This document shows positions 1 through 64,000 of a DNA stretch of 64,000 nt, in pieces. The translations under genes and the position numbers were made by a program. Position 1 is the first letter of the stretch. The number at the start of each line of letters is the position of its first letter. The DNA comes from Verrucomicrobiia bacterium (GTDB lineage: Bacteria; Verrucomicrobiota; Verrucomicrobiia; Limisphaerales; UBA11358): contig JANWKE010000155.1 of assembly GCA_025451535.1 (NCBI GenBank), forward strand, positions 1,276-65,275. Reading direction: 5' to 3'. The notes beneath the pieces were generated by a model. It had not been told where the DNA came from, searched no databases, and was given only the letters and a program-made list of their open reading frames with translations.

Positions 1-832
1 CCCGGGCAAATTGCTCGAAGGAAACCGCCGGTCGGCCAAGCAATCGGGGAACGGTGTCCGTGACGGCTGCCGCCGCGCCAGTGGCGAAATAGCCCAGGAG
101 CTCACCCACCGTCCGGATACTCCATTCCGGCATGCCCGCCTGGCGCATGCCGTCTTCCGCGGCCGCCAGCGGCACATCTACATAATCAACCTTCCGTCCC
201 AGCACGGAGGACAGTCTTTCGGCAACCTGCTGGCTGGTTAGCGACTCCGGTCCGGTGATGACATAGGTTTTCCCTTCATGACCGGGACTGGTAAACACCC
301 GGGCGGCGACAGCGTTGATGTCGCGGATGTCTACGGTAGCCATGGCGGCGTTCTTCAGCGGCAGATAAAACTTGTTTTGTGTTTTGATGGTGGCGGCGGA
401 CGACAGAATGTTTTGATGGAACGAATTCGGCTGCAGGATCGTAAACGGCACGCCGGATCGCCGCAAAAACTCGTCAGTTTCGTGGTGCAACCGCAACAAT
501 CCGGCACCGGCATCAGGCCCGGAGCCCATGCCGGAAAATTTGACCAGGTGCTTCACCTTCGCGCGTTGCGCCGCTTTGATGAATGCCTTTTGCCAGGCCA
601 CAAAAAATTCCGCGACCGGCGTCAGCAGAAATGCTTTCTCGATGCCTTTGAGCGCCGTGTCCAGCGACGCCGGCTGGTCAAAGTCGCCGGCGACCAACTC
701 GACATTCGGACCCTTGAGGTTCGCCCCCTTGACGGGATCGCGTACCAGGGCGCGGACTCGTTGTCCCATCGCCGCCAGTTGCCGTACCAGTTCCTGTCCG
801 TTGTTGCCCGTGGCTCCGGTTATCAAAATCAT
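1..832 (-). CDS. NmrA/SDR-family NAD(P)-binding oxidoreductase (3' end runs off window)
   Basis: Manual translation from ATG at 832: MILITGATGNNGQELVRQLAAMGQRVRALVRDP, a Rossmann GxxGxxG; divergent from an HxlR regulator. Confidence 0.85.
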   Translation of the reverse strand, partial: MILITGATGNNGQELVRQLAAMGQRVRALVRDPVKGANLKGPNVELVAGDFDQPASLDTALKGIEKAFLLTPVAEFFVAWQKAFIKAAQRAKVKHLVKFSGMGSGPDAGAGLLRLHHETDEFLRRSGVPFTILQPNSFHQNILSSAATIKTQNKFYLPLKNAAMATVDIRDINAVAARVFTSPGHEGKTYVITGPESLTSQQVAERLSSVLGRKVDYVDVPLAAAEDGMRQAGMPEWSIRTVGELLGYFATGAAAAVTDTVPRLLGRPAVSFEQFAR

Positions 833-1013
833 AGGTTTTCTCCGAGTTTGAATGTCTATTCCGCATCACGTACGAGCCGTTTTAGCCCGGAATGTTCCCG
901 TTTCCCGGGTCTCCCCGGGTACGCTTACGTCTTGCCTTGCCTCTCGAATTTATCGCATACAGTGATTTCAACAAGTAGGCACTATCATGTGCCGTAGATA
1001 CCTTTTGGATACC

Positions 1014-1337
1014 ATGAGACTCGAAGAATGTCCCGTTCGCGACACCTTGGATGTCATCGGCGGAAAATGGAAACCGGTCATCACCTGGTGCCTGTTGGGA
1101 GGCACCAAACGCTTCGGCGAACTGCGCAAGAGCGTGCCGGATGCCACGCAAAAGATGCTCACGCAACAATTGCGTGAACTCGAACGCGATGGAATCGTTT
1201 CGCGCAAAGTCTTTCACCAGGTCCCGCTCCGGGTCGAATACTCGCTCACCCCCTACGGCCAGACCTTGCGGCCCGTGATGGCGGAATTGTGTCGCTGGGG
1301 AAAGAAACACCGGGCCCGGACAAGTGCCAAAACGTGA
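1014..1337 (+). CDS. HxlR-family winged-helix transcriptional regulator
   Basis: CPV..TLDVIGGKWK...RFGEL...TQKMLTQQLRELERDG...VEYSLT signature; ATG 1014 preferred over 987. Confidence 0.9.
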   Translation: MRLEECPVRDTLDVIGGKWKPVITWCLLGGTKRFGELRKSVPDATQKMLTQQLRELERDGIVSRKVFHQVPLRVEYSLTPYGQTLRPVMAELCRWGKKHRARTSAKT

Positions 1338-1457
1338 CCAGCGCGACCGGGTTACCCGTTCGCGGATGGCGCTGCGCCCTCAATGTCCTCGGAGGCTCCT
1401 CTGGCCCATCAACTGTTCACTTTTGTTTCAACGGGACTGGATGTAGACTGGGTCAGG

Positions 1458-1616
1458 ATGAATTCAGACTCGTCCAGTTTTGTGTCTGAAATTTGGCGGG
1501 ATAAACCCATCGTCATCGCGCTGGCGATCGGTGGGATGATCCTTTTCATTCTGGTGATCATCGACACGTATCGCCATCGTAAGCAGCGGAAAGACCGGCA
1601 CAAACGGCTTCATTGA
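1458..1616 (+). CDS. small single-pass membrane protein
   Basis: One hydrophobic helix (PIVIALAIGGMILFILVII) followed by a basic tail; start uncertain. Confidence 0.55.
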   Translation: MNSDSSSFVSEIWRDKPIVIALAIGGMILFILVIIDTYRHRKQRKDRHKRLH

Positions 1617-1726
1617 GAAATTCTTCCAACGTGATGGCGGGTTCCTTCCTTTCCGTAAATACGGTGTTCCTGGGCTGATTTGAGCAACGCCGTGCCCGGG
1701 TTTTTGCCCGCGTCGGGAAATCGGCC

Positions 1727-3673
1727 CTAGTAATGTTGAAACATGCTGGCCAGCAGCAACAATTCGGGATGTGCCGCTGACAACCTGGGCAGCACCACCC
1801 GGATGCGGGAGCGATAGGCCGCGAGCTTTTCCCGCAACGGACGCAGGTCCTCCACCTTGTCCCAGTGCAATTTGTTCAGGTCCAGCACCAGCCGGCTCCG
1901 GCTGCGTGCCAGCGAATCACGTATGCGCTGGCCCAATCCTTCCGCGTCCCTCGCGGAAAGCGCGCCTTCCAGTCGCATCCAGACCTGCTGCTTCGCGTGT
2001 TGCAACTCGACCTGCACGGAGAAGTCCGGCCGGGGATGTTTTTTCTGGAATTCCTCCCACAGTTCAAAGGCGCTCCAGCGTTTGCCGGGCAGGCGATACG
2101 CCGTCCGCTGTAATCGGGGATGCTGGAACAGGTCGAGCTTCAACGTCAGCCCCGTCCACAGCGCCGCACCCACGGCCAGGACCGACTTCCATCGTTGCAC
2201 AAAGGCTGGCCGGCCCAGTTCGACGTGGATGCGCGACTCCAAATCGCCGATCCATTTCCGGATTTTGGCGTTGGGGCCGAGCCATTTGCCGGGCAGAAAA
2301 ACCGGATAGGCATAGCGCAAATCCCTGGCGTAGTGTTCGGCCTTCTGCCGCAGGACCGGGTTCGCCGAATCCTTGAGCTTGAGGTAGCCGAGGAAGCGGG
2401 ATTCCAGCACGCGGTAAATGCTCGGGCCCAGCCGCTGAAAATCCTGCTCGAAACACCAGCGCTGCAGGTCCTCGATTTGCGCCGGCGACAGCGTCGGATG
2501 TTTCATCATCGTGCGAAACCCGTCCGCGCGCCGATAAAACAAATCCTTGTCGCTGGTGTAAACATCTTGCAGCAGGTTTTCCTTGATGACTCTCTCGTGG
2601 AACGGCGTGCCGGGCACGGGACCGTAAATGAGATACTGGCCAAGCGCGGGTTTGAGCTGCATCAACCCGTCCAACTCTTGCGCAACAATTTCGGGGGTCT
2701 GATAATCGAACCCGACAATCATTGAGGTCAGCACCGTGATGCCGTGCTCGCGGAATTCGGTGAGAATGTCAGCGACCGGCCGGCCTTGTTGCTTGGCGTA
2801 ATTCGACCGCGTGCCTTCGTAGCCAATCCAGAAGCCGTCAATGCCCATTTCCAGAATTTCCTCGACCTTGTATTGGCTGATGGCCTTGATGCTCGAGAAG
2901 GCGAAGATCGAAGGCCGTTTGTCGCCCTGCACAACACACTCGCGGAACTCCATCGCGCGCTTTTTGTTGAGCAGAAAATCCTCGTCGAGAATCAGGAAGA
3001 CCAGGCTCGGGTCGAGGTCGAAGTATCTTTCCACCACGTTGTAAATGTCCTGTCCGGTCGGCAGCAGCTTGATGTGCTTGCGCGAGAAGAAATGCGACGT
3101 GCAACAGAAGTCACAACCGTTCGGGCAGCCGAGGCCGGCGAAGATTTTTCCCGTGCCGGAAACTTTCCAGCCGAACACCTTGAGCCAGCTGACGATGAGC
3201 GGATGTTTGTAGGGCATGGGGATTTCCGGTTCGCCCAGCAGCCGGCGGAAGTACGCCACGCCTTCCTCGCGGCAGATGTGGTCCGCATACGGCTTGAGCA
3301 CGTCGTCCTTCAACACCGTGCCGTAACCGCCGAGGACGATCTTGCTGTCCGGCGCGTATTTCCGGATCAGGGCAACCGTCTCCTTCATCTTGTGCATCAC
3401 CGCCATGATGAAGGAAACGCCCACGTAGTCGTAGCCCTTCTTGAGTTCCTTGATCAACTCGCGCCGGGACGGGTATTGCAGCACCACCGTCGGCGCGTCG
3501 AGATTTTCGGCGATGTAATCCAGCCCGAAATGCACGTTCACCGTGCGCGGACTGAAGATGCCCTGCGCCCGCGTCACCTGCCGGTAAAGGAGTTCATAAC
3601 CGACCGACGGCGCATCGCCGTATTGCGGCCCCATCGGACGGCAGACACTGGTCAAAAGAATTTTTTTACTCAT
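1727..3673 (-). CDS. cobalamin-binding radical SAM protein with C-terminal STAS-like domain
   Basis: B12-binding-like N-terminus (VGVSF...IVLGG), CPNGCDFC CxxxCxxC motif, P.PGTP motif, C-terminal RLEGALS...LVLDL. Confidence 0.85.
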   Translation of the reverse strand: MSKKILLTSVCRPMGPQYGDAPSVGYELLYRQVTRAQGIFSPRTVNVHFGLDYIAENLDAPTVVLQYPSRRELIKELKKGYDYVGVSFIMAVMHKMKETVALIRKYAPDSKIVLGGYGTVLKDDVLKPYADHICREEGVAYFRRLLGEPEIPMPYKHPLIVSWLKVFGWKVSGTGKIFAGLGCPNGCDFCCTSHFFSRKHIKLLPTGQDIYNVVERYFDLDPSLVFLILDEDFLLNKKRAMEFRECVVQGDKRPSIFAFSSIKAISQYKVEEILEMGIDGFWIGYEGTRSNYAKQQGRPVADILTEFREHGITVLTSMIVGFDYQTPEIVAQELDGLMQLKPALGQYLIYGPVPGTPFHERVIKENLLQDVYTSDKDLFYRRADGFRTMMKHPTLSPAQIEDLQRWCFEQDFQRLGPSIYRVLESRFLGYLKLKDSANPVLRQKAEHYARDLRYAYPVFLPGKWLGPNAKIRKWIGDLESRIHVELGRPAFVQRWKSVLAVGAALWTGLTLKLDLFQHPRLQRTAYRLPGKRWSAFELWEEFQKKHPRPDFSVQVELQHAKQQVWMRLEGALSARDAEGLGQRIRDSLARSRSRLVLDLNKLHWDKVEDLRPLREKLAAYRSRIRVVLPRLSAAHPELLLLASMFQHY

Positions 3674-3679
3674 GGACTT

Positions 3680-3808
3680 CTACAATGGCTTTCCAACAAG
3701 ATGGAATCGCGGCTTCGACGGCTCGAAAACAGGCGAGGTAAAGACGGTCTCAACTTGGTCGCCACCAGCAAACCCCTGTTGCACGGCGAAGTCAAAGAAT
3801 TGTTCCAT
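3680..3808 (-). CDS. 42-aa ORF immediately upstream of the radical SAM gene
   Basis: MEQFFDFAVQQGFAGGDQVETVFTSPVFEPSKPRFHLVGKPL; SD-like GGTGAGGA before the ATG; stop 6 nt before the rSAM start. Confidence 0.45.
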   Translation of the reverse strand: MEQFFDFAVQQGFAGGDQVETVFTSPVFEPSKPRFHLVGKPL

Positions 3809-3962
3809 CAATTCCTCACCGTTCCTTGCTGTGCGGGCGACAATTTTTGTCGTGGTTGACCCGGGAGGGTCCCGCGTGGCGGGCCAATCCCGGGCTGAAG
3901 GATGGACTTGAGCCGTTTGGGAAGGGGGTTGAAATTTTACCAATCCTGTTCAACATTGCCGC

Positions 3963-4334
3963 ATGAAAATCGCCGAAATTATCGCTCGTGTTCTGCTCGG
4001 ACTCGTGTTCGTCGTCTTTGGCTCGAACGCCTTTCTGCATTTCATCCACGCGCCGCCGATGTCCGGACCTGCCGGCGACTTCATCAACGCGATGATGGAC
4101 ACGGGCTATGTGAAAGTTGTTGGATTCTGCCAGGTCGCCGGCGGATTGATTCTCCTGATTGGCCGTTACATTCCGCTGGGCCTGACATTGCTCGGCCCGG
4201 TGATCGTGAACATCCTCTGCTTCCACATCTTCCTGAATCATCAAGGCTGGCAGGTTGCGTCGGTCGTCGGCGCCCTCGCCCTGTTCCTGCTCTGGCGTCA
4301 TCGCGCCAATTTTGCCGGCCTCTTGAAGCCTTGA
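3963..4334 (+). CDS. DoxX-family membrane protein
   Basis: ARVLLGLVFVVFG.N.F, L.LL.PV.VNI..FH; four hydrophobic segments. Confidence 0.8.
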   Translation: MKIAEIIARVLLGLVFVVFGSNAFLHFIHAPPMSGPAGDFINAMMDTGYVKVVGFCQVAGGLILLIGRYIPLGLTLLGPVIVNILCFHIFLNHQGWQVASVVGALALFLLWRHRANFAGLLKP

Positions 4335-4343
4335 GGAACCGGG

Positions 4344-6269
4344 TTAACCGGGCCGTTCCACTGCGGCCTTGATCGCCTCCAGCTCCTCCCAGCGCGCATA
4401 GAGTTTTGCGAGGTTCTCCTTCGCGGCGGCGAGATCGGCGTTGAGCCGGCTGGTTTGCGTGGCGTGCGTGCGATGAAAATCCGGCGAAATGAACAGGCCT
4501 TCGATGCGGGCGATTTCCGCGTCCACGGCGTGGATTTGTGCCTCCATGCCTTCCAGTTCGCGTGCTTCCTTGAAGGACAATTTGCGGGGCCTGGCCGGTT
4601 GCACTGTCTTCGTCGCCCTCGTAGCCGCATCTCGTGAGAGTGCGGAAGACTTGTTCAAGGCAACTATGGCCGCGCTCTGCCGAGACGCAGCTACGGTCGC
4701 GCGCTGCTTCTTTTCCAGATAATAATCGTAATCACCGACACTGTGGTGGATTTTGCCGTCGCCTTCGAATGCCAGCACGTCGGTGCAGACGCGGTTCAGG
4801 AAATAGCGGTCGTGGCTCACCACCAGCACGGTGCCGGGGAACGCAATCAGCGCCTCCTCCAGCACGCGCAACGTCGGCAGGTCCAGATCGTTCGTCGGTT
4901 CGTCGAGGATGAGAAAGTTGCCGCCGTTCTTCAGGATGCGCGCGAGCACCCGCCGGCTGCGTTCGCCGCCGCTCAAATATTTCACCTGCGTTGTGATGCG
5001 ATCGTCGGCGAACAGAAAACGTTTCAGGTAGGCGCGCAACGATAGTTTGCCGTCGCCGAAGATGACAAATTCCGTGCCGTCACTGACCTCCTCCAACGCC
5101 GTGCGTTCCTCGCGCAGTTGGATCCGGCCCTGGTCCACGTAGTTGAACTTCGTAAGCTGCCCGGTCTTCACCGTGCCCTCGGTGGGCGCCAATTGGCCGA
5201 TGATGATTTTGAGCAACGTGGTTTTGCCGAGGCCGTTCCGCCCGGCGACGCCGATGCGCTGGCCGTTCTCAAACGTGAAGTTGAATCCGCGGAACAGTGT
5301 GCGCCCGCCGAGGTCCATGCCGAGGTTGCTCAACTCGACCACGCGATTGCCCAGTTGCGGCGGCGGCGGAATGCAAAGCTCCACGTCTTCCTCAATCACC
5401 GGCCCGTCCTGCGCGGCGGTTTCGTAGTAACGCTCGAACCGGTTCTTCTGTTTGCTGCGTTGTGCCCGCGGACCCTGCCGCACCCAGGCCAGTTCCTTTT
5501 TCAGAAACATCTGGCGCTTGTGCTCGAGGGTGGCGTCGGCGGCCTGGCGCTCGGCCTTGTCCAGAAGGTAATCCGTGTAATTGCCGGCGTGGGAGAAAAA
5601 CCGGCCGTCGGACAACTCGACCATGCGCTTCGCCACGCGATCGAGAAAATAGCGGTCATGCGTGACCACCAGGAACGAACCGTGGAACTCGTCGAGAAAT
5701 TCCGCGACCCATTCGATGGATTCCGGATCCAGATGGTTCGTCGGTTCGTCGAGGATCAGCAGGTCGGGGTCCGAGACCAGGGCGCGGCACATCGCTACGC
5801 GCCGTTTCTCGCCACCGGACAGGGTGTCGATGCGCCGGTCGGCGGCGGGACAGTTCAGATGCGACATCGCGGTCTCGATGCGCCGGTCCAGCGTCCAGCC
5901 TTCCAGCGCGGCTATGCGATGCTCCAGTTCCTCGTGCCGTTTCGCGTCATGCGGCAGCGATTCGAACTCGGCAATCAAATCGAGTACCGGCTTCGCGCCG
6001 TCGCGGATGTTTTCAAGCACGTTCTTCGCCGTATCGAGCATGAAATCCTGCGGCAGGTAGCTCACCACCAGGTCGCGACGCCGGGTAACGTCGCCGCTGT
6101 CGGGCGATTGCAGCCCGGCGAGGATGCGAAGGAACGTCGTTTTGCCGCAGCCGTTGCGCCCGACCAGACCGATGCGGTCACCCTCATCAATGGCCAGCGT
6201 CGCTTGGTCGAGCACCGTGCGATCACCATAGCGGACGGTGATCTCAGTGGCGGTCAGGATGGTGGACAT
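4344..6269 (-). CDS. ABC-F family ATP-binding protein (Uup-like)
   Basis: Two ABC domains (GRNGCGKT, GRNGLGKT, LSGGE, LDEPTN), no TM segments, C-terminal KLSFKE coiled coil. Confidence 0.92.
   Translation of the reverse strand: MSTILTATEITVRYGDRTVLDQATLAIDEGDRIGLVGRNGCGKTTFLRILAGLQSPDSGDVTRRRDLVVSYLPQDFMLDTAKNVLENIRDGAKPVLDLIAEFESLPHDAKRHEELEHRIAALEGWTLDRRIETAMSHLNCPAADRRIDTLSGGEKRRVAMCRALVSDPDLLILDEPTNHLDPESIEWVAEFLDEFHGSFLVVTHDRYFLDRVAKRMVELSDGRFFSHAGNYTDYLLDKAERQAADATLEHKRQMFLKKELAWVRQGPRAQRSKQKNRFERYYETAAQDGPVIEEDVELCIPPPPQLGNRVVELSNLGMDLGGRTLFRGFNFTFENGQRIGVAGRNGLGKTTLLKIIIGQLAPTEGTVKTGQLTKFNYVDQGRIQLREERTALEEVSDGTEFVIFGDGKLSLRAYLKRFLFADDRITTQVKYLSGGERSRRVLARILKNGGNFLILDEPTNDLDLPTLRVLEEALIAFPGTVLVVSHDRYFLNRVCTDVLAFEGDGKIHHSVGDYDYYLEKKQRATVAASRQSAAIVALNKSSALSRDAATRATKTVQPARPRKLSFKEARELEGMEAQIHAVDAEIARIEGLFISPDFHRTHATQTSRLNADLAAAKENLAKLYARWEELEAIKAAVERPG
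4621..4694. repeat. GTAG-type REP doublet inserted in frame in the ABC-F gene
   Basis: GTAGCCGCATCTCGTGAGAGTGCGG...CCGCGCTCTGCCGAGACGCAGCTAC; encodes VAASRQSAA...SALSRDAAT. Confidence 0.75.
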
Positions 6270-6273
6270 GTTT

Positions 6274-6443
6274 TAACCACGGATGGACACGGATTCACTG
6301 GTAGGGCGGGCAGTCCTCTGCCCGCCGCCGATCGTGGTGTGACGTTCGCATGCCAACAATCGCCCAACGGCGCGCACGGAGTGACGCGCCCTACTTGTGG
6401 ACAATGTATTTTCATCCGCGTGCATCTGTGTCCATCCGTGGTT
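6274..6443. repeat. Composite intergenic repeat: CACGGAT-periodic inverted arms enclosing a GTAG REP doublet (6301-6394)
   Basis: accacggatggacacggat ... atccgcgtgcatctgtgtccatccgtggtt arms; inner GTAGGGCGGGCAGTCCTCTGCCCGCC ... GGAGTGACGCGCCCTAC. Confidence 0.75.
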
Positions 6444-8119
6444 TATTCCTTTGCTGTTTGCATGGGCAGCGCGGACAACGGCACCCGCTCGTTGGTTTTG
6501 GTGAAATAATCCGCCGACCATTCGTTGGGGAACAGCACCACGGGGTTTTTGCCCAAGTCATACGCAACCCGGGAGCCAGTCGGCAGCGACAGGGCGTCGA
6601 GGTCGTCTTCCTTCAGGTCCACCGGCAGCCAGCGGACGACCGTCCAGGGCGCGGCTTCGAGGCGCGACGCTGCGCCGTATTCGTTTTCGAGCCGGAATTG
6701 CACGACCTCGAACTGCAACGGGCCGACCGCGGCGAGCAAGGGTGTTTTCACGGACGAATTGCGCAGGTACAACGCCTGGATGACGCCTTCCTGCATCAAC
6801 TGTTCCAGCCCCTGGCGGAATTGCTTGAACTTCGCCGTGTTCGGATTGTGCAGATAACTGAAGGCTTCGGGCGTGAAGCGCGGGATTTCCTTGTAAACAA
6901 TTTTGGGATCGGTCGTCAGCGTATCCCCGATGCCAAAGCTGTTGTGGCCGACCAGGCCGATGACATCGCCGGGATACGCCTCATCCACCGTCTCACGTTC
7001 GTTGCCGAACAGTTTGTGCGAACTGGAAAGGCGCACCTTCTTTTCCGACCGCGAATGATGCACCGTCATGTCGCGTTCGAATTTGCCGGAACAAACCCGG
7101 ACGAACGCGATGCGGTCGCGATGCTTCGGGTCCATGTTCGCCTGGATTTTGAAGATGAATCCGGAGAACGCCGGATGTTCCGGGGTTATAAATGTAGGAC
7201 AGGCATCTTGCCTGTCTCCATTCTCTGGATTCTTTTCAGTTGGAGACAGGCGCGACGCCTGTCCTACGGGTGAGGCGGAATGCCGTCCTTTTGGTCCGGG
7301 CGCATGCTTGAGGAAACCATCCAGCAGCAGTTGCACGCCAAAGTTGTTGCTGGCGCTGCCGAAAAACACCGGCGTGGTCTTGTCCGCGAGCACCGCGGCG
7401 TCATCCCAGTCGTGCCCGGCCTGTTCGAGCATTTCGAGCTCTTCGACGGTCCGGCGAAAGGTCTCGCCGTCGAGCCGGCCGCGAACCGCAGGGTCGTCCA
7501 GTCCACCAATCTGCACCGGCGCGCGATATTGGCCGCCGGTCGTGCGTTCGAACAAATGCATCAACTTCGTCTGCCGGTCAAAGACACCCTGGAACTCGAA
7601 ACCGTTGCCGATGGGCCAGTTCACCGGAAACGCCCCGATGCCGAGCACGCGCTCCAGCTCATCGAGCAAGGCGAGCGGGTCCTTCGTGGGCCGGTCGCAC
7701 TTGTTCATAAACGTGAAGATGGGCACGCCGCGCTGGCGGCAGACCTCGAACAGCTTGCGCGTCTGCGGCTCGATGCCCTTGGCCGAATCAATCACCATCA
7801 CGACCGAATCCACCGCCGTCAGCACGCGGTAGGTGTCCTCGGAAAAATCCTTGTGCCCCGGTGTGTCGAGCAGATTGAGGCGGTAGCCGTGGTAGTCGAA
7901 TTGCAGCACCGTGGAGCTGATGGAAATGCCGCGCTTCTTTTCCAGCTCCATCCAGTCGGACGCGGTGGCGGACTGGTTCTTGCGCGCGGTGACCGAGCCG
8001 GCGAGCTGCACCGCGCCACCGTAAAGCAACAGCTTCTCCGTCAACGTGGTCTTGCCCGCGTCCGGATGCGAGATGATGGCGAACGTGCGCCGCTTCTGGA
8101 TTTCTTCCGTGATGTTCAC
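6443..8119 (-). CDS. prfC: peptide chain release factor 3
   Basis: RRTFAIISHPDAGKTTLTEKLLL, DWMELEKKRGISI, DTPGH, FKIQANMDPKHRDRIAF, AVGPLQFEV. Confidence 0.97.
   Translation of the reverse strand: MNITEEIQKRRTFAIISHPDAGKTTLTEKLLLYGGAVQLAGSVTARKNQSATASDWMELEKKRGISISSTVLQFDYHGYRLNLLDTPGHKDFSEDTYRVLTAVDSVVMVIDSAKGIEPQTRKLFEVCRQRGVPIFTFMNKCDRPTKDPLALLDELERVLGIGAFPVNWPIGNGFEFQGVFDRQTKLMHLFERTTGGQYRAPVQIGGLDDPAVRGRLDGETFRRTVEELEMLEQAGHDWDDAAVLADKTTPVFFGSASNNFGVQLLLDGFLKHAPGPKGRHSASPVGQASRLSPTEKNPENGDRQDACPTFITPEHPAFSGFIFKIQANMDPKHRDRIAFVRVCSGKFERDMTVHHSRSEKKVRLSSSHKLFGNERETVDEAYPGDVIGLVGHNSFGIGDTLTTDPKIVYKEIPRFTPEAFSYLHNPNTAKFKQFRQGLEQLMQEGVIQALYLRNSSVKTPLLAAVGPLQFEVVQFRLENEYGAASRLEAAPWTVVRWLPVDLKEDDLDALSLPTGSRVAYDLGKNPVVLFPNEWSADYFTKTNERVPLSALPMQTAKE
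7194..7267. repeat. GTAG-type REP doublet inserted in frame in prfC
   Basis: GTAGGACAGGCATCTTGCCTGTCTCCA ... TGGAGACAGGCGCGACGCCTGTCCTAC; encodes VGQASRLS...GDRQDACPT. Confidence 0.85.
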
Positions 8120-8336
8120 AAAGGTCGCGGATCATAACAAAAAATCGGGCCGGAACAAGTTTTGGATTTTACCCGGTTGAACCCTCCAACCCGTCACCGG
8201 CCGCAACTTATGGACGAATCCTCATTCTGAAACGGAGTCCATCATTTACAATGGCAACCCCGGCAGGCAGGATGTGAGCCCCTTCGGAGAAACTGACATG
8301 CCGCAGGTGAATCAACCGCGGAATAAAAGCAAAATT

Positions 8337-8462
8337 ATGGGCGACCGATCCCCCAAATCGAACCGGAAAAAATCAAACCAGAAACAGGCCCAAGCCAACA
8401 GCGCCGACCGGATAAAAAAACAGGCCACCGCCGACAAGCAAGCTGCCAACAAGAAAAGGTAA
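8337..8462 (+). CDS. small Lys/Gln-rich basic protein (41 aa)
   Basis: MGDRSPKSNRKKSNQKQAQ...KKR; A-rich sequence before the ATG; biased composition. Confidence 0.55.
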   Translation: MGDRSPKSNRKKSNQKQAQANSADRIKKQATADKQAANKKR

Positions 8463-8526
8463 CCAGTCGCCCATCGCTGTCTCTCCCGACAAAAGTCAGG
8501 AGGGACAGATGACTCCCCAAAATCAC

Positions 8527-8772
8527 ATGGCCGTGAAACTTTGCCAGGGTCAGGTCTGGAAAAAGGACGGACAATATGTCCGCATCGTGCGGCTGGAACG
8601 GCTCGAGGTGGAATACAAATTGCTGGACAGTCTTGCCAGCAAGACCGGCACGAAAACCGTCACCAGCAAAAAAGATTTCTGCCGCCTGCTCAAAGGCGCG
8701 CATCGGTTGTCGGCCCGCAAAAAAATCCCCGAGGGCAGGGTAATTTCGGAACTGAAACCGTCGGCCCGTTGA
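8527..8772 (+). CDS. small basic hypothetical protein
   Basis: MAVKLCQGQVWKKDGQYVRIVRLERLEVEYK, globular beta-rich pattern. Confidence 0.6.
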   Translation: MAVKLCQGQVWKKDGQYVRIVRLERLEVEYKLLDSLASKTGTKTVTSKKDFCRLLKGAHRLSARKKIPEGRVISELKPSAR

Positions 8773-8830
8773 AATTCTGATGCGCCGCGTCGCACGCGTG
8801 CGGGTGAAGGGGGAGCCGTTCGGAGGAACC

Positions 8831-8871
8831 AAAAAATAAAAAAGCGGAGCCCGGTTTTCACCGGACTCCGC
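8831..8871 (-). terminator. rho-independent terminator of RRM gene 1
   Basis: Minus strand GCGGAGTCCGG-tgaaaa-CCGGGCTCCGC followed by a long U tract. Confidence 0.8.
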
Positions 8872-8889
8872 CCTGAAATCCAAAATGGC

Positions 8890-9210
8890 TTAGTAGCGAT
8901 TACGATCGCCGTTGCCTCTCACACGGAATTCCCGACGACCGCCGCCGCCGCCGCCGCGTTCTTCACGCGGCTTGGCCACGTTGACCGTGAGGGCGCGGCC
9001 ACCGAGTTGCGAGCCGTTCAGGGCTTCGATGGCCTTCTGGGCTTCCTCGGCGGAGCTCATGGTAATGAAACCAAAACCGCGGGGCCGGCCGGTTTCCCGG
9101 TCCATCAACAGGTTGGTTTCCGTGACCGTGCCGTGCGCGGCAAACGCGTCCTGCAGGTCGTTTTCGGTGGTGTCAAAGGAAAGATTCCCGACAAATAATT
9201 TACTGCTCAT
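8890..9210 (-). CDS. RRM RNA-binding protein with Gly-rich tail (paralog 1)
   Basis: RNP2 LFVGNL, RNP1 [12 protein letters not shown] tail ending RNRY. Confidence 0.95.
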
Positions 9211-9347
9211 ATGATGTTTTACTGTCCTAGACTAAACTTTGCTTTTACCAGACTGTTTCCGTTAATCGGATTTCAAATCATCACTGAACCAGGTTCACCT
9301 GAGGATTTACCATGCCTTGAAAGAGACAAGCCATCTAACAGACACGC
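9211..9347 (-). promoter_or_regulatory. conserved 5' leader of RRM gene 1
   Basis: Near-identical to 35483-35619; preceded by a TTGCTA-N16-CATGCT promoter-like sequence. Confidence 0.7.
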
Positions 9348-9407
9348 ACAGCATGACTGGTTCCGGCGGAATAGCAACAACTATCGGCAACTATCTTTTC
9401 AACCCGA

Positions 9408-9590
9408 TCACCGATCAGACGGACGCGCTGGCTCCGTATTTCCACCTGGGTGTTCTATGAAGAACTTCACGATCAACGCCGGTGCGGCCGGGTCGAACTG
9501 ATGCCCGCCCGGAAAAATACACGTGACCAGCGGTATGCCACTCTTTGACGGGTAGAGAGTGCATTGTCTATCCCAATACCCGCCCATGGC
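9408..9590 (-). pseudogene. C-terminal remnant of an alpha/beta-hydrolase (PHB-depolymerase/esterase-like)
   Basis: CTLYPSKSGIPLVTCIFPGGHQFDPAAPALIVKFFIEH resembles an esterase C-terminus with catalytic His; N-terminal part absent. Confidence 0.5.
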
Positions 9591-9746
9591 CGCGCCACCG
9601 TTAACTTTGCGCCCGGTATCCTTCGTGCGCTTCGGCCACGCGAACTTCACCAACGGATCGGTCTGTCCTCCAGGGACCAGCGCGGACCGGGGGCAGGCTT
9701 GTTGGCCTGCCTGGCCGTTGCGGAGATCAGTGTCAAAACAGACAGT

Positions 9747-10823
9747 TCAATTGACTTCCACCGGCAACCCGAGAAACTGGCCATACCGGTCTGCGGCGGC
9801 GGCCACGGCTTGCTTCTCTGCTTTCTTCAACGGATTGAAACTGCTCACGGCGATAACGACGGTCTTTTTATTCAACGTGCGTTTCCAGGTGCCGGCCACG
9901 CGGCCCTGGAGGATGAGGGTGGGTGAAAACACGCCGTTGCTGCCCGGAACAATTTTCTTCGCATGCCGGGCTTCCAGCACCGCGCTGCGGTCCTTGTAGC
10001 CGAGCAAATACTCGTCGAAACCCGGCAATAGTTGCGCTTCTGTCATCCCGGCATTGGGAGCGGCGGCATCCGCCGGCATCCAGAAATCCGCGTTCCCGAT
10101 TCTTTCCCGACGCAACGCGGACGATGCCGCCTCCACTCCCGCACGCGCATCCGCACTCCTCAACCCCGACCATCCGGCAAAATCCGCCAGCAGCGCCGGG
10201 CCGTGACTCGTAAAATAACGCCGCGCCAGTTCGGCCAGCGCCGCCGCGCGGTCCAGCTTCTGCGCGGGTGCAACCCATTCGTCCAGCAGGGCAAATGTCT
10301 GGGACCTGCCCGCGCGCGCGGCAAAAGTGATCAGACCCTCCTGGGCCAGCCGCCAGAGGATGTGATAGCCGCGCATTTTCGCCGTGGAAATCTTGTGGTT
10401 CTCCAGCAGTTCCATCATAGCCTCGCGCGGGAGTTGGCGGCCGCCCTTCAAGGCGCGGACGAACAGCTTTTCGCACCGGGCGAAAACCGCCGCGTCCAGC
10501 TCCAGATTGCGCGCCCGGGCGGCGCTCCCGGCGATGATTCGCGGTGTCAACAATTCCAGAAACCACCGGACATCCGCCGTGGCGACAAAGTGCAACGTGC
10601 CACGCATCAGCCAGGTCCGGACTATCTTCCGTCTGGCGATGGCCTTTTCGACCGCGGCCTCGGTGGCGTCCGGCAAGCGCAGGCCGACGGACCAGAGCGC
10701 GCCGGCATAATCCTGGGCCTGCAGGGCGCCGAGCGCGGCGACCACCTGCTCCGGCTCCCGGCAACGGGAGACTGAAATCAACTGGTTCGCCAGCCGGCAC
10801 CGGCCGATGTCCGTCAACATCAT
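9747..10823 (-). CDS. AlkZ-like (HTH_42) winged-helix DNA glycosylase
   Basis: LQAQD (QxQ) motif, W.MRGTLH, HGPA...DF..WSGL, LLPGFDEYLLGY, G.V.GTW. Confidence 0.88.
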   Translation of the reverse strand: MMLTDIGRCRLANQLISVSRCREPEQVVAALGALQAQDYAGALWSVGLRLPDATEAAVEKAIARRKIVRTWLMRGTLHFVATADVRWFLELLTPRIIAGSAARARNLELDAAVFARCEKLFVRALKGGRQLPREAMMELLENHKISTAKMRGYHILWRLAQEGLITFAARAGRSQTFALLDEWVAPAQKLDRAAALAELARRYFTSHGPALLADFAGWSGLRSADARAGVEAASSALRRERIGNADFWMPADAAAPNAGMTEAQLLPGFDEYLLGYKDRSAVLEARHAKKIVPGSNGVFSPTLILQGRVAGTWKRTLNKKTVVIAVSSFNPLKKAEKQAVAAAADRYGQFLGLPVEVN

Positions 10824-10935
10824 GTCCGGAGGATTTCAAAATCCGCACCGGAACGCCAGTGCGTGATGGCGTTTGCCACCACTGGCCTCGTCAGCCGGCT
10901 TTCGCTTTCACGTTCACAGGCGACTTAATTCTTTC

Positions 10936-11355
10936 TCAAGCGCGCGAGCCAAGGCGGGCCTCGGGGATGGTCGGCTCGAACAGTTCAATCGGATTTCCGG
11001 AAGGATCTTCGAGCAGGATCTGTTTGCCACCCACGCCCGTGACCATCTCGTTGCGGAAACGGGCTCCCGCCTTGCGCAACGTTTCGACCGTCGCGGCGAG
11101 GTCGGGGACCTGGATCGCGAAGCGGTTCCAACCTCCCGGTTCGGGCAGCCGGCCATCAGGCATCGCCGCACCGCCGCCCGGCCCGCCGCCGGGTTTGCTC
11201 AAAACCAACCGAAGATCGCCCAGCGACAGCATGGCGAAAAACGGGGAAGGATGCATGTCTTCGTGGAAACCGAGACGTTGGCAATAAAAGACAATCGCGG
11301 CGTCAATATCATTGACGATGTAACGGACCTGAACCGTGGCTTCGTTCATATTCAT
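10936..11355 (-). CDS. VOC/glyoxalase family protein
   Basis: VRYIVND.DAAI.FY..LGF, PGGWNRF, EDPSGNPIELF. Confidence 0.9.
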   Translation of the reverse strand: MNMNEATVQVRYIVNDIDAAIVFYCQRLGFHEDMHPSPFFAMLSLGDLRLVLSKPGGGPGGGAAMPDGRLPEPGGWNRFAIQVPDLAATVETLRKAGARFRNEMVTGVGGKQILLEDPSGNPIELFEPTIPEARLGSRA

Positions 11356-11401
11356 ATTTCTCCCTGGTTTGAAGCATTCGTTATGGAAGCAAAACCGGTC
11401 A

Positions 11402-11851
11402 TCACCAATTCCATTTGAAGGGCAAAGCGTTGCCGGTTTCGAGCAGGCTCTTCAAGCTGCTGATAATCGCCGGCCAACCCTGGAAGACTTCAAGGGAACG
11501 CCCGCTATCGGGATCGAATTCATCGTGCGTGAGCGTGAGTTTGGCGACGCCAAATGCCATAGCGATTTCGAACGTGACACGCGTCCGTTTCTCGGGAGGC
11601 GCGCCTTCGGGCGTCTGACGCAGGATCGTGTATGAAAGCAGGCGCGGCGGGTCGGCCTGCAACACTTCACCCGACAACTCAATCCCGCCATCCGGCCTGA
11701 GGGTTTTGACGGACGCCCCGACCGTCCAATCGGACTGAATCCGCCGCCCGTTCCAGAATTGCCGGGTAAACTCGGGCTCAGTGAGCGCTGCCCACAACTT
11801 TTCCGGCGTGGTGTTGATATGCGTGACGTAAACGATCTTTGGCTTCTCCAT
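11402..11851 (-). CDS. SRPBCC (AHSA1/START-like) domain protein
   Basis: I.TTPEKLW.ALT.PE, G.VL..DPP.LL.Y, GW...LSSLKS.LETG. Confidence 0.88.
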   Translation of the reverse strand: MEKPKIVYVTHINTTPEKLWAALTEPEFTRQFWNGRRIQSDWTVGASVKTLRPDGGIELSGEVLQADPPRLLSYTILRQTPEGAPPEKRTRVTFEIAMAFGVAKLTLTHDEFDPDSGRSLEVFQGWPAIISSLKSLLETGNALPFKWNW

Positions 11852-12170
11852 AGGCTTCCACGTTTGGGTTTTCGAGATGTTTTTTCAAATCGCTCACCGC
11901 CTGGAGGCGATGACGTTCGTATTTGCCAATCCAGCGCTCGTGGATCTCGTGCAACGGCACCGGATTCAGATAATGCAGCTTCTCGCGCCCGCGCCAGACG
12001 ACGGCCACCAGGTTCGCTGCTTCCAGCAACCCCAAATGCTTGGCAACCGCCTGCCGCGTCATGTCCAGATGCTGGCACAACTCCGACAACGTCTGACCGT
12101 TGCTCCGGTGCAACCGGTCGAGCAACTTCCGCCGGCTCGGGTCGGCCAATGCTTTGAACACGGCGTCCAT
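11778..12170 (-). CDS. ArsR/SmtB-family regulator 1
   Basis: MDAVFKALADPSRR.LLD.L...MTRQAVAKHL..LE.ANLV...GREKLHYLN; 3' end overlaps the SRPBCC gene. Confidence 0.88.
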   Translation of the reverse strand: MDAVFKALADPSRRKLLDRLHRSNGQTLSELCQHLDMTRQAVAKHLGLLEAANLVAVVWRGREKLHYLNPVPLHEIHERWIGKYERHRLQAVSDLKKHLENPNVEAYGEAKDRLRHAYQHHAGKVVGSAH

Positions 12171-12183
12171 TTCGTGAGATAAT

Positions 12184-12203
12184 ATGCAACCAAAAGGTTG
12201 CAT
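12184..12203. promoter_or_regulatory. putative ArsR operator
   Basis: Inverted repeat ATGCAACC-aaaa-GGTTGCAT 13 nt upstream of the ArsR start. Confidence 0.75.
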
Positions 12204-12235
12204 GTCAAGCGGCAAAGTTGTAACGATGTCGGTTG

Positions 12236-12372
12236 TCAGGTTTTCGGTGGCCGATCCCCGCCGGCGAGTTCCTTGGGCCACGGCTGCGGGTCAGCCGGGT
12301 AAATGAGCAACCGGTCGGGCTTGCACTTTACCCCCGGGCAGAAATTCAAGTTCCTCCGGCGCGCCCGCAATC
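12236..12372 (-). pseudogene. frameshifted 3' fragment of the cupin gene
   Basis: Reads IAGAPEELEFLPG/+1/KCKPDRLLIYPADPQPWPKELAGGDRPPKT* versus cupin IIGAPEELEFLQGSKSKMDLSLIYPTDPKQLPKELAGVDWPPKA*. Confidence 0.9.
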
Positions 12373-12453
12373 GCCCGGTTCAACCACGAATGGACGCGAA
12401 TCACCACGAATCCGCTGAGCCCGAAAGACGACGCGCACCCGCCTCGAGCCGGA

Positions 12454-13185
12454 TCAGTCCTTGTATTCATCATGGTAACGCACCCAATCCTGCGAAGCCT
12501 CCGGATTTTCGTTGCGGCCTTTGGCCGTCAGGTCGAGGAAATTGTAGGTGGTGTTCATCAGGTCAATCCCCCGCGCATAAGACGAGTAGGTGTGGTAAAT
12601 GTCGCCGTTCCGGTCGCGGTAAAATGCACTGACGCCTTCGCGTTCGTCCATGTCCATTTCCAACGGGGCATAATTGTAAATGGCCTTGCCACGCTTTCGT
12701 TGTTCCCGCGTGAAGGACACGTTGAAATCAAAATTGAAATCCGTGTCGAACGAGGAAACCCACTTGAACTTCCAGCCCATGCGTTGCTGGAACGGTTCAA
12801 TCTCCTTCCCGGGCGCGCGGGAAACGACGGCGAAAGCGGTGTCGCGTTGGCCAAGGTGAAAGTTCACGCCGTCGAAATGGTCGGCCCAGAATGAGCAATG
12901 AGGGCAGCCTTCACCCCAGGCCGGCCCGAACATGAAGTGGTAGACAATGAGCTGGCTCCGGCCGCAGAATAAATCGGCGAGCGTTACTTTGCCGGCCGGT
13001 CCCTCGAAAACGTAGTCCTTTTCAATTTTGACCCAGGGCAGCTTGCGGCGTTGCCGGTTCAATTGGTCGCGCAGTTTCGAGAACTTCTTTTCTTCGACGA
13101 GGAGTCGTTTGCGGGCCACAAGCCAGTCCTTTTGCGAGACGACTTTGCGGCTCTCCATGCCGCGGAAGGTTTTGATTTTTGGCAT
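12454..13185 (-). CDS. DUF899 (thioredoxin-like) family protein
   Basis: W..AR..LL..EK, RR.LPWV, GRSQLIVYHFMF, CPHCS, YHTYS..ARG, LDLT.KGR. Confidence 0.9.
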   Translation of the reverse strand: MPKIKTFRGMESRKVVSQKDWLVARKRLLVEEKKFSKLRDQLNRQRRKLPWVKIEKDYVFEGPAGKVTLADLFCGRSQLIVYHFMFGPAWGEGCPHCSFWADHFDGVNFHLGQRDTAFAVVSRAPGKEIEPFQQRMGWKFKWVSSFDTDFNFDFNVSFTREQRKRGKAIYNYAPLEMDMDEREGVSAFYRDRNGDIYHTYSSYARGIDLMNTTYNFLDLTAKGRNENPEASQDWVRYHDEYKD

Positions 13186-13228
13186 AATATTTTCCTTTCT
13201 TTGGCGGTCCTGTGACCTTACCGGGCGT

Positions 13229-14086
13229 TCAAGCGCAGCAGCAATCTTTCGACGCGCCTTTCCCGTATTCGTCGCGGCGGCGGAACCAGATTTCCGTCTC
13301 GTTGCGCCCCCGGGGAGCGCGGTCGAGCCACTGGTACATGCCCCAGAGGCTGTCCAGTCCGCGTGCATAGGTGGAATAGGTGTGATAAACGATGCCGTCC
13401 TCAAGCACAAACGCGCTCATGCCCGGCCTTTCGCGGAGGTAAGTGGCCGCGTCCGTCCCGCATCGGGCCGCCATCTCGGCGACGGGTCCGCCACTCTCCG
13501 GCGCCTCGCGCCACTTCCCGGTCTCCCGCCCCTCGAGCGCGCGGTCAGCCTTGGCCGCCGCTTCGCGCCGGTAGTTGTATGCAAAGCCCCCTTTGCGCTG
13601 TTGCTCCGCGGTGAGCCCGACGTCGAAATCGAAGTTGAAGTCGCTGTTGAACGATGATGCCCACGGAAAGGTCCATCCCATGCGCCGCCGGTAGGCCTGC
13701 AGTTTCGTGAACGGCGCCCGCGACACCGCCCAGAGCATCACGTCATGGCTGGCCAGGTGAACCGCGAACCCGCTGAAGCCGTCCGCGATCGACGAGCAGG
13801 CCGGGCACCCGGCCGAGTAGTCGGGGCCGAACATGAAATGGTAGATGAGGACCTGCGAGCGCCCGCGGAAGAGGCCTACCAGCGGGACCTTGCCCTCGCC
13901 GGTCTCGAATTGATACTCCTTGTCGATCCGAACCCACGGCAGTTCCTGCCGCCGGCGCGCCAGTTCGTCGCTGCGCCGGGTCAGTTCCTTCTCCGCCTTG
14001 AGCAGCTTGAGCCGGGCGGCCAGCCATTCCTTTTGCGAAGCCACTTTGTGGCTTTTGATTCTGCGGACAGTTTTAACTTTTGGCAT
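13229..14086 (-). CDS. DUF899 (thioredoxin-like) family protein
   Basis: RR.LPWV, GRSQ.LIYHFMF, CPACS, YHTYSTYARG, WLDRAP.GRNE; C-terminal DCCA. Confidence 0.9.
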   Translation of the reverse strand: MPKVKTVRRIKSHKVASQKEWLAARLKLLKAEKELTRRSDELARRRQELPWVRIDKEYQFETGEGKVPLVGLFRGRSQVLIYHFMFGPDYSAGCPACSSIADGFSGFAVHLASHDVMLWAVSRAPFTKLQAYRRRMGWTFPWASSFNSDFNFDFDVGLTAEQQRKGGFAYNYRREAAAKADRALEGRETGKWREAPESGGPVAEMAARCGTDAATYLRERPGMSAFVLEDGIVYHTYSTYARGLDSLWGMYQWLDRAPRGRNETEIWFRRRDEYGKGASKDCCCA

Positions 14087-14161
14087 AAGGTTCTCCTTTG
14101 TCTCAGGCTGCGATGTCAGTTTGGACCTTCAAACGGAATTTGCCACTTTGGTCGCCACAAC

Positions 14162-14650
14162 CTATTTGCCGACAAATCTTCCGAGTTCGTTGAGGCAACG
14201 AGTCCAGCCCTCTTCGTGCCGGTCGCGGCTTTCGACGGACGCAAACTTCTCGTGCGTCAAAATCAATTCCGTCTGTTTTCCGCGCGCCTTGAATTCAAGC
14301 GTCACGAGCATTTCGGGCGGCTCGACTTCGCCGAATTCATCGCCGCTGCCGTCCTTCTCAAATTGCCACGTGAAAACCAGCCGCTCCGGCGGTTTCACTT
14401 CGCGATAAGTCCCGACGGTCGTGAAAAATTCGCCGTCGGCGCGCCGCACCTGGAGGCGATACTTGCCGCCGGTGCGTACGTCCGCCTTCACTGATTGCAA
14501 TGACGATCCTTCGCACGCTGCCGCTCCGAACCATTGCTTGAACTGGTTCGCCTCCGTCCACGCCTGGAAAACCAGTTCGCGCGGCGCGTCGAAGACGCGG
14601 GTGAGTTGAAGTTTGATGTTGTTTTCTTTGATGGTTGCTGTGGTGTTCAT
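14162..14650 (-). CDS. SRPBCC (AHSA1) domain protein
   Basis: LTRVFDAPRELVF.AWT, G.YREV.PPERLVFTW, H.EGW..CL..L. Confidence 0.9.
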   Translation of the reverse strand: MNTTATIKENNIKLQLTRVFDAPRELVFQAWTEANQFKQWFGAAACEGSSLQSVKADVRTGGKYRLQVRRADGEFFTTVGTYREVKPPERLVFTWQFEKDGSGDEFGEVEPPEMLVTLEFKARGKQTELILTHEKFASVESRDRHEEGWTRCLNELGRFVGK

Positions 14651-14991
14651 TTTTTCTCCTTGGTTTGCAGTTGTTTCAAGTACTCGTCCAAACGGTCAAA
14701 GCTCGTTTCCCAGAATTTCCGGTATTCCTCGATCCACGCCTGCGCCTGCTGCATCGGCCTGGCTTCCAGTTTCAAGCGATGCACGCGCCCGTCGCGCTTG
14801 CGGCGCACGAGCCCGGCGTTCTCCAGGACGCGCAAATGCTTGGAAACCGCCGGCAGCGACATCCGGTACGGCCTGGCCAGATCCGTCACGCAACGATCGC
14901 CGCCCGCGAGATGTTCGAGGATGCGGCGGCGCGTCGGGTCGGCCAGCGCGCCGAACGTGCGGTCCAACAATCGTGTCGAACATTTAACCAT
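14647..14991 (-). CDS. ArsR/SmtB-family regulator 2
   Basis: LDRTFGALADPTRR.IL..L, MSLPAVSKHLRVLE.AGLV, FW...FDRL..YL; ATGA overlap with SRPBCC. Confidence 0.9.
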   Translation of the reverse strand: MVKCSTRLLDRTFGALADPTRRRILEHLAGGDRCVTDLARPYRMSLPAVSKHLRVLENAGLVRRKRDGRVHRLKLEARPMQQAQAWIEEYRKFWETSFDRLDEYLKQLQTKEKK

Positions 14992-15001
14992 ATGGTTAAA
15001 T
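14982..15001. promoter_or_regulatory. putative ArsR operator overlapping the start codon
   Basis: Perfect 20-bp palindrome ATTTAACCATATGGTTAAAT. Confidence 0.8.
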
Positions 15002-15060
15002 ATTAACGCAAAACAAATCCGGCGCAAGAAAAATTTTCGGAATTTTTTGGGGAGAAAAGT

Positions 15061-15522
15061 TTACGCCTTCGGCGGCCAGTCCACGCCGGCAAGTTCCTTG
15101 GGCAATTGTTTCGGGTCGGTCGGATAAATGAGCGAAAGGTCCATTTTGGATTTTGAACCCTGGAGAAATTCCAGTTCCTCCGGTGCGCCGATGATGAGCC
15201 AGAGCACCTCGGCATCGGTGTCGTTGAACACCTGGCGCAACTGGTCCGGCCCGACCAGCACGCCGCCGTAGCGCGGCACGGTCAATGTCTCGTTGCCCAC
15301 ACGCAAGCGGCCCGTGCCTTCCAATACGAAATAGAACTCCTCCGCCCGGATGTGCTTGTGCAGTGTGTTGGCGCTTTTGGGCGGCAACCGCCAGAGCCGC
15401 GCGCCGATGTTTTCGCTCCCGGTGCGTTCCAGATAATCCGCATTCGGAATTTTCATCAGATTGGACGGCCGCCAGAAGAGGTCTTCGGGTTTGATGAGAT
15501 GGTAACCTTGAATGGCTTTCAT
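15061..15522 (-). CDS. cupin domain protein (intact anchor gene)
   Basis: LH.H...EEFYFVLEG.G.L.VG cupin motif 1. Confidence 0.9.
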   Translation of the reverse strand: MKAIQGYHLIKPEDLFWRPSNLMKIPNADYLERTGSENIGARLWRLPPKSANTLHKHIRAEEFYFVLEGTGRLRVGNETLTVPRYGGVLVGPDQLRQVFNDTDAEVLWLIIGAPEELEFLQGSKSKMDLSLIYPTDPKQLPKELAGVDWPPKA

Positions 15523-15695
15523 GATATTTACTCCAGATACAATGTTTTAAAATGGAAGTGAATTCAATACATCTCAACGCCGGTTGCTGCTGCGAGCGCG
15601 AGGCGATCATTTTGAAGTCAATCAATCTTCCCCATCGCACTGTGAATTCTGTGCTAAACTGGTGCAGGAACTTCCTGCGAGTTCCCGGCTGAACT

Positions 15696-16289
15696 ATGAA
15701 TAAACAACTCGCACTGTTCGAAATACCACAACCGCATCTGCCCAAATACAGCCTGGTCCTCGCTGCCTTCCTGGATCATGACACGGGCAAGCAGGTCTAC
15801 CGCCTTGGAAACTCGCTTTGCGAAATGTATGAGTTGTGTGGCAGAATGCGCCCCATCAGCCACCTTCACGTTTCCCTGCCTCTTCCCCGCCTTCCCGGAA
15901 ACCCGCCTGAAATCGCGGTTGAGATCATTCGCCGGGTGTGTAAGGCGGTCGCTACCGTCACGTGTCCGTTTGAAATCAAGTTCGATCGGGTAATGAGCTT
16001 TCAACGAGGATCTGGAAACTATCCCCTGGTTCTTGTTGGTGATGATCACGGAAACGACGGAGTAAGAAACCTGCATCGCTTGCTCTGGGCTGAATTTGCA
16101 AAATATATTTCCACAAATTCCCCGGCTCCGGGATTTGTGCCGCACCTGACCCTCCTCTATGACAAGCAGCAACTTGATCCCAGGGGTATCAAGCCGGTGT
16201 CCTGGACAGTGAGGGAGATCGTCCTTGTAGCCAGCGAAGTCGGGGCGACGAAATATCACGGGCTCGGGCGCTGGGCGTTTTGCGCATGA
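15696..16289 (+). CDS. 2H phosphoesterase (2'-5' RNA ligase-like)
   Basis: Two HxS/T motifs, LHVSL and PHLTL; IVLV.S...Y..LG.W C-terminus. Confidence 0.8.
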   Translation: MNKQLALFEIPQPHLPKYSLVLAAFLDHDTGKQVYRLGNSLCEMYELCGRMRPISHLHVSLPLPRLPGNPPEIAVEIIRRVCKAVATVTCPFEIKFDRVMSFQRGSGNYPLVLVGDDHGNDGVRNLHRLLWAEFAKYISTNSPAPGFVPHLTLLYDKQQLDPRGIKPVSWTVREIVLVASEVGATKYHGLGRWAFCA

Positions 16290-16404
16290 GGTCCTGCCTC
16301 GAGATTGTTGCTCCAAATAAAGTCACCCGAGTTGATTCCGGGCGATGCTCTGTTAGTATGGCGCCATGCTTGGCAGGAACGAGAACCAATTTCTCCTGAT
16401 TTAA

Positions 16405-17283
<879 letters not shown>

Positions 17284-17285
17284 CC

Positions 17286-17345
17286 TGTGTTAGTGCAGCG
17301 TATTCGCGCTCCGGGCGGCCCCCGCCAGAGCCGCGCGCCACGTTG
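17286..17345 (-). pseudogene. internal 5'-half fragment of the cupin gene
   Basis: GARLWR.PP/fs/SANTLH*H; 18-bp exact match CCGCCAGAGCCGCGCGCC to 15388-15405 plus synonymous differences. Confidence 0.85.
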
Positions 17346-17346
17346 A

Positions 17347-18177
17347 ATGAACATGACAATTCGAGCCATAAAAAAACGGAAGCCCTTGGCGGTCCAGTCC
17401 CGCGTTTCCAAGCTGGCCCGCGTGGAGTTTGAGCGGCAACCTTACCCCGTCTTGCTGAAGGAGCCGGCGCAATTCTGGGACGAGGTGTTCATCGCCAACG
17501 AGGCCTATGTACTGGACGAGGTGACCCACCCGCGCATCCGGCGCAAACTGGCATATGATGCCGCCACGCACCGGCTGTTTCTGGAATACATCGAGGGTGA
17601 TACGTTGGCTGACCTGGTGCGCCAGGGCATCACGCTCAAGGATTCCGGGCAGACGCATCGCCTCCTGCAAAGCGTGGCCGAAACGGTGGCGGATATGCAC
17701 GCGGGCATCTTCTGCGGGCGGCCCATCGTCCACAATGATTTGAAGAGCCGGAACGTGATGGTGCCCGTGGCCACGCCCGGGGAAACGCGGCTGATTGATT
17801 TTTCACACTCGTTTTTCGAGGGGAATCTGCCGCCCTTCATCACGGACAAAAAACAAAATCCGGCGGGCACCGCCCAATACTCGGCCCCGGAAAAGTGGGA
17901 GGGGGATTTCACGAAAGGCTTTAAAGGCGATGTTTTCGCCTTTGGCGTCACGGCCTATCATGCGTGCACGGGAAAATATCCGTTTGACGGCACCCTGGCG
18001 CAAATCGAGCGGGCGATCCGGGAGGGGACGCCGCCTTCCCCGCTGAAACCGGGACACAATCTGCTCCGCAACACCGTGATCATCATCATGGCGTGCCTGG
18101 AGAAAAACCCCGACCGCCGGCCGTCCATGGAACAGGTTGCCCAGGTCTACGCCGATTCCGCTTCCTTGCTCAAATAA
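17347..18177 (+). CDS. stand-alone Hanks-type Ser/Thr protein kinase
   Basis: LLK, LEYIEG, HNDLKSRN, DFS, GT.QYSAPE, D.FAFG, CL..NP..RP. Confidence 0.85.
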   Translation: MNMTIRAIKKRKPLAVQSRVSKLARVEFERQPYPVLLKEPAQFWDEVFIANEAYVLDEVTHPRIRRKLAYDAATHRLFLEYIEGDTLADLVRQGITLKDSGQTHRLLQSVAETVADMHAGIFCGRPIVHNDLKSRNVMVPVATPGETRLIDFSHSFFEGNLPPFITDKKQNPAGTAQYSAPEKWEGDFTKGFKGDVFAFGVTAYHACTGKYPFDGTLAQIERAIREGTPPSPLKPGHNLLRNTVIIIMACLEKNPDRRPSMEQVAQVYADSASLLK

Positions 18178-18223
18178 ACCTGCGCCGACAGGTGAACCTT
18201 GGGCCGTAACGTTTCAATCAGAG

Positions 18224-18366
18224 CACGGATAGACACGGATAAACACGGATTAAGACTTGCCAGACCGCCTGTTAAGCAATCCGAAATCCTTCATTGATGA
18301 GTACGGCTCGTTTGCCTGGCTGAAAATCTTTTCTCAACCGTGTTCATCTGTATCCATCCGTGGTTA
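18224..18366. repeat. CACGGAT-periodic inverted repeat
   Basis: cacggatagacacggataaacacggat ... ccgtgttcatctgtatccatccgtggtt; same family as 6274-6443 and 12381-12411. Confidence 0.75.
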
Positions 18367-18408
18367 AAATATGTTTTGCTTCATGAATACGGCCTAAGCC
18401 TTAGCGTA

Positions 18409-18494
18409 AACCGCCAGAGCCGCGCGCTGAGATCACATGGCTCTTGCGGCTCGCATCTTCCGGCTGGAGCAAAAAAGCAGTCGATTGCTTTCAT
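18409..18494 (-). pseudogene. decayed 5' end of the cupin gene
   Basis: MKAID...SARLWR versus cupin MKAIQ...GARLWR; 19-bp exact match AACCGCCAGAGCCGCGCGC. Confidence 0.7.
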
Positions 18495-18549
18495 TGGGTC
18501 ACGCATGCGCATAAAACTCCCGCGGGTTAAGAGATTTGCTGGTTCATAT

Positions 18550-19245
18550 TTATTGCGCGGGCCCTGAGTTCCCGGAGCGGGCCAGCTGTAGCGCCTGCGC
18601 CAGGGCGGTGAAGTGCAACATAATAAAGAATGGAACCATATACGCCGGGATGAGCACGAGCGGTAATTGAGCCATCGCGCTCGTCGTGACGTTCCCGGTA
18701 AACCCGCGGAGAAAGCCCGAACAGAGTGTCCCCATCGACACCGCGATAACGAGGTCAAGGATCCCCATGATATTCCAAACCACAAACCGTCGGCTGGCCG
18801 CGAATGACGGGTGGCGAACAAGTCCGAGCACGATCCACGGCGCGCTGATACCGATCGCCATGTCCCCGAGTCCGGCCGGGAAAGCGAAAAGTCCGGGCAG
18901 CACTCCATATGCATAGAGCGAGAGGAAGCCCAGGCCGGCCCAACGCCACGCCTGAATCGCTGCCGCGAGCCGGAGGTCGGCGCCGAGGACGAACGCCCGG
19001 AATGCGCTCCATCCAAAATAGGCCGCAAAAAACACCGCCAAAGGGATTGCGAAACCGAAGAAAATCGGCAGAGGCGGTGAACCCGCGCTTCCCACAAATG
19101 CCCCTTGAAAGCCGAGGAAAGAAACGAGACCGAGCCACAATGCCAGTGCTACGAAAACGACTGATCTCGCGCTCGAATGGTTATCATCAAGTTCCGAAGC
19201 CACGTTTTCTTTGAGGCTTCCCATGCTTTCAATATTCATGTTCAT
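18550..19245 (-). CDS. multi-pass membrane protein of unknown function
   Basis: About six hydrophobic helices; FA.PAG.GD..., WN..G.LDL, PL.LIP...VP....LH. Confidence 0.8.
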   Translation of the reverse strand: MNMNIESMGSLKENVASELDDNHSSARSVVFVALALWLGLVSFLGFQGAFVGSAGSPPLPIFFGFAIPLAVFFAAYFGWSAFRAFVLGADLRLAAAIQAWRWAGLGFLSLYAYGVLPGLFAFPAGLGDMAIGISAPWIVLGLVRHPSFAASRRFVVWNIMGILDLVIAVSMGTLCSGFLRGFTGNVTTSAMAQLPLVLIPAYMVPFFIMLHFTALAQALQLARSGNSGPAQ

Positions 19246-19353
19246 ATGTTTTGTCCTTTCAGTTTAGTTTTGTTGCTTTTTCTATGGTCTGCGCCCGTTT
19301 TCACGACTGCCTTCTTAAAGTTTGATTCATTGCAACGTTCCCTGATAATTTGT

Positions 19354-19365
19354 GTGTATATACAC
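19354..19365. promoter_or_regulatory. putative MarR operator (upstream of membrane protein gene)
   Basis: Palindrome GTGTATATACAC, repeated at 19839-19852. Confidence 0.7.
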
Positions 19366-19389
19366 TTCGTGGTGCAAAAAAAATTGCGG

Positions 19390-19833
19390 TTATTGCCCCT
19401 TCAACTTCGTGGCCACGTCCTCCAGATCACTGACAATCGCCGACCACCGTTCTTTTCCCAGGATCGCGACCACTTTGTCCTGGGCGGAGCGCCACGCCGG
19501 AAGCAGTCTGGCCAGGGCCCCGCGCCCCTTTTCCGTAATCTCCAGCTCCACGTGGCCGCCTCGTCCGCCGCCTTTTGCCCGGACCAGACCGTCCCGCTGC
19601 AACGGACGGAGATTTCGCAACAGGGTGGTTCGCTCCATTCCGAGCCATTCACTCAATTCGGCCATGCCCCACCCGTCTTTGGCCTGCAATGCGCCCAGAA
19701 TCGGCGTTTGCGTGGGGCGAATGCCATGCTGGCGTACTTCCATGTCAAAGAACTGAGTTACCGCCCGCGTCACCGCGCGGAGGTTGGAGCACACGCAGTC
19801 CTCCATGGACCCGAAATTCCGTTCTTTCTTCAT
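19390..19833 (-). CDS. MarR-family regulator
   Basis: C.C.NLR..TR.VTQ.FD, MERTTL.RNL.PL..DGLV, ITEKG. Confidence 0.88.
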   Translation of the reverse strand: MKKERNFGSMEDCVCSNLRAVTRAVTQFFDMEVRQHGIRPTQTPILGALQAKDGWGMAELSEWLGMERTTLLRNLRPLQRDGLVRAKGGGRGGHVELEITEKGRGALARLLPAWRSAQDKVVAILGKERWSAIVSDLEDVATKLKGQ

Positions 19834-19838
19834 GTTGT

Positions 19839-19852
19839 TGTGTATATACACA
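19839..19852. promoter_or_regulatory. putative MarR autoregulatory operator
   Basis: Palindrome TGTGTATATACACA 5 nt upstream of the ATG. Confidence 0.7.
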
Positions 19853-20016
19853 CAGCGGCCGGATTTGTCAACCATTATTTTGCGGCTGGATGAGATGGCC
19901 ATCGCCAGAGGCGTGAGCCGGGATCACCGTGGCCCGTATGGCCTGCACGTCCCGATGTCTTGAAAATAACCGGCGATAAGCATTGCTATCTGACCGCTGC
20001 GCGCTGAAGCTCGAGC

Positions 20017-20205
20017 ATGACCAACAGTCTCAACTTGCACGGCGCCAGGGAAGTTCACAAACAACTCCAGTTGCGGATGAAGAACAGCGGTCTGGAAACC
20101 ATCAAGGTCCATGTCACCCGCAAATCCGGCAAAAACAAATGCCATTTCACCGGCTCGCCGGAACAAGTCGTAAAGGCGGAGCAGATCCTTGCGGCCTGGT
20201 CCTGA
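20017..20205 (+). CDS. small hypothetical protein (62 aa)
   Basis: Compact ORF with GC-rich codon usage ending FTGSPEQV.KAE.IL. Confidence 0.55.
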   Translation: MTNSLNLHGAREVHKQLQLRMKNSGLETIKVHVTRKSGKNKCHFTGSPEQVVKAEQILAAWS

Positions 20206-20240
20206 CCTGGTTCCGTCAGCGACGTCCGCAGAAATTAACC

Positions 20241-20290
20241 TGCAGCTTCCGGTCTATGACGGGCGACGGCGCTGACACAGCGCCGCTACA
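20241..20290. repeat. degenerate GTAG REP doublet
   Basis: cggtctatgacg...cggcgctgacacagcgccgctaca matches the reverse complement of 25634-25701. Confidence 0.6.
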
Positions 20291-20609
20291 AAAACTAACC
20301 CGTGCGGCTTCGCACTTAGACCCTCAGCCAGCCGCGGAACCCCCGGCCGCCATGGTAAGATTCCGCGCCGTTGTGACCCACGAAGACGCGGCAGTAACAA
20401 GATTAGAAATCAATAGGAGCTGTCTGTTAAGTAGCTCTTTTTATGAACTTGTCTTTGGCAGTTGGGCTCAGTTCCAACAGAAGTTAAACACGTGAACAGA
20501 CCGTAAAATGAGCTGCGCGGTGTGGAAACCGCCCCAACCAAGACCCAATTCAATTTCGCCAGTTCGACTTCCACGTAAAGCTACGCCACGTGGCAGGCGA
20601 GCACGGAGG

Positions 20610-23600
20610 TTAGGTCAATTTGGCGAGTTCTGCCTCAAACAGTTCTTTTGTCTTCGACTGGACTTCCGCGAGTTGGAGTTCGCCTTTGTCGAGTTTCGCG
20701 AGCAGGGCTTTTTGCGCCTGGTAATCTTTATTGGCCACACCAGCTTTGCTTTGGAGCATGCGCCAGGCTTTGCGGCGTTCCACGGCGAACAACACCATCT
20801 GCCGGCTCACGGCAAAACACTTGACCTGCCCGTTGACGTCGGCCTTGATGTAACAGCCGAAGTTCGGGACATAGGAACGGTGATTCCGGTCGAACACGCG
20901 CCGGTAAATCACATCATCCTGCGTAATCAGCACCAGCATGTCGTCGAGCTGAATCAATTCCCGCGCTTCCTCTTCCTTGATGGCCTTGACGTGCTTGCGG
21001 AACCGGGTTTCGGTAATGGCCCAATGCGCCACGGTGAAGTTGTATTCCTCGCCGGACGCCTTGAATTTCGTGCGCCACCAGTCGCGGTTCGGCGTCGGAT
21101 TGCCCTTGAGATCGAACGCTTCCTGCGCCGTCTCGCCGTTGCGCGGATTGAACACAAACTCCGGCATGCCGCGCGCGTCGCGGACGAGCTTGGCCTGGTC
21201 GGCGCTCATGTTGTCGGGCACGCCGTGCTCCGGCTGGCAGGTGGTGTAGGCCTGGAAAAACGCCGTGCCGCGGTATTCCAGCCCTTCGAGCATCGCCTTG
21301 TACAGCTTCGCCGCGTTGGCCATCGAGACCTGCGCCACAAACGGCGATCCATGCCCGCTGGTGAACGCTTCAGCCACGTTTTTCTTTTCAATCAATTTGC
21401 CCTGTGACGCCACGCCGAACTGGTTCATGTCGTAACCGCCCAGCATGGTCGAGGAATCGGAGTTCTGGCCTCCGGTGTTGGAATACACCTGTGTGTCGAG
21501 CATGAGCATCTTCACGTTCGGCCGGTTTTGCAGGATCACCTTCGACACGTTCTGGAACCCGATGTCGCCGAGCGCGCCGTCGCCGCCAATGGTCCAGATC
21601 TTCGGCAGCTCGCGGATTTCCTGGTCGGTCATCAACGCGTCGTCGAGGTGCGTGAGCATGAACAAATCGGCCGCGGACATGACGCCTTCCGCGCGGTCTA
21701 GCAGCGCGTCGGCCAGGCGTTCGGGCACCACCGAGCGGCGGGCGTGGTTGACGATGAGTGATTCGCCCAGCAACCACGAAATCGTCGCGCCATCCTGGAA
21801 CAGCGAATTCATCCACGGATACGGATGCGGATTGGACGGCGGGGTGGAGCCATAGACGGTGTTGCAACCGGTGCTGGCGCCCATAAACATGACGCTCATG
21901 CCGTTGGCGCGCCGGCCGTCAATGGACTGCAAATCGCGGTGATTGAACGCGTCCTGCCGCATCACGGCCATGATAGCGCCGATGAGCTGCTCGTCGGTGA
22001 TGGGGCCGTGTTTGGCCTCGTAATCGGCGATGCGTTTGGCGGTGTCGTCGTCGTCTTCGCCGCCCAGGCCCATGATGATGTGGGCGACGGCCTTGCGGAA
22101 CAGTTGGTATTCAGCCTCATCGCGCTGCTTCAACGCCTGCAGTTTCGCCAGCCCTTCGCTTTCCAGCCGTGCAGCCTTGGCGCGCAGGCGGTCGGCCTTT
22201 TTGTGATACAGCGGGCGCATGTAAGCTTCGGTCACGGATGCCGCCGCGCGCAGCACGCTTTTCTCGCCGCACCCGGCGCACGCACCGTCGCCGGACACCA
22301 GCGCCTCGTAATTGCGCCGGACCATGAGATGATTGCGCAACGCGGCTTCGCGGGAATTCGCAGCATCGGTATCATTGTACAGGCCGAGGAATTTCTGCGG
22401 CGTATCGGGCAGCAGACGCGAGAAAATCTGCGCGGTGGTCAGGTCGGCGTTCAAATCCTCGGTCTCGCGCGTCATGCGCAGCGCGTCGTGGTCGCCGCAA
22501 ACCTGCACGCATTCGCCGCAACCCTTGCACAGGTCGGAGACGAAGATGGAAAACAACCCGCCGCCGCCGGGCGTTTTGGCTTCGAGCGACCGGAAGATGG
22601 CGGGCACGTTCGAGTAAGCCAGCGGCAGTTTATCAATGATGCCGGTGAACTCGGCCTTCGTGTGTTCGCCGACCGTGGTCAGTGTGTTGACTTCGGCGCG
22701 GATGATGTCCTTGAACGGCACGTTCGAGCGGGCCTTGATCGATTCGTTCATCTTCGCGCGGGCGCGTTCCTCGATGCCTTTCAGTTCGGCGGCCAGTTTC
22801 GAGCGTTCGGCCGGATCGGTGACGTAGTAATGCACGGCGGTCTTCAGGACCATGGCCACTTCCTGCGCCATGTTGGGCAGGGCGGTGTCCGGGCAGGCGG
22901 TGATGCATTCCATGCATTGCGTGCAGTTCTCGGCGATGTAAACCGGCGTTTCGCGGCGGGCGACGTACTTGGACTGGGTCGCGCCTGAGCCGGCGCCCAT
23001 CACGCCGAGCGACGCTAGCGCGCTGGCGGGCTGGTGATAACCGAGGCCGTGGCGGAATTCGGCATCGAACTTGGCCAGCGTCTGGAAGGCGTACCGTGGC
23101 GTCTGTTGCGCGGGCGTGGGGATGCCCGTGCCGCAGACTGACCCGCAGCCGGCGGTGGGAATCAACGGCTCATGCTCGTGCGGCGCCACCGGCGGATTGC
23201 GCATCGAGGAACGGTCGGGCTCGTTGAACTCGCCGTACTTGATTTCCTGCACGCGCGAAAATCCTTCGTTCATGACGGTCATGTTCGAGGTGACAACGTC
23301 GTCGCCGAACCGTCCGAATTTTTTCTGGTACTGCTTCTTGACCGTGGCAAGGAAGGTCTCGTCGGAAATATTGTTCTGCCGGAGGAACGGCGACACGCGG
23401 AAGAAGGCGCCGAGGAAGGAATTGCCCTGCATGCGCAGTTGCAACTCGGTTTTGTTCGTCGCTTTTTTCGCGATGTCGAACCCGGGCAGGATATAAACGC
23501 GGATGTCGTTGTCCTTGACGTACCGCCGGTGTTGCGACGGGATGCGTTGCCAAGCGGTTTCCGGGGTGTCGCTGGATTCCCAGACGAGGCAGCCGCCGGG

Positions 23601-25373
23601 CTTGATGCCTTCCAGCGGATTTGTGTGCGTGAACGCCTTGGGATCGCAGCAGAGCACCACATCCACGTGGTTGAGCTCGCAGTTCACCTTGATGATGTCA
23701 GGCGCGACGGTGAGATAATAATTCGTCGGGGCGCCTTTCTTCTCCGAACCGTACTTCGGGTTGGCCATCACGAACAATTTTTCCTTGAGCCGCCCGTCGG
23801 CGTCGTATTCCGGTTCGCGCTGTTTGATGAGGTCACCGAATTCGCCCACGATTTCGCCGAGGTTTTTGCCGGTGGTAATCATGCCCCAGCCGCCGATGGA
23901 ATGAAACCGCACCGCGATGGCGCCCTCGGGCAGCAACGACGGTGTTTCCTTGCTGATAACGGCGTAAGGATGGTCAATGCCGAGGGTGAAATAGGTCTCG
24001 CCACCCGATGCGCTCGCACCGTCCTGGCGGCGGGTCTGGCCGATGGCAAATTCGTAGGCGCCGAGCGTGTGTTCGGGCCGGAAATCGCGCGAACCGATAC
24101 CGTAACTGCCGCGGAAGAGCCGGGGCGTCTCCTCAGGCGTGAGGCCGGGCAGGGCACCGCCGAATTTTGCAGCTTCGTTGGCTTTGCCGAGGGCCACGCG
24201 GATGTCGCGCGCGAGCGGATTATCACCCGCCATGCCTTCGTCGGTGCGTTCGAGGATGATGACGTTCTTTTTGCCGCGCAGCGCGTTGATGACGGCGGCC
24301 TCGGGGAACGGGCGAATAACGTTGATGTGGATGGAGCCGACCTTCGCGTCGCGTTTTTCGCGCAGATAATCGCACGCGGCTTCAATGTTGTCGGCGGCGC
24401 AACCCAGCGAAACGAACACCGTGTCGGCGTCGTCGCATTTGTACTGGTGAATCAGCCCATAGACCCGGCCGGTCAGCCGGCCGAATTCCGCGTAGGCGTC
24501 CTCGAGAAATTTCAGGATGGGTTCGTTGAAATTATTGCGGCGCGCGACCACGCCGTTCATGTGATGTTCCTGGTTCTGGACCGGGCCGAGCAGGAGGGGA
24601 TTTTTCAGGTCCATCATTTCCGGCACGCGCCGGCGTTTCGGGCCGAACAATTCGCGCTGCGCGGGCGTCGGACATTCGATGGTGTCATCGGCCGCGCCGA
24701 GGAATTCGCGGAGCAGATCGGCTTCCGGCGCCAGGTAGGTGCGCTCGGAGTGCGTGGTGAGCATGCCGTCCTGGATATTCATACCCGGATTGAGCGACAA
24801 TTCGTTGACCTTGCGGAGGATGATGCCCTGGTCGGCCGCTTGCTGGGCATCCTTGGCGATGACCATCGTCCAGCCGGTGTCGAGCGCGGCGTAAAAATCG
24901 TCGTGGCCGCAATGGACGTTGAGGGCGTGCTTGGTGAGGGCGCGGGCGCCGACTTCGAGCACCATGGTGGAGAACTTGCCGGGCGCATGATAGTACTGCT
25001 CCATGGCATAAGCGATGCCCTGGCCGGAAGTGAAGTTGACCGTGCGCTTGCCGCTGACCGCGTACGCCGTCGCGCCGCCCTGGGCGGCATGTTCACCTTC
25101 CGTTTCGACGGCGATTTTCTGATGGCCCCAAACGTCGAGTTCGCCGGCGGCATACGAGCCCTGGTAAATCTCACCGCCCTCGGTGGAGGGCGTGATGGGA
25201 TAGAACACGCCGCCTTCGGTGACGCGCGTTTCGACGTGTTCGGCCACCAGGAAATTGCCGTTGCAGGTGACGCGCACGCCGGGATATTTGGGGGCAGTAG
25301 GATTGGGTTTGGCCGGGGACGTACCGGTCTTCTTTGCAGAATCAGATACCTGGCTCATAGGCACACTTTTCAA
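20610..25373 (-). CDS. nifJ: pyruvate:ferredoxin/flavodoxin oxidoreductase (long single-chain form)
   Basis: YPITPS, E.EH.A, FTSGQG, two CxxCxxCxxxC ferredoxin motifs, GACAGCGE, GGDG TPP motif, DTQVYSNTGGQ. Confidence 0.93.
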   Translation of the reverse strand: MKSVPMSQVSDSAKKTGTSPAKPNPTAPKYPGVRVTCNGNFLVAEHVETRVTEGGVFYPITPSTEGGEIYQGSYAAGELDVWGHQKIAVETEGEHAAQGGATAYAVSGKRTVNFTSGQGIAYAMEQYYHAPGKFSTMVLEVGARALTKHALNVHCGHDDFYAALDTGWTMVIAKDAQQAADQGIILRKVNELSLNPGMNIQDGMLTTHSERTYLAPEADLLREFLGAADDTIECPTPAQRELFGPKRRRVPEMMDLKNPLLLGPVQNQEHHMNGVVARRNNFNEPILKFLEDAYAEFGRLTGRVYGLIHQYKCDDADTVFVSLGCAADNIEAACDYLREKRDAKVGSIHINVIRPFPEAAVINALRGKKNVIILERTDEGMAGDNPLARDIRVALGKANEAAKFGGALPGLTPEETPRLFRGSYGIGSRDFRPEHTLGAYEFAIGQTRRQDGASASGGETYFTLGIDHPYAVISKETPSLLPEGAIAVRFHSIGGWGMITTGKNLGEIVGEFGDLIKQREPEYDADGRLKEKLFVMANPKYGSEKKGAPTNYYLTVAPDIIKVNCELNHVDVVLCCDPKAFTHTNPLEGIKPGGCLVWESSDTPETAWQRIPSQHRRYVKDNDIRVYILPGFDIAKKATNKTELQLRMQGNSFLGAFFRVSPFLRQNNISDETFLATVKKQYQKKFGRFGDDVVTSNMTVMNEGFSRVQEIKYGEFNEPDRSSMRNPPVAPHEHEPLIPTAGCGSVCGTGIPTPAQQTPRYAFQTLAKFDAEFRHGLGYHQPASALASLGVMGAGSGATQSKYVARRETPVYIAENCTQCMECITACPDTALPNMAQEVAMVLKTAVHYYVTDPAERSKLAAELKGIEERARAKMNESIKARSNVPFKDIIRAEVNTLTTVGEHTKAEFTGIIDKLPLAYSNVPAIFRSLEAKTPGGGGLFSIFVSDLCKGCGECVQVCGDHDALRMTRETEDLNADLTTAQIFSRLLPDTPQKFLGLYNDTDAANSREAALRNHLMVRRNYEALVSGDGACAGCGEKSVLRAAASVTEAYMRPLYHKKADRLRAKAARLESEGLAKLQALKQRDEAEYQLFRKAVAHIIMGLGGEDDDDTAKRIADYEAKHGPITDEQLIGAIMAVMRQDAFNHRDLQSIDGRRANGMSVMFMGASTGCNTVYGSTPPSNPHPYPWMNSLFQDGATISWLLGESLIVNHARRSVVPERLADALLDRAEGVMSAADLFMLTHLDDALMTDQEIRELPKIWTIGGDGALGDIGFQNVSKVILQNRPNVKMLMLDTQVYSNTGGQNSDSSTMLGGYDMNQFGVASQGKLIEKKNVAEAFTSGHGSPFVAQVSMANAAKLYKAMLEGLEYRGTAFFQAYTTCQPEHGVPDNMSADQAKLVRDARGMPEFVFNPRNGETAQEAFDLKGNPTPNRDWWRTKFKASGEEYNFTVAHWAITETRFRKHVKAIKEEEARELIQLDDMLVLITQDDVIYRRVFDRNHRSYVPNFGCYIKADVNGQVKCFAVSRQMVLFAVERRKAWRMLQSKAGVANKDYQAQKALLAKLDKGELQLAEVQSKTKELFEAELAKLT

Positions 25374-25508
25374 TAGGCAATCACATGACTGCCTGTAGGG
25401 AATACCATAGACAAACTAACGCTGGAATCTCCGGGGCACAAAGCAAAAGTTGTTTCTACAACACCAATTCAGGATAAGCGGAGGTAACTGGACCTTTTTC
25501 ACAGAATG

Positions 25509-25774
25509 TGTAGCCGCCGACGTCAGTCGGCGCAAATCGGACAGATAAGAATGGTATGGCGCGAACTGATCCCGCCACGCGGGACGCGGACATCTCCGCG
25601 CACCCCAAAACTCCGGCTCGCCAGCCATTTTCTTGTAGCCGTGCTGTGTCAGCGCCGGCTTCTGTGAACGACCTCAGATGTCGGTCATAGACCGACGCTA
25701 CAGTTACGGCTCGCAAGCCTCAGGTAGGGTCATCGCGCGGCGATGACCGGACGCCGCAGCGCGGCGTCCCTACC
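25509..25774. repeat. cluster of several GTAG-type REP elements
   Basis: GTAGCCGCCGACGTCAGTCGGCG; GTAGCCGTGCTGTGTCAGCGCCGG...GTCGGTCATAGACCGACGCTAC; GTAGGGTCATCGCGCGGCGATGACC-GGACGCCGCAGCGCGGCGTCCCTAC. Confidence 0.75.
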
Positions 25775-25848
25775 TTGAAAGTGGCCCGTTTGACAGATTG
25801 CATTTCTGGTTAATGGTGTTGGCATCCCGTTGAAGCGGGAACGTAGAT

Positions 25849-26928
25849 ATGAAAATTGCAGACAAAAAATTTGACGTGTGGCCGGTGACGGATGAGCCGT
25901 CGGGTTTTCATTTTGGGCAGGGGCCCGCGGGCGAAACGGCTCGCGAGGACGCTCGCCCCACCGAAACTGGCACCGATGGAGCATTGTTGGACGCGTATTC
26001 GAATGCTGTCGTCAACGCGGCGGATGCGGTCAGCCCGGCGGTGGTGAGGATTGATGTGCGTAAAAGCGGGGCACGAGGCGCGAGGCACGAGGGCGGCGGC
26101 AGCGGCTCGGGTTTTATCATCACACCGGACGGGTTCATCGTGACCAACAGCCACGTCGTCCACGGCGCGGACAAAATTGAAGTCACGCTGGCCGATGGCC
26201 GGCACCCGGACGCGCATCTGGTCGGCGTAGACCCGGACACGGACCTGGCGGTCCTCCGGATTTATGCGCCGAACCTCAAGCCGGTGCGGCTCGGCGATTC
26301 CAACCAGTTGCGGGTTGGTCAATTGGCCATCGCCATCGGCAATCCGTATGGCTTTCAATACACCGTGACGGCGGGTGTGGTCAGCGCACTGGGCCGGTCG
26401 TTCCGGTCCAGTTCGGGCCGGCTGATGGACAACATCATCCAGACCGACGCGGCCTTGAACCCGGGCAATTCCGGCGGGCCGCTGGTCAATTCGCGTGGCG
26501 AAGTCATCGGCGTGAACACGGCGGTGATCCTGCCGGCACAGGGATTGTGCTTTGCCATCGCCATCAATACGGCCAAGTACATTGCCGGCTGGTTGATCAA
26601 GGATGGCGTCATCCGGCGCAGTTATCTGGGCATCGGCGGGCAGACGGCGAAGATCCACCGGCGGCTCGTGCGGCATTTTCGTCTGCCGAATGAAACCGGC
26701 ATGCTGGTCATCGGTGTCGAGCCGGGCAGTCCGGCCAGCCGTGCGGGTTTGCGTGAAGGCGACATCGTGGTGGAATTCGACGGGCACGTCATCGCGGGCA
26801 TTGACGATTTGCACAAGCTGTTGACCGGCGCCCAGGTCGGCGTGCGTCTGCCGCTGGTCGTGTTGCGGAACACGGAGAAGCTGCAACTGGAAGTTGTGCC
26901 GGCAGAATCGGCGGCGAAGGCGAATTAA
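25849..26928 (+). CDS. HtrA/Deg-family trypsin-like serine protease with one PDZ domain
   Basis: GSGF, TNSHVV, DLAV, IQTDAALNPGNSGGPL, C-terminal PDZ. Confidence 0.93.
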   Translation: MKIADKKFDVWPVTDEPSGFHFGQGPAGETAREDARPTETGTDGALLDAYSNAVVNAADAVSPAVVRIDVRKSGARGARHEGGGSGSGFIITPDGFIVTNSHVVHGADKIEVTLADGRHPDAHLVGVDPDTDLAVLRIYAPNLKPVRLGDSNQLRVGQLAIAIGNPYGFQYTVTAGVVSALGRSFRSSSGRLMDNIIQTDAALNPGNSGGPLVNSRGEVIGVNTAVILPAQGLCFAIAINTAKYIAGWLIKDGVIRRSYLGIGGQTAKIHRRLVRHFRLPNETGMLVIGVEPGSPASRAGLREGDIVVEFDGHVIAGIDDLHKLLTGAQVGVRLPLVVLRNTEKLQLEVVPAESAAKAN

Positions 26929-26989
26929 TGGTAAGGCGTGACGATCTGCCAGCAGCAATTTCGCCGGAAAGGCATTGAGAGATTGTCAG

Positions 26990-27030
26990 GCACCTCCTCT
27001 CCCCGGCCCGCAGGGCCGGAGAGGAGGTGC
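26990..27030. repeat. strong intergenic hairpin
   Basis: GCACCTCCTCT-cc-CCGGCCC-gca-GGGCCGG-AGAGGAGGTGC. Confidence 0.6.
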
Positions 27031-27100
27031 GTAACTGTCGTAAGTAATCCCGTATAAAGCGGCATTTCCGGGAACGCCGAGTTGAAATGTGCAGGTACAG

Positions 27101-27601
27101 ATGAGTCAGAAAACCATTCCAATCAATCCCGAGGTCCGGATTGGCCACGTGCATTTGAAGGTGGCCGACCTCGACCGGGCGCTGAAGTTCTACTGCGGTG
27201 TGTTGGGCTTTGAACTGACGCAACGATTCGGTTCGCAGGCGGCGTTCATTTCGGCCGGCGGCTATCATCATCACATTGGCCTGAACACCTGGGAGAGTAA
27301 AGGCGGCCCGCCACCACCATCGGGCACGACGGGCCTGTACCATCTGGCGATTCTTTATCCCACGCGGGCGGTGCTGGCGGATGCCGTGCGGCGCGTGTTG
27401 GCGGCCGGCATCGAACTGGACGGCGCGTCCGACCACGGCGTGAGCGAGGCGATTTATCTGCGCGACCCGGACAACAATGGTGTGGAGCTTTACTGGGACC
27501 GTCCGCAGGAGCAATGGCCGCGCTCACCCGACGGCGGCGTAGCGATGTTCACGCATCCGCTGGATCTGGACGGCCTGTTGAAAGAAACGCGAGCGGCTTG
27601 A
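27101..27601 (+). CDS. VOC-family protein (CatE/catechol 2,3-dioxygenase-like)
   Basis: IGHVHLKVADL, GGYHHHIGLNTW, GLYH.AI, DHGVSEA.YL.DPD.NG.ELY.DRP. Confidence 0.9.
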   Translation: MSQKTIPINPEVRIGHVHLKVADLDRALKFYCGVLGFELTQRFGSQAAFISAGGYHHHIGLNTWESKGGPPPPSGTTGLYHLAILYPTRAVLADAVRRVLAAGIELDGASDHGVSEAIYLRDPDNNGVELYWDRPQEQWPRSPDGGVAMFTHPLDLDGLLKETRAA

Positions 27602-27694
27602 GTGTTGTGTCCGAAGATGGTGCAGAAAGCTGCATCACAGTGACAGCCACGGGCCTGGCCACAGGTGTTTAGATGCGCGAGGTGGGAATAGGCG

Positions 27695-27775
27695 GGCTTT
27701 TCACCACCCACTAAAAGAGGTTTCCGGCAGCCACCGCCACGCGGGGGGATTAACTATCCCAGCGACAGAGCGATT
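27695..27775 (-). pseudogene. decayed duplicate of the ECF sigma gene 3' end
   Basis: 40 of 45 nt identical to 28639-28683; reads AVAAGNLF*WVVKS versus [14 protein letters not shown]. Confidence 0.8.
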
Positions 27776-28598
27776 ATTCGGCATCCGGAGCGGTCTGCTG
27801 GAGACGTTTCAGGTCCTGAAGTTCCGCCGGGTCAGTAACATAACCGCCATTGAACCAGGACACTGGCGCCGGTCCTTTCCACTTCCAGTATTCCGCATGG
27901 TTGTCGGCAAAAACCAGCACCAGGCCGTCCTGGTGCCGTCGAGCCGGGAGGTCCAGCCATTCGTCGATTTTGGAGGCATATAGAAAACCGCCATTGTTGA
28001 TTCCGTTCTCATCCTCATCGAGAAACGTGAGGGACTTCGATGGATGTCGTATCTCGCCGAATTTCATCAGCGGATAGACCATAAAGTTGCTCACGCAGTC
28101 GTCTCCCGCCATGTAGATGCTCAACGACACGCTGCGCAGCCTGGGTGTATTGGTTCCAACCAGGCAGCTATGATCGGCCGGGCAATGGTAAATTTTGATG
28201 GACTGTGCGTAGGGGAAGAGTGTGCCCCGCGTGATGGTTGCCGGGTCTGCATCCCACCTGGCGCTGCCGGTGACCCAGGAGCCCGGCGGGCTGCGGTGGA
28301 TGCCGTTGACAACGCTGTCGAGGTTGAGCGGCAGTCGGCCGCCTGAGTCGGATGCGTCGAGGGTCCATGCGATTCCGAGCTGCCGTTGATTGTTGAGGCA
28401 ACTGGTCGTCAGGGCCCGTGCTTTCGCGCCTGACAAAGCGGGCAGAAGCAGCGAGGCCAGGATTGATATAATCGCGATCACTGCCAGCAATTCAATCAGG
28501 GTAAAACCGGGTTTTGACCTGACGACATTTGGAAACAGCGGCGAACCGGTCCGCAACTCCAATGTCCTCGCGCCAGGGTTGATGGAAATGAACCTCAT
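27774..28598 (-). CDS. prepilin-type N-methylation domain protein with H-X9-DG-like motif
   Basis: [35 protein letters not shown].......FADNH; start overlaps the sigma stop. Confidence 0.88.
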
Positions 28599-30625
28599 AT
28601 CGTTTCCGGGGTTTGGATGGATGAAGCGGAAACCGGCCGGCTTTTCACCGCCCACCAAAAAAGGCTTCCGGCAGCCGCCGCCAGTGCGAGGATCCACAGC
28701 GCGGAGATGGATTGATCCAGTGGCGGCAGACCGGCCGTTCCGGCTACGTAAACGTAAGTTTGGTAAGTGATGCCCTGGCGAGTCAACACTTCCTGGGTGG
28801 ATTCGTTCGCGGGAGCAATGTAGTCGGGAGTGCGACGGTCGGAAATCCAGAGTTTTCTGGAGCCATCCAAATACTCAAAGACTTCGAACCGGGCATACTT
28901 GTGTTGAGCGACGATGGCCGGGACCTGGCCGGCGGAGATGGTGCGGACCTTCCAGTCCGTGGTCATCCCCTGGAAAACGGCGAGGGCGACCATTCCACAC
29001 GCGGCCAAGGCGGCAAAAGCTTTGTCCACACGACGTTCATTTCTGAGGCTCGTGGTGGAATGCGGTACGGATTGGCGGTTACGGCTCCCGCGCAATAACG
29101 TAACGGCCCCAGCCACGAGGATGAAACAGCAGAATGGATTCAGCAGCTGCCGGGACCACCATCCGACGTGCGTCAGGCTGACAGGGGGGTAATTCCGGTT
29201 TTCAATTTTCGTCTCATAACTGATGGCTTTCTGCTTAAGCAGGGCCACCGTGCTGTCCTCCGCCGGCGCGACGAAAGGGCACATCTTCTGGTTCTCCAGC
29301 AGATCGCCAGAGAGAATGCGGGCTCCGCGGGCGCTTTGGAAAATACTGAAACGAAACTTCGGGACCTGCGAATTGGCGATGTAGTTCTGCACCTCACTGG
29401 TGGACAGGTAGCGAGGTTGGGAAAAATGCGAGCGGGGGGATTGACCGAAAAGCCAGCACATAGTTGCCAGGTAGGCGATAGCCGCGGTCATGGCCAGCAT
29501 CACCCAAAGTCTGCCCGAGCCGGGAAATTGCCTGGAGAATGGCCTGCCGATGGCCCGTTCAGGAACGGTTCGCCGCCGGCGTTGCCAAATCCAGATGACG
29601 AGGGACAACGGCACTGCCGCAAATAGAAAGACTGGCAGACAGACGTTCCACCAAAAACCCAACATGGTGTAACCTTTGGCGTCAGACAGGTGGAACACTC
29701 GGTAGAGCAAGAGCATCACGGGCAGAGGCAGGCCGACAAAGCAGAACATGCCAATTCCCAAAGTGCGCCAAAAGGCAGCTACCGACCGGCGCGCCCGCTC
29801 ACTATTCTGACTGTCGCCTCCCATCTTGTATCCTATGTAACCGCCCAAGGGCAAAGCCGCGGCAACCCAGTAAACCATGCCCATAAAGACATAGGAAATT
29901 CCCTGCACCAATCCGCTCGAGCTCGTGGTCTTGGCTGCCACGCTGCCGTGCTGCGCCAGCACCGTGCCGACCGTCGCCGCCTTGGCCGTTGTGGCCAGCA
30001 GCGGCAGTACGGCAATCACGCCGAGCGTGAAGGCCTTGTCCGGAGCGGTTTGTTTCAGCGCACCGGCGACAAAGGCGAGGAATTGTTCCTGCAACAGTTT
30101 CCGCCCGCGTGAGAGTCGCTGCTTCACCGCGTCCTCGCTCAACTCCAAATCGTGCGCGACGGCCTCGATGGATTGGTGTTCGCGATAAAACAAAACCAAA
30201 GGTTCGCGATAGATCTCCGGGATGCGTTCGAGCGAACGCCAGAGAATCGCCTTTTCCTCCTCGCTGATAACGCGGTCTGGCGGCAGCGGTTCTGGTGAGA
30301 TCCATTCGTCTACCGCTTCCAGCGATTCGGCGGTGTGAGCCGGCTCGCGCCCCAGCCGCCGAAATTCCTTGCTGATGAGAAAACGAGTGATGCTGCACAG
30401 CCAGGGCCGCAACCTGGCCGGCTCCCGCAATTCCGCGAGCTGTTGCCAGGCATTCACGAAGGTTTGCTGGGCGAGGTCTTCGCTCCGGCTCACGTCGCCC
30501 GTGGCGCAATACGCCAGCGAGGAAATCAAGGTTTGATACCGTTCCACAATCCGGCGGAAGGCATCCCGGTTTCCGGCCAAACTTTCCGCTACCAACTCGG
30601 CATCGTTGAATTCCGCCGTTTGCAT
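28595..30625 (-). CDS. ECF sigma-70 factor with long multi-pass membrane C-terminal extension
   Basis: D.ELV...[36 protein letters not shown]; several TM helices downstream. Confidence 0.88.
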
Positions 30626-30773
30626 TACTTCAGTTGTCTTTATATCACCCGGTAAGCACCCAAAAAAGGCTAATAGGTGACAAAGAAACTCGTCAAAAGT
30701 AATGCTGTCGGCGGTGCCGAATGGAACTGAATACCTGCGGAGCAAGGACCGAGCGCAGCCTGGGTCGAAGTTC

Positions 30774-31505
30774 CTACGAAACCGTTTTCCGATCGGCCAG
30801 AATTTCCTGTTCCGCCGCGATGAGGGAATCGCGCATGGTCCGGGTGTCGGGCGCATCGCGCAGCTGGTCCAGCACTTTGGTTTTCATCGCGATCACGCAC
30901 AGCCGGGCCAGCGTGTGCAGATGCAACCGGTCGTCCTGGCAACAAATCAGGAAGAACAGATACGTCGGCTGGCCGTCGGGCGCACCGAAATGGATTTCCT
31001 GGATGGGCCGGCCCACCACGATGAATGAGGTTTCAAACAGGTAAGGTTCATGCGAACGCGGGTGGGGCAGGGCAAATCCGCCGGGCATCGCCGTGGGACA
31101 CAATTCCTCACGCGCCTCCAGGCTGGCCAACAAGGATTTGGGATCGTTGAGGTGCCCGGTCTTTTCCGCGAGCACCACCAGATCACGCAGAATGGACGCC
31201 TTGGTCTTGGACGACATGGCCGAGGCGATGGCGCCGGCCTGAAGCATTTCCGGCAGGATGGTTTCATGCGGCAGGATTTTCCGGGTATGACGCGTTGATT
31301 TTTGATGGTAATCCGCCAACCGCTGGCTGGAAAAACCAAGAATCCGTTGGGAAGCCCAGGCATCAATTTCGCGCTTGTGGAAAACTATCCGGTCGCCGCG
31401 TTTTTCAAACGGAATCTCGCGGTCTTTCACCCGCCGCTCCACGTCCTGGGGCGTGAGGTGCAGGTAATCGGCAACCGCTTCAAGGTTGAGCAATCGGAAC
31501 GGCAT
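30774..31505 (-). CDS. HTH (excisionase-like) fused to PTS EIIA domain
   Basis: VADYL...IP..K N-terminal HTH; RE....T....FALPH.R; FGAPDG. Confidence 0.88.
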   Translation of the reverse strand: MPFRLLNLEAVADYLHLTPQDVERRVKDREIPFEKRGDRIVFHKREIDAWASQRILGFSSQRLADYHQKSTRHTRKILPHETILPEMLQAGAIASAMSSKTKASILRDLVVLAEKTGHLNDPKSLLASLEAREELCPTAMPGGFALPHPRSHEPYLFETSFIVVGRPIQEIHFGAPDGQPTYLFFLICCQDDRLHLHTLARLCVIAMKTKVLDQLRDAPDTRTMRDSLIAAEQEILADRKTVS

Positions 31506-31634
31506 AAACGCGCGCTTTGAGCTGCGTTCGAGCCTAACGCCAAACCGACTTGCTGACAACCCGCTTCATGAGCAGGCCCGCGAACGTTTATCAACGATCG
31601 CGGGCCTTTGAGTTGGAACGTGAGTAATAACTTG

Positions 31635-32441
31635 CTAGTTGTTGCAGCTCGACGTGTGGATCTGCAGGTTGCCGGTGGCGATGGTCGCCGGGTCACTCAC
31701 CGAGTTTCCAATTTGCATTACGACGGTATGGCTGGCGTCCGTGACACTGAGGTACAGCATGTCGCTGCCGCCACCTGGTTCCAGGTTGTCGATGGCACGA
31801 CCAACGAAGGAAACCGGGACCGACGTACTGCCGCCGTTGGGGCCCAGGATGCCGGTGCCGTGGAAGTCAATGATGTTGACGTTGACCTTTGGTGATTTCG
31901 TTGAGACGCCCGAGCAGGAATCAACGATGATTTGCTGTCCCTGGAAATGCAGGCCGGTGGAGTGGTCAACCACATTCCAGTTCCCGCCATCCGCGGCATT
32001 CGGGCTGCACCCGGGGTAAACAACGCCGCCGAAGCTGTAGTTGGGCACGCCCTGGGTCTTGCCCACAGTGCCGCCGCCCGTCAGCCAGCACGGACCTTGA
32101 GGAGGCGGGGTGGAGCAGATATTTCCACCGAGGGTGAACAGGACAACCGGAGGGGCATCGTCCACCACCTTAACTTTTTGGCAAAGCGGGGTGAGGGTGG
32201 CCCCCGCCGGCAGGGTCGATGCCGTCACACAGACGGTGTACGTGTCGAAGGCGGGCACGGCTATGGTAGCGATGCCGAGATTATCAGTTGTGGCGCAACC
32301 CACGCCGGCGATACAGACCTCAACACCACTGGCCGCCGTGTCATTGGGACAGGCAACCCTGATTTGGACAACGCAGGCATCAGCTATCAGGCCGGACAAT
32401 GCTGTTGCAAGCAAACCGGCCATCATCGTTTGTAGTTTCAT
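31635..32441 (-). CDS. secreted Cys-rich hypothetical protein
   Basis: Signal peptide, Ig-like N-domain, PPP linker, CWLTGGG...GNLQIH beta domain. Confidence 0.75.
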   Translation of the reverse strand: MKLQTMMAGLLATALSGLIADACVVQIRVACPNDTAASGVEVCIAGVGCATTDNLGIATIAVPAFDTYTVCVTASTLPAGATLTPLCQKVKVVDDAPPVVLFTLGGNICSTPPPQGPCWLTGGGTVGKTQGVPNYSFGGVVYPGCSPNAADGGNWNVVDHSTGLHFQGQQIIVDSCSGVSTKSPKVNVNIIDFHGTGILGPNGGSTSVPVSFVGRAIDNLEPGGGSDMLYLSVTDASHTVVMQIGNSVSDPATIATGNLQIHTSSCNN

Positions 32442-32697
32442 AAGAGTTTTGGCTTCTGTTCTGTTACCCAGGCCATCCGCCCCGAACGGCATCAGACCAT
32501 CCGTCTGATGACCGGAGTGGTTCCTGGTTAGGTATAATTATAGACATCATAAGTGGCTATGTCCAGAGAAAAGTGGCCGGGATTGTCGCCGGGAACCGGA
32601 ATAATCCGTATGATGGACATCAAAAGCCCGACGGTTGGGACCAGGAAAAGACTGGAAATTTTCCTGAAATCGTGGACAAGTATCGAAAAGGATTTTT

Positions 32698-33720
32698 ATG
32701 AACTACAAACTGCTCGGCAAATCCGGCTTGCGCGTCTCCGAACTGTGTCTGGGCGCGATGACCTTCGGCGAGGACTGGGGTTGGGGCGCGAACAAGGAAG
32801 AATCCAGGGCCATGTTCGATCTATTTGTGAAGGCCGGCGGCAATTTCATAGATACCGCCGACGGTTACACCGGCGGTACCAGCGAAAAATATGTCGGTGA
32901 ATTCATTCGCGGCGAACGGAAACATTTTGTCATCGCCACCAAATTTTCCTTCAACCAGCACCGGGGCGACCCGAACGCCGGCGGCAACCATCGCAAGAAC
33001 ATGGTGCAGGCGCTCGAAGGCAGTCTGAAACGGCTCGGCACGGAGTATGTGGACCTTTACTGGATGCACGCGTGGGACGAATTGACGCCGATCGAGGAGG
33101 TCATGCGGGCGTTTGACGACCTGGTCCGCGCGGGCAAGGTGCTTTACCTCGGCATTTCCGACACGCCGGCGTGGTGGGTGGCGCGGGCCAACACGCTGGC
33201 CGAGCTGCGCGGCTGGACACGATTCGTTGGCCTGCAAATTGAATACAATCTTATCGAGCGGACGCCGGAGCGCGAGTTGCTGCCCATGGCCGAGGCGTTC
33301 GGAATGACCGTCACGCCGTGGTCACCCCTCGCCAGCGGCTGGCTCACCGGAAAATACACGGGCAAGGCGAAGGAAGAACGGCGGCTGGATAAAACGCCAC
33401 AATTCATGCGGCGCACCGAGCGCAACGAAGCCATCGCCCGGACGGTGGTCAGAGTCGCGAAAGCCGCCGGGAAATCACCCGCGCAGGTCGCACTGAACTG
33501 GCTGCGCGCGCGACGCAACACGATACCAATCCTCGGCGCGCGGAGGCTTGCGCAATTGGAGGACAATTTGAACTGCGTCAAATGGTCGTTGAACGCAAAG
33601 CAGCTCGCGCAGCTGGACGAAGTCAGCCGGATTGAACCCGGTTTCCCGCGGGATTTTCTGGATCGCCCCTTTGTGCGGGATTATTTGCACGGCGGCCTGT
33701 TCGACCGTATTCAACATTGA
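32698..33720 (+). CDS. aldo/keto reductase
   Basis: LG.SGL.VS..CLG.MTFG, DTAD.Y, SL.RL.T.Y.DLY..H, WSPL. Confidence 0.93.
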   Translation: MNYKLLGKSGLRVSELCLGAMTFGEDWGWGANKEESRAMFDLFVKAGGNFIDTADGYTGGTSEKYVGEFIRGERKHFVIATKFSFNQHRGDPNAGGNHRKNMVQALEGSLKRLGTEYVDLYWMHAWDELTPIEEVMRAFDDLVRAGKVLYLGISDTPAWWVARANTLAELRGWTRFVGLQIEYNLIERTPERELLPMAEAFGMTVTPWSPLASGWLTGKYTGKAKEERRLDKTPQFMRRTERNEAIARTVVRVAKAAGKSPAQVALNWLRARRNTIPILGARRLAQLEDNLNCVKWSLNAKQLAQLDEVSRIEPGFPRDFLDRPFVRDYLHGGLFDRIQH

Positions 33721-33784
33721 AACGGTGCAAGGCGGCGGCAACCGGTTTGCCAAACGGCCGAGGTGTGTTACCAGTGATGGCATT

Positions 33785-34804
33785 ATGAGCACGACTTTCA
33801 AAGGTTACGCGGCGCCGGCCAAGGGCGCGAAATTGGAACCGTTCGAATTCAACCCCGGTCCATTGCGGGACGAACAGGTGGAAATCCAGGTCGAATATTG
33901 CGGCATCTGCCACAGCGACCTGAGCATGTTGGACAACGAATGGGGCATGACGGATTACCCGTTTGTGCCCGGGCACGAGGTGGCCGGACGCGTGGTGGCC
34001 GCCGGGGACAAGGTGAAAGGCGTGAAAGTGGGCCAGCGCGTCGGGCTGGGCTGGTACGCGGAAAGTTGCATGAGCTGCCCGCAATGCCTTTCCGGCAATC
34101 ACAACCTTTGCCCGACCGCGGAGGCGACCATGATCAAGCGGCCCGGCGGTTTTGCCAACCGCGTCCGCTGTCATTGGGCATGGGCCGTACCGCTGCCGGA
34201 CGCGCTCGATTCAAAGAAATCCGGCCCGCTTTTCTGCGGCGGCATCACCGTGTTCAATCCGATCATCCAATGCAATGTGCAGCCGACCGACCGCGTGGGC
34301 GTGATTGGCATCGGCGGGCTGGGGCACATGGCGTTGCAGTTCCTGAACAAGTGGGGCTGTGAAGTGACCGCATTCACGTCGAGCGATTCCAAGCGGGATG
34401 AAGCGATGAAATTTGGCGCGCAGCACGTGGTCAACTCGCGTGACGCGGCGCAACTGCAAAAAATCGCCGGTTCGCTCAACTTCGTCCTGTGCACCGCCAA
34501 TGCTTCGCTGCCGTGGGACGCCATCATCGCCAGCCTGGCGCCCAAAGGCCGGTTGCACATCGTGGGTGCGGTGCTCGAACCGATCCCGGTCGCGGCGTTC
34601 TCGCTGCTGGCCGGGCAGAAAGCGATTTCCGGTTCGCCATTGGGCAGTCCGTTCAACACGGCCCGGATGCTGGAATTTTCCGCGCGGCACGGGGTTGGCC
34701 CGATGATCGAAGTATTCCCCATGTCAAAGGTGAACGACGCGATGGATCACCTGCGGGCCGGCAAGGCGCGGTATCGCATTGTTCTGCAGAACGACATCCG
34801 GTGA
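33785..34804 (+). CDS. Zn-dependent NADPH aldehyde reductase (Ahr/YjgB-like)
   Basis: CGICHSD, GHE, C..C..C.......C, CGG.TVF, GIGGLGH. Confidence 0.92.
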   Translation: MSTTFKGYAAPAKGAKLEPFEFNPGPLRDEQVEIQVEYCGICHSDLSMLDNEWGMTDYPFVPGHEVAGRVVAAGDKVKGVKVGQRVGLGWYAESCMSCPQCLSGNHNLCPTAEATMIKRPGGFANRVRCHWAWAVPLPDALDSKKSGPLFCGGITVFNPIIQCNVQPTDRVGVIGIGGLGHMALQFLNKWGCEVTAFTSSDSKRDEAMKFGAQHVVNSRDAAQLQKIAGSLNFVLCTANASLPWDAIIASLAPKGRLHIVGAVLEPIPVAAFSLLAGQKAISGSPLGSPFNTARMLEFSARHGVGPMIEVFPMSKVNDAMDHLRAGKARYRIVLQNDIR

Positions 34805-34831
34805 AATGATGCGCGTGGCGTACGCTGAGCG

Positions 34832-35383
34832 TCAGGGTCGCGAAACAAACGGGTTGCCTTTGATGTAAAACCGGAGGTGCCGCCTCGCCCAATGCCGCGC
34901 GTAATCCACGCCAATGCGCGGGCGTTTGACAAGGGTAATCGGTTCGGCTTTGGACGGCGTGGCGATGAAGAAGTCGTCACTGAGCAGATCGTGGCCGTTC
35001 AGGCGCCGGTCAATGTGCATTGCCCGGCAGAGCAAACCGGGGCCGCCGGTCCGGCCATCGAGGTTTTTCACCGGTTCCAGGGCGCGCAGCAACACGGCGG
35101 AGGCATGACCTGCGCGCTCGGTCACCACGTTCAGGCAGTGATACATGCCGTAGATGAAGTAGACGTAAGCGTATCCGGGCGGACCGAACATCACCCGGGT
35201 CCGTACCGTCAAGCCACGCGATGAATGCGCGGCCAGGTCATGGGGACCGAGATACGCCTCCACTTCGACGATTTTCCCGATGCGCACCCGGCCGCGTTCG
35301 ACGCGGACCAGCAGTTTGCCCGGCAATTCCCGGGCGACGATCGTGGTGTCCCGGTCGTAAAACGAGCGCGGCAACTTTTGCAT
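34832..35383 (-). CDS. mpg: DNA-3-methyladenine glycosylase (AAG/MPG family)
   Basis: IVE.EAY, YVY.IYG.Y.CLN, AVL.RALEP, GPG.LC, RIGV. Confidence 0.92.
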   Translation of the reverse strand: MQKLPRSFYDRDTTIVARELPGKLLVRVERGRVRIGKIVEVEAYLGPHDLAAHSSRGLTVRTRVMFGPPGYAYVYFIYGMYHCLNVVTERAGHASAVLLRALEPVKNLDGRTGGPGLLCRAMHIDRRLNGHDLLSDDFFIATPSKAEPITLVKRPRIGVDYARHWARRHLRFYIKGNPFVSRP

Positions 35384-35482
35384 AACCGGATTATACTGAC
35401 CGGGTAGCAATGGGAAACCCGGGTTTTCCCGGCTGACGGATGCCAAATAATGCTTGCCATTTCCCGAAAACGTGCAATAATT

Positions 35483-35619
35483 CACGCGTCTGTTAGATAA
35501 CTCAAAGCTTGCAAGGCATGGTAAATCTTCAAGTGAACCTGGTTCATGATGATTTGAAATCCGATTAACGGGAACAGTCTGGTCAAAGCAAAGTTCAGTC
35601 TAGGACAGTATAACATCAC
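35483..35619 (+). promoter_or_regulatory. conserved 5' leader of RRM gene 2
   Basis: Near-identical to the reverse complement of 9211-9347; TTGCCA -35-like hexamer at 35454. Confidence 0.7.
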
Positions 35620-35946
35620 ATGAGCAATAAATTGTTTGTCGGGAATCTCTCCTTCGACACCACCGAAAACGACCTGCAGGACGCCTTTGCGGCGCACGGC
35701 ACGGTCACCGAAACGAACCTGATGATGGATCGCGTGAGCGGCCGTCCGCGTGGCTTCGGTTTCGTCACCATGAGCACGCCCGAAGAGGCGCAAAAGGCCA
35801 TCGCCGCGTTGAACGGCGCGCAACTGGGTGGCCGTGCCCTCACGGTCAACATCGCCCGTCCGCGCGAAGAGCGTCCGGCCGGCGGCGGCGGGGGCCGCGG
35901 TCCGCGTCGCGAATACGGCGGCGGTGGCGGTCGCAATCGTTACTAA
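35620..35946 (+). CDS. RRM RNA-binding protein with Gly-rich tail (paralog 2)
   Basis: [18 protein letters not shown] tail. Confidence 0.95.
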
Positions 35947-35967
35947 CTAATTACCGTTGGCTTTCGG

Positions 35968-36003
35968 AACGGGGCCCGGATAAAACCGGGTCCCGTTTTT
36001 CTT
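35968..36003 (+). terminator. rho-independent terminator
   Basis: AACGGGGCCCGG-ataaaa-CCGGGTCCCGTT followed by a U tract. Confidence 0.8.
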
Positions 36004-36107
36004 CCCTGTTCCCGGTGGCGCTGGATTCCCGGTGAACGGCAGTGCGCCTGGACCGGCGTTTGTCCGGTACCCATCAGCACCTGCCACGCCCAGGGAACAA
36101 AATGTGC

Positions 36108-36136
36108 TTGCCAGGAATTTCAAAATCTAATATAAA
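36108..36136 (+). promoter_or_regulatory. sigma70-like promoter of the Kelch gene
   Basis: TTGCCA-N17-TATAAA. Confidence 0.5.
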
Positions 36137-36162
36137 AATTAACACAACTCGAAAAGGCAGCG

Positions 36163-38820
36163 ATGAACATCCCCTCAGAAGGAAGTGCGCGCCTCGTGCT
36201 GGCGCTTGGTTTGTTTATTTTTCAAACTGCCTCAGCCGGTTCCTGGAACACCGTTGGTTCCTTAAACACGCCCGGCTATGGCTGCACGGCGACCCTGTTA
36301 CCCAACGGGAAGGTGCTGGTCGCGGGGGGTATCAGTGCCGGCAACAGCGCGGAGTTGTACGATCCTGCCACCGGGAACTGGGCGGTTACCGGATCCTTGG
36401 CCGCCAACCGTTATTCCCACACCGCGACCTTGTTGACCAATGGCAAGGTGTTGGTCGCCGGAGGTTCCGGCAGCGCGGGATTGCTCTCCAGCGCGGAGTT
36501 ATATGATCCGTTCACGGGGACCTGGACCAACACCGGTCCGCTCAACTTTGCCCGTAACGAGCATACGGCGACCCTGCTGGCGAATGGCAAAGTGCTCGTT
36601 TCGGGTGGTCAAGGCAGCAGCCAGTTTCTTTCCAGCGCCGAGTTGTATGATCCGGTCATGGGGACCTGGACCAACACCGGTTCGCTGAATGACGCGCGTT
36701 ACGGCCATACCGCGACCTTATTGACCAATGGCATGGTTCTCGTCACGGGAGGGGGAGGCGTGGGGCTTACACTGGCCGACGCGGAGTTGTATGATCCCAA
36801 CGCGGGGAGCTGGACGTTGACCGGCGCGCCGAGCGTTCAATATAGCTATCACACGTCAACGTTGCTGCCCGGCGGCCAGGTGCTGGTGGCGGGCGGCCTT
36901 GGCTTCAGTGGGGTGCTTTCCAACGCAGACCTGTACAACCCCGTTACCGGGACGTGGACTGCGACCGGTCCGCTGAACCAGGCGCGTTATTTACACATGG
37001 CGAACCTGTTGCCCAACGGCCAGGTAGTCGTTGCCGGAGGCAAAAACGGCAGCTCGCTCTCCAGTGCCGAGTTGTACGATCCCGCCAGCGGAACGTGGAC
37101 CAACACCAGCCTGTTGAACACCACCCGCGATTCACATGTCGCGACGTTGTTGCCCAACGGCCAGGTGCTGGTGGCGGGCGGAGTCAGCTTTGGCGTCCCG
37201 CTGAACAGCGCGGAACTCTATGATCCAACCATCAATCCCGCCACCGGAACCAACATTTTGACCGGCGGGCTGAATTCACCGCGTTATGCGCACACGGCGA
37301 CGTTGTTGCCCAACGGCCTGGTTTTGATTGCGGGCGGCGGCACCGGTGGGGCCGATTTTACCAACGCGGAACTGTTCAATCCACTCATCCGAGCATTTGC
37401 CAATACCGGCGGATTGACCAACGCTCCCCGCATCCACACGGCCACGCTGTTGCCCAATGGCAAGGTGCTGGTCGCGGGCGGCGAAGATGCCGGCGGGAAC
37501 CCCCTGGCCAGTGCTTCGCTGTATGATCCGGCGACCGGGAGGTGGACCAACACCGGTTCCATGTCAGCGGCCCGTTATCGTCACACGGCCACGTTGTTGT
37601 CCGATGGCAAGGTCCTGGTCGTCGGGGGCCTCAGCACGGGAAACCTTCTGCTATCCAGCGCAGAACTTTATGATCCGGTCACCGGCACCTGGAAGCCCAC
37701 CGGTTCCACCACCACCTTCCGTTATTGGCACTCGGCCAGCCTGCTGACGAACGGCCAGGTATTGGTTTCCGGTGGCCAGGGTGCCAGTCCCTTTACCAGT
37801 GCCGAGTTGTATGATCCGGTGACCGGGGTATGGACGGCCACGGGCTCAATGATCAGCGGCAGATATTTTCATACGTCCACCCTGTTGCCAAACGGCAAAG
37901 TGCTGGTGGCCGGCGGTCAGGGCAATAGCGGCTATCTGGCCAGTGCCGAGTTGTATGACCCGGCAACCCGCACGTGGACGGCCACGAGTGCGATGTCCGT
38001 CCCACGGTACAACTTCCCGGCCGCTGTGCTGCCCAACGGAAAGGTTCTGGTGGTCGGCGGTGTCAACAACAGCGGCATCATTCCCAGCACGGAAGTCTAC
38101 GACCCGGCCCTTGGACAATGGACGGCAACCAATGCGCTCAATATTGCACGATTCAGTGCCACGGCGACGGTGCTGCCCAATGGCCGGGTGCTCATCGCCG
38201 GCGGTGCCGGCAACAGCGGTTACCCGGCCAATGCCGAGTTGTATGATGCCGGTCTTAATTTCAGCAATACCTGGCGACCGCAAATAACCGCCATCACCTC
38301 GCCGCTTGCCTTGGGAGGCGATCTGGTTGCCACCGGCGCGCAATTCCGCGGGGTGTCAGAAGGGTCCAGCGGTAATTCGCAGGATGCATCGGCGGATTAT
38401 CCCCTGATCGAATTGCGCGGTATCGAAAATGGGCAAATCCGGTTCCTGCTCTCCTCAAATTGGACCACAAACTCGTTTACTTCGCTGCCGGTTTGGGGAT
38501 TTCCACCCGGTTACGCGTTGGCGACCGTATTTGCCAACGGGATTCCGGGCACTGCCAGCATTGTCAATGTCAGCGTTCCGATTCCGGTTGCGGCGGTCCT
38601 GACCAGCGCCCAAAAAACGAATGGCGGTCCATTCTCGTTCAGTTTCACCAACAACGTGGGGGTCTTGTGCGGCGTGCTCGCAACCACCAATCTGGCGCTG
38701 CCATTGGCCAGTTGGTCGGTCCTGGGTGCGGCCACGGAGATTTCACCGGGCCGGTTCCAGTTTGCCGACCTGTCGGCCACCAACAGTCCGCGCCGGTTTT
38801 ACCGCGCCTACTCACCGTAA
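36163..38820 (+). CDS. secreted Kelch-repeat protein (14 repeats) with C-terminal sorting-like domain
   Basis: 14 copies of R..HTATLL.NG.VLV.GG...AELYDP..G.W; C-terminus TNL.....W...F.D......RFYR. Confidence 0.9.
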   Translation: MNIPSEGSARLVLALGLFIFQTASAGSWNTVGSLNTPGYGCTATLLPNGKVLVAGGISAGNSAELYDPATGNWAVTGSLAANRYSHTATLLTNGKVLVAGGSGSAGLLSSAELYDPFTGTWTNTGPLNFARNEHTATLLANGKVLVSGGQGSSQFLSSAELYDPVMGTWTNTGSLNDARYGHTATLLTNGMVLVTGGGGVGLTLADAELYDPNAGSWTLTGAPSVQYSYHTSTLLPGGQVLVAGGLGFSGVLSNADLYNPVTGTWTATGPLNQARYLHMANLLPNGQVVVAGGKNGSSLSSAELYDPASGTWTNTSLLNTTRDSHVATLLPNGQVLVAGGVSFGVPLNSAELYDPTINPATGTNILTGGLNSPRYAHTATLLPNGLVLIAGGGTGGADFTNAELFNPLIRAFANTGGLTNAPRIHTATLLPNGKVLVAGGEDAGGNPLASASLYDPATGRWTNTGSMSAARYRHTATLLSDGKVLVVGGLSTGNLLLSSAELYDPVTGTWKPTGSTTTFRYWHSASLLTNGQVLVSGGQGASPFTSAELYDPVTGVWTATGSMISGRYFHTSTLLPNGKVLVAGGQGNSGYLASAELYDPATRTWTATSAMSVPRYNFPAAVLPNGKVLVVGGVNNSGIIPSTEVYDPALGQWTATNALNIARFSATATVLPNGRVLIAGGAGNSGYPANAELYDAGLNFSNTWRPQITAITSPLALGGDLVATGAQFRGVSEGSSGNSQDASADYPLIELRGIENGQIRFLLSSNWTTNSFTSLPVWGFPPGYALATVFANGIPGTASIVNVSVPIPVAAVLTSAQKTNGGPFSFSFTNNVGVLCGVLATTNLALPLASWSVLGAATEISPGRFQFADLSATNSPRRFYRAYSP

Positions 38821-38933
38821 TCCTGCCGGCCGGCTGCTTTGCCAGGGTACCGTGCGAGCCTGTAAACTGAAACCGGCCCGGAACCAGTCCTGCCAAACTG
38901 GACAGCGCCGGAAGCTGTGTTAGTTTCCGGCGC

Positions 38934-39878
38934 ATGCAGACCAGGGCACTGGGTAATTCTGACCTTAATATCACCCCGATCGGCTTCGGGGCGTGGGCCA
39001 TCGGCGGCGACTGGCAATTCGGTTGGGGCGCTCAGGACGACGCGCAGTCCATCGCCGCGATTCACCGCGCGCTCGAACGGGGTGTGAACTGGATTGATAC
39101 CGCGCCGGTTTATGGCCTGGGCCATTCGGAGGAAATCGTCGCGCGGGCCTTGCAGGAATGGAACGGCGCGCGGCCTTACGTCTTCACCAAATGCGGCATG
39201 TTATGGAACGACAAAGGCGAAATCAGCTACTCGTTGCACGCCGATTCCATCCGGCTCGAGTGTGAAGCCAGCTTGCGCCGGCTCAGGGCGGACGTGCTTG
39301 ACCTTTATCAGGTCCACTGGACGGCGGATGATTTGAACGAGACGATCGAAGGCTGGACCACGCTGGCCGCCCTGCAAAAGGAAGGCAAGGTGCGCTGGAT
39401 CGGCCTGTCGAACGCCAGTGTCGAGGAGATGCAAAAGCTGCAATCCATCGCGCACATCACTTCGTTGCAACCGCCGTATTCACTCATCCGGCGCGACGTG
39501 GAAGCGGCGCAACTGCCATGGTGCCGGCGCGAAAAGGTCGGCGTGATTGTCTATTCGCCGATGGCGTCCGGTCTGCTTACCGGGGCGATGACGCGCGAAC
39601 GCATCGCCTCCTTGCCGAAAAACGATTGGCGCAACCGGAATGACCAGTTCCAGGAACCAAAATTGTCGGAACATCTCAAAACCGTGGAACGGCTGCGAAC
39701 GGTGGGCGCGCGGCATGGCCGAACGCCGGGTGAAACGGCGATTGCGTGGGCATTGCATAACCCGGCGGTGACCGGTGCCATTGTCGGCGCGCGCAATGCG
39801 AAGCAGGTGGACGGCATTGTCGGCGCGATGGATTTCCGGCTCACGCCGGGGGAAGTTGCGGCAGTGGAAGGGAAATAA
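38934..39878 (+). CDS. aldo/keto reductase
   Basis: IGFGAWAIGG, IDTAPVYG.GHSE, SL.RL..D..DLYQ.HW, YSPM.SGLL. Confidence 0.93.
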   Translation: MQTRALGNSDLNITPIGFGAWAIGGDWQFGWGAQDDAQSIAAIHRALERGVNWIDTAPVYGLGHSEEIVARALQEWNGARPYVFTKCGMLWNDKGEISYSLHADSIRLECEASLRRLRADVLDLYQVHWTADDLNETIEGWTTLAALQKEGKVRWIGLSNASVEEMQKLQSIAHITSLQPPYSLIRRDVEAAQLPWCRREKVGVIVYSPMASGLLTGAMTRERIASLPKNDWRNRNDQFQEPKLSEHLKTVERLRTVGARHGRTPGETAIAWALHNPAVTGAIVGARNAKQVDGIVGAMDFRLTPGEVAAVEGK

Positions 39879-39944
39879 AAGCCCGCCCGTGAACTGGGTC
39901 AAGGGCGGGGTTATTTACAACCAGCGAACCGGTTCAGTCCCGTT

Positions 39945-40751
39945 TCACTCAAAGGTGCTTTTGGCTGCAGGCGGTCCGGAGGGGGCCGACGATCCGGCGG
40001 ATACCGGCGGTTGTGAGCGGAGGGCCTTTACCTCCGCCGGAGTCACCTCCAGCCCGGAATTGCCGAACGAATTGTAAACAAACGTCAGGACATTCGCGAT
40101 ATCCTCGTCAGCGAGCGGGAACGAAGGCATGCTGTTGTTAAATTTCAATCCATTTACCACCACTTCCCCCTGCCGGCCAAAGATCACGGTTTGGATGGCC
40201 CGGTTCTTGTCGGCATTCAAGAAATCCGATCCGGCCAGGGGCGGAAACACATTGGGAAGTCCCCGGCCAGTGGGCTGATGACAAGCCGCGCAGACGGAAG
40301 TGAAAAGCCGCTTGCCCATGTCGATCCGCTCGGTCTTTGACTTGGCCACGCCGGGCGGCGGCGGCACCCCCCGAAGGCCGCCGTTGTCCACCCACTTCAC
40401 GATGGTGGCCCGTTCCTCTTCGCTGAGCGCCAGAGATTCCGGACTGTTGGCCACCGGCATGGCCTCCTTGTAATAAGTTCCTTTCCAACTGTCCCAGATT
40501 CGCCGTCTGATTTCCCAACGATCGGTGTAGGCGGTTTTATAGTCCAGCCAGTCGTAAACAAACCGGGACTGCTGGTTGTGGCACCGGGAGCAATTGCCCA
40601 TGAAAATTGGCTGGATATCCCGAAGATAAGTGGGCGTCTGATTGGTTTGCGCCGGGGCTTCGGTGAATACGAGACACCCGATCACGGCGGTTGCCCACGG
40701 CCAGAGCAATTGTACGCGCCCCCGTTGGTTCAGGAATTGGAATATATGCAT
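39945..40751 (-). CDS. di-heme c-type cytochrome
   Basis: Signal peptide; CSRCH in a planctomycete-type cytochrome domain; CAACHQ..G.G....FPPLA.SD class I domain. Confidence 0.88.
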   Translation of the reverse strand: MHIFQFLNQRGRVQLLWPWATAVIGCLVFTEAPAQTNQTPTYLRDIQPIFMGNCSRCHNQQSRFVYDWLDYKTAYTDRWEIRRRIWDSWKGTYYKEAMPVANSPESLALSEEERATIVKWVDNGGLRGVPPPPGVAKSKTERIDMGKRLFTSVCAACHQPTGRGLPNVFPPLAGSDFLNADKNRAIQTVIFGRQGEVVVNGLKFNNSMPSFPLADEDIANVLTFVYNSFGNSGLEVTPAEVKALRSQPPVSAGSSAPSGPPAAKSTFE

Positions 40752-40797
40752 GGCTGCTGTTGGGTTGTGGTATCAATCGCGATGGTCATCGCCGGTT

Positions 40798-42186
40798 CTA
40801 AAATCCCAGGGAAAGCTGGAGAATGAATTGGTCGGCCTGGGACGGGTCGTTGCTGTTCAGAAACTCATAGTCGCCTTCGAACAGCAGCGTGTTCGTGAAA
40901 TAATAGACATAGCCCACGGTGTACCGACGGGTTTTGAAGTCAAAAGCATTGTCGGCCGAATCATAAATACCGTGCAGAGAATCATAGCGACCCACGATTT
41001 CCAGGTTGTTGATGAGCGGCAACTCCAGATCCAGGCCGGCCAGCTTGTAGCCCGCCTGTACGAACCAGCCTTGCTGATAGTGGGTCCCAATGTCGTCGCT
41101 CCCGTAGCGGGTCGCGATATATTCACCCTTCGCCTCAAAGGAAGCCCCCAGGTGCAGGGCCGCATCCAATACGCCTGCCGACCAGAGGTGATTTCCCGCG
41201 TCGTCCCATTCGCCGGATTGGCCGGAGACTCCCACTTCCAGATCGTAATGGGGCTTGAACGGCACAAAGAAACCCAGGCGCGCGCCTCCGGACGGGTGCC
41301 CGTGCAGATTCGCCACTGTGGAACCGTCGGATAGGACCCCCACGTTGCCGCCCAGATCCAGATTGCCGGCGGCTCCGGAAGTTCCAGTCGTGTCCGACGA
41401 ACCGGGCCCATTCACGACATATACTTCGTAATTGAGCGACTCGCCGGCGTTCCCCACGGGAATCCCTCCGCGCAACTCCACGCCCAGGCCAGTGCCCGGC
41501 AACAATGCGTCCACCGCCAGCGGGTTATCCGGAATCTTGTTCAACCACCCCGCGCCCCGCTCGGTATAGGTCCCGAGGGGCAGTATCAGTTCGCCGCCCG
41601 CAAAGGTCATGTAATCGTTCATCACATAATCCAATTGTGCGAAACTCAAATTGAAGGTGGTCGTGTAACCGCCGCTGCCGGGCGCATTATTTGCGAGCGT
41701 GGTGTCGAAGCCGGCCTCAAACAGGATGTTGTCCCCGCCGCGGTAAAGAAAAATCGGCGCAAAATCAGCCTGCAGAAAAGCGCCGTGTTGTCCCGCTATT
41801 TTCGCGTATTGAAATTCGGCGTCGCCCATCATCATGAAGTTGTGGTTGACGGTGGCCTCGTCAATCGGCTGCCTTGGCATGGGTTGCGTCATGGACGCCT
41901 CGATGCTTTTCTGTTCCGCGTTGGTCGCGATTTGTTGCGTTTCGGTCAGCTTTTGCTGGAGTTGCTGGATCTGTTGCAGGTCCTGCGCGTGGGTCTGTTG
42001 CTGGACAATGTTTGACTGTTGCAGATTTTGAACCTGCTCGCCCAGTTTTTGCACCGTCTCCTTCAAGGCGTTGAAGTCGGCGTCGCTCACCTCCGCGGCT
42101 ACCCGCGATGGCAGCGCCAGCCCGATGACACAGCCCGCCAGCATCAGCCTCAATATCCCGCAAAGTGTTTTCATGGTTTTTTTCAT
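40798..42186 (-). CDS. outer-membrane beta-barrel porin with N-terminal coiled coil
   Basis: Signal peptide, Gln-rich coiled coil, alternating beta strands, C-terminal Q.SLGF. Confidence 0.8.
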   Translation of the reverse strand: MKKTMKTLCGILRLMLAGCVIGLALPSRVAAEVSDADFNALKETVQKLGEQVQNLQQSNIVQQQTHAQDLQQIQQLQQKLTETQQIATNAEQKSIEASMTQPMPRQPIDEATVNHNFMMMGDAEFQYAKIAGQHGAFLQADFAPIFLYRGGDNILFEAGFDTTLANNAPGSGGYTTTFNLSFAQLDYVMNDYMTFAGGELILPLGTYTERGAGWLNKIPDNPLAVDALLPGTGLGVELRGGIPVGNAGESLNYEVYVVNGPGSSDTTGTSGAAGNLDLGGNVGVLSDGSTVANLHGHPSGGARLGFFVPFKPHYDLEVGVSGQSGEWDDAGNHLWSAGVLDAALHLGASFEAKGEYIATRYGSDDIGTHYQQGWFVQAGYKLAGLDLELPLINNLEIVGRYDSLHGIYDSADNAFDFKTRRYTVGYVYYFTNTLLFEGDYEFLNSNDPSQADQFILQLSLGF

Positions 42187-42212
42187 TCGTGATTCGATGG
42201 TTCAGGGGCTGC

Positions 42213-42611
42213 TCAACGGCCGCTGTTGTCCTGGAGATACTGCAGGATGAGCCTGGCCTGGTCGCCGGGGATGTTGGCCCGCACCTGCATGTGGAGCATG
42301 ATGGTTTTCCATTGCGCCGCCGTCCGCTCGGTCGGGTAACGCTCGGGATGGCACCGGTTGCAATGCATCGAGTAAAGCTCCGCTCCGGTGAGTTGATGTT
42401 TCAACACGGGCTGCTCCGCCTCCGGCGCCTTGGCGTTCACGGCTGCTGAATTGGTTGATGCTGGAGCGGGATCCGTTTTCGGAGGCGCGGCGACCGAATT
42501 GGTTTCGGCGGAGAAAAGGGTGGTGGACGCCAGCCCGCCGAGCATCACGGTGGCCACGGCAGCAGCGAAAGTTGTTTGCACCAGTACTTTCAACGGTTTG
42601 GATGTTTTCAT
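42213..42611 (-). CDS. mono-heme c-type cytochrome
   Basis: Signal peptide, G..LY...CNRCH, W.....HM.VRA. Confidence 0.85.
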   Translation of the reverse strand: MKTSKPLKVLVQTTFAAAVATVMLGGLASTTLFSAETNSVAAPPKTDPAPASTNSAAVNAKAPEAEQPVLKHQLTGAELYSMHCNRCHPERYPTERTAAQWKTIMLHMQVRANIPGDQARLILQYLQDNSGR

Positions 42612-42942
42612 TTTGCTTCTCGGTTAAGGCGGCGTTCAATTCCGCTTCCAGGTACAGAGCAACGCATATCCATCTAATTTACGGGATGCGTTTTTATTCT
42701 AGTGGTCGGCCCAAGACTATCCGTTTCTTGTCATTGCTGAAACATTTTTTGGCATGAATATAAAAAGAGACAAGAGAATAATTTCCTGACCCCGGCGGGA
42801 GACCTTCCGTCAGCGTGAACCGATCTTCATGGATGCCGGTCGTCATTTCGGAAGATCGCGGCGACACGCGTTTGCCCAGGCGGCGGCGATTCTCATTTGA
42901 CAGCGCGGGAATTGTCCGCAAAATGTAACACTGCCTTCGGTT

Positions 42943-43017
<75 letters not shown>

Positions 43018-43315
43018 CCTTTAAAACGCTAAAAATGCTTTATTTCAAAGGATTTTAGCGCTTTTCTCTTTTCATTATCCAATGGGAACCCATAGGACAC
43101 AAAAGCAAACAATGGGCAAAAATTGGCAACTGTTGGCAACTGCAGTAGCCTGATTTGAGGCGTCAGCGATTCGCTTCCGGCCTCCCGTTTCGCGTTTGCG
43201 CAAGGAAATGACCCATACATCAGACCTACCGTTAATGGCCTCCGCGCGATTGATGGTCGTCCTGCGTGACAAGGCGCGCAGCGGCGAATCATGGAATCGG
43301 GCTTGCGATTCTCGC

Positions 43316-44212
43316 TCAGCAGCCGCGGCGGCGGACGAGGAGTGCGGCCACGCCGACAGCCAGCAATCCCAAAACCGACGGTTCAGGCACGGGCTGGAAT
43401 GCCAGCCCAGCAGGGCCATATGTGCCACTCAACCCGGAGGCAAAGGTGCTTTGCGCTCCGGTCGGTGTGAATTCATAGACGTTGCCACTGCCGTAATCCG
43501 CCTCAAACAGGTTGCCCGCGCCATCAAATGCCAGCCCCCAAGGACTTAACCCGGAGGCAAAGGTGCTTTGCGTTCCTCCGGTGGTGATTTCGATGATGCT
43601 ACTACCGACCGCCACAAATAAATCACCCGCGCTGTTAACGGCCAGTCCATAAGGACCGTGCAAGACCGACGCATAGGTACTTTTCTGTCCGTTCGGGGTG
43701 ATTTCAGTGATGGTATCGGTGTCTAGATTTCCCACAAACAGATCGCCCACGCTATTGAAGGCCAGACTAAAACAACCATTCATACCGGAGGCAAAGACGC
43801 TTTGAACCCCGCTCGGCGTATATTCATAAATGTTGCCGCTGCCCTCCGCCGCCACAAACAGATCGCCCGCGCTGTTAAAGGCCATTCCATATGGAGCATA
43901 CAACCCTGACGCATAGATGCTTTGAACTCCGTCCGGCGTATATTTATAGATGTTGCCGTCGCCCGCCGCCGCCACAAACAAATCGCCTGCGCTATTAACG
44001 GCTAGTGCAGCAGGTATGTTCAACCCGGAGGCAAAAGTGCTTTTCGCTCCGCTTTGCGTAATTGCATAGATGGTGCCATTAGCGTTGTCATTTGCCACAA
44101 ACAGAATTTGCGCCTGCGCGCTGGTGGAAATTAACAGGAACGCTCCCACACTGACCCCTCCACCGAATGAACGGCACCCGGCCCGAAGGGAGGATTTGAA
44201 CTTCGCTTTCAT
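43316..44212 (-). CDS. PEP-CTERM protein with NHL-like beta-propeller repeats
   Basis: About six copies of FASGL..P.GLA.NS.GDLFV; C-terminal VPEPS + TM + RRR. Confidence 0.9.
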   Translation of the reverse strand: MKAKFKSSLRAGCRSFGGGVSVGAFLLISTSAQAQILFVANDNANGTIYAITQSGAKSTFASGLNIPAALAVNSAGDLFVAAAGDGNIYKYTPDGVQSIYASGLYAPYGMAFNSAGDLFVAAEGSGNIYEYTPSGVQSVFASGMNGCFSLAFNSVGDLFVGNLDTDTITEITPNGQKSTYASVLHGPYGLAVNSAGDLFVAVGSSIIEITTGGTQSTFASGLSPWGLAFDGAGNLFEADYGSGNVYEFTPTGAQSTFASGLSGTYGPAGLAFQPVPEPSVLGLLAVGVAALLVRRRGC

Positions 44213-44728
44213 AAGGTTGTTTTAAGCTAACTACTCTCTAACGCTGCGGGAAAAACAACACACGCCGGAAACAAATACTCCGGCGTGTCTTTACAAGCAG
44301 GGCATCAAACAAACTGCCTTCCTCCGCACCATCGCACCAAGCCATTCGACCGCAAATAAAAGATATTCACAAGCCGCAGCCTGTCGTCGCTGGCCGTCGG
44401 CAGGTTTGGTATAATCCTCTTGCGTCGGCGAAAATAATAGTGATTTGCTTCTGGCCGCGGCTTACGTGATCAAGCAGGGCAAGCGCTTTGCGTGCAAGTT
44501 TGAAGTCCAAAATCCGCTTGTGATTTTACCGGGTGAGGCTCAGGTTCTGAGCGTTACTCGAACCTTGCATATGCATCCTGGAGCGGTTAAACGACAAGTT
44601 TATTGCGGAACTGGATCTCTACGGCCCGGCAGGCCAACTTAAACGCACACCAGTTCCGCCAACAAAGTCCGCGTATACGTTGTATTAATGGGATTCTGTC
44701 TTCCTGAATCCGATGAGGCAGTTCCCGT

Positions 44729-45631
44729 TCAGGAGCGGCGGCGGCGGGGCACAAGGAGTGCGGTCGCACCGACCACCAGCAACGCCAAAGCCGAGGGTTC
44801 GGGTACAGGTTGGAAAGCCAATCCAACAGAACGATCCAACCCTGGGGCAAAGGTGCTTTGCGTTCCACCCGGCGTAAACTCATAGACGTTGCCCGTGAAG
44901 ACATCCGCTTCAAACAGATCGCCCGCACTGTTAAAGGCCAGCCCGGAAGGACGATCCAAGCCGGAAGCAAAGGTGCTTTTAGCCCCGCCGGACGTAAATT
45001 CAAATATGTTACTGCTGCCGTAATCTGCCTCAAACAGACCACCTGCGCTGTTAAAGGCCAGCCCAAAAGGAGAACTCAGTCCGGAGGCAAAGGTGCTTCG
45101 CGCTCCGTCTGGCGTGAATTCATAAATGTTGCCACTGCCGGAGTCTGCCTCAAACAGATCGCCCGCACTGTTAAAGGCCAGCCCGGAAGGAGCATCCAAG
45201 CCGGAAGCAAAGGTGCTTTGTGTTCCGTCCGGCGTGAATTCATAGATGCTGCCGCTGCTGATGTTACCCGATCCCACAAAGAGGTTTCCCGCGCTGTTAA
45301 AGGCCAGTCCATAAACATAATTCAACCCGGAAGCAAAGGTGCTTCGCGCTCCGCCAGGAGTAAATTCATATACCTTGCCACTTAACTGGTCCGCCTCAAA
45401 TAAATCGCCCGCGCGGTTGAATGCCAATCCAACGGGACCGTCCAGGCCGGAGGCAAAGGTGCTTTGCGTTCCGCCCGGCGTGAATTCATAGATGCTGCCG
45501 CTGTTTAAATCCGCCTCAAACAGATTCTGCGCCTGCACACTGAGGGCAATCAGCAGGACTGCTCCCACACAAAACACCCTGCCGAATGGATGACACGCGG
45601 AATGAACAGCGGATTTTATTCTCGTTTTCAT
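44729..45631 (-). CDS. PEP-CTERM protein with NHL-like beta-propeller repeats (paralog)
   Basis: About six copies of FASGL..P.GLAFNSAGDLFEAD; VPEPS + TM + RRRR. Confidence 0.9.
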   Translation of the reverse strand: MKTRIKSAVHSACHPFGRVFCVGAVLLIALSVQAQNLFEADLNSGSIYEFTPGGTQSTFASGLDGPVGLAFNRAGDLFEADQLSGKVYEFTPGGARSTFASGLNYVYGLAFNSAGNLFVGSGNISSGSIYEFTPDGTQSTFASGLDAPSGLAFNSAGDLFEADSGSGNIYEFTPDGARSTFASGLSSPFGLAFNSAGGLFEADYGSSNIFEFTSGGAKSTFASGLDRPSGLAFNSAGDLFEADVFTGNVYEFTPGGTQSTFAPGLDRSVGLAFQPVPEPSALALLVVGATALLVPRRRRS

Positions 45632-46060
45632 AATTTTCGCTCCAATAAAGAAATAGAAGCTGTATTAGCTGCGCAGATTACCATTGTAAGCAAATAAATC
45701 GAACCTATCAAGCGTTTTTGGCAGGAAACCAGATTTAACCCGGTCAATTTTCTTCGTGGCCGCATCCGTTATGTCACTGCCTGCGTCTGGCCTGGAGATG
45801 GATGAATATGATGAAAAGAAACACTCGGTTACACCCGCGACGCGAAAGCTAACGCTCCAACACCAGTTTTAACGCGCTGTTTCGGGCAACATTGAAGCCA
45901 TCCGATGCTGTGCAATGAGAACCGATGACGAAAACGGCGGCGATGGTCTGATCGCCGGGTTACTGCAAACCAGCAAGGAATTGGCGATTTTAACGATTTC
46001 AGTAATCCGCTTGACGTTTGGCGGCGCAGCCGATTTACTGGATGGCGTTAGGGCACATTC

Positions 46061-47089
46061 ATGCTTGCGCAACTTAAAAGCCTGTTTTCCAACGATATTG
46101 GAATAGACTTGGGCACAGCAAACTCCCTCGTCTATGTGCGGGATCGCGGAATCGTCCTGCGCGAACCTTCTGTGGTGGCCATTCAGGCGGGTACAACTAA
46201 TGTGCTGGCAGTCGGTGAAGAAGCCAAACGAATGCTGGGCCGCACGCCCGGTAATATCGTGGCCATCCGCCCGATGAAAGACGGCGTGATCGCCGACTTC
46301 GAAATCACCGAGGCCATGCTCCGCCATTTCATCCAGAAGGTTCACCATCGCAAACTCATTGCGCCACGCGTCGTGGTGGCGGTGCCGTCGGGCATCACCG
46401 AAGTGGAAAAACGGGCGGTAAAGGATTCCGCCACTCACGCCGGCGCGCGTGAAGTGTATTTGATCGAACAACCGATGGCCTCGGCCATCGGCGTCGGTTT
46501 GCCGGTGCATGAGCCGGCGGGCAACATGATCGTGGACATCGGCGGCGGGACTTGCGAAATCGCGATTATCTCGCTGGCGGGCATCGTCTTCAGCCGCAGC
46601 CTGAGGGTGGGCGGGGACGAATTTGACGAAACGATCACGGCCCACATGAAGCGTGCCTACAACATGATGATAGGTGAACGTACTGCGGAAGAAATCAAGA
46701 TACGCATTGGCTCCGCGTTTCCGTTGGAACAGGAATTGACCATGGATGTCAAAGGCCGCGACCTGAGTTCGGGCCTGCCCAAGACTCTGACCATCCGTTC
46801 CGAGGAAATCCGCGAAGCGTTGCAAGAACCGCTTTCGAGCATTTTGGAGTCCATCCGCCTGACTTTGGAACGTTGTCCGCCCGAACTGGCCGCCGATCTT
46901 GTGGATCGCGGCCTGGTGATGGCGGGCGGCGGTTCGTTGTTGCGCGGCATAGACCGTCTCGTGGCCGAGGAAACCGGATTGCCGGTGCACCTCGCGGACG
47001 ATCCCATGAGCGCCGTGGCCGAAGGCACCGGTCGCGTCTTGCAGGAAATCGAATTCCTCAAGCGCGTCGCGACCAACGCCAAGTATTAA
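46061..47089 (+). CDS. mreB: rod shape-determining actin-like protein
   Basis: [34 protein letters not shown]. Confidence 0.98.
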
Positions 47090-47150
47090 ACATTGATTTC
47101 CCGCCCCGTTCACCTGCGGGCGGCTGAGTTGAATTCAGCCGCGGAGCAGG

Positions 47151-47954
47151 ATGCTTAAGAAAAAACATTATCTGGCGCTCGGCGTGGTGGTGCTGGCGGC
47201 GTTGCTGATTTTCAGCCTGCCCCAGCGTGCAACCAGCCGGCTCAAGCTCGCCGTCAGCAGTCTCTTCCTGCCGTTGTTTGGCCTGCTCAATACCGCGCAA
47301 CATCTGCCCGTGGCGGCCGCCGATATCGCCATGCCCCGGAGCGCCCTGCTCCGGGAAGTCGGGGAGCTCCAGCGCGACCAACAGCAGTCGCGCATTCAAA
47401 TGATGCAAGCCGCGGCGACGGCGCAGGAAAACGACCAGTTGCGCGCGTTGATCGGATGGCAACGACAGACACCGTGGAAGCTCAAACTCGCCAATGTCGT
47501 CATGCGCGATCCCGCCAACTGGTGGCGCACCGTGCAGATTGACCTGGGCAGCCGGGACGGCGTCCGGGAAAACCTGCCGGTGCTCACGGCCGACGGTCTG
47601 GTGGGACGCGTTTCGGCGGTGGGCCTGACGCGTTCGCAGGTGGTTTTGCTCGGCGATTCCTATTGCCGCGTCTCAGCGCTCGTGGAAAATCCGGCGCACG
47701 ACATCGGCATCATCACTGCCAGTGGCCCGCTCGACAACTCGCTCGTCGAATTGACTTACCTTTCCGGTAACGCCGTTGTGAAACCCGGACAAAACGTCGT
47801 TACCAGCGGCGAGGGCGGAGTTTATCCCCGGGGCATTATCATCGGCCAGGTGGTGGATTCGCAAACGGTCGAATTCGGACTTTACACCGAGGCGCGCGTG
47901 AAACTGGCCGCCAACCTGGGGGCGCTGGATCAAGTATGGGTGCTTTTCCCATGA
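47151..47954 (+). CDS. mreC: rod shape-determining protein MreC
   Basis: N-terminal TM, coiled coil EN..LR, ID.G..DG, GLVGRV, TSG.GG.YP.G; operon position. Confidence 0.93.
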   Translation: MLKKKHYLALGVVVLAALLIFSLPQRATSRLKLAVSSLFLPLFGLLNTAQHLPVAAADIAMPRSALLREVGELQRDQQQSRIQMMQAAATAQENDQLRALIGWQRQTPWKLKLANVVMRDPANWWRTVQIDLGSRDGVRENLPVLTADGLVGRVSAVGLTRSQVVLLGDSYCRVSALVENPAHDIGIITASGPLDNSLVELTYLSGNAVVKPGQNVVTSGEGGVYPRGIIIGQVVDSQTVEFGLYTEARVKLAANLGALDQVWVLFP

Positions 47955-48502
47955 ATGTTTTCAATACCATCCTGATTCTGGCCGCCGCGTATCTCGCCGT
48001 GTTCGGTGAAGCGGCATTTCCCTTGCTGCGTCATTGGTTGGGCGCGCAGGTGGACTTGCTGCCCGGGCTCATGGTGTACACGGCCTTAAACGCGGACATC
48101 GTGACCGTCTCGCTGCTGGCCGGGCTCGGCGGGCTGTGGTTTGACGCGTTATCGGCGAATCCCCTCGGGGTCAGCATCCTGCCGCTCTTTGCCATTGGCT
48201 TTGTGATTTATTTGCAGCGCGAACTGATTTTGCGCGAGTTGCCCTTTGCGCAATTCGTCCTCGGTGCCCTGGCCAGCGCCCTGGCGCCGGCCTTGTGCGT
48301 GCTGTTGCTGCTGACCGGCGGCCAGGAACCGTTGCTGGGTTGGGGTTCCCTCTGGCAATGGCTGGTCATGACGGCGGGCGGTGCCGTCGCGACCCCGATT
48401 CTTTTTGAATTTTTCCACTGGTGCCAGCACGCGCTCGGTTACCAGCCGCGAACCGAAACCAGTTTCCGCCCGGATCGCGAAATCCGGCGCGGGCGCGGTT
48501 AA
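47951..48502 (+). CDS. mreD: rod shape-determining protein MreD
   Basis: Hydrophobic, GL..D.LS..PLG; between mreC and mrdA. Confidence 0.88.
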   Translation: MNVFNTILILAAAYLAVFGEAAFPLLRHWLGAQVDLLPGLMVYTALNADIVTVSLLAGLGGLWFDALSANPLGVSILPLFAIGFVIYLQRELILRELPFAQFVLGALASALAPALCVLLLLTGGQEPLLGWGSLWQWLVMTAGGAVATPILFEFFHWCQHALGYQPRTETSFRPDREIRRGRG

Positions 48503-48506
48503 GAAC

Positions 48507-50486
48507 ATGCTGATTTTTGACGAACTGAAAAAGAACGACCCGCAACTCCGCCTGGTGGCGGTGGTGCTGGCGAGTGGTCTGGCTGTTCTGCTCGCCGGTT
48601 TGTGGTGGGTGCAGATTGTTTCCGCGCGCGAATATGAAAGCCATCTGGAAACCCAGTCCTATCGCACGGTGCGCATTCCCGCCGTGCGCGGGAAAATTCT
48701 CGACCGCAACGGCCGCGTGCTGGCCGAAAATCATCCGCAATACAACCTCGGACTTTATCTCGACGACCTGCGAAAGCAGTTCGATGCCGCGTATGGCCAG
48801 TCGCTCGCGCGGATGCGTACCGTTCAAGAACAACGCATCGCCGCGGAGGAGAAAAAACTGGGCCATCCGCTGACGAAAGTCGAACGGCGGCAATTCGCGC
48901 TTACGCCGGAGCAACGCGAACAACTTCACGAACAGGCGCGTTTCCGCGTGGCCAGCGATGTGGTCCGGCAGGTGAGCGAACGGCTGGGCCAGCCGCTCCA
49001 GTTGAATGCGGCGGTGTTCGACCGCCACTACGAAGCCCGGCGCGCCCTGCCTTATCCGCTGTTGACCAATCTTGACAACACCCAGATCGCACGATTTGAG
49101 GAGCAATACACCGGCACTCTGGGGCTGAACCTGGATTTGCAGCCCGTCCGCATTTATCCCTTTGGCAAAACGGCGGGGCATTTGCTCGGTTACCTGCAAC
49201 GGGATGACAGTTCCAAGCAAGGCGAAGACGCCTACTTCAATTACTATCTGCCGGATTATCGCGGGATGGTCGGCATCGAAGCCGGCTGCGACGCGGAATT
49301 AAGGGGGCGGGCGGGAACGGAAGCCGTGCTGGTCAACAACCTCGGCTATCGCCAGTCGGTCAACATCCTGAACCCGTCCGAGCCGGGACAAAATGTCGTG
49401 CTGACGCTGGACATGGACATCGAGGAGGCCGCCACGCAATCCCTCGAACGCCAGCAGGGCGCCGACGTGCGGGCCGCCGTGGTGGTAATGGACGTGCGCA
49501 CCGGCGACGTCCTGGCGATGGTTTCATCGCCATCCGTCGACCCGGATTATGCCGCCAACGATCCGGCGTATCTGGCCGATCCCAAATTGCGCCCGCAAAT
49601 CAACCGTGCCACGCAGGAAAATTACGCGCCCGGCTCGATTTTCAAACCCATCGTCGGCCTCGCCGCGCTCGAAGCCGGCCTGGATCCGAACGCGATTGTG
49701 GACAATCCGGGTTATGTCTATGTCGGGCGGCGGCACATCACGGATCTGGCCCCGCCGGGCCAATACAATCTCCGGCGCGCCATCATTTTCTCCAGTAATA
49801 CCTATTTCATCACCGTCGGTCTGCGCGCGGGCATTGAGAATTTGGTGCGCATGGCCGAGAAATTTCATTTTGGCGAGCGCACCGGCCTGCCGACGCGGCA
49901 GGAGACACCCGGCATTTTCCCAACGTCGAAACAGGTGAGCAGCACGGACTGGCATGATGGCGACTCGGCAAACATTTGTATCGGGCAGGGGGAAATGGCG
50001 GTGACGCCGATGCAAATGGCCGTCGCCTATGCGGCCATTGCCAACGGCGGCACGATCCTCTGGCCGCGGCTGGTCGAGCGCATCGAGCCGCAGGGCCCGG
50101 CTTCCGGCGAAGCCGTGATCAATTACCCGACCGCCGTCGTGCGAGATCATCTCGGCGTCGATGCCCGTCATTTGAAAATTTTGCGCGACGCGATGCTGGC
50201 GGAAACCCAGGAAGGCACCGGGCAGGCCGCGCAAGTGGCCGGTCTGCAAATTTGCGGGAAGACCGGCACGGCCCAGGTCATGAACTCGCGGAACCAGGAG
50301 ATTGACCGCACCACCTGGTTTGCCTCGTTTGCACCCTATGAAAACCCGCGCTACGCCGTCGTGGTCATGATGGAGGGCCGCACTTTTTGGGGCGCAACTT
50401 GTGCGGCGATTGCTCATGATATTTACGGAGAAATTGTGAAAAAGGCGAACCCCGGCGCGCCCAAAAACCTGGCCCGGGCAAACTGA
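48507..50486 (+). CDS. mrdA: penicillin-binding protein 2
   Basis: RG.I.DRNG, PGS.FK (SxxK), SSN (SxN), GKTGTA. Confidence 0.95.
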   Translation: MLIFDELKKNDPQLRLVAVVLASGLAVLLAGLWWVQIVSAREYESHLETQSYRTVRIPAVRGKILDRNGRVLAENHPQYNLGLYLDDLRKQFDAAYGQSLARMRTVQEQRIAAEEKKLGHPLTKVERRQFALTPEQREQLHEQARFRVASDVVRQVSERLGQPLQLNAAVFDRHYEARRALPYPLLTNLDNTQIARFEEQYTGTLGLNLDLQPVRIYPFGKTAGHLLGYLQRDDSSKQGEDAYFNYYLPDYRGMVGIEAGCDAELRGRAGTEAVLVNNLGYRQSVNILNPSEPGQNVVLTLDMDIEEAATQSLERQQGADVRAAVVVMDVRTGDVLAMVSSPSVDPDYAANDPAYLADPKLRPQINRATQENYAPGSIFKPIVGLAALEAGLDPNAIVDNPGYVYVGRRHITDLAPPGQYNLRRAIIFSSNTYFITVGLRAGIENLVRMAEKFHFGERTGLPTRQETPGIFPTSKQVSSTDWHDGDSANICIGQGEMAVTPMQMAVAYAAIANGGTILWPRLVERIEPQGPASGEAVINYPTAVVRDHLGVDARHLKILRDAMLAETQEGTGQAAQVAGLQICGKTGTAQVMNSRNQEIDRTTWFASFAPYENPRYAVVVMMEGRTFWGATCAAIAHDIYGEIVKKANPGAPKNLARAN

Positions 50487-51709
50487 TGTCCACCACCCTG
50501 CTCAATCAAGAACATCATGAACGGTTCGACCGGTTGCAACTGGCCGCGCTGGTGGGGTTGATGATCATCGGTACGCTGTTCGTGTACAGCGCCACGATGG
50601 CCAATCCGGTCATGGCGGCCGTACCCTGGTACGACCAGGCCTGGCTGCGGCAGCTGGTCTGGTACGCGCTCGGCATCGGCGCCGGTGCGGCGTTGTGCCT
50701 GCTGGATTACCACATTCTCGCCCGCTGGTCGTTCGTGGCGTATTGGGCGACGATTTTCTGTCTGTTTGTCGTGTTGATTCCGCACATCGGCTCGATGCGT
50801 TTTGGCGCGCGGCGCTGGATTGATCTCGGCCCGTTCCAATTTCAACCGTCCGAATTTGCCAAACTCGCATTCATCCTGGCCCTGGCACATTTCCTCAGCC
50901 GGCCGGCGGATGAATTGCGGCTGCCGGGGAACTTCTGGAAGGGCATCGGGCTGCTGCTGCTGCCGTTTGCCCTGACCTTGAAGGAGCCGGATCTGGGTTC
51001 GGCGCTGGTTTTGCTGCCAACGGGGCTGGTGATGATGTACGTCGCCGGCACCCCCAAACGCTATCTGTTGAAACTGGTCGGGGCGGTGGGTTTGCTGGCC
51101 GCGTTGTTCCTGGTGGACGTGGTGTTTGTGCCGCCGGGCTGGTGGCAGATTTCCATGGAACCGTACCAACGCGACCGGTTGCTGGTCTATTTTGGAAGGA
51201 ATTACACGGATTTTGCTTCACCGAACGCCGCCCCGGCACAGTTGCAACGCCTCCGGCAACAGCAGTTGGACGATGCGTACAACGTCCGGCAGGCGCTGAT
51301 ATCCGTCGGCTCCGGCGGGCTGACGGGCAAAGGCTGGCGGCAGGGGACCCAGAACGCCCTGGGTTATTTGCCGCGGGCCGTGGCCCACAATGATTTCATT
51401 TTCTCCGTGATTGCCGAGGAGGAAGGATTTGTCGGCAGCCTGCTGGTGCTCGCCTTGTACGCGCTGGTTCTCTTCACAGGGTTGAGAATCGCCGGGCAGG
51501 CGCGCGATCGGCTGGGCCGGCTTGTGGCGGTGGGCGTGGTGACGCTCATCTTCAGCCACGTTTTTATCAATATCGGCATGAACATCCGCATCATGCCCGT
51601 GACGGGCGTACCGCTGCCGCTGCTTTCATACGGCGGGTCCTCAGTGCTTGGCTCGTTAATCGCTGTCGGCTTGATGCAAAACGTACACATCTATCGGAAA
51701 GGATACTGA
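50486..51709 (+). CDS. rodA: SEDS peptidoglycan glycosyltransferase RodA
   Basis: GARRW, QPSE.AK, EPDLG, DFIF..I.EE.G, P.TG.PLP..SYGGSS. Confidence 0.95.
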   Translation: MSTTLLNQEHHERFDRLQLAALVGLMIIGTLFVYSATMANPVMAAVPWYDQAWLRQLVWYALGIGAGAALCLLDYHILARWSFVAYWATIFCLFVVLIPHIGSMRFGARRWIDLGPFQFQPSEFAKLAFILALAHFLSRPADELRLPGNFWKGIGLLLLPFALTLKEPDLGSALVLLPTGLVMMYVAGTPKRYLLKLVGAVGLLAALFLVDVVFVPPGWWQISMEPYQRDRLLVYFGRNYTDFASPNAAPAQLQRLRQQQLDDAYNVRQALISVGSGGLTGKGWRQGTQNALGYLPRAVAHNDFIFSVIAEEEGFVGSLLVLALYALVLFTGLRIAGQARDRLGRLVAVGVVTLIFSHVFINIGMNIRIMPVTGVPLPLLSYGGSSVLGSLIAVGLMQNVHIYRKGY

Positions 51710-51715
51710 CATTCT

Positions 51716-53683
51716 ATGAGTAATAATAATTTTTCACGGCGGCGCCGCGGCATGCGGTTCCGCCCCAAGGGTGGCCTCGGCCAGTCGCCGCAAAAGACCG
51801 ACCGCGAAGCCATCCAGGCGCGCGCGGAGGTGGTCAGCGAACAGGGCGGCGCCGAGCGTTTGTTTGAAAAACGGCATGCGCACGAAATTGAACGCGCGGA
51901 AAACCTGGCCGCCGGGTTGCCTCCGCAGGGAACTCCGGAAACGGCCGAGCCGCCACCCGGCCCGGCCAAAAAGGATTTCCGCGAGCCCCATCCCGAAACG
52001 CCCGCGCGGGCGGAGCCGGAAAAAGCGTTTGAACCCGTGGCCTTGCCGGAACAACCCAGGGGCGTCCTGGACGCCATCAAACTGGCCGCGACCAACCTTG
52101 TGAAAAAAGTCCAGCGGCTCATCCGCCCGGAACACAAGATTCACAAGGAAGTTGTCATCAACGCCGAGACGCTGGAAACGCGCGTCGCCGTGCTCGAAGA
52201 AGGCAAGCTGGAGGAATTCAACATTGAGCGCACCACCGAGGAACGGCTCGTCGGCAGCATTTTCAAGGGCAAAGTCCGCAACCTGGAAGACGGCCTCAAG
52301 GCCGCGTTTGTGGACATCGGCTTCGAGAAGAATGCGTTCCTGCACTACTGGGACATCGTGCCGAATCAATTCGACAGCGGCGTGGAAATCGTCGAACGCG
52401 AAGGCCGCCGGCCCGCCCGGCCCAAGATCACGCAAAAGGACATCCCGCGGCTTTACCCGCCCGGCAGCGAAATCATCGTGCAGGTTACCAAGGGGCCGAT
52501 TGGCACCAAGGGCCCGCGCGTTACCACCAACCTCGTGTTGCCCGGTCGTTATCTCGTCCTGTTGCCGAATTCCGATCAAAGCGGCATTTCGCGCAAGATT
52601 GAAAACCAGGAGGAGCGCAAACGCCTCAAAAAGATCCTGCGGGAACTGTCCATTCCGGAGGGCATGGGCGTCATCATGCGCACCGCCGGGGAAGGGCAGC
52701 AGAAACGTTATTTCGTGCGCGACCTTGCCCTCCTGCTCGAGGAATGGCGTGACGTACAGGAACACATCAAGTCGCAACCGATGGCCACCTGCGTCTTCCA
52801 GGAGCCGGATTTGATCGCGCGCACCGTGCGCGACTTTTTGACGGAGGACGTGGAACGGATTGTGGTGGACCAGCAAAAGGCCTATGAGCAAATGCGCGAA
52901 ATGATTTCAAAAATCTCCGCGCGCGCCGCCAACAAGGTGAAACTTTACGCGGACGCACAGCCGGTTTTTGATCGGTTCAATATCACGAAGCAACTGGAGA
53001 ACACGTTTTCACGCCAGGTCCATTTAAAAAGCGGCGGTTATATCGTCATTGACGAGACGGAGGCCCTGGTGGCGATTGATGTGAACACGGGCCGGCACAA
53101 GGGCAGCCGCGACCAGGAATCCACCATCCTGCGGGTGAACCTCGAAGCCGCCGAGGAGATCTGCCGCCAACTGCGCCTGCGCAACATGGGCGGCCTGATC
53201 GTGCTCGATTTCATCGACATGAAGGGCCGGCGCGACCAGCAGCAGGTTTACCAGCGCGTGAAGGATGGCCTGCGCCGGGACAAGGCCAAGACGCATATCC
53301 TGCCGATTTCCCAACTTGGCCTCATGGAAATGACGCGCCAACGCCACACCGAAAGCGTGCGCTCGGCGGTCTACGACGACTGTCCGTACTGCAAAGGCCG
53401 CGGCAAGGTGAAAAGCGTCGTGACCATGAGCGTCGAGATTCAACGCAAGCTCCAGGAAATCCTGAAGAACCGCACGCGCGACGAATCGGATTTTCAATTG
53501 CGCATCGTCGTGCATCCCACCGTGCTCGACCGGCTTCGGACCGAGGACGAAAAACATCTCATCGAGATGGAGAAACGTTATTTCGGCAAGCTATCGTTCC
53601 GCGCCGACACCGGCATGCACGCCGAGCAGTTCAAGATTGTGAACGTGGAAAACAACGAGGAACTGGCCAGCGTCGGTTCTTGA
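51716..53683 (+). CDS. Rne/Rng family ribonuclease
   Basis: S1 domain AAFVDIG, VQV.K....KG.R, IDVNTG, LRLRN.GG.I..DFIDM, C..C.G. Confidence 0.95.
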   Translation: MSNNNFSRRRRGMRFRPKGGLGQSPQKTDREAIQARAEVVSEQGGAERLFEKRHAHEIERAENLAAGLPPQGTPETAEPPPGPAKKDFREPHPETPARAEPEKAFEPVALPEQPRGVLDAIKLAATNLVKKVQRLIRPEHKIHKEVVINAETLETRVAVLEEGKLEEFNIERTTEERLVGSIFKGKVRNLEDGLKAAFVDIGFEKNAFLHYWDIVPNQFDSGVEIVEREGRRPARPKITQKDIPRLYPPGSEIIVQVTKGPIGTKGPRVTTNLVLPGRYLVLLPNSDQSGISRKIENQEERKRLKKILRELSIPEGMGVIMRTAGEGQQKRYFVRDLALLLEEWRDVQEHIKSQPMATCVFQEPDLIARTVRDFLTEDVERIVVDQQKAYEQMREMISKISARAANKVKLYADAQPVFDRFNITKQLENTFSRQVHLKSGGYIVIDETEALVAIDVNTGRHKGSRDQESTILRVNLEAAEEICRQLRLRNMGGLIVLDFIDMKGRRDQQQVYQRVKDGLRRDKAKTHILPISQLGLMEMTRQRHTESVRSAVYDDCPYCKGRGKVKSVVTMSVEIQRKLQEILKNRTRDESDFQLRIVVHPTVLDRLRTEDEKHLIEMEKRYFGKLSFRADTGMHAEQFKIVNVENNEELASVGS

Positions 53684-53699
53684 AAAATTCTAAAACACA

Positions 53700-53729
53700 A
53701 AGCGCCCCGCGGGAAACTGCGGGGCGCTT
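53700..53729. terminator. hairpin terminator between convergent Rne/Rng gene and hisB
   Basis: AAGCGCCCCGC-gggaaact-GCGGGGCGCTT. Confidence 0.7.
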
Positions 53730-53741
53730 TCAATATTCCTC

Positions 53742-54401
53742 TTACAATTTTCCCTTCGTGCTCGGCAACCGGCCGGTAATGCGCGGATCGCGCCGGCAGG
53801 CGGCATCCACCGCGCGGGCGAAGGCCTTGAACAGCGCCTCGACAATGTGATGCGGCTCGTCGCCATAGAGCAGTTCCAGGTGCAGGTTGCACCGGGCTTC
53901 GTTGGCGAAGGCCTGAAAAAATTCCCTGGCCAGCCCGAAACGGAACGCACTCGAGGCGTCTTGATTTTTTTCCGCGTTGGAGATCTTCTGGGAAAATGCT
54001 TCCAGGCCGCGCCAGACCAGGTGCGGGCGTCCGCCAAAATCACTGACGCAGCGCGCGAGGCATTCGTCCATCGGCACGTAAGCCTCGCCGGTAAACGGAT
54101 TTTTGGGATGAAAACCGGCGCCGTAGCGGCAAATGCCCCGTTTATCGCCGAGCGCGGTGGCAAAAGCCTGCCCCAGCCCGATACCGCAGTCCTCGACGGT
54201 GTGGTGCGCGTCCACTTCCAGATCACCGGCGCAACGAAGCTCCAAATCCACCGTCGCGTGTTTCGCGAACAGCGTGAGCATGTGGTCGAAAAAGGGGATG
54301 CCGGTCTTGACCGATGATTTGCCCTTGCCCTCCAGGTTGAGGCTGACGGCAATGCGGGTTTCTTTGGTGTTCCGCGTGATTTTTGCCTGCCGGGCTTTCA
54401 T
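53742..54401 (-). CDS. hisB: imidazoleglycerol-phosphate dehydratase
   Basis: RNTKET, FFDHML, D.HHTVED, PMDE, HH.VEA.FKA, STKG. Confidence 0.96.
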   Translation of the reverse strand: MKARQAKITRNTKETRIAVSLNLEGKGKSSVKTGIPFFDHMLTLFAKHATVDLELRCAGDLEVDAHHTVEDCGIGLGQAFATALGDKRGICRYGAGFHPKNPFTGEAYVPMDECLARCVSDFGGRPHLVWRGLEAFSQKISNAEKNQDASSAFRFGLAREFFQAFANEARCNLHLELLYGDEPHHIVEALFKAFARAVDAACRRDPRITGRLPSTKGKL

Positions 54402-54448
54402 TGCAGATCATTAAACCAGACCGCCCGGCAGAAAACAAATCGAATGCT

Positions 54449-55363
54449 TCAGGGTTTGGCCGTGGCAGGTGGGACGCCCATTTGCTGTTTGACCCGGTCA
54501 ATTTGTTTTTGAATGGCAGCCGGATCCGGTGAAACCTGCCTGACGGATTCCAGATACTGGATGGCTTGCGTCCAGTGCTTTTCGCTTTCTTCCAGGAACG
54601 CAAGATTCATGGCGGTTTCCTCGAAGGCGAGCTGGTTGGCGGGATCTCGTCTGGCCGCCGCATCTTCCTTGTCCCAGGAGCGCAGACCCGCCAGCCAGAC
54701 GTGGCGGGCGCGATTGGCGTCGTGAAAATTCTCCTCGTAAAGCCAGCCCAGATCGAACAGAAGTTCATTGTTACCCGGGTTATTGCGCAGTCCATCGAGC
54801 AGGAAGTCCCGGGCTTCTGCGGGCTTATGGAGGCGGCGCAACCAGTAAGCTCCGACCGTGTAAGTTTCAATCATTTGTGGATTCATGTCGGAGGCAAGTT
54901 TCAACCACGGCAGAATTTCCTGCACTTCCAATGTTTTCATGTGGCCGGATGCCCCACCGGAACTCAAGTGCGTGTGCCGGTTGGGAACAAACCGGCGGTC
55001 CAGGGCCGCAATCCAATCCGGGGGCGGACCTAAAAAATCGTCGCTGGTTGATGACTCATCCTCGGCTTGCCCGTGAGCCGGGGTCGCCACGTCGTGTTCG
55101 GTCTCCTGCCGGTCAAAAATGGACGGGTAATAGCCGCTGTGAAAATAGGCATCGGCCATCACAAAAAATTGATTTGCAAACAGCCGGCGTCCCTCACCCA
55201 GCAGCAGCTTAAAGACGTTGTCTCCGGCCGACTGGCTTCCGTTCCAAGCCGCAGCGCGCGGCACGTCGTTCCACCACCCGGCGCGCGGCACGAACAACGT
55301 CGCCAGCGTGAAACACACTGCCAGCAGCAGCGCCAGCCACCAGCCGGGCGGGATTCTTTTCAT
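54449..55363 (-). CDS. membrane-anchored TPR-containing protein
   Basis: N-terminal TM; helical TPR-like repeats (L..GL.NNP, LG.LY); coupled to the ABC permease. Confidence 0.75.
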   Translation of the reverse strand: MKRIPPGWWLALLLAVCFTLATLFVPRAGWWNDVPRAAAWNGSQSAGDNVFKLLLGEGRRLFANQFFVMADAYFHSGYYPSIFDRQETEHDVATPAHGQAEDESSTSDDFLGPPPDWIAALDRRFVPNRHTHLSSGGASGHMKTLEVQEILPWLKLASDMNPQMIETYTVGAYWLRRLHKPAEARDFLLDGLRNNPGNNELLFDLGWLYEENFHDANRARHVWLAGLRSWDKEDAAARRDPANQLAFEETAMNLAFLEESEKHWTQAIQYLESVRQVSPDPAAIQKQIDRVKQQMGVPPATAKP

Positions 55364-56139
55364 CAGTTCAAACTTTTTCGGCGGAAGGCCAGCCAGGTCA
55401 ACAGTAAAAACAGGCCGGTATAGGCCGCCGCATAGAGCGCGGCCAGTCCGCAGACCAGCCAGTTCACCAAACCCCAGTCGTTGACCACCCGCTCGCGGAC
55501 GTCAAACAGTTCCAAATGCGGGATAATGAAATAAATCGTGTAAATGATGCTGCGCAACGGTTCGGCATTGTGCAGCGCAACCGTGTTCAGGTGGCGACCC
55601 AGGAACAAAATGCCGGCGACCACGATGAACAGAATCGTAACCGTGGACGATGGCGCGGCAAAAATAATCGAGCCGAGCAATGTCATCGCCGTCACGATCC
55701 CGAGCATGATCCATTGCAGCAAAAACGCCTGCAGATAATCCAACACCGGCCAGTAGTGCTCGCGGGAGCCGGTGATGACCGCAAAAAAGAGATAAAACAC
55801 GGCCAGGGCGGTGCCGCTGGCCAGCCAGCAGCCGAAAAATTTCCCGAGAATGACCTGTCCCCGCGTGACCGGCTTGGCCAACAGCGGAAAAATCGTGCGG
55901 TTTTCCCGTTCGGCGGGAATTTGCCGCGCCGCTGTCGCGATGGTGATGAGCAGGGCGGAAATCCAGATGAGCAGCATGCAGAGGTCTTTCACGTACCGTA
56001 CGATATTGGGGTCCTGAAAGAATCGCACACTGCCGGCCGCAATGGTGAGCAGCGCCGTCAGCACGAACAACACGTAAAAGTCTTTGCGCCGGTAAAGTTC
56101 CTTGATGACCACGCCGGTCAATGCCCAGATGGTGTTCAT
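55363..56139 (-). CDS. ABC-2 type permease (PilI-like)
   Basis: E.ENRTI..LLAKP..R...ILGKF.G; six TM segments. Confidence 0.88.
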   Translation of the reverse strand: MNTIWALTGVVIKELYRRKDFYVLFVLTALLTIAAGSVRFFQDPNIVRYVKDLCMLLIWISALLITIATAARQIPAERENRTIFPLLAKPVTRGQVILGKFFGCWLASGTALAVFYLFFAVITGSREHYWPVLDYLQAFLLQWIMLGIVTAMTLLGSIIFAAPSSTVTILFIVVAGILFLGRHLNTVALHNAEPLRSIIYTIYFIIPHLELFDVRERVVNDWGLVNWLVCGLAALYAAAYTGLFLLLTWLAFRRKSLN

Positions 56140-56903
56140 AACGCGGATTGCGGCTGATAGCCGATGATGTCCAAAAACGCCTTTTCCAGGTTGGAATGAT
56201 TCGAACCGATGACTTCATCCACCCCGCCCACCGCCTTGAGTTCGCCTTGATGGATGATGGCCACACGGTCGCAGATGGTTTCCACCTCGCCCAATTCATG
56301 CGAGGAGAAGAAAACAGTTTTGCCCTCGTTTTTCAGGCGTTGAATGATTTCGCGGACTTTCATGCGGCCCAACGGGTCCAACCCGCTGGTGGGTTCGTCC
56401 AGAATCAGCAGGTCCGGATTGTTGATGAGCGCCTGGGCGATGCCGACCCGCTGTTGCATGCCTTTGGAATAGGTCTTAATAAGCCGTTTGCGCACCGGGT
56501 TCAGTTCAACCAGCTTCAGCAACTGGTCAATCCGCCGGCCGGCTTCCGGGGCTGGCAGGGCAAAAATACGCGCGTAAAAGCGAAGCAATTCCTCCGCGGT
56601 GAGAAATTTGTAGTAATAGGTCATCTCCGGCAGATAACCGATACGCTGGCGGGCGATGGGCTGGCGCACGTCGATGCCAAAAAGATAGGCCGCGCCGCGC
56701 GTCGGCGGAATAAAGCCAAGCAATACGTTGATCGTCGTGGTCTTGCCTGCTCCGTTGGGGCCGAGGAAGCCGAAGACTTCACCGGCACTGACCGAAAGAT
56801 TCAATCCCTTTAAGGCAGGCCTGGTTTCCTGCCGCAAACCCCGCGTGCGATATTCGACACTAAGATTTTCCGTACGCAGAATGGCGTCCATGTGTTTTTC
56901 CAA
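56136..56903 (-). CDS. ABC transporter ATP-binding protein (PilH-like)
   Basis: GPNGAGKTT, YSKGM.QR, LDEPTSGLDP, SSH. Confidence 0.93.
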   Translation of the reverse strand: MEKHMDAILRTENLSVEYRTRGLRQETRPALKGLNLSVSAGEVFGFLGPNGAGKTTTINVLLGFIPPTRGAAYLFGIDVRQPIARQRIGYLPEMTYYYKFLTAEELLRFYARIFALPAPEAGRRIDQLLKLVELNPVRKRLIKTYSKGMQQRVGIAQALINNPDLLILDEPTSGLDPLGRMKVREIIQRLKNEGKTVFFSSHELGEVETICDRVAIIHQGELKAVGGVDEVIGSNHSNLEKAFLDIIGYQPQSAL

Positions 56904-56968
56904 TACCAGAATCCGTGCGACAGGCCAGACAAATCATCATCCTCGCTGCAATTACCACCTGGTGAAAT

Positions 56969-56998
56969 AAAAAGGCCCGAAGCAAGAACCTCGGGCCT
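56969..56998 (-). terminator. terminator after the pilin gene
   Basis: Minus strand AGGCCCGAG-gttcttg-CTTCGGGCCT followed by TTTT. Confidence 0.7.
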
Positions 56999-57026
56999 CG
57001 TGAATGACTTTGTTTTAGCCAATGGC

Positions 57027-57431
57027 TTAATTACCAACTGGCAAGGCGTGTACGAATTGACCGTTTACACCATTAGGTTGGATCGCGCACGCCGGGGCGG
57101 TCGAGGCGTCAACGATGGTATAGCTGGTCCCAAAGGTCTTGGTCGCATCCAGCGGGCACCAGGGCAATGTTCCGCTCGTGCCGCGACCCATGTAAGGTTG
57201 AATGTTGCCGGAAGTTACGGCGTCATTTGGTTTTGCGCCGGTTTCCAGAGCCCATTGCTGGATGGCGCCGTCAACCTGACGGAGGTTGTTGATGCACGCA
57301 TTCTGTTGTGAAGTCGAACGCGCCCTCAGGAAGTTGGGAATCGCGATTGCAGCCAAAAGGCCGATAATGGCCACCACAATCATGATTTCCACCAGTGTGA
57401 AACCCGCTTTGCGGGACGTTTTAATTTTCAT
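57027..57431 (-). CDS. type IV pilin (probable major pilin)
   Basis: RKAG|FTLVEIMIVVAIIGLLAAIAIPNF; short leader, Glu5, Cys residues; own terminator. Confidence 0.88.
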   Translation of the reverse strand: MKIKTSRKAGFTLVEIMIVVAIIGLLAAIAIPNFLRARSTSQQNACINNLRQVDGAIQQWALETGAKPNDAVTSGNIQPYMGRGTSGTLPWCPLDATKTFGTSYTIVDASTAPACAIQPNGVNGQFVHALPVGN

Positions 57432-57538
57432 ACTACTTTTCTTTCTGCTTTACGCGGTGTGAACGCGCAACAGGCGGGTTACTATGATTACGGTTTTGTT
57501 CACTTATTGCCTGTCGCAACCGCATTGTATCCAAATCA

Positions 57539-57555
57539 AGCAGCCTCAGTGCCAA
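57539..57555 (-). promoter_or_regulatory. sigma54 -24/-12 promoter of the pilin gene
   Basis: TTGGCAC-TGAGG-CTGCT versus consensus TGGCAC-N5-TTGCW. Confidence 0.6.
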
Positions 57556-57602
57556 CAATTAAACAACGGTCCGGCCACTTGGTTTCACATCTCCGGGGCA
57601 AT

Positions 57603-57893
57603 TTAACCAGAGGCGGCTTGACCTGGCAATGCCCGGATGGCTCCGTTTGTTTGTATCCTGCTGTCCATAACGGCCAACCGCAGTTTCCTCCGATGCCTTG
57701 TCGCCGGCGGGCATTCTGTAACGTTTCTGGACACCCGAACCCTCCGCTCCGGCCCCTCCGCTTCGCCCGGATCCGCCAATCGGTGGAGGTGGAATTTGCC
57801 TGCGAACCGCACGTCCGTCTCCGACCCCGCAGTTACTTTGATCTCCAAACGGAACTCCACTCCCTTGTCCTTGGGTTTCATTTTAAGAGACAA
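57603..57893 (-). CDS. hypothetical protein
   Basis: 96-aa ORF divergent from thiH; no family recognised. Confidence 0.3.
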   Translation of the reverse strand: MSLKMKPKDKGVEFRLEIKVTAGSETDVRFAGKFHLHRLADPGEAEGPERRVRVSRNVTECPPATRHRRKLRLAVMDSRIQTNGAIRALPGQAASG

Positions 57894-57949
57894 CCCATTC
57901 CCACGCTTCGTTCACTCGACTTTGCGGGCCGGCTTGTTATGATTAAATC

Positions 57950-59200
57950 ATGAGTTTTGTTGCTGAGTTCAATTCCCTGCCCATACCGTCGCTGGTACAA
58001 AAATCCTTGCGGGTGGACGTGCCAGCGGCGCGCGCGAGTCTGGCCAAACCCCGGTTATCGCTGACGGATTTTGCGCCGTTGATTTCGCCGGCAGGGGCGG
58101 AATTGCTCGAAACGCTTTCCCGGTGTTCGCACCAATTGACCCAGCAACGTTTCGGCAAGGTGATTCGTCTCTTCGCCCCGCTCTACCTCTCCAATGAATG
58201 CGTCAACAACTGCCGCTACTGTGGCTTCTCGCGCGATAACCCGATCCTGCGCGTCACCCTGTCGCTGGATGAGGTGAAACGCGAGGCCCGGGCGCTTAAG
58301 GAACAGGGGTTCCGCAATGTCCTGCTCGTCGCGGGTGAGCATCCGAAATTTGTTTCGGCGGCTTACCTCGAAGATTGTGTTCGCGCCCTGCATGAGGCAA
58401 TCCCCAGTGTGTCGTTGGAAGTCGGACCGCTGGAAACAGCGGAATACCATCCGCTGGTGGCGGCGGGGGCGGACGGGCTGGTGGTTTATCAGGAAACCGA
58501 TGACCGCGCCGTTTACGCGCAAATGCACACCGCCGGGCCGAAGCGAAATTTTGCTTGGCGGCTCGAAACGCCGGAACGCGCTTACGCCGCGGGCTTCCGG
58601 CGGCTCGGCATCAGCCCGCTTTACGGCCTGGCCGACTGGCGCTACGAGGCCATCAGTGTCGCCGCGCACGCGGATTATTTGTTGCGGAATTGCTGGAAGG
58701 CGCAATTGACCATTTCCCTGCCGCGGTTGCGTCCTTGTGCCGGTGAATTTCAGCCGCTCACGCCCATGAGCGACCGCGACCTGGCACAGCTCGTCTGCGC
58801 CTTCCGCATCATGTTCCCCGATGCCGGTCTGGTCCTTTCCACCCGTGAACCGTCAAAATTGCGCGACGGCCTGATTCCGTTGGGCATCACGCTGATCAGC
58901 GCGGGCAGTCATACCGAACCCGGCGGTTACACCGGCGCCGGCCGGGAAAAATTGCACCAGACCGTGCGCGGACGCATCGTGGAACTGGGCGCCAGCGAAT
59001 GGGCAACGGTGGGGCAAGCGTCCGCGCGGGCCGAATCTAAAACGGGCGGCCCGTCAGCCGCCCCGCCCCGCCCATTGACCAATGCCACCGGGCAATTTGA
59101 CGTCGCTGACGAACGTTCGCCGGGCGAGGTGGCGGAACGGATTCGCCAGCTCGGCTACGAACCGGTCTGGAAGGATTGGGACCTGGCGCTGACAACTTGA
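57950..59200 (+). CDS. thiH: 2-iminoacetate synthase (radical SAM)
   Basis: FAPLYLSN.C.N.C.YCGF, YQET, ISLPRLRP, LSTRE, SAGS.T.PGGY, GQF...DER, PVWKDWD. Confidence 0.95.
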   Translation: MSFVAEFNSLPIPSLVQKSLRVDVPAARASLAKPRLSLTDFAPLISPAGAELLETLSRCSHQLTQQRFGKVIRLFAPLYLSNECVNNCRYCGFSRDNPILRVTLSLDEVKREARALKEQGFRNVLLVAGEHPKFVSAAYLEDCVRALHEAIPSVSLEVGPLETAEYHPLVAAGADGLVVYQETDDRAVYAQMHTAGPKRNFAWRLETPERAYAAGFRRLGISPLYGLADWRYEAISVAAHADYLLRNCWKAQLTISLPRLRPCAGEFQPLTPMSDRDLAQLVCAFRIMFPDAGLVLSTREPSKLRDGLIPLGITLISAGSHTEPGGYTGAGREKLHQTVRGRIVELGASEWATVGQASARAESKTGGPSAAPPRPLTNATGQFDVADERSPGEVAERIRQLGYEPVWKDWDLALTT

Positions 59201-59206
59201 AGCGGG

Positions 59207-59300
59207 AACAACCAACATCGAACATCCAACGCCCAACCTCCAATGAAATCCCGGCGTGAGAAATTGGATGTTCGGTGTTCAATGTTGGTTGTTGGATGTT
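59207..59300. repeat. heptamer-periodic inverted repeat (AACATCC/GGATGTT)
   Basis: Five 7-mers on each arm. Confidence 0.8.
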
Positions 59301-59307
59301 TTGAATT

Positions 59308-59514
59308 ATGAATTCGTCGGTCATTGCCAACGGAAAGCCAATGGAGGCGAAACTGCCGTGCTCGGTTGAGGAATTTCTCGTCGCGCAAAAGCTCCCGCCG
59401 CGCAGCGTGGTGGTGGAGCACAACGGCGAAGCGGTGGCACCCTCGGAATTTTCCCGCCGTACCCTCAACGCGGGCGACCGCCTGGAGATCGTCAAAATCG
59501 TCGCGGGCGGCTGA
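59308..59514 (+). CDS. thiS: sulfur carrier protein ThiS
   Basis: NG...VVVE.NG...GD.LEIV..VAGG, C-terminal GG. Confidence 0.93.
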   Translation: MNSSVIANGKPMEAKLPCSVEEFLVAQKLPPRSVVVEHNGEAVAPSEFSRRTLNAGDRLEIVKIVAGG

Positions 59515-59520
59515 TTTTCA

Positions 59521-59603
59521 GTTCAAGGGTTCATGTTTCAAGTTCAAAGTTCATTTGATCCGCAATTGCGGACTTTAAACCGGGAACTTTGAACTTTGAA
59601 CTT
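59521..59603. repeat. heptamer-periodic inverted repeat (GTTCAAA/TTTGAAC)
   Basis: gttcaag..gttcaaagttca ... gaactttgaactttgaac around a TCCGCAATTGCGGA core. Confidence 0.7.
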
Positions 59604-59631
59604 CGTTCCATTGCATTAAGCTGCGGCCATT

Positions 59632-60048
59632 ATGGATTGGCTGACCCATCTCATCTGGAACGACCTCATCTGGCACAACGGTAAATTGTTCGGCATCGAT
59701 TGGGGTTTCTGGAAGGCCGTCGGCTGGTTGGGCAACGCGATTTTTTCGTCGCGATTTCTGGTCCAATGGTATGTCACGGAAAAAAAGAAGCGGGTCGTGG
59801 TGCCGCAGGCGTTCTGGTGGTTAAGCCTCGTCGGTTCGCTGACGTTTCTTTGTTACTCAATTCACCAGCAGGATTCCGTTTTCATTTTTGCCTACGCGTT
59901 CACCTGGCTGCCGTACACCCGGAATCTGATGATCCATCGGCAGCATAAGAATGCGCACGTGGCTTGTCCGGCCTGCGGGAAAAGCTGCCCGCCGCAATCC
60001 AATTTCTGCCCCAACTGCGGCGCGCGGCTGGTGGCGGTTACGGCTTAG
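59632..60048 (+). CDS. lipid A biosynthesis N-terminal (LAB_N) domain protein with zinc ribbon
   Basis: G..G...F..RF.VQW...E......P.AFW..SL.G; CPACG...FCPNCG. Confidence 0.85.
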   Translation: MDWLTHLIWNDLIWHNGKLFGIDWGFWKAVGWLGNAIFSSRFLVQWYVTEKKKRVVVPQAFWWLSLVGSLTFLCYSIHQQDSVFIFAYAFTWLPYTRNLMIHRQHKNAHVACPACGKSCPPQSNFCPNCGARLVAVTA

Positions 60049-60394
60049 GCGCGGAATTGGTGACCCCAGCCGGCGTCAGCGGAATGCCGTATTTTTTCAA
60101 AATGGGCTGGAAGTCCGGGTGCGCCTGGCCGTAAGTGACGAGCGCCTGGACGAATTTCTGGATATTGGGGAGATTTTTATTGTAATTCTGAATGACCTCG
60201 CGGGCTTGCGGTTCCAACGTGCCGAGGTCGTTGCCAAACGTGTGAGCTTGATAAAATAAATACGTCGCCAGCGTGCCGCTGATGACAATCAGCACCAGGA
60301 GCAGGTGGGTAATTTGACGGCGCAGTGACGCAACCTGGCCGGCCAGATCGTCCGGGGCGGGAGAGTTCGTTTGAGGTTCGTTCATGGTAATCAA
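60038..60394 (-). CDS. small single-TM coiled-coil protein
   Basis: TM helix, heptad region, YGQAHPDF motif. Confidence 0.7.
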   Translation of the reverse strand: MITMNEPQTNSPAPDDLAGQVASLRRQITHLLLVLIVISGTLATYLFYQAHTFGNDLGTLEPQAREVIQNYNKNLPNIQKFVQALVTYGQAHPDFQPILKKYGIPLTPAGVTNSAPKP

Positions 60395-60642
60395 CGGGTC
60401 GCGGGTTTCGCTTCAAAAGGTTGAATAACGTGGTTGATATCCGGATGCACTTTCCCGTAAACGAGGGCCTCGTTCAGCAAAAGATTCAAGCGGTTGAGGT
60501 TGCTCTGACAGGCGATGGTCTGGGCCTGAAGGTTGCGAAGCTGGCGCGAGCGAAAAATGCTTTGCAATGCGAAAAGCACGCTCGCCAGCACCACGACGGC
60601 CAGCACCAGGGTTAAAACAGTATTGGTGGTTTCACTTTTCAT
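60391..60642 (-). CDS. small single-TM coiled-coil protein
   Basis: TM helix, heptad region, YGKVHPDI motif. Confidence 0.7.
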   Translation of the reverse strand: MKSETTNTVLTLVLAVVVLASVLFALQSIFRSRQLRNLQAQTIACQSNLNRLNLLLNEALVYGKVHPDINHVIQPFEAKPATR

Positions 60643-60755
60643 AACGAATCCGCTGAATTTAGCGAATTGTCGGCAAATGTCCACTGCGATTTTAACGGTG
60701 AAAAATGGGTTGATTTCAGGCCCGCCGGCTGGCATTAGTGTCTGCAAATTCAACT

Positions 60756-60974
60756 TTGCCCAAAGAAGAACCAATTGAATTATCCGGCAGCGTAACGCAA
60801 GTGCTGCCCGGCACGATGTTCCGGGTGGCGTTGCCGAATGGTCATGAGGTTCTGGCGCACATCTCCGGCAAAATGCGGAAGAATTTCATCCGCATCAGCG
60901 TCGGCGACAAGGTCAACGTCGAAATGTCACCCTACGATTTGAACAAGGCCCGCATCACCTACCGGCACTCGTAA
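60756..60974 (+). CDS. infA: translation initiation factor IF-1
   Basis: KEE.IE..G.V...[40 protein letters not shown]; start uncertain (TTG 60756 or GTG 60738). Confidence 0.95.
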
Positions 60975-61046
60975 TTTGCGATTTATGATTGACGATTTAC
61001 GAATCCATCCGAAATTGCCGCCGGCGCGTAAATCATAAATCGTAAA
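60974..61046. repeat. heptamer-periodic inverted repeat (ATTTACG/CGTAAAT)
   Basis: atttgcg atttatg attgacg atttacg ... cgtaaat cataaat cgtaaa. Confidence 0.8.
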
Positions 61047-61052
61047 GAAAAC

Positions 61053-62447
61053 ATGAAAATCCACTTTTTGGGCGCCACCCGCACCACCACCGGCTCGATG
61101 TATCTGCTGGAAGTCAACGGCAAACGCCTGCTGCTCGAATGCGGCCTGTTCCAGGGCCATCGCGAGGAGACCACGCAGCGTAATTGTTGCTTCCCCTTTG
61201 ACCCGCGCCAGCTTGACGCCGTGGTCCTGAGCCACGCACACATTGACCACTCCGGTAATCTGCCGAACCTCGCCAAACAGGGATACGACGGCCCGATCCA
61301 TTGCACCGACGCCACGCGTGACCTGTGCGGCATCATGCTCATTGATTCGGCCCGCATTCAGGAGCAGGACGCCGTCTTCGTCTCCAAATGGCGCGCCAAA
61401 AAACATCAGCCGCCCGTCGAACCGCTCTACCGCGTGCCCGACGCCGAAAAAGCCGTGAAACAACTCGCCGGTCATCCCTACGACAATTCATTTTCGCCGG
61501 TGGCGGGTGTGACCGTTGCGTTCAAGGACGCGGGGCACATTCTCGGCTCCGCGCAGGTGGTGCTGGACATAAGCGAAGGCGGGCGAAAATTCCGCTGGCT
61601 CTTCAGCGGCGATGTGGGCCGGGGCGGCGATGAAATTCTCCGCGACCCCGTGCCGGTCGAAAATGTGGATTATCTGCAAATCGAATCCACCTACGGCGGG
61701 CGCGAACACGCTGTCCGCCAGGACGCCGACGAAACCGTCTGCCGGCTTGTTGGCGGCGCGCTCAACCAGAAGGGCAGGGTCATCATCCCCTCGTTTTCCG
61801 TCGGGCGCACGCAGCAGATTGTCTATGTGCTGCACCAGATCACGGATAGCGGCTGCCTGCCACGCGTGCCGATTTTCGTGGACAGCCCGTTAAGCGTGAA
61901 CGCGACGGAGGTGTACCGCCGGCACACGGAATGTTTCAACGACACGATCAAAAAGTTCCTGCGCGAACAGGAAAACCCCTTTGGCATGGCGAACCTCACC
62001 TACATCAGCGACGCCGAAGATTCCAAAAAACTCAACGATCGCCCCGAGCCGATGGTCATTATCAGCGCCTCCGGCATGTGCGAGGCCGGGCGCATCCGGC
62101 ATCATCTGAAAAATAACATCGGCGACAAAAAGAATCTGGTCCTGTTCATCGGCTATTGCGCCGAAGGCACACTGGGCGACCAGATCACCCGGGGCAAATC
62201 ACCCGTGAACATCTTTGGCGACCCGTGTGACGTCCGCGCCAACGTGGTTTCACTTGACACCTATTCCGGCCATGCCGACAAAAACGAATTGAGGAGCTAC
62301 GTTCAGAAAATCACCGGCAATGTCCGCCGGATCTTCTGCATTCACGGCGAAGAATCGCAATGTCTCGCCCATGCCGAGACGCTTCGTCAGATGAAGCCAA
62401 ACGCCGAAGTGCTCGTGCCGGCATACCAACAGGTGGTTTCAGTTTGA
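61053..62447 (+). CDS. MBL-fold beta-CASP ribonuclease (YSH1-like)
   Basis: SHAHIDH, AGHILGS, ESTYG, F.VGR.Q, SGM...GR..HHL, SGHAD. Confidence 0.92.
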   Translation: MKIHFLGATRTTTGSMYLLEVNGKRLLLECGLFQGHREETTQRNCCFPFDPRQLDAVVLSHAHIDHSGNLPNLAKQGYDGPIHCTDATRDLCGIMLIDSARIQEQDAVFVSKWRAKKHQPPVEPLYRVPDAEKAVKQLAGHPYDNSFSPVAGVTVAFKDAGHILGSAQVVLDISEGGRKFRWLFSGDVGRGGDEILRDPVPVENVDYLQIESTYGGREHAVRQDADETVCRLVGGALNQKGRVIIPSFSVGRTQQIVYVLHQITDSGCLPRVPIFVDSPLSVNATEVYRRHTECFNDTIKKFLREQENPFGMANLTYISDAEDSKKLNDRPEPMVIISASGMCEAGRIRHHLKNNIGDKKNLVLFIGYCAEGTLGDQITRGKSPVNIFGDPCDVRANVVSLDTYSGHADKNELRSYVQKITGNVRRIFCIHGEESQCLAHAETLRQMKPNAEVLVPAYQQVVSV

Positions 62448-62486
62448 TTAAAGAGCTCCCTCGCGTAGCCTAGAACGGTCAACGGC

Positions 62487-63530
62487 ATGAAGATCAAACG
62501 AAATGCAACCTGTCTGGTTACCGGCGGCGCAGGCTTTATCGGATCGCACTTGATTGATTCTCTGCTGGCTGACCCGGCAACGAAAGAAGTCAGGGTTCTG
62601 GACAATTTTTCCTCCGGCCGGCGCGAGCACCTGGCTCAACACGCAAAAAATTCCCGGCTGAAAGTCCATAAGCTGGACCTTCTGGACTCTAAAAAAGCCG
62701 CGCCGCATTTTCGGGGCGTTGAACAGGTCTTCCATCTGGCGGCCAACCCCGACGCCCGCTGGGGTTTGGACAATACCCGTCTGGATCTCGAACAGGAAAC
62801 GATTGTCACCTACAACGTCCTGGAAGCCATGCGGCGCCATCATGTGCCGCGAATTGTCTTTTCCAGTTCCGGCACCGTTTATGGCGATGTGGGTACGACT
62901 GTGACGCATGAAGCCCTGGGCCCATGCCTGCCGGTCAGCCTTTATGGGGCGGGCAAGGTCGCCTCGGAAGCGCTCATCACTGGTTTTTGCAGCAGCTTTG
63001 GACTGCGCGGCATCATTTTAAGGTTTGGCAACATCGTCGGCGAACGCACCACCCATGGCGTGATTTACGATTTCATCCGGCAATTGGCGAAAAATTCGCA
63101 GAAGCTGAAGGTCCTGGGAAACGGTCACCAGGCCAAACCTTATGTCTATGTGCGTGATTTGGTGGATGCTCTCATTTTCGGCGCAAAACGCTGCGCGGAA
63201 CTGGAAGCAGGGAAATTCGACGTTTTCAACGTCGCGCCGGATGCCGCCACGTCGGTGCGGTTCATTGCGAATGAATTGATTGACCAGCTGGGATTCAAGG
63301 GCCGGACGAAAATCTCCTACGGGGATACTGTTGCGGGCTGGCCGGGAGACGTTCCGCAATCCAGAATGGATTCCACGAAACTTCGGAAAGCCGGTTTCTC
63401 GCTGCCGCGGACCTCGGATGAAGCCTTGAGCTTTGCCATCCACCGCATCATCAGCTGGCTGGCGGCGCGTGGAGAAACTGCAGAGGGTTTGAAACTGCCG
63501 CCCGACGCCTCGCCCCGGAATCTGGAGTGA
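62487..63530 (+). CDS. NAD-dependent nucleotide-sugar epimerase/dehydratase
   Basis: TGGAGFIGSH, HLAANP, SS..VYG, YGAGK (YxxxK). Confidence 0.92.
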   Translation: MKIKRNATCLVTGGAGFIGSHLIDSLLADPATKEVRVLDNFSSGRREHLAQHAKNSRLKVHKLDLLDSKKAAPHFRGVEQVFHLAANPDARWGLDNTRLDLEQETIVTYNVLEAMRRHHVPRIVFSSSGTVYGDVGTTVTHEALGPCLPVSLYGAGKVASEALITGFCSSFGLRGIILRFGNIVGERTTHGVIYDFIRQLAKNSQKLKVLGNGHQAKPYVYVRDLVDALIFGAKRCAELEAGKFDVFNVAPDAATSVRFIANELIDQLGFKGRTKISYGDTVAGWPGDVPQSRMDSTKLRKAGFSLPRTSDEALSFAIHRIISWLAARGETAEGLKLPPDASPRNLE

Positions 63531-63678
63531 CCAGGCGACATCAACTTGCGTAGTCTGCGGGCCAACGGCATGATCGACCAACGCACATCCCCCAAGCGCT
63601 GGTCTCTGAAACCACCGCACGGCTGATGCCGCTTTATTGAAAGGCTGATCAGGAAATGTCACGCGCGAAGCGCCTGGC

Positions 63679-64000
63679 TCATTCTGCTGCATTGGATGGC
63701 TGGTGCTGGACGGGGCCGAAGAAAAGGAAACGGAACAGTGTGGTCCCAATCCCCCGGGCGGCAAACTGCGGCCAGTACCAGTAATTGAAGACCAAGCCGG
63801 GCAGAAGCGGCCCGAGCACCAGAGCCCCCAAACCAAGCGGGGAGAAATAAACCAGAGAGAGAGAAAGCATCAGACTGAAAATATTGGTAGCCAACGTCAC
63901 CCACAAATGTGGCAGGCGATTTTCGCTGGCGATCAGCGTCGTCCACAACGAAAACTGCATTTCAAAGAACATATACAGCGCCAGCAGCAGCATCCAGGGC
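63679..64000 (-). CDS. C-terminus of a polysaccharide flippase-like membrane protein (partial)
   Basis: Hydrophobic helices, LG..ALV.GP...FNYW.W; gene begins outside the window. Confidence 0.55.
   Translation of the reverse strand, partial: PWMLLLALYMFFEMQFSLWTTLIASENRLPHLWVTLATNIFSLMLSLSLVYFSPLGLGALVLGPLLPGLVFNYWYWPQFAARGIGTTLFRFLFFGPVQHQPSNAAE

Follow-up and report, generated by a model that had tools for sequence, protein, structure and literature searches.

A 64,000-nucleotide stretch of DNA from a Verrucomicrobiia bacterium (the window; source genome G000) and many related soil bacteria carry worn copies of gene ends ("scars") between unrelated gene blocks. We interpret these as parts of an integrase-free cassette array in which worn same-strand gene-end copies separate shuffled cargo. 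The array was probably built by homologous recombination that replaced a resident gene's end and pushed the old one, together with its neighbour, outward (probability roughly 0.6). We observed directly the scars, their polarity, the shuffled gene order, the foreign-allele origin of the clearest scar and mosaic thiC tails. End displacement was earlier proposed for toxin loci; here it likely acts at ordinary genes, in both directions, nested and genome-wide. This points to a general way in which transformable bacteria may acquire genes, and it bears on how integrase-free hotspots gain genes without loss. The rule would be simple: a short gene-end copy makes cargo a portable cassette.

Cupin-derived scars in the window

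The first-pass annotation had placed decayed cupin fragments between unrelated gene modules around one intact cupin gene. Its fragments at 12236-12372, 17286-17345 and 18409-18494 are real, with slightly adjusted limits for the first two (Table 1). The scar at 12237-12371 matched the cupin at E 5e-22 genome-wide (0/500 shuffles), and one contig of public run X2 spans it. It scored 161 against the cupin allele of another genome and 125 against the window's own cupin, and its differences fall at 13.7 of 28.7 synonymous and 14.3 of 91.3 non-synonymous sites. The synonymous bias that had been claimed for all of the clearer remnants is measurable for this scar only, the other two cupin scars being too short. 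The scar at 17286-17344 (E 5e-8 genome-wide; 0/500 shuffles) lies in a kinase-scar-SASA layout that recurs in relative locus L063.

The scar at 18409-18494 is a composite common to the window and relative locus L069 (0/1000 shuffles). As part of this composite, 18401-18433 corresponds to cupin nt 113-145 (0/500 shuffles locally, but E 0.3 genome-wide); the first 40 nt of the composite alone were not above chance against the window's cupin (74/1000 shuffles). The junction of the thiC end with the cupin scar at 18394-18415 was found again in L054. A fragment suspected at ~19903-19983 is a real but weak remnant at 19897-19983: it is homologous to the 18409 composite and to a composite in L056 (0/1000 shuffles), but its similarity to the cupin itself is marginal (4/500 shuffles; 6/100 against 52 orthologs). 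Two further suspected fragments were indistinguishable from chance: ~9665-9740 (418/500 and 86/100 shuffles) sits instead in an S9-peptidase-like remnant, and ~16320-16392 (351/500 and 72/100 shuffles) is the SASA upstream region common to other SASA loci.

All confirmed cupin remnants in the window share the strand of the cupin. The window repeats are divergent alleles, about 76-88% identical, and a check for a dispersed repeat found strong genome-wide cupin matches confined to this locus. It had also been proposed that a recombinase works in trans on the cupin's ARLWR core, and a 16-nt core is indeed nearly identical at 15389, 17323 and 18412. The core is a conserved coding stretch of the cupin, is covered by only 7/35 cupin pieces, and lies at the left end of a single inherited junction, joining the DUF4256 3' flank to cupin nt ~115, that is also present in L031 and L062. 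These data essentially refute such a recombinase, which we consider extremely improbable.

Table 1. Features of the array region in the window (nt, position within the gene named)
Feature	Position	Strand	Basis
RRM gene, usual distal boundary of array	8890..9210	-	Pfam
3' remnant of S9-peptidase-like gene	9431..9732	-	E 2e-61
Block ArsR-SRPBCC-VOC-AlkZ, called older	9747..12170	-	Pfam
Cupin 3' scar, nt 328-461, one frameshift	12237..12371	-	Genome-wide search and shuffles
Cargo block ArsR-SRPBCC-DUF899-DUF899, between cupin and its 3' scar	12454..14991	-	Pfam
Intact cupin	15061..15522	-	Cupin_2 (Pfam)
2H phosphoesterase, cargo	15696..16289	+	Pfam
SASA esterase, cargo	16405..17283	+	Pfam
Cupin scar, nt 112-172, stop and frameshift	17286..17344	-	Genome-wide search and shuffles
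Ser/Thr protein kinase, cargo, reversed in arrays	17347..18177	+	Pkinase (Pfam)
Last ~20 nt of thiC fused to cupin scar	18394..18415	-	0/300 and 0/1000 shuffles
Composite scar made up of worn cupin start, DUF4256 3' flank and cupin nt 113-135	18409..18494	-	Shuffles
Membrane protein, no Pfam family, cargo	18550..19245	-	Pfam scan; relatives' gene order
MarR-like regulator, cargo block with membrane protein	19390..19833	-	Weak HTH matches
Composite scar, heavily worn, of DUF4256 flank and cupin nt ~115-135	19897..19983	-	Shuffles
62-aa gene of shared pool, no Pfam family	20017..20205	+	Cluster c8, 13 full copies in loci
DUF4256 3' scar, nt 494-576 of 576	20316..20398	-	E 5e-18
Possible short copy of head gene's own 3' end	20550..20565	-	16 nt, 7/1000 shuffles, weak
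Pyruvate:ferredoxin oxidoreductase-like gene, array head in source genome	20610..25358	-	NCBIfam TIGR02176, below cut-off

Pfam bore out the gene labels given earlier to the cupin, ArsR, SRPBCC, both DUF899 genes, VOC, AlkZ, 2H, SASA and the kinase; the MarR label fell below the cut-off. Cargo occupies both strands, with the kinase, SASA, 2H and c8 genes reversed in the window. The ArsR-SRPBCC-VOC-AlkZ block would be the older one because of its position behind the 12237 scar. The DUF4256 scar is 84-89% identical to relatives' intact copies, and no intact DUF4256 gene was found in the source genome. Pfam detected no restriction-modification cargo in the window.

Shuffled cargo behind thiC in relatives

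Behind thiC, the same gene pool was found in shuffled order in 60 relative loci; relatives also differ in the order of the genes surrounding the cupin, in line with the first-pass proposal. The cupin follows thiC in 26/26 loci with both, and the RRM gene follows the cupin in 20/20. The kinase stands before the cupin in 11 cases and after it in 3; the MarR-like/membrane protein pair is also present in L042, L056, L067 and L069, and in L043 and L068 the cupin or its scar immediately precedes ArsR-SRPBCC. thiC heads the array in relatives, and the source genome's thiC is on contigs C121 and C63. The window likely holds the distal part of an array of this kind.

Copies of the final 40-165 nt of thiC are much commoner than cupin pieces. 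The thiC tails were same-strand and downstream of thiC in 36/36 cases, with a tail present in 17/26 unselected thiC-bearing loci. Cupin pieces were also same-strand (35/35), and their 5'-terminal pieces lay upstream (10/10). Two observations on the cupin count against end displacement: its 3' scars have no consistent polarity (4 upstream, 2 downstream), and a detectable cupin scar was present in only 5/40 unselected loci. DUF4256, TMEM175 and one more gene also leave tails. The idea of a cupin-specific locus is therefore not supported, since thiC is the main anchor in relatives, other genes scar too and the pattern is genome-wide. Relatives carry the cupin as cargo of their thiC array; it is itself a secondary anchor.

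Polarity of gene-end copies across the source genome

In G000, 48/49 local partial gene copies were same-strand. Counted per anchor gene, with one paralog family left out, 3' pieces lay downstream in 13 cases and upstream in 3, and 5' pieces lay upstream in 8 and downstream in 1 (Fisher p 0.002). The anchors include purC, trpB, thrS, miaA, yjbQ and hemN.

Probable displacement of old gene ends

We compared the DNA behind scars with the flanks of intact genes. The DNA after a thiC scar matched the DNA after an intact copy elsewhere in 16/45 cases (control 6/145), and matches to the flank of an intact copy in another locus were obtained for 8/17 cupin scars (control 11/140) and 5/14 c17 scars (control 0/147). 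TMEM175 scars matched no intact downstream flank (0/11), which counts against end displacement. A single junction between cupin and thiC tail was seen 11 times across 10 loci, and its right flank took 7 different forms.

In intact thiC, the final 240 nt are uncoupled from the body of the gene (rho -0.06 and -0.05, vs 0.28-0.56 elsewhere). Long thiC fragments are mosaic relative to the intact gene, with 5/370 vs 81/362 differences in L120 and 118/540 vs 11/187 in L114, although the natural conservation gradient of thiC (9% vs 18% divergence) explains part of this signal. Among thiC genes with a common first neighbour, tails were not significantly closer (7 pairs, p 0.06), which counts against end displacement.

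Local tandem duplication followed by decay, with cargo arriving through unrelated events, would likewise yield nearby same-strand copies. L064 holds two full cupins, and the two ArsR-SRPBCC pairs of the window lie 2.8 kb apart. This explanation is very unlikely: the 12237 scar resembles alleles from other genomes more than it does the local cupin, and duplication leaves unaccounted for both the end polarity and the displaced neighbours that match first neighbours elsewhere. The closeness of the 12237 scar to a foreign allele and the varying gene order are instead in line with the original proposal of homology-anchored accretion of relatives' cargo on both sides, with scars left by divergent alleles.

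Under end displacement, a scar would be born when a relative's DNA, probably acquired by transformation, pairs within a shared gene. The free end would then be joined inside the recipient copy near the end of homology, adding cargo and leaving 40-170 nt of the old end. The side of cargo entry would set the scar type, giving 3' scars downstream and 5' scars upstream. Cargo lying between a gene and its scar possesses a homology arm on each side, and any relative carrying the gene would gain it by additive insertion; this second step, spread, may proceed by linear double crossover or through a looped-out circle, with the scar as second crossover site. Common cargo genes (cupin, DUF4256, TMEM175) would in turn become anchors and produce nested scars. 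Arms of 40 nt are short for RecA, which counts against end displacement. Among the joints listed for assembled contigs of four public runs, we saw no excised circle, cassette-free joint or cupin-to-scar joint, a further point against it.

Recombinases, attC sites and competence genes

Consistent with the first-pass annotation, no integrase was found in the arrays. The IntI of G000 (contig C132) matched nothing by tblastn in the window or the 60 relative loci, and IntI is present elsewhere in the genome in 28/61 genus genomes. An attC profile built from attC sites of genus integron loci gave 0 matches in the window, 1 weak match in 61 loci, 0 in order-level loci and 8 elsewhere in G000. None of 14 array gene families was found in 21 integron loci. 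Pfam scans of 92 and 76 array proteins revealed no recombinase, nor did a tblastn comparison, the only search applied to 206 singleton proteins.

Tandem accretion at the 3' ends of conserved genes is established, and the scars could be att remnants of integrative elements stacked in tandem whose integrases were later lost. G000 encodes tyrosine and serine recombinases elsewhere, and in sister families the starts of thiC fragments cluster at nt ~1225, 1260, 1397 and 1505. In the genus, thiC scars start at scattered points between nt 1831 and 1956, and cupin scars end at points spread along the gene; later deletions blur such positions in both groups. Six G000 recombinases used as queries matched nothing in 61 + 20 loci or in the motif M loci described below. 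An own integrase would also be needed for each of at least 13 unrelated anchor genes in G000 alone, and for the mirror-image 5' scars. We consider att remnants quite unlikely.

Judged from genes alone, comEC is present in 61/61 genus genomes, and dprA and comM in G000. The comEC of G000 itself has an internal stop, which counts against end displacement.

Comparison with known systems

The arrays resemble Rhs C-terminal displacement, for which Jackson et al. (2009, PMC2935791) describe old ends as pushed aside by new ones but not deleted, and propose homologous recombination via a circle. The parallels with that account are variable-length 3' gene copies downstream, a core decoupled from the tip and no integrase (PMC2935791). 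Same-strand 3' fragments downstream of an intact gene are represented here by the thiC tails and scar 12237-12371, and displaced neighbours attached to an intact gene elsewhere by the thiC and cupin matches above. The Rhs anchor is described as a polymorphic toxin whose payload is its own new tip (PMC2935791), whereas anchors here are housekeeping or accessory genes (thiC, cupin, purC, trpB, thrS) with an unchanged product, and the payload is unrelated genes. Scars of 5' ends and cargo genes that become anchors also set the present arrays apart.

Vibrio T6SS effector-immunity arrays have an integron-like push-back order, ascribed to homology-facilitated illegitimate recombination (HFIR) with no integrase known to that study (Kirchberger et al. 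2017, PMC5361080). As described there, the old effector is mostly lost, selection keeps the immunity genes, and one gene class at three loci is involved (PMC5361080); here the anchor stays intact and the pattern occurs at many unrelated genes. HFIR is described as rare in these reports (PMC6382021, PMC5361080), which counts against end displacement.

In insertion with long target duplication, as set out by Furuta et al. (2010, PMC2853133), genes lie between direct repeats of >30 bp, often over a start or stop codon and without mobility genes, mostly in competent species. Repeats of this kind at start or stop codons, with no mobility gene, also occur here. Its described cases are single restriction-modification gene insertions with near-identical repeats (PMC2853133), whereas the repeats here are divergent alleles stacked in arrays, with mostly other cargo in the genus. 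In sister families, restriction-modification genes are present among the cargo of the thiC arrays. Integrons and CALINs share with these arrays a common cassette pool, shuffled order and apparently newest cargo beside a fixed head; here there is no IntI beside the array, no attC between cassettes, and cargo on both strands. Nobusato et al. 2000 is reportedly a further reference on insertion with long target duplication. Minimal mobile elements of Neisseria swap cargo when transforming DNA recombines within the conserved genes on either side. In those elements one cassette replaces another in a slot bounded by two different genes; in the present arrays, cassettes are added and a gene-end copy is left.

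Motif M in sister families

A conserved 70-nt element, motif M, stands ahead of long tails of thiC (or thrS) in the sister families, where these tails come with defence cargo. It immediately precedes 20/31 long thiC fragments (all found through thiC), and in 109 distinct copies thiC follows in 83 and a thrS tail in 4. The same cargo gene lies ahead of M before thiC in L120 and L121 and before thrS in L225 and L247, and cargo stop codons frequently adjoin M. The core has 87% mean pairwise identity vs about 69% for third positions in the fragment next to it, a conservation that is overstated since exact matching supplied many of the copies. Plain homology does not account for the motif in these families, which counts against end displacement.

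These features are what would be expected if a dedicated trans-acting factor (a recombinase, nicking enzyme or DNA-binding protein) recognised M and drove gene-end replacement, the genus arrays being degenerate descendants without M. We regard this as unlikely: no recurrent enzyme was found beside M, and M is absent from G000, which has scars at many genes. Folding of M was no better than that of shuffles. The four types of junction look to us like products of deletion from a single ancestral one, so that M may be a promoter or flank carried along by hitch-hiking.

A broader and rather doubtful reading is that Limisphaerales possess an undescribed self-perpetuating cassette system with a housekeeping-gene tail as recombination site. 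M would mark the cassette end, move with cargo between thiC and thrS and be read by a trans factor, allowing integron-like stockpiling and shuffling of defence genes without IntI or attC; the window would be a motif-less, purely homology-driven descendant. In this order the thiC tail is a hotspot for defence genes, and motif M provides a concrete handle on any dedicated machinery.

Gene-end scars in the window

The array phenomenon is real: we observed scars (worn partial copies of a gene end between cargo blocks), polarity relative to the anchor (the gene whose end is copied), shuffling, displaced neighbours and mosaic tails, with no integrase or attC. The first-pass annotation had claimed six remnants of one cupin gene. 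Local alignment with shuffles and a profile of 22 orthologs upheld the pieces at 12237 and 17286, and alignment with shuffles found the piece at 18401 significant locally. The piece at 19897 was marginal against the cupin and homologous to the 18409–18494 composite (0/1000 shuffles). The remaining two did not stand. Both scored no better than chance against the window cupin and 52 orthologs; 9665–9740 is an S9-peptidase-like remnant and 16320–16392 is the SASA upstream region. Across the whole genome (G000), the ortholog profile placed strong cupin pieces only in the window's cupin locus, which speaks against a genome-wide dispersed repeat. A contig from a public sequencing run (X2) covers 10563–12835, including the 3′ scar, at 59 differences, evidence against a misassembly at this point.

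The 12237 scar scored higher against the cupin of a relative (locus L033) than against the window's own (161 vs 125), as did the 17286 scar (84 vs 65). These alignments indicate that at least the 12237 scar comes from the end of another allele and not from local copying. The proposal that the remnants descend from divergent alleles with synonymous substitutions thus holds for this scar, the only one for which synonymous bias was measurable.

The second ArsR frame of the window runs past the SRPBCC start without meeting a stop codon, giving an overlap of 74 nt; a frameshift or an extension of this frame may be the cause. Short inverted-repeat arms (CACGGAT/CACGAAT-type) adjoin scars, and related, REP-like arms are often found at cassette borders in relatives. 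The sole Rfam match in the window is a tRNA gene.

Features of the window by position
Feature	Position	Strand	Remark
81-aa small array protein	8527–8772	(+)	
Second ArsR frame	11778–12281	(-)	
Cupin piece	12237–12371	(-)	cupin nt 328–461
Inverted-repeat arms	12385–12416		
Intact cupin	15061–15522	(-)	Cupin_2
Cupin piece	17286–17344	(-)	cupin nt 112–172
Inverted-repeat arms	18226–18250		
Inverted-repeat arms	18340–18370		
thiC tail fused to cupin scar	18394–18415		
Cupin piece	18401–18433	(-)	
Marginal cupin piece	19897–19983		
62-aa small array protein	20017–20205	(+)	
DUF4256 tail	20316–20398		
Tail copy of ECF-sigma fusion gene	27664–27750	(-)	last ~87 nt, 77% identical
262-aa cargo	27774–28562	(-)	
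ECF-sigma fusion gene	28595–30625	(-)	
tRNA gene	42943–43014	(+)	

Anchors other than the cupin

Profiles of the pool genes recovered 46 fragments of thiC, 42 of which belong to its last 165 nt. For cupin they gave 36 fragments, for c17 (another gene of the shared pool) 16, for TMEM175 12 and for DUF4256 10. The reductase, second cupin, RRM and kinase genes gave only 0–2 fragments each, though equally common. Among unselected loci, a thiC tail was present in 17 of 26 with thiC, and a cupin scar in just 5 of 40. The cupin therefore has no special status as an anchor, contrary to the initial claim. The window's head gene perhaps leaves a tail of its own too.

The array in G000 is headed by a PFOR-like gene, and thiC of G000 lies on other contigs. 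Because the distal end of the window array (RRM, c13, RF3) matches thiC-headed arrays (e.g. L053, L060), we infer that it was detached by a rearrangement. On another contig (C121:7412–17855), the block of array genes that thiC faces, comprising the reductase, the second cupin and TMEM175, has an orientation opposite to most relatives, which suggests an inversion.

Elsewhere in G000, anchors include purC, trpB, thrS, miaA, yjbQ and hemN; at purC the cargo consists of a HigA antitoxin plus the gene next to it. The window has another small case, made up of an ECF-sigma fusion gene, its cargo and a tail copy.

Strand and end polarity

All cupin pieces (35/35) and thiC tails (36/36) were on the same strand as their anchor. 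Every thiC tail lay downstream of its gene, and 5′-terminal cupin pieces lay upstream (10/10). Running against this polarity, 3′ cupin pieces were upstream in four cases and downstream in two. A scan of G000, with filters against dispersed repeats, contig ends and pieces that were adjacent or >260 nt long, found 49 local partial copies, 48 of them same-strand. Counting every anchor once and dropping a paralog family on C57, 13 of the 3′ pieces lay downstream and 3 upstream, against 8 upstream and 1 downstream for the 5′ pieces (P = 0.002). An 800-kb outgroup control (632 genes of G462) had 0 downstream 3′ scars where ~2.5 were expected, a difference that may be chance, compared with 13 anchors among 3321 genes in G000. 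At C57:2679–9479, the genes of one run all start with the same 40–60 nt, and orphan copies of this start lie between them.

Shuffled gene pool and displaced neighbours in relatives

The nearest cupin relatives were labelled Verrucomicrobiota, several of them Limisphaerales, and a search at the DNA level had matches in 84 of the 163 genus genomes. We used 60 relative loci: 40 top intact matches, which alone are unbiased, and 20 picked for showing fragments; of the overlapping loci L057 and L058, one was left out of most counts. As the first-pass annotation had anticipated, gene order around the cupin varied. These loci draw on one common pool of genes, whose order is shuffled, with cupin before kinase in 3 loci and after it in 11, and before aldo-keto reductase in 14 and after it in 11. 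thiC preceded cupin in 26/26 loci and the RRM gene followed it in 20/20. The conserved 660-aa head gene of relative arrays, considered as an integrase, proved to be ThiC. Two small conserved array proteins (62 and 81 aa) matched no Pfam or NCBIfam family.

In the flank test (DISPLACEMENT), the 120 nt past a scar were compared with the 120 nt past an intact copy at another locus. Matches were found for 16/45 thiC scars (control 6/145), 8/17 cupin scars (11/140), 5/14 c17 scars (0/147), 3/9 DUF4256 scars (3/147) and 0/11 TMEM175 scars; shared short repeats may lie behind some low-scoring matches. A single cupin/thiC-tail junction was counted 11 times across 10 loci; 7 different sequences flank it on the right, and the maps show about six different genes coming next. 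Exchange therefore takes place within or just past a 40-nt scar. In a comparison of 30 intact thiC genes, the final 240 nt were uncorrelated with the gene body, and all other segments correlated (0.28–0.56). The tail did not travel significantly with its first cargo for thiC (P = 0.06), and the cupin result was weak, its pairs not being independent (P = 0.02). No cupin-to-scar joint was among the joints listed in public runs (assembled contigs; low word shares, 0.10–0.30).

Recombinases, integrons and a proposed mechanism

The proposed absence of an integrase was borne out. Six G000 recombinases, including IntI, matched neither the window nor any of the 60 genus, 20 order-level and motif loci, and Pfam found no integrase in 92 proteins representing clusters and 76 proteins of the cargo (206 singletons were covered by tblastn only). 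The suggestion of an in-trans recombinase acting on a cupin stretch, the ARLWR core, was not sustained. Just 7 of 35 cupin pieces cover this core, and in L031 and L062 the flank behind the stop codon of DUF4256 passes directly into cupin nt ~115. The repeated feature in the window is this inherited DUF4256-flank/cupin junction, for which no recombinase core is needed.

True integrons with canonical attC are present elsewhere in the genus (28/61). An attC profile built from them gave no match in the window and one weak match across arrays; with no IntI match in the arrays either, an integron or CALIN was rejected. G000 carries an integron integrase at C132:423–1409 and attC-like sites on C141, C24, C152, C146 and C173. 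Two kinds of transposase stand in the genus arrays and were treated as cargo: an IS200-like Y1 enzyme with 6 full copies, and a DDE enzyme seen once. The former, either cargo or a candidate engine, recurs in L044, L071, L074, L078 and L085, directly before cupin four times.

Cargo DNA would be taken up by transformation; comEC is present in 61/61 genus genomes, and dprA and comM in G000. The G000 comEC (C79:32723–33580) has an in-frame TAG; most genus copies are open. A first additive insertion would use one homologous anchor, and its other junction would form within the recipient's copy, close to where homology ceases. The scar could then serve as a second arm, either in a double crossover with linear DNA or by way of a circle that had looped out. 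By the rates reported in PMC6382021, homology-facilitated illegitimate recombination is rare. Ku-dependent end joining was discarded because Ku was not found in G000.

The array works like Rhs C-terminal displacement (PMC2935791) and Vibrio T6SS arrays (PMC5361080), and it resembles insertions with long target duplication (PMC2853133). It falls outside the toxin families and is not an integron. No published account of thiC-tail or Verrucomicrobiota gene-end arrays was found in the literature searched, largely non-subscription papers.

Sister families and motif M

Searching with the thiC tail gave matches in 150 of the 201 order genomes, with multiple matches in many of them (this tally and that for motif M below include G355, an unpublished order genome). 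In 20 sister-family loci, mostly those with multiple matches, arrays held thiC fragments of 500–735 nt, at most six per contig and mostly open, with dN/dS of 0.01–0.44 against the intact gene. Their cargo includes restriction-modification, toxin-antitoxin and TIR-Argonaute genes. A breakpoint beyond all 200 permutations was present in 14 of 21 same-locus pairs. A natural gradient accounts for part of this signal; L114 and two L112 pairs run opposite to it.

A 70-nt AT-rich motif (motif M) stood directly before 20 of 31 long thiC fragments, by a profile built from these same loci. It was present in 38 of 251 order genomes and absent from G000. Among 109 distinct copies, thiC follows in 83 cases and a thrS tail in 4; two of these 4 come after the same cargo gene that stands before thiC elsewhere. 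We rejected attC or attI, as the motif has no fold and a single weak match (E = 0.03) in 21 intI loci. It had no Rfam family, no exact match in viral contigs, no match in 301 phylum genomes almost wholly from other orders (a search without positive control) and no recurrent adjoining enzyme among clustered proteins. The L111 copies carried no sigma-70 consensus site; a single such site adjoins a copy on the reverse strand. Candidate roles are a promoter, a binding site or a hitch-hiker. Motif M occurs with defence cargo, including TIR-Argonaute pairs, at L111, L113, L117 and other order-level loci.
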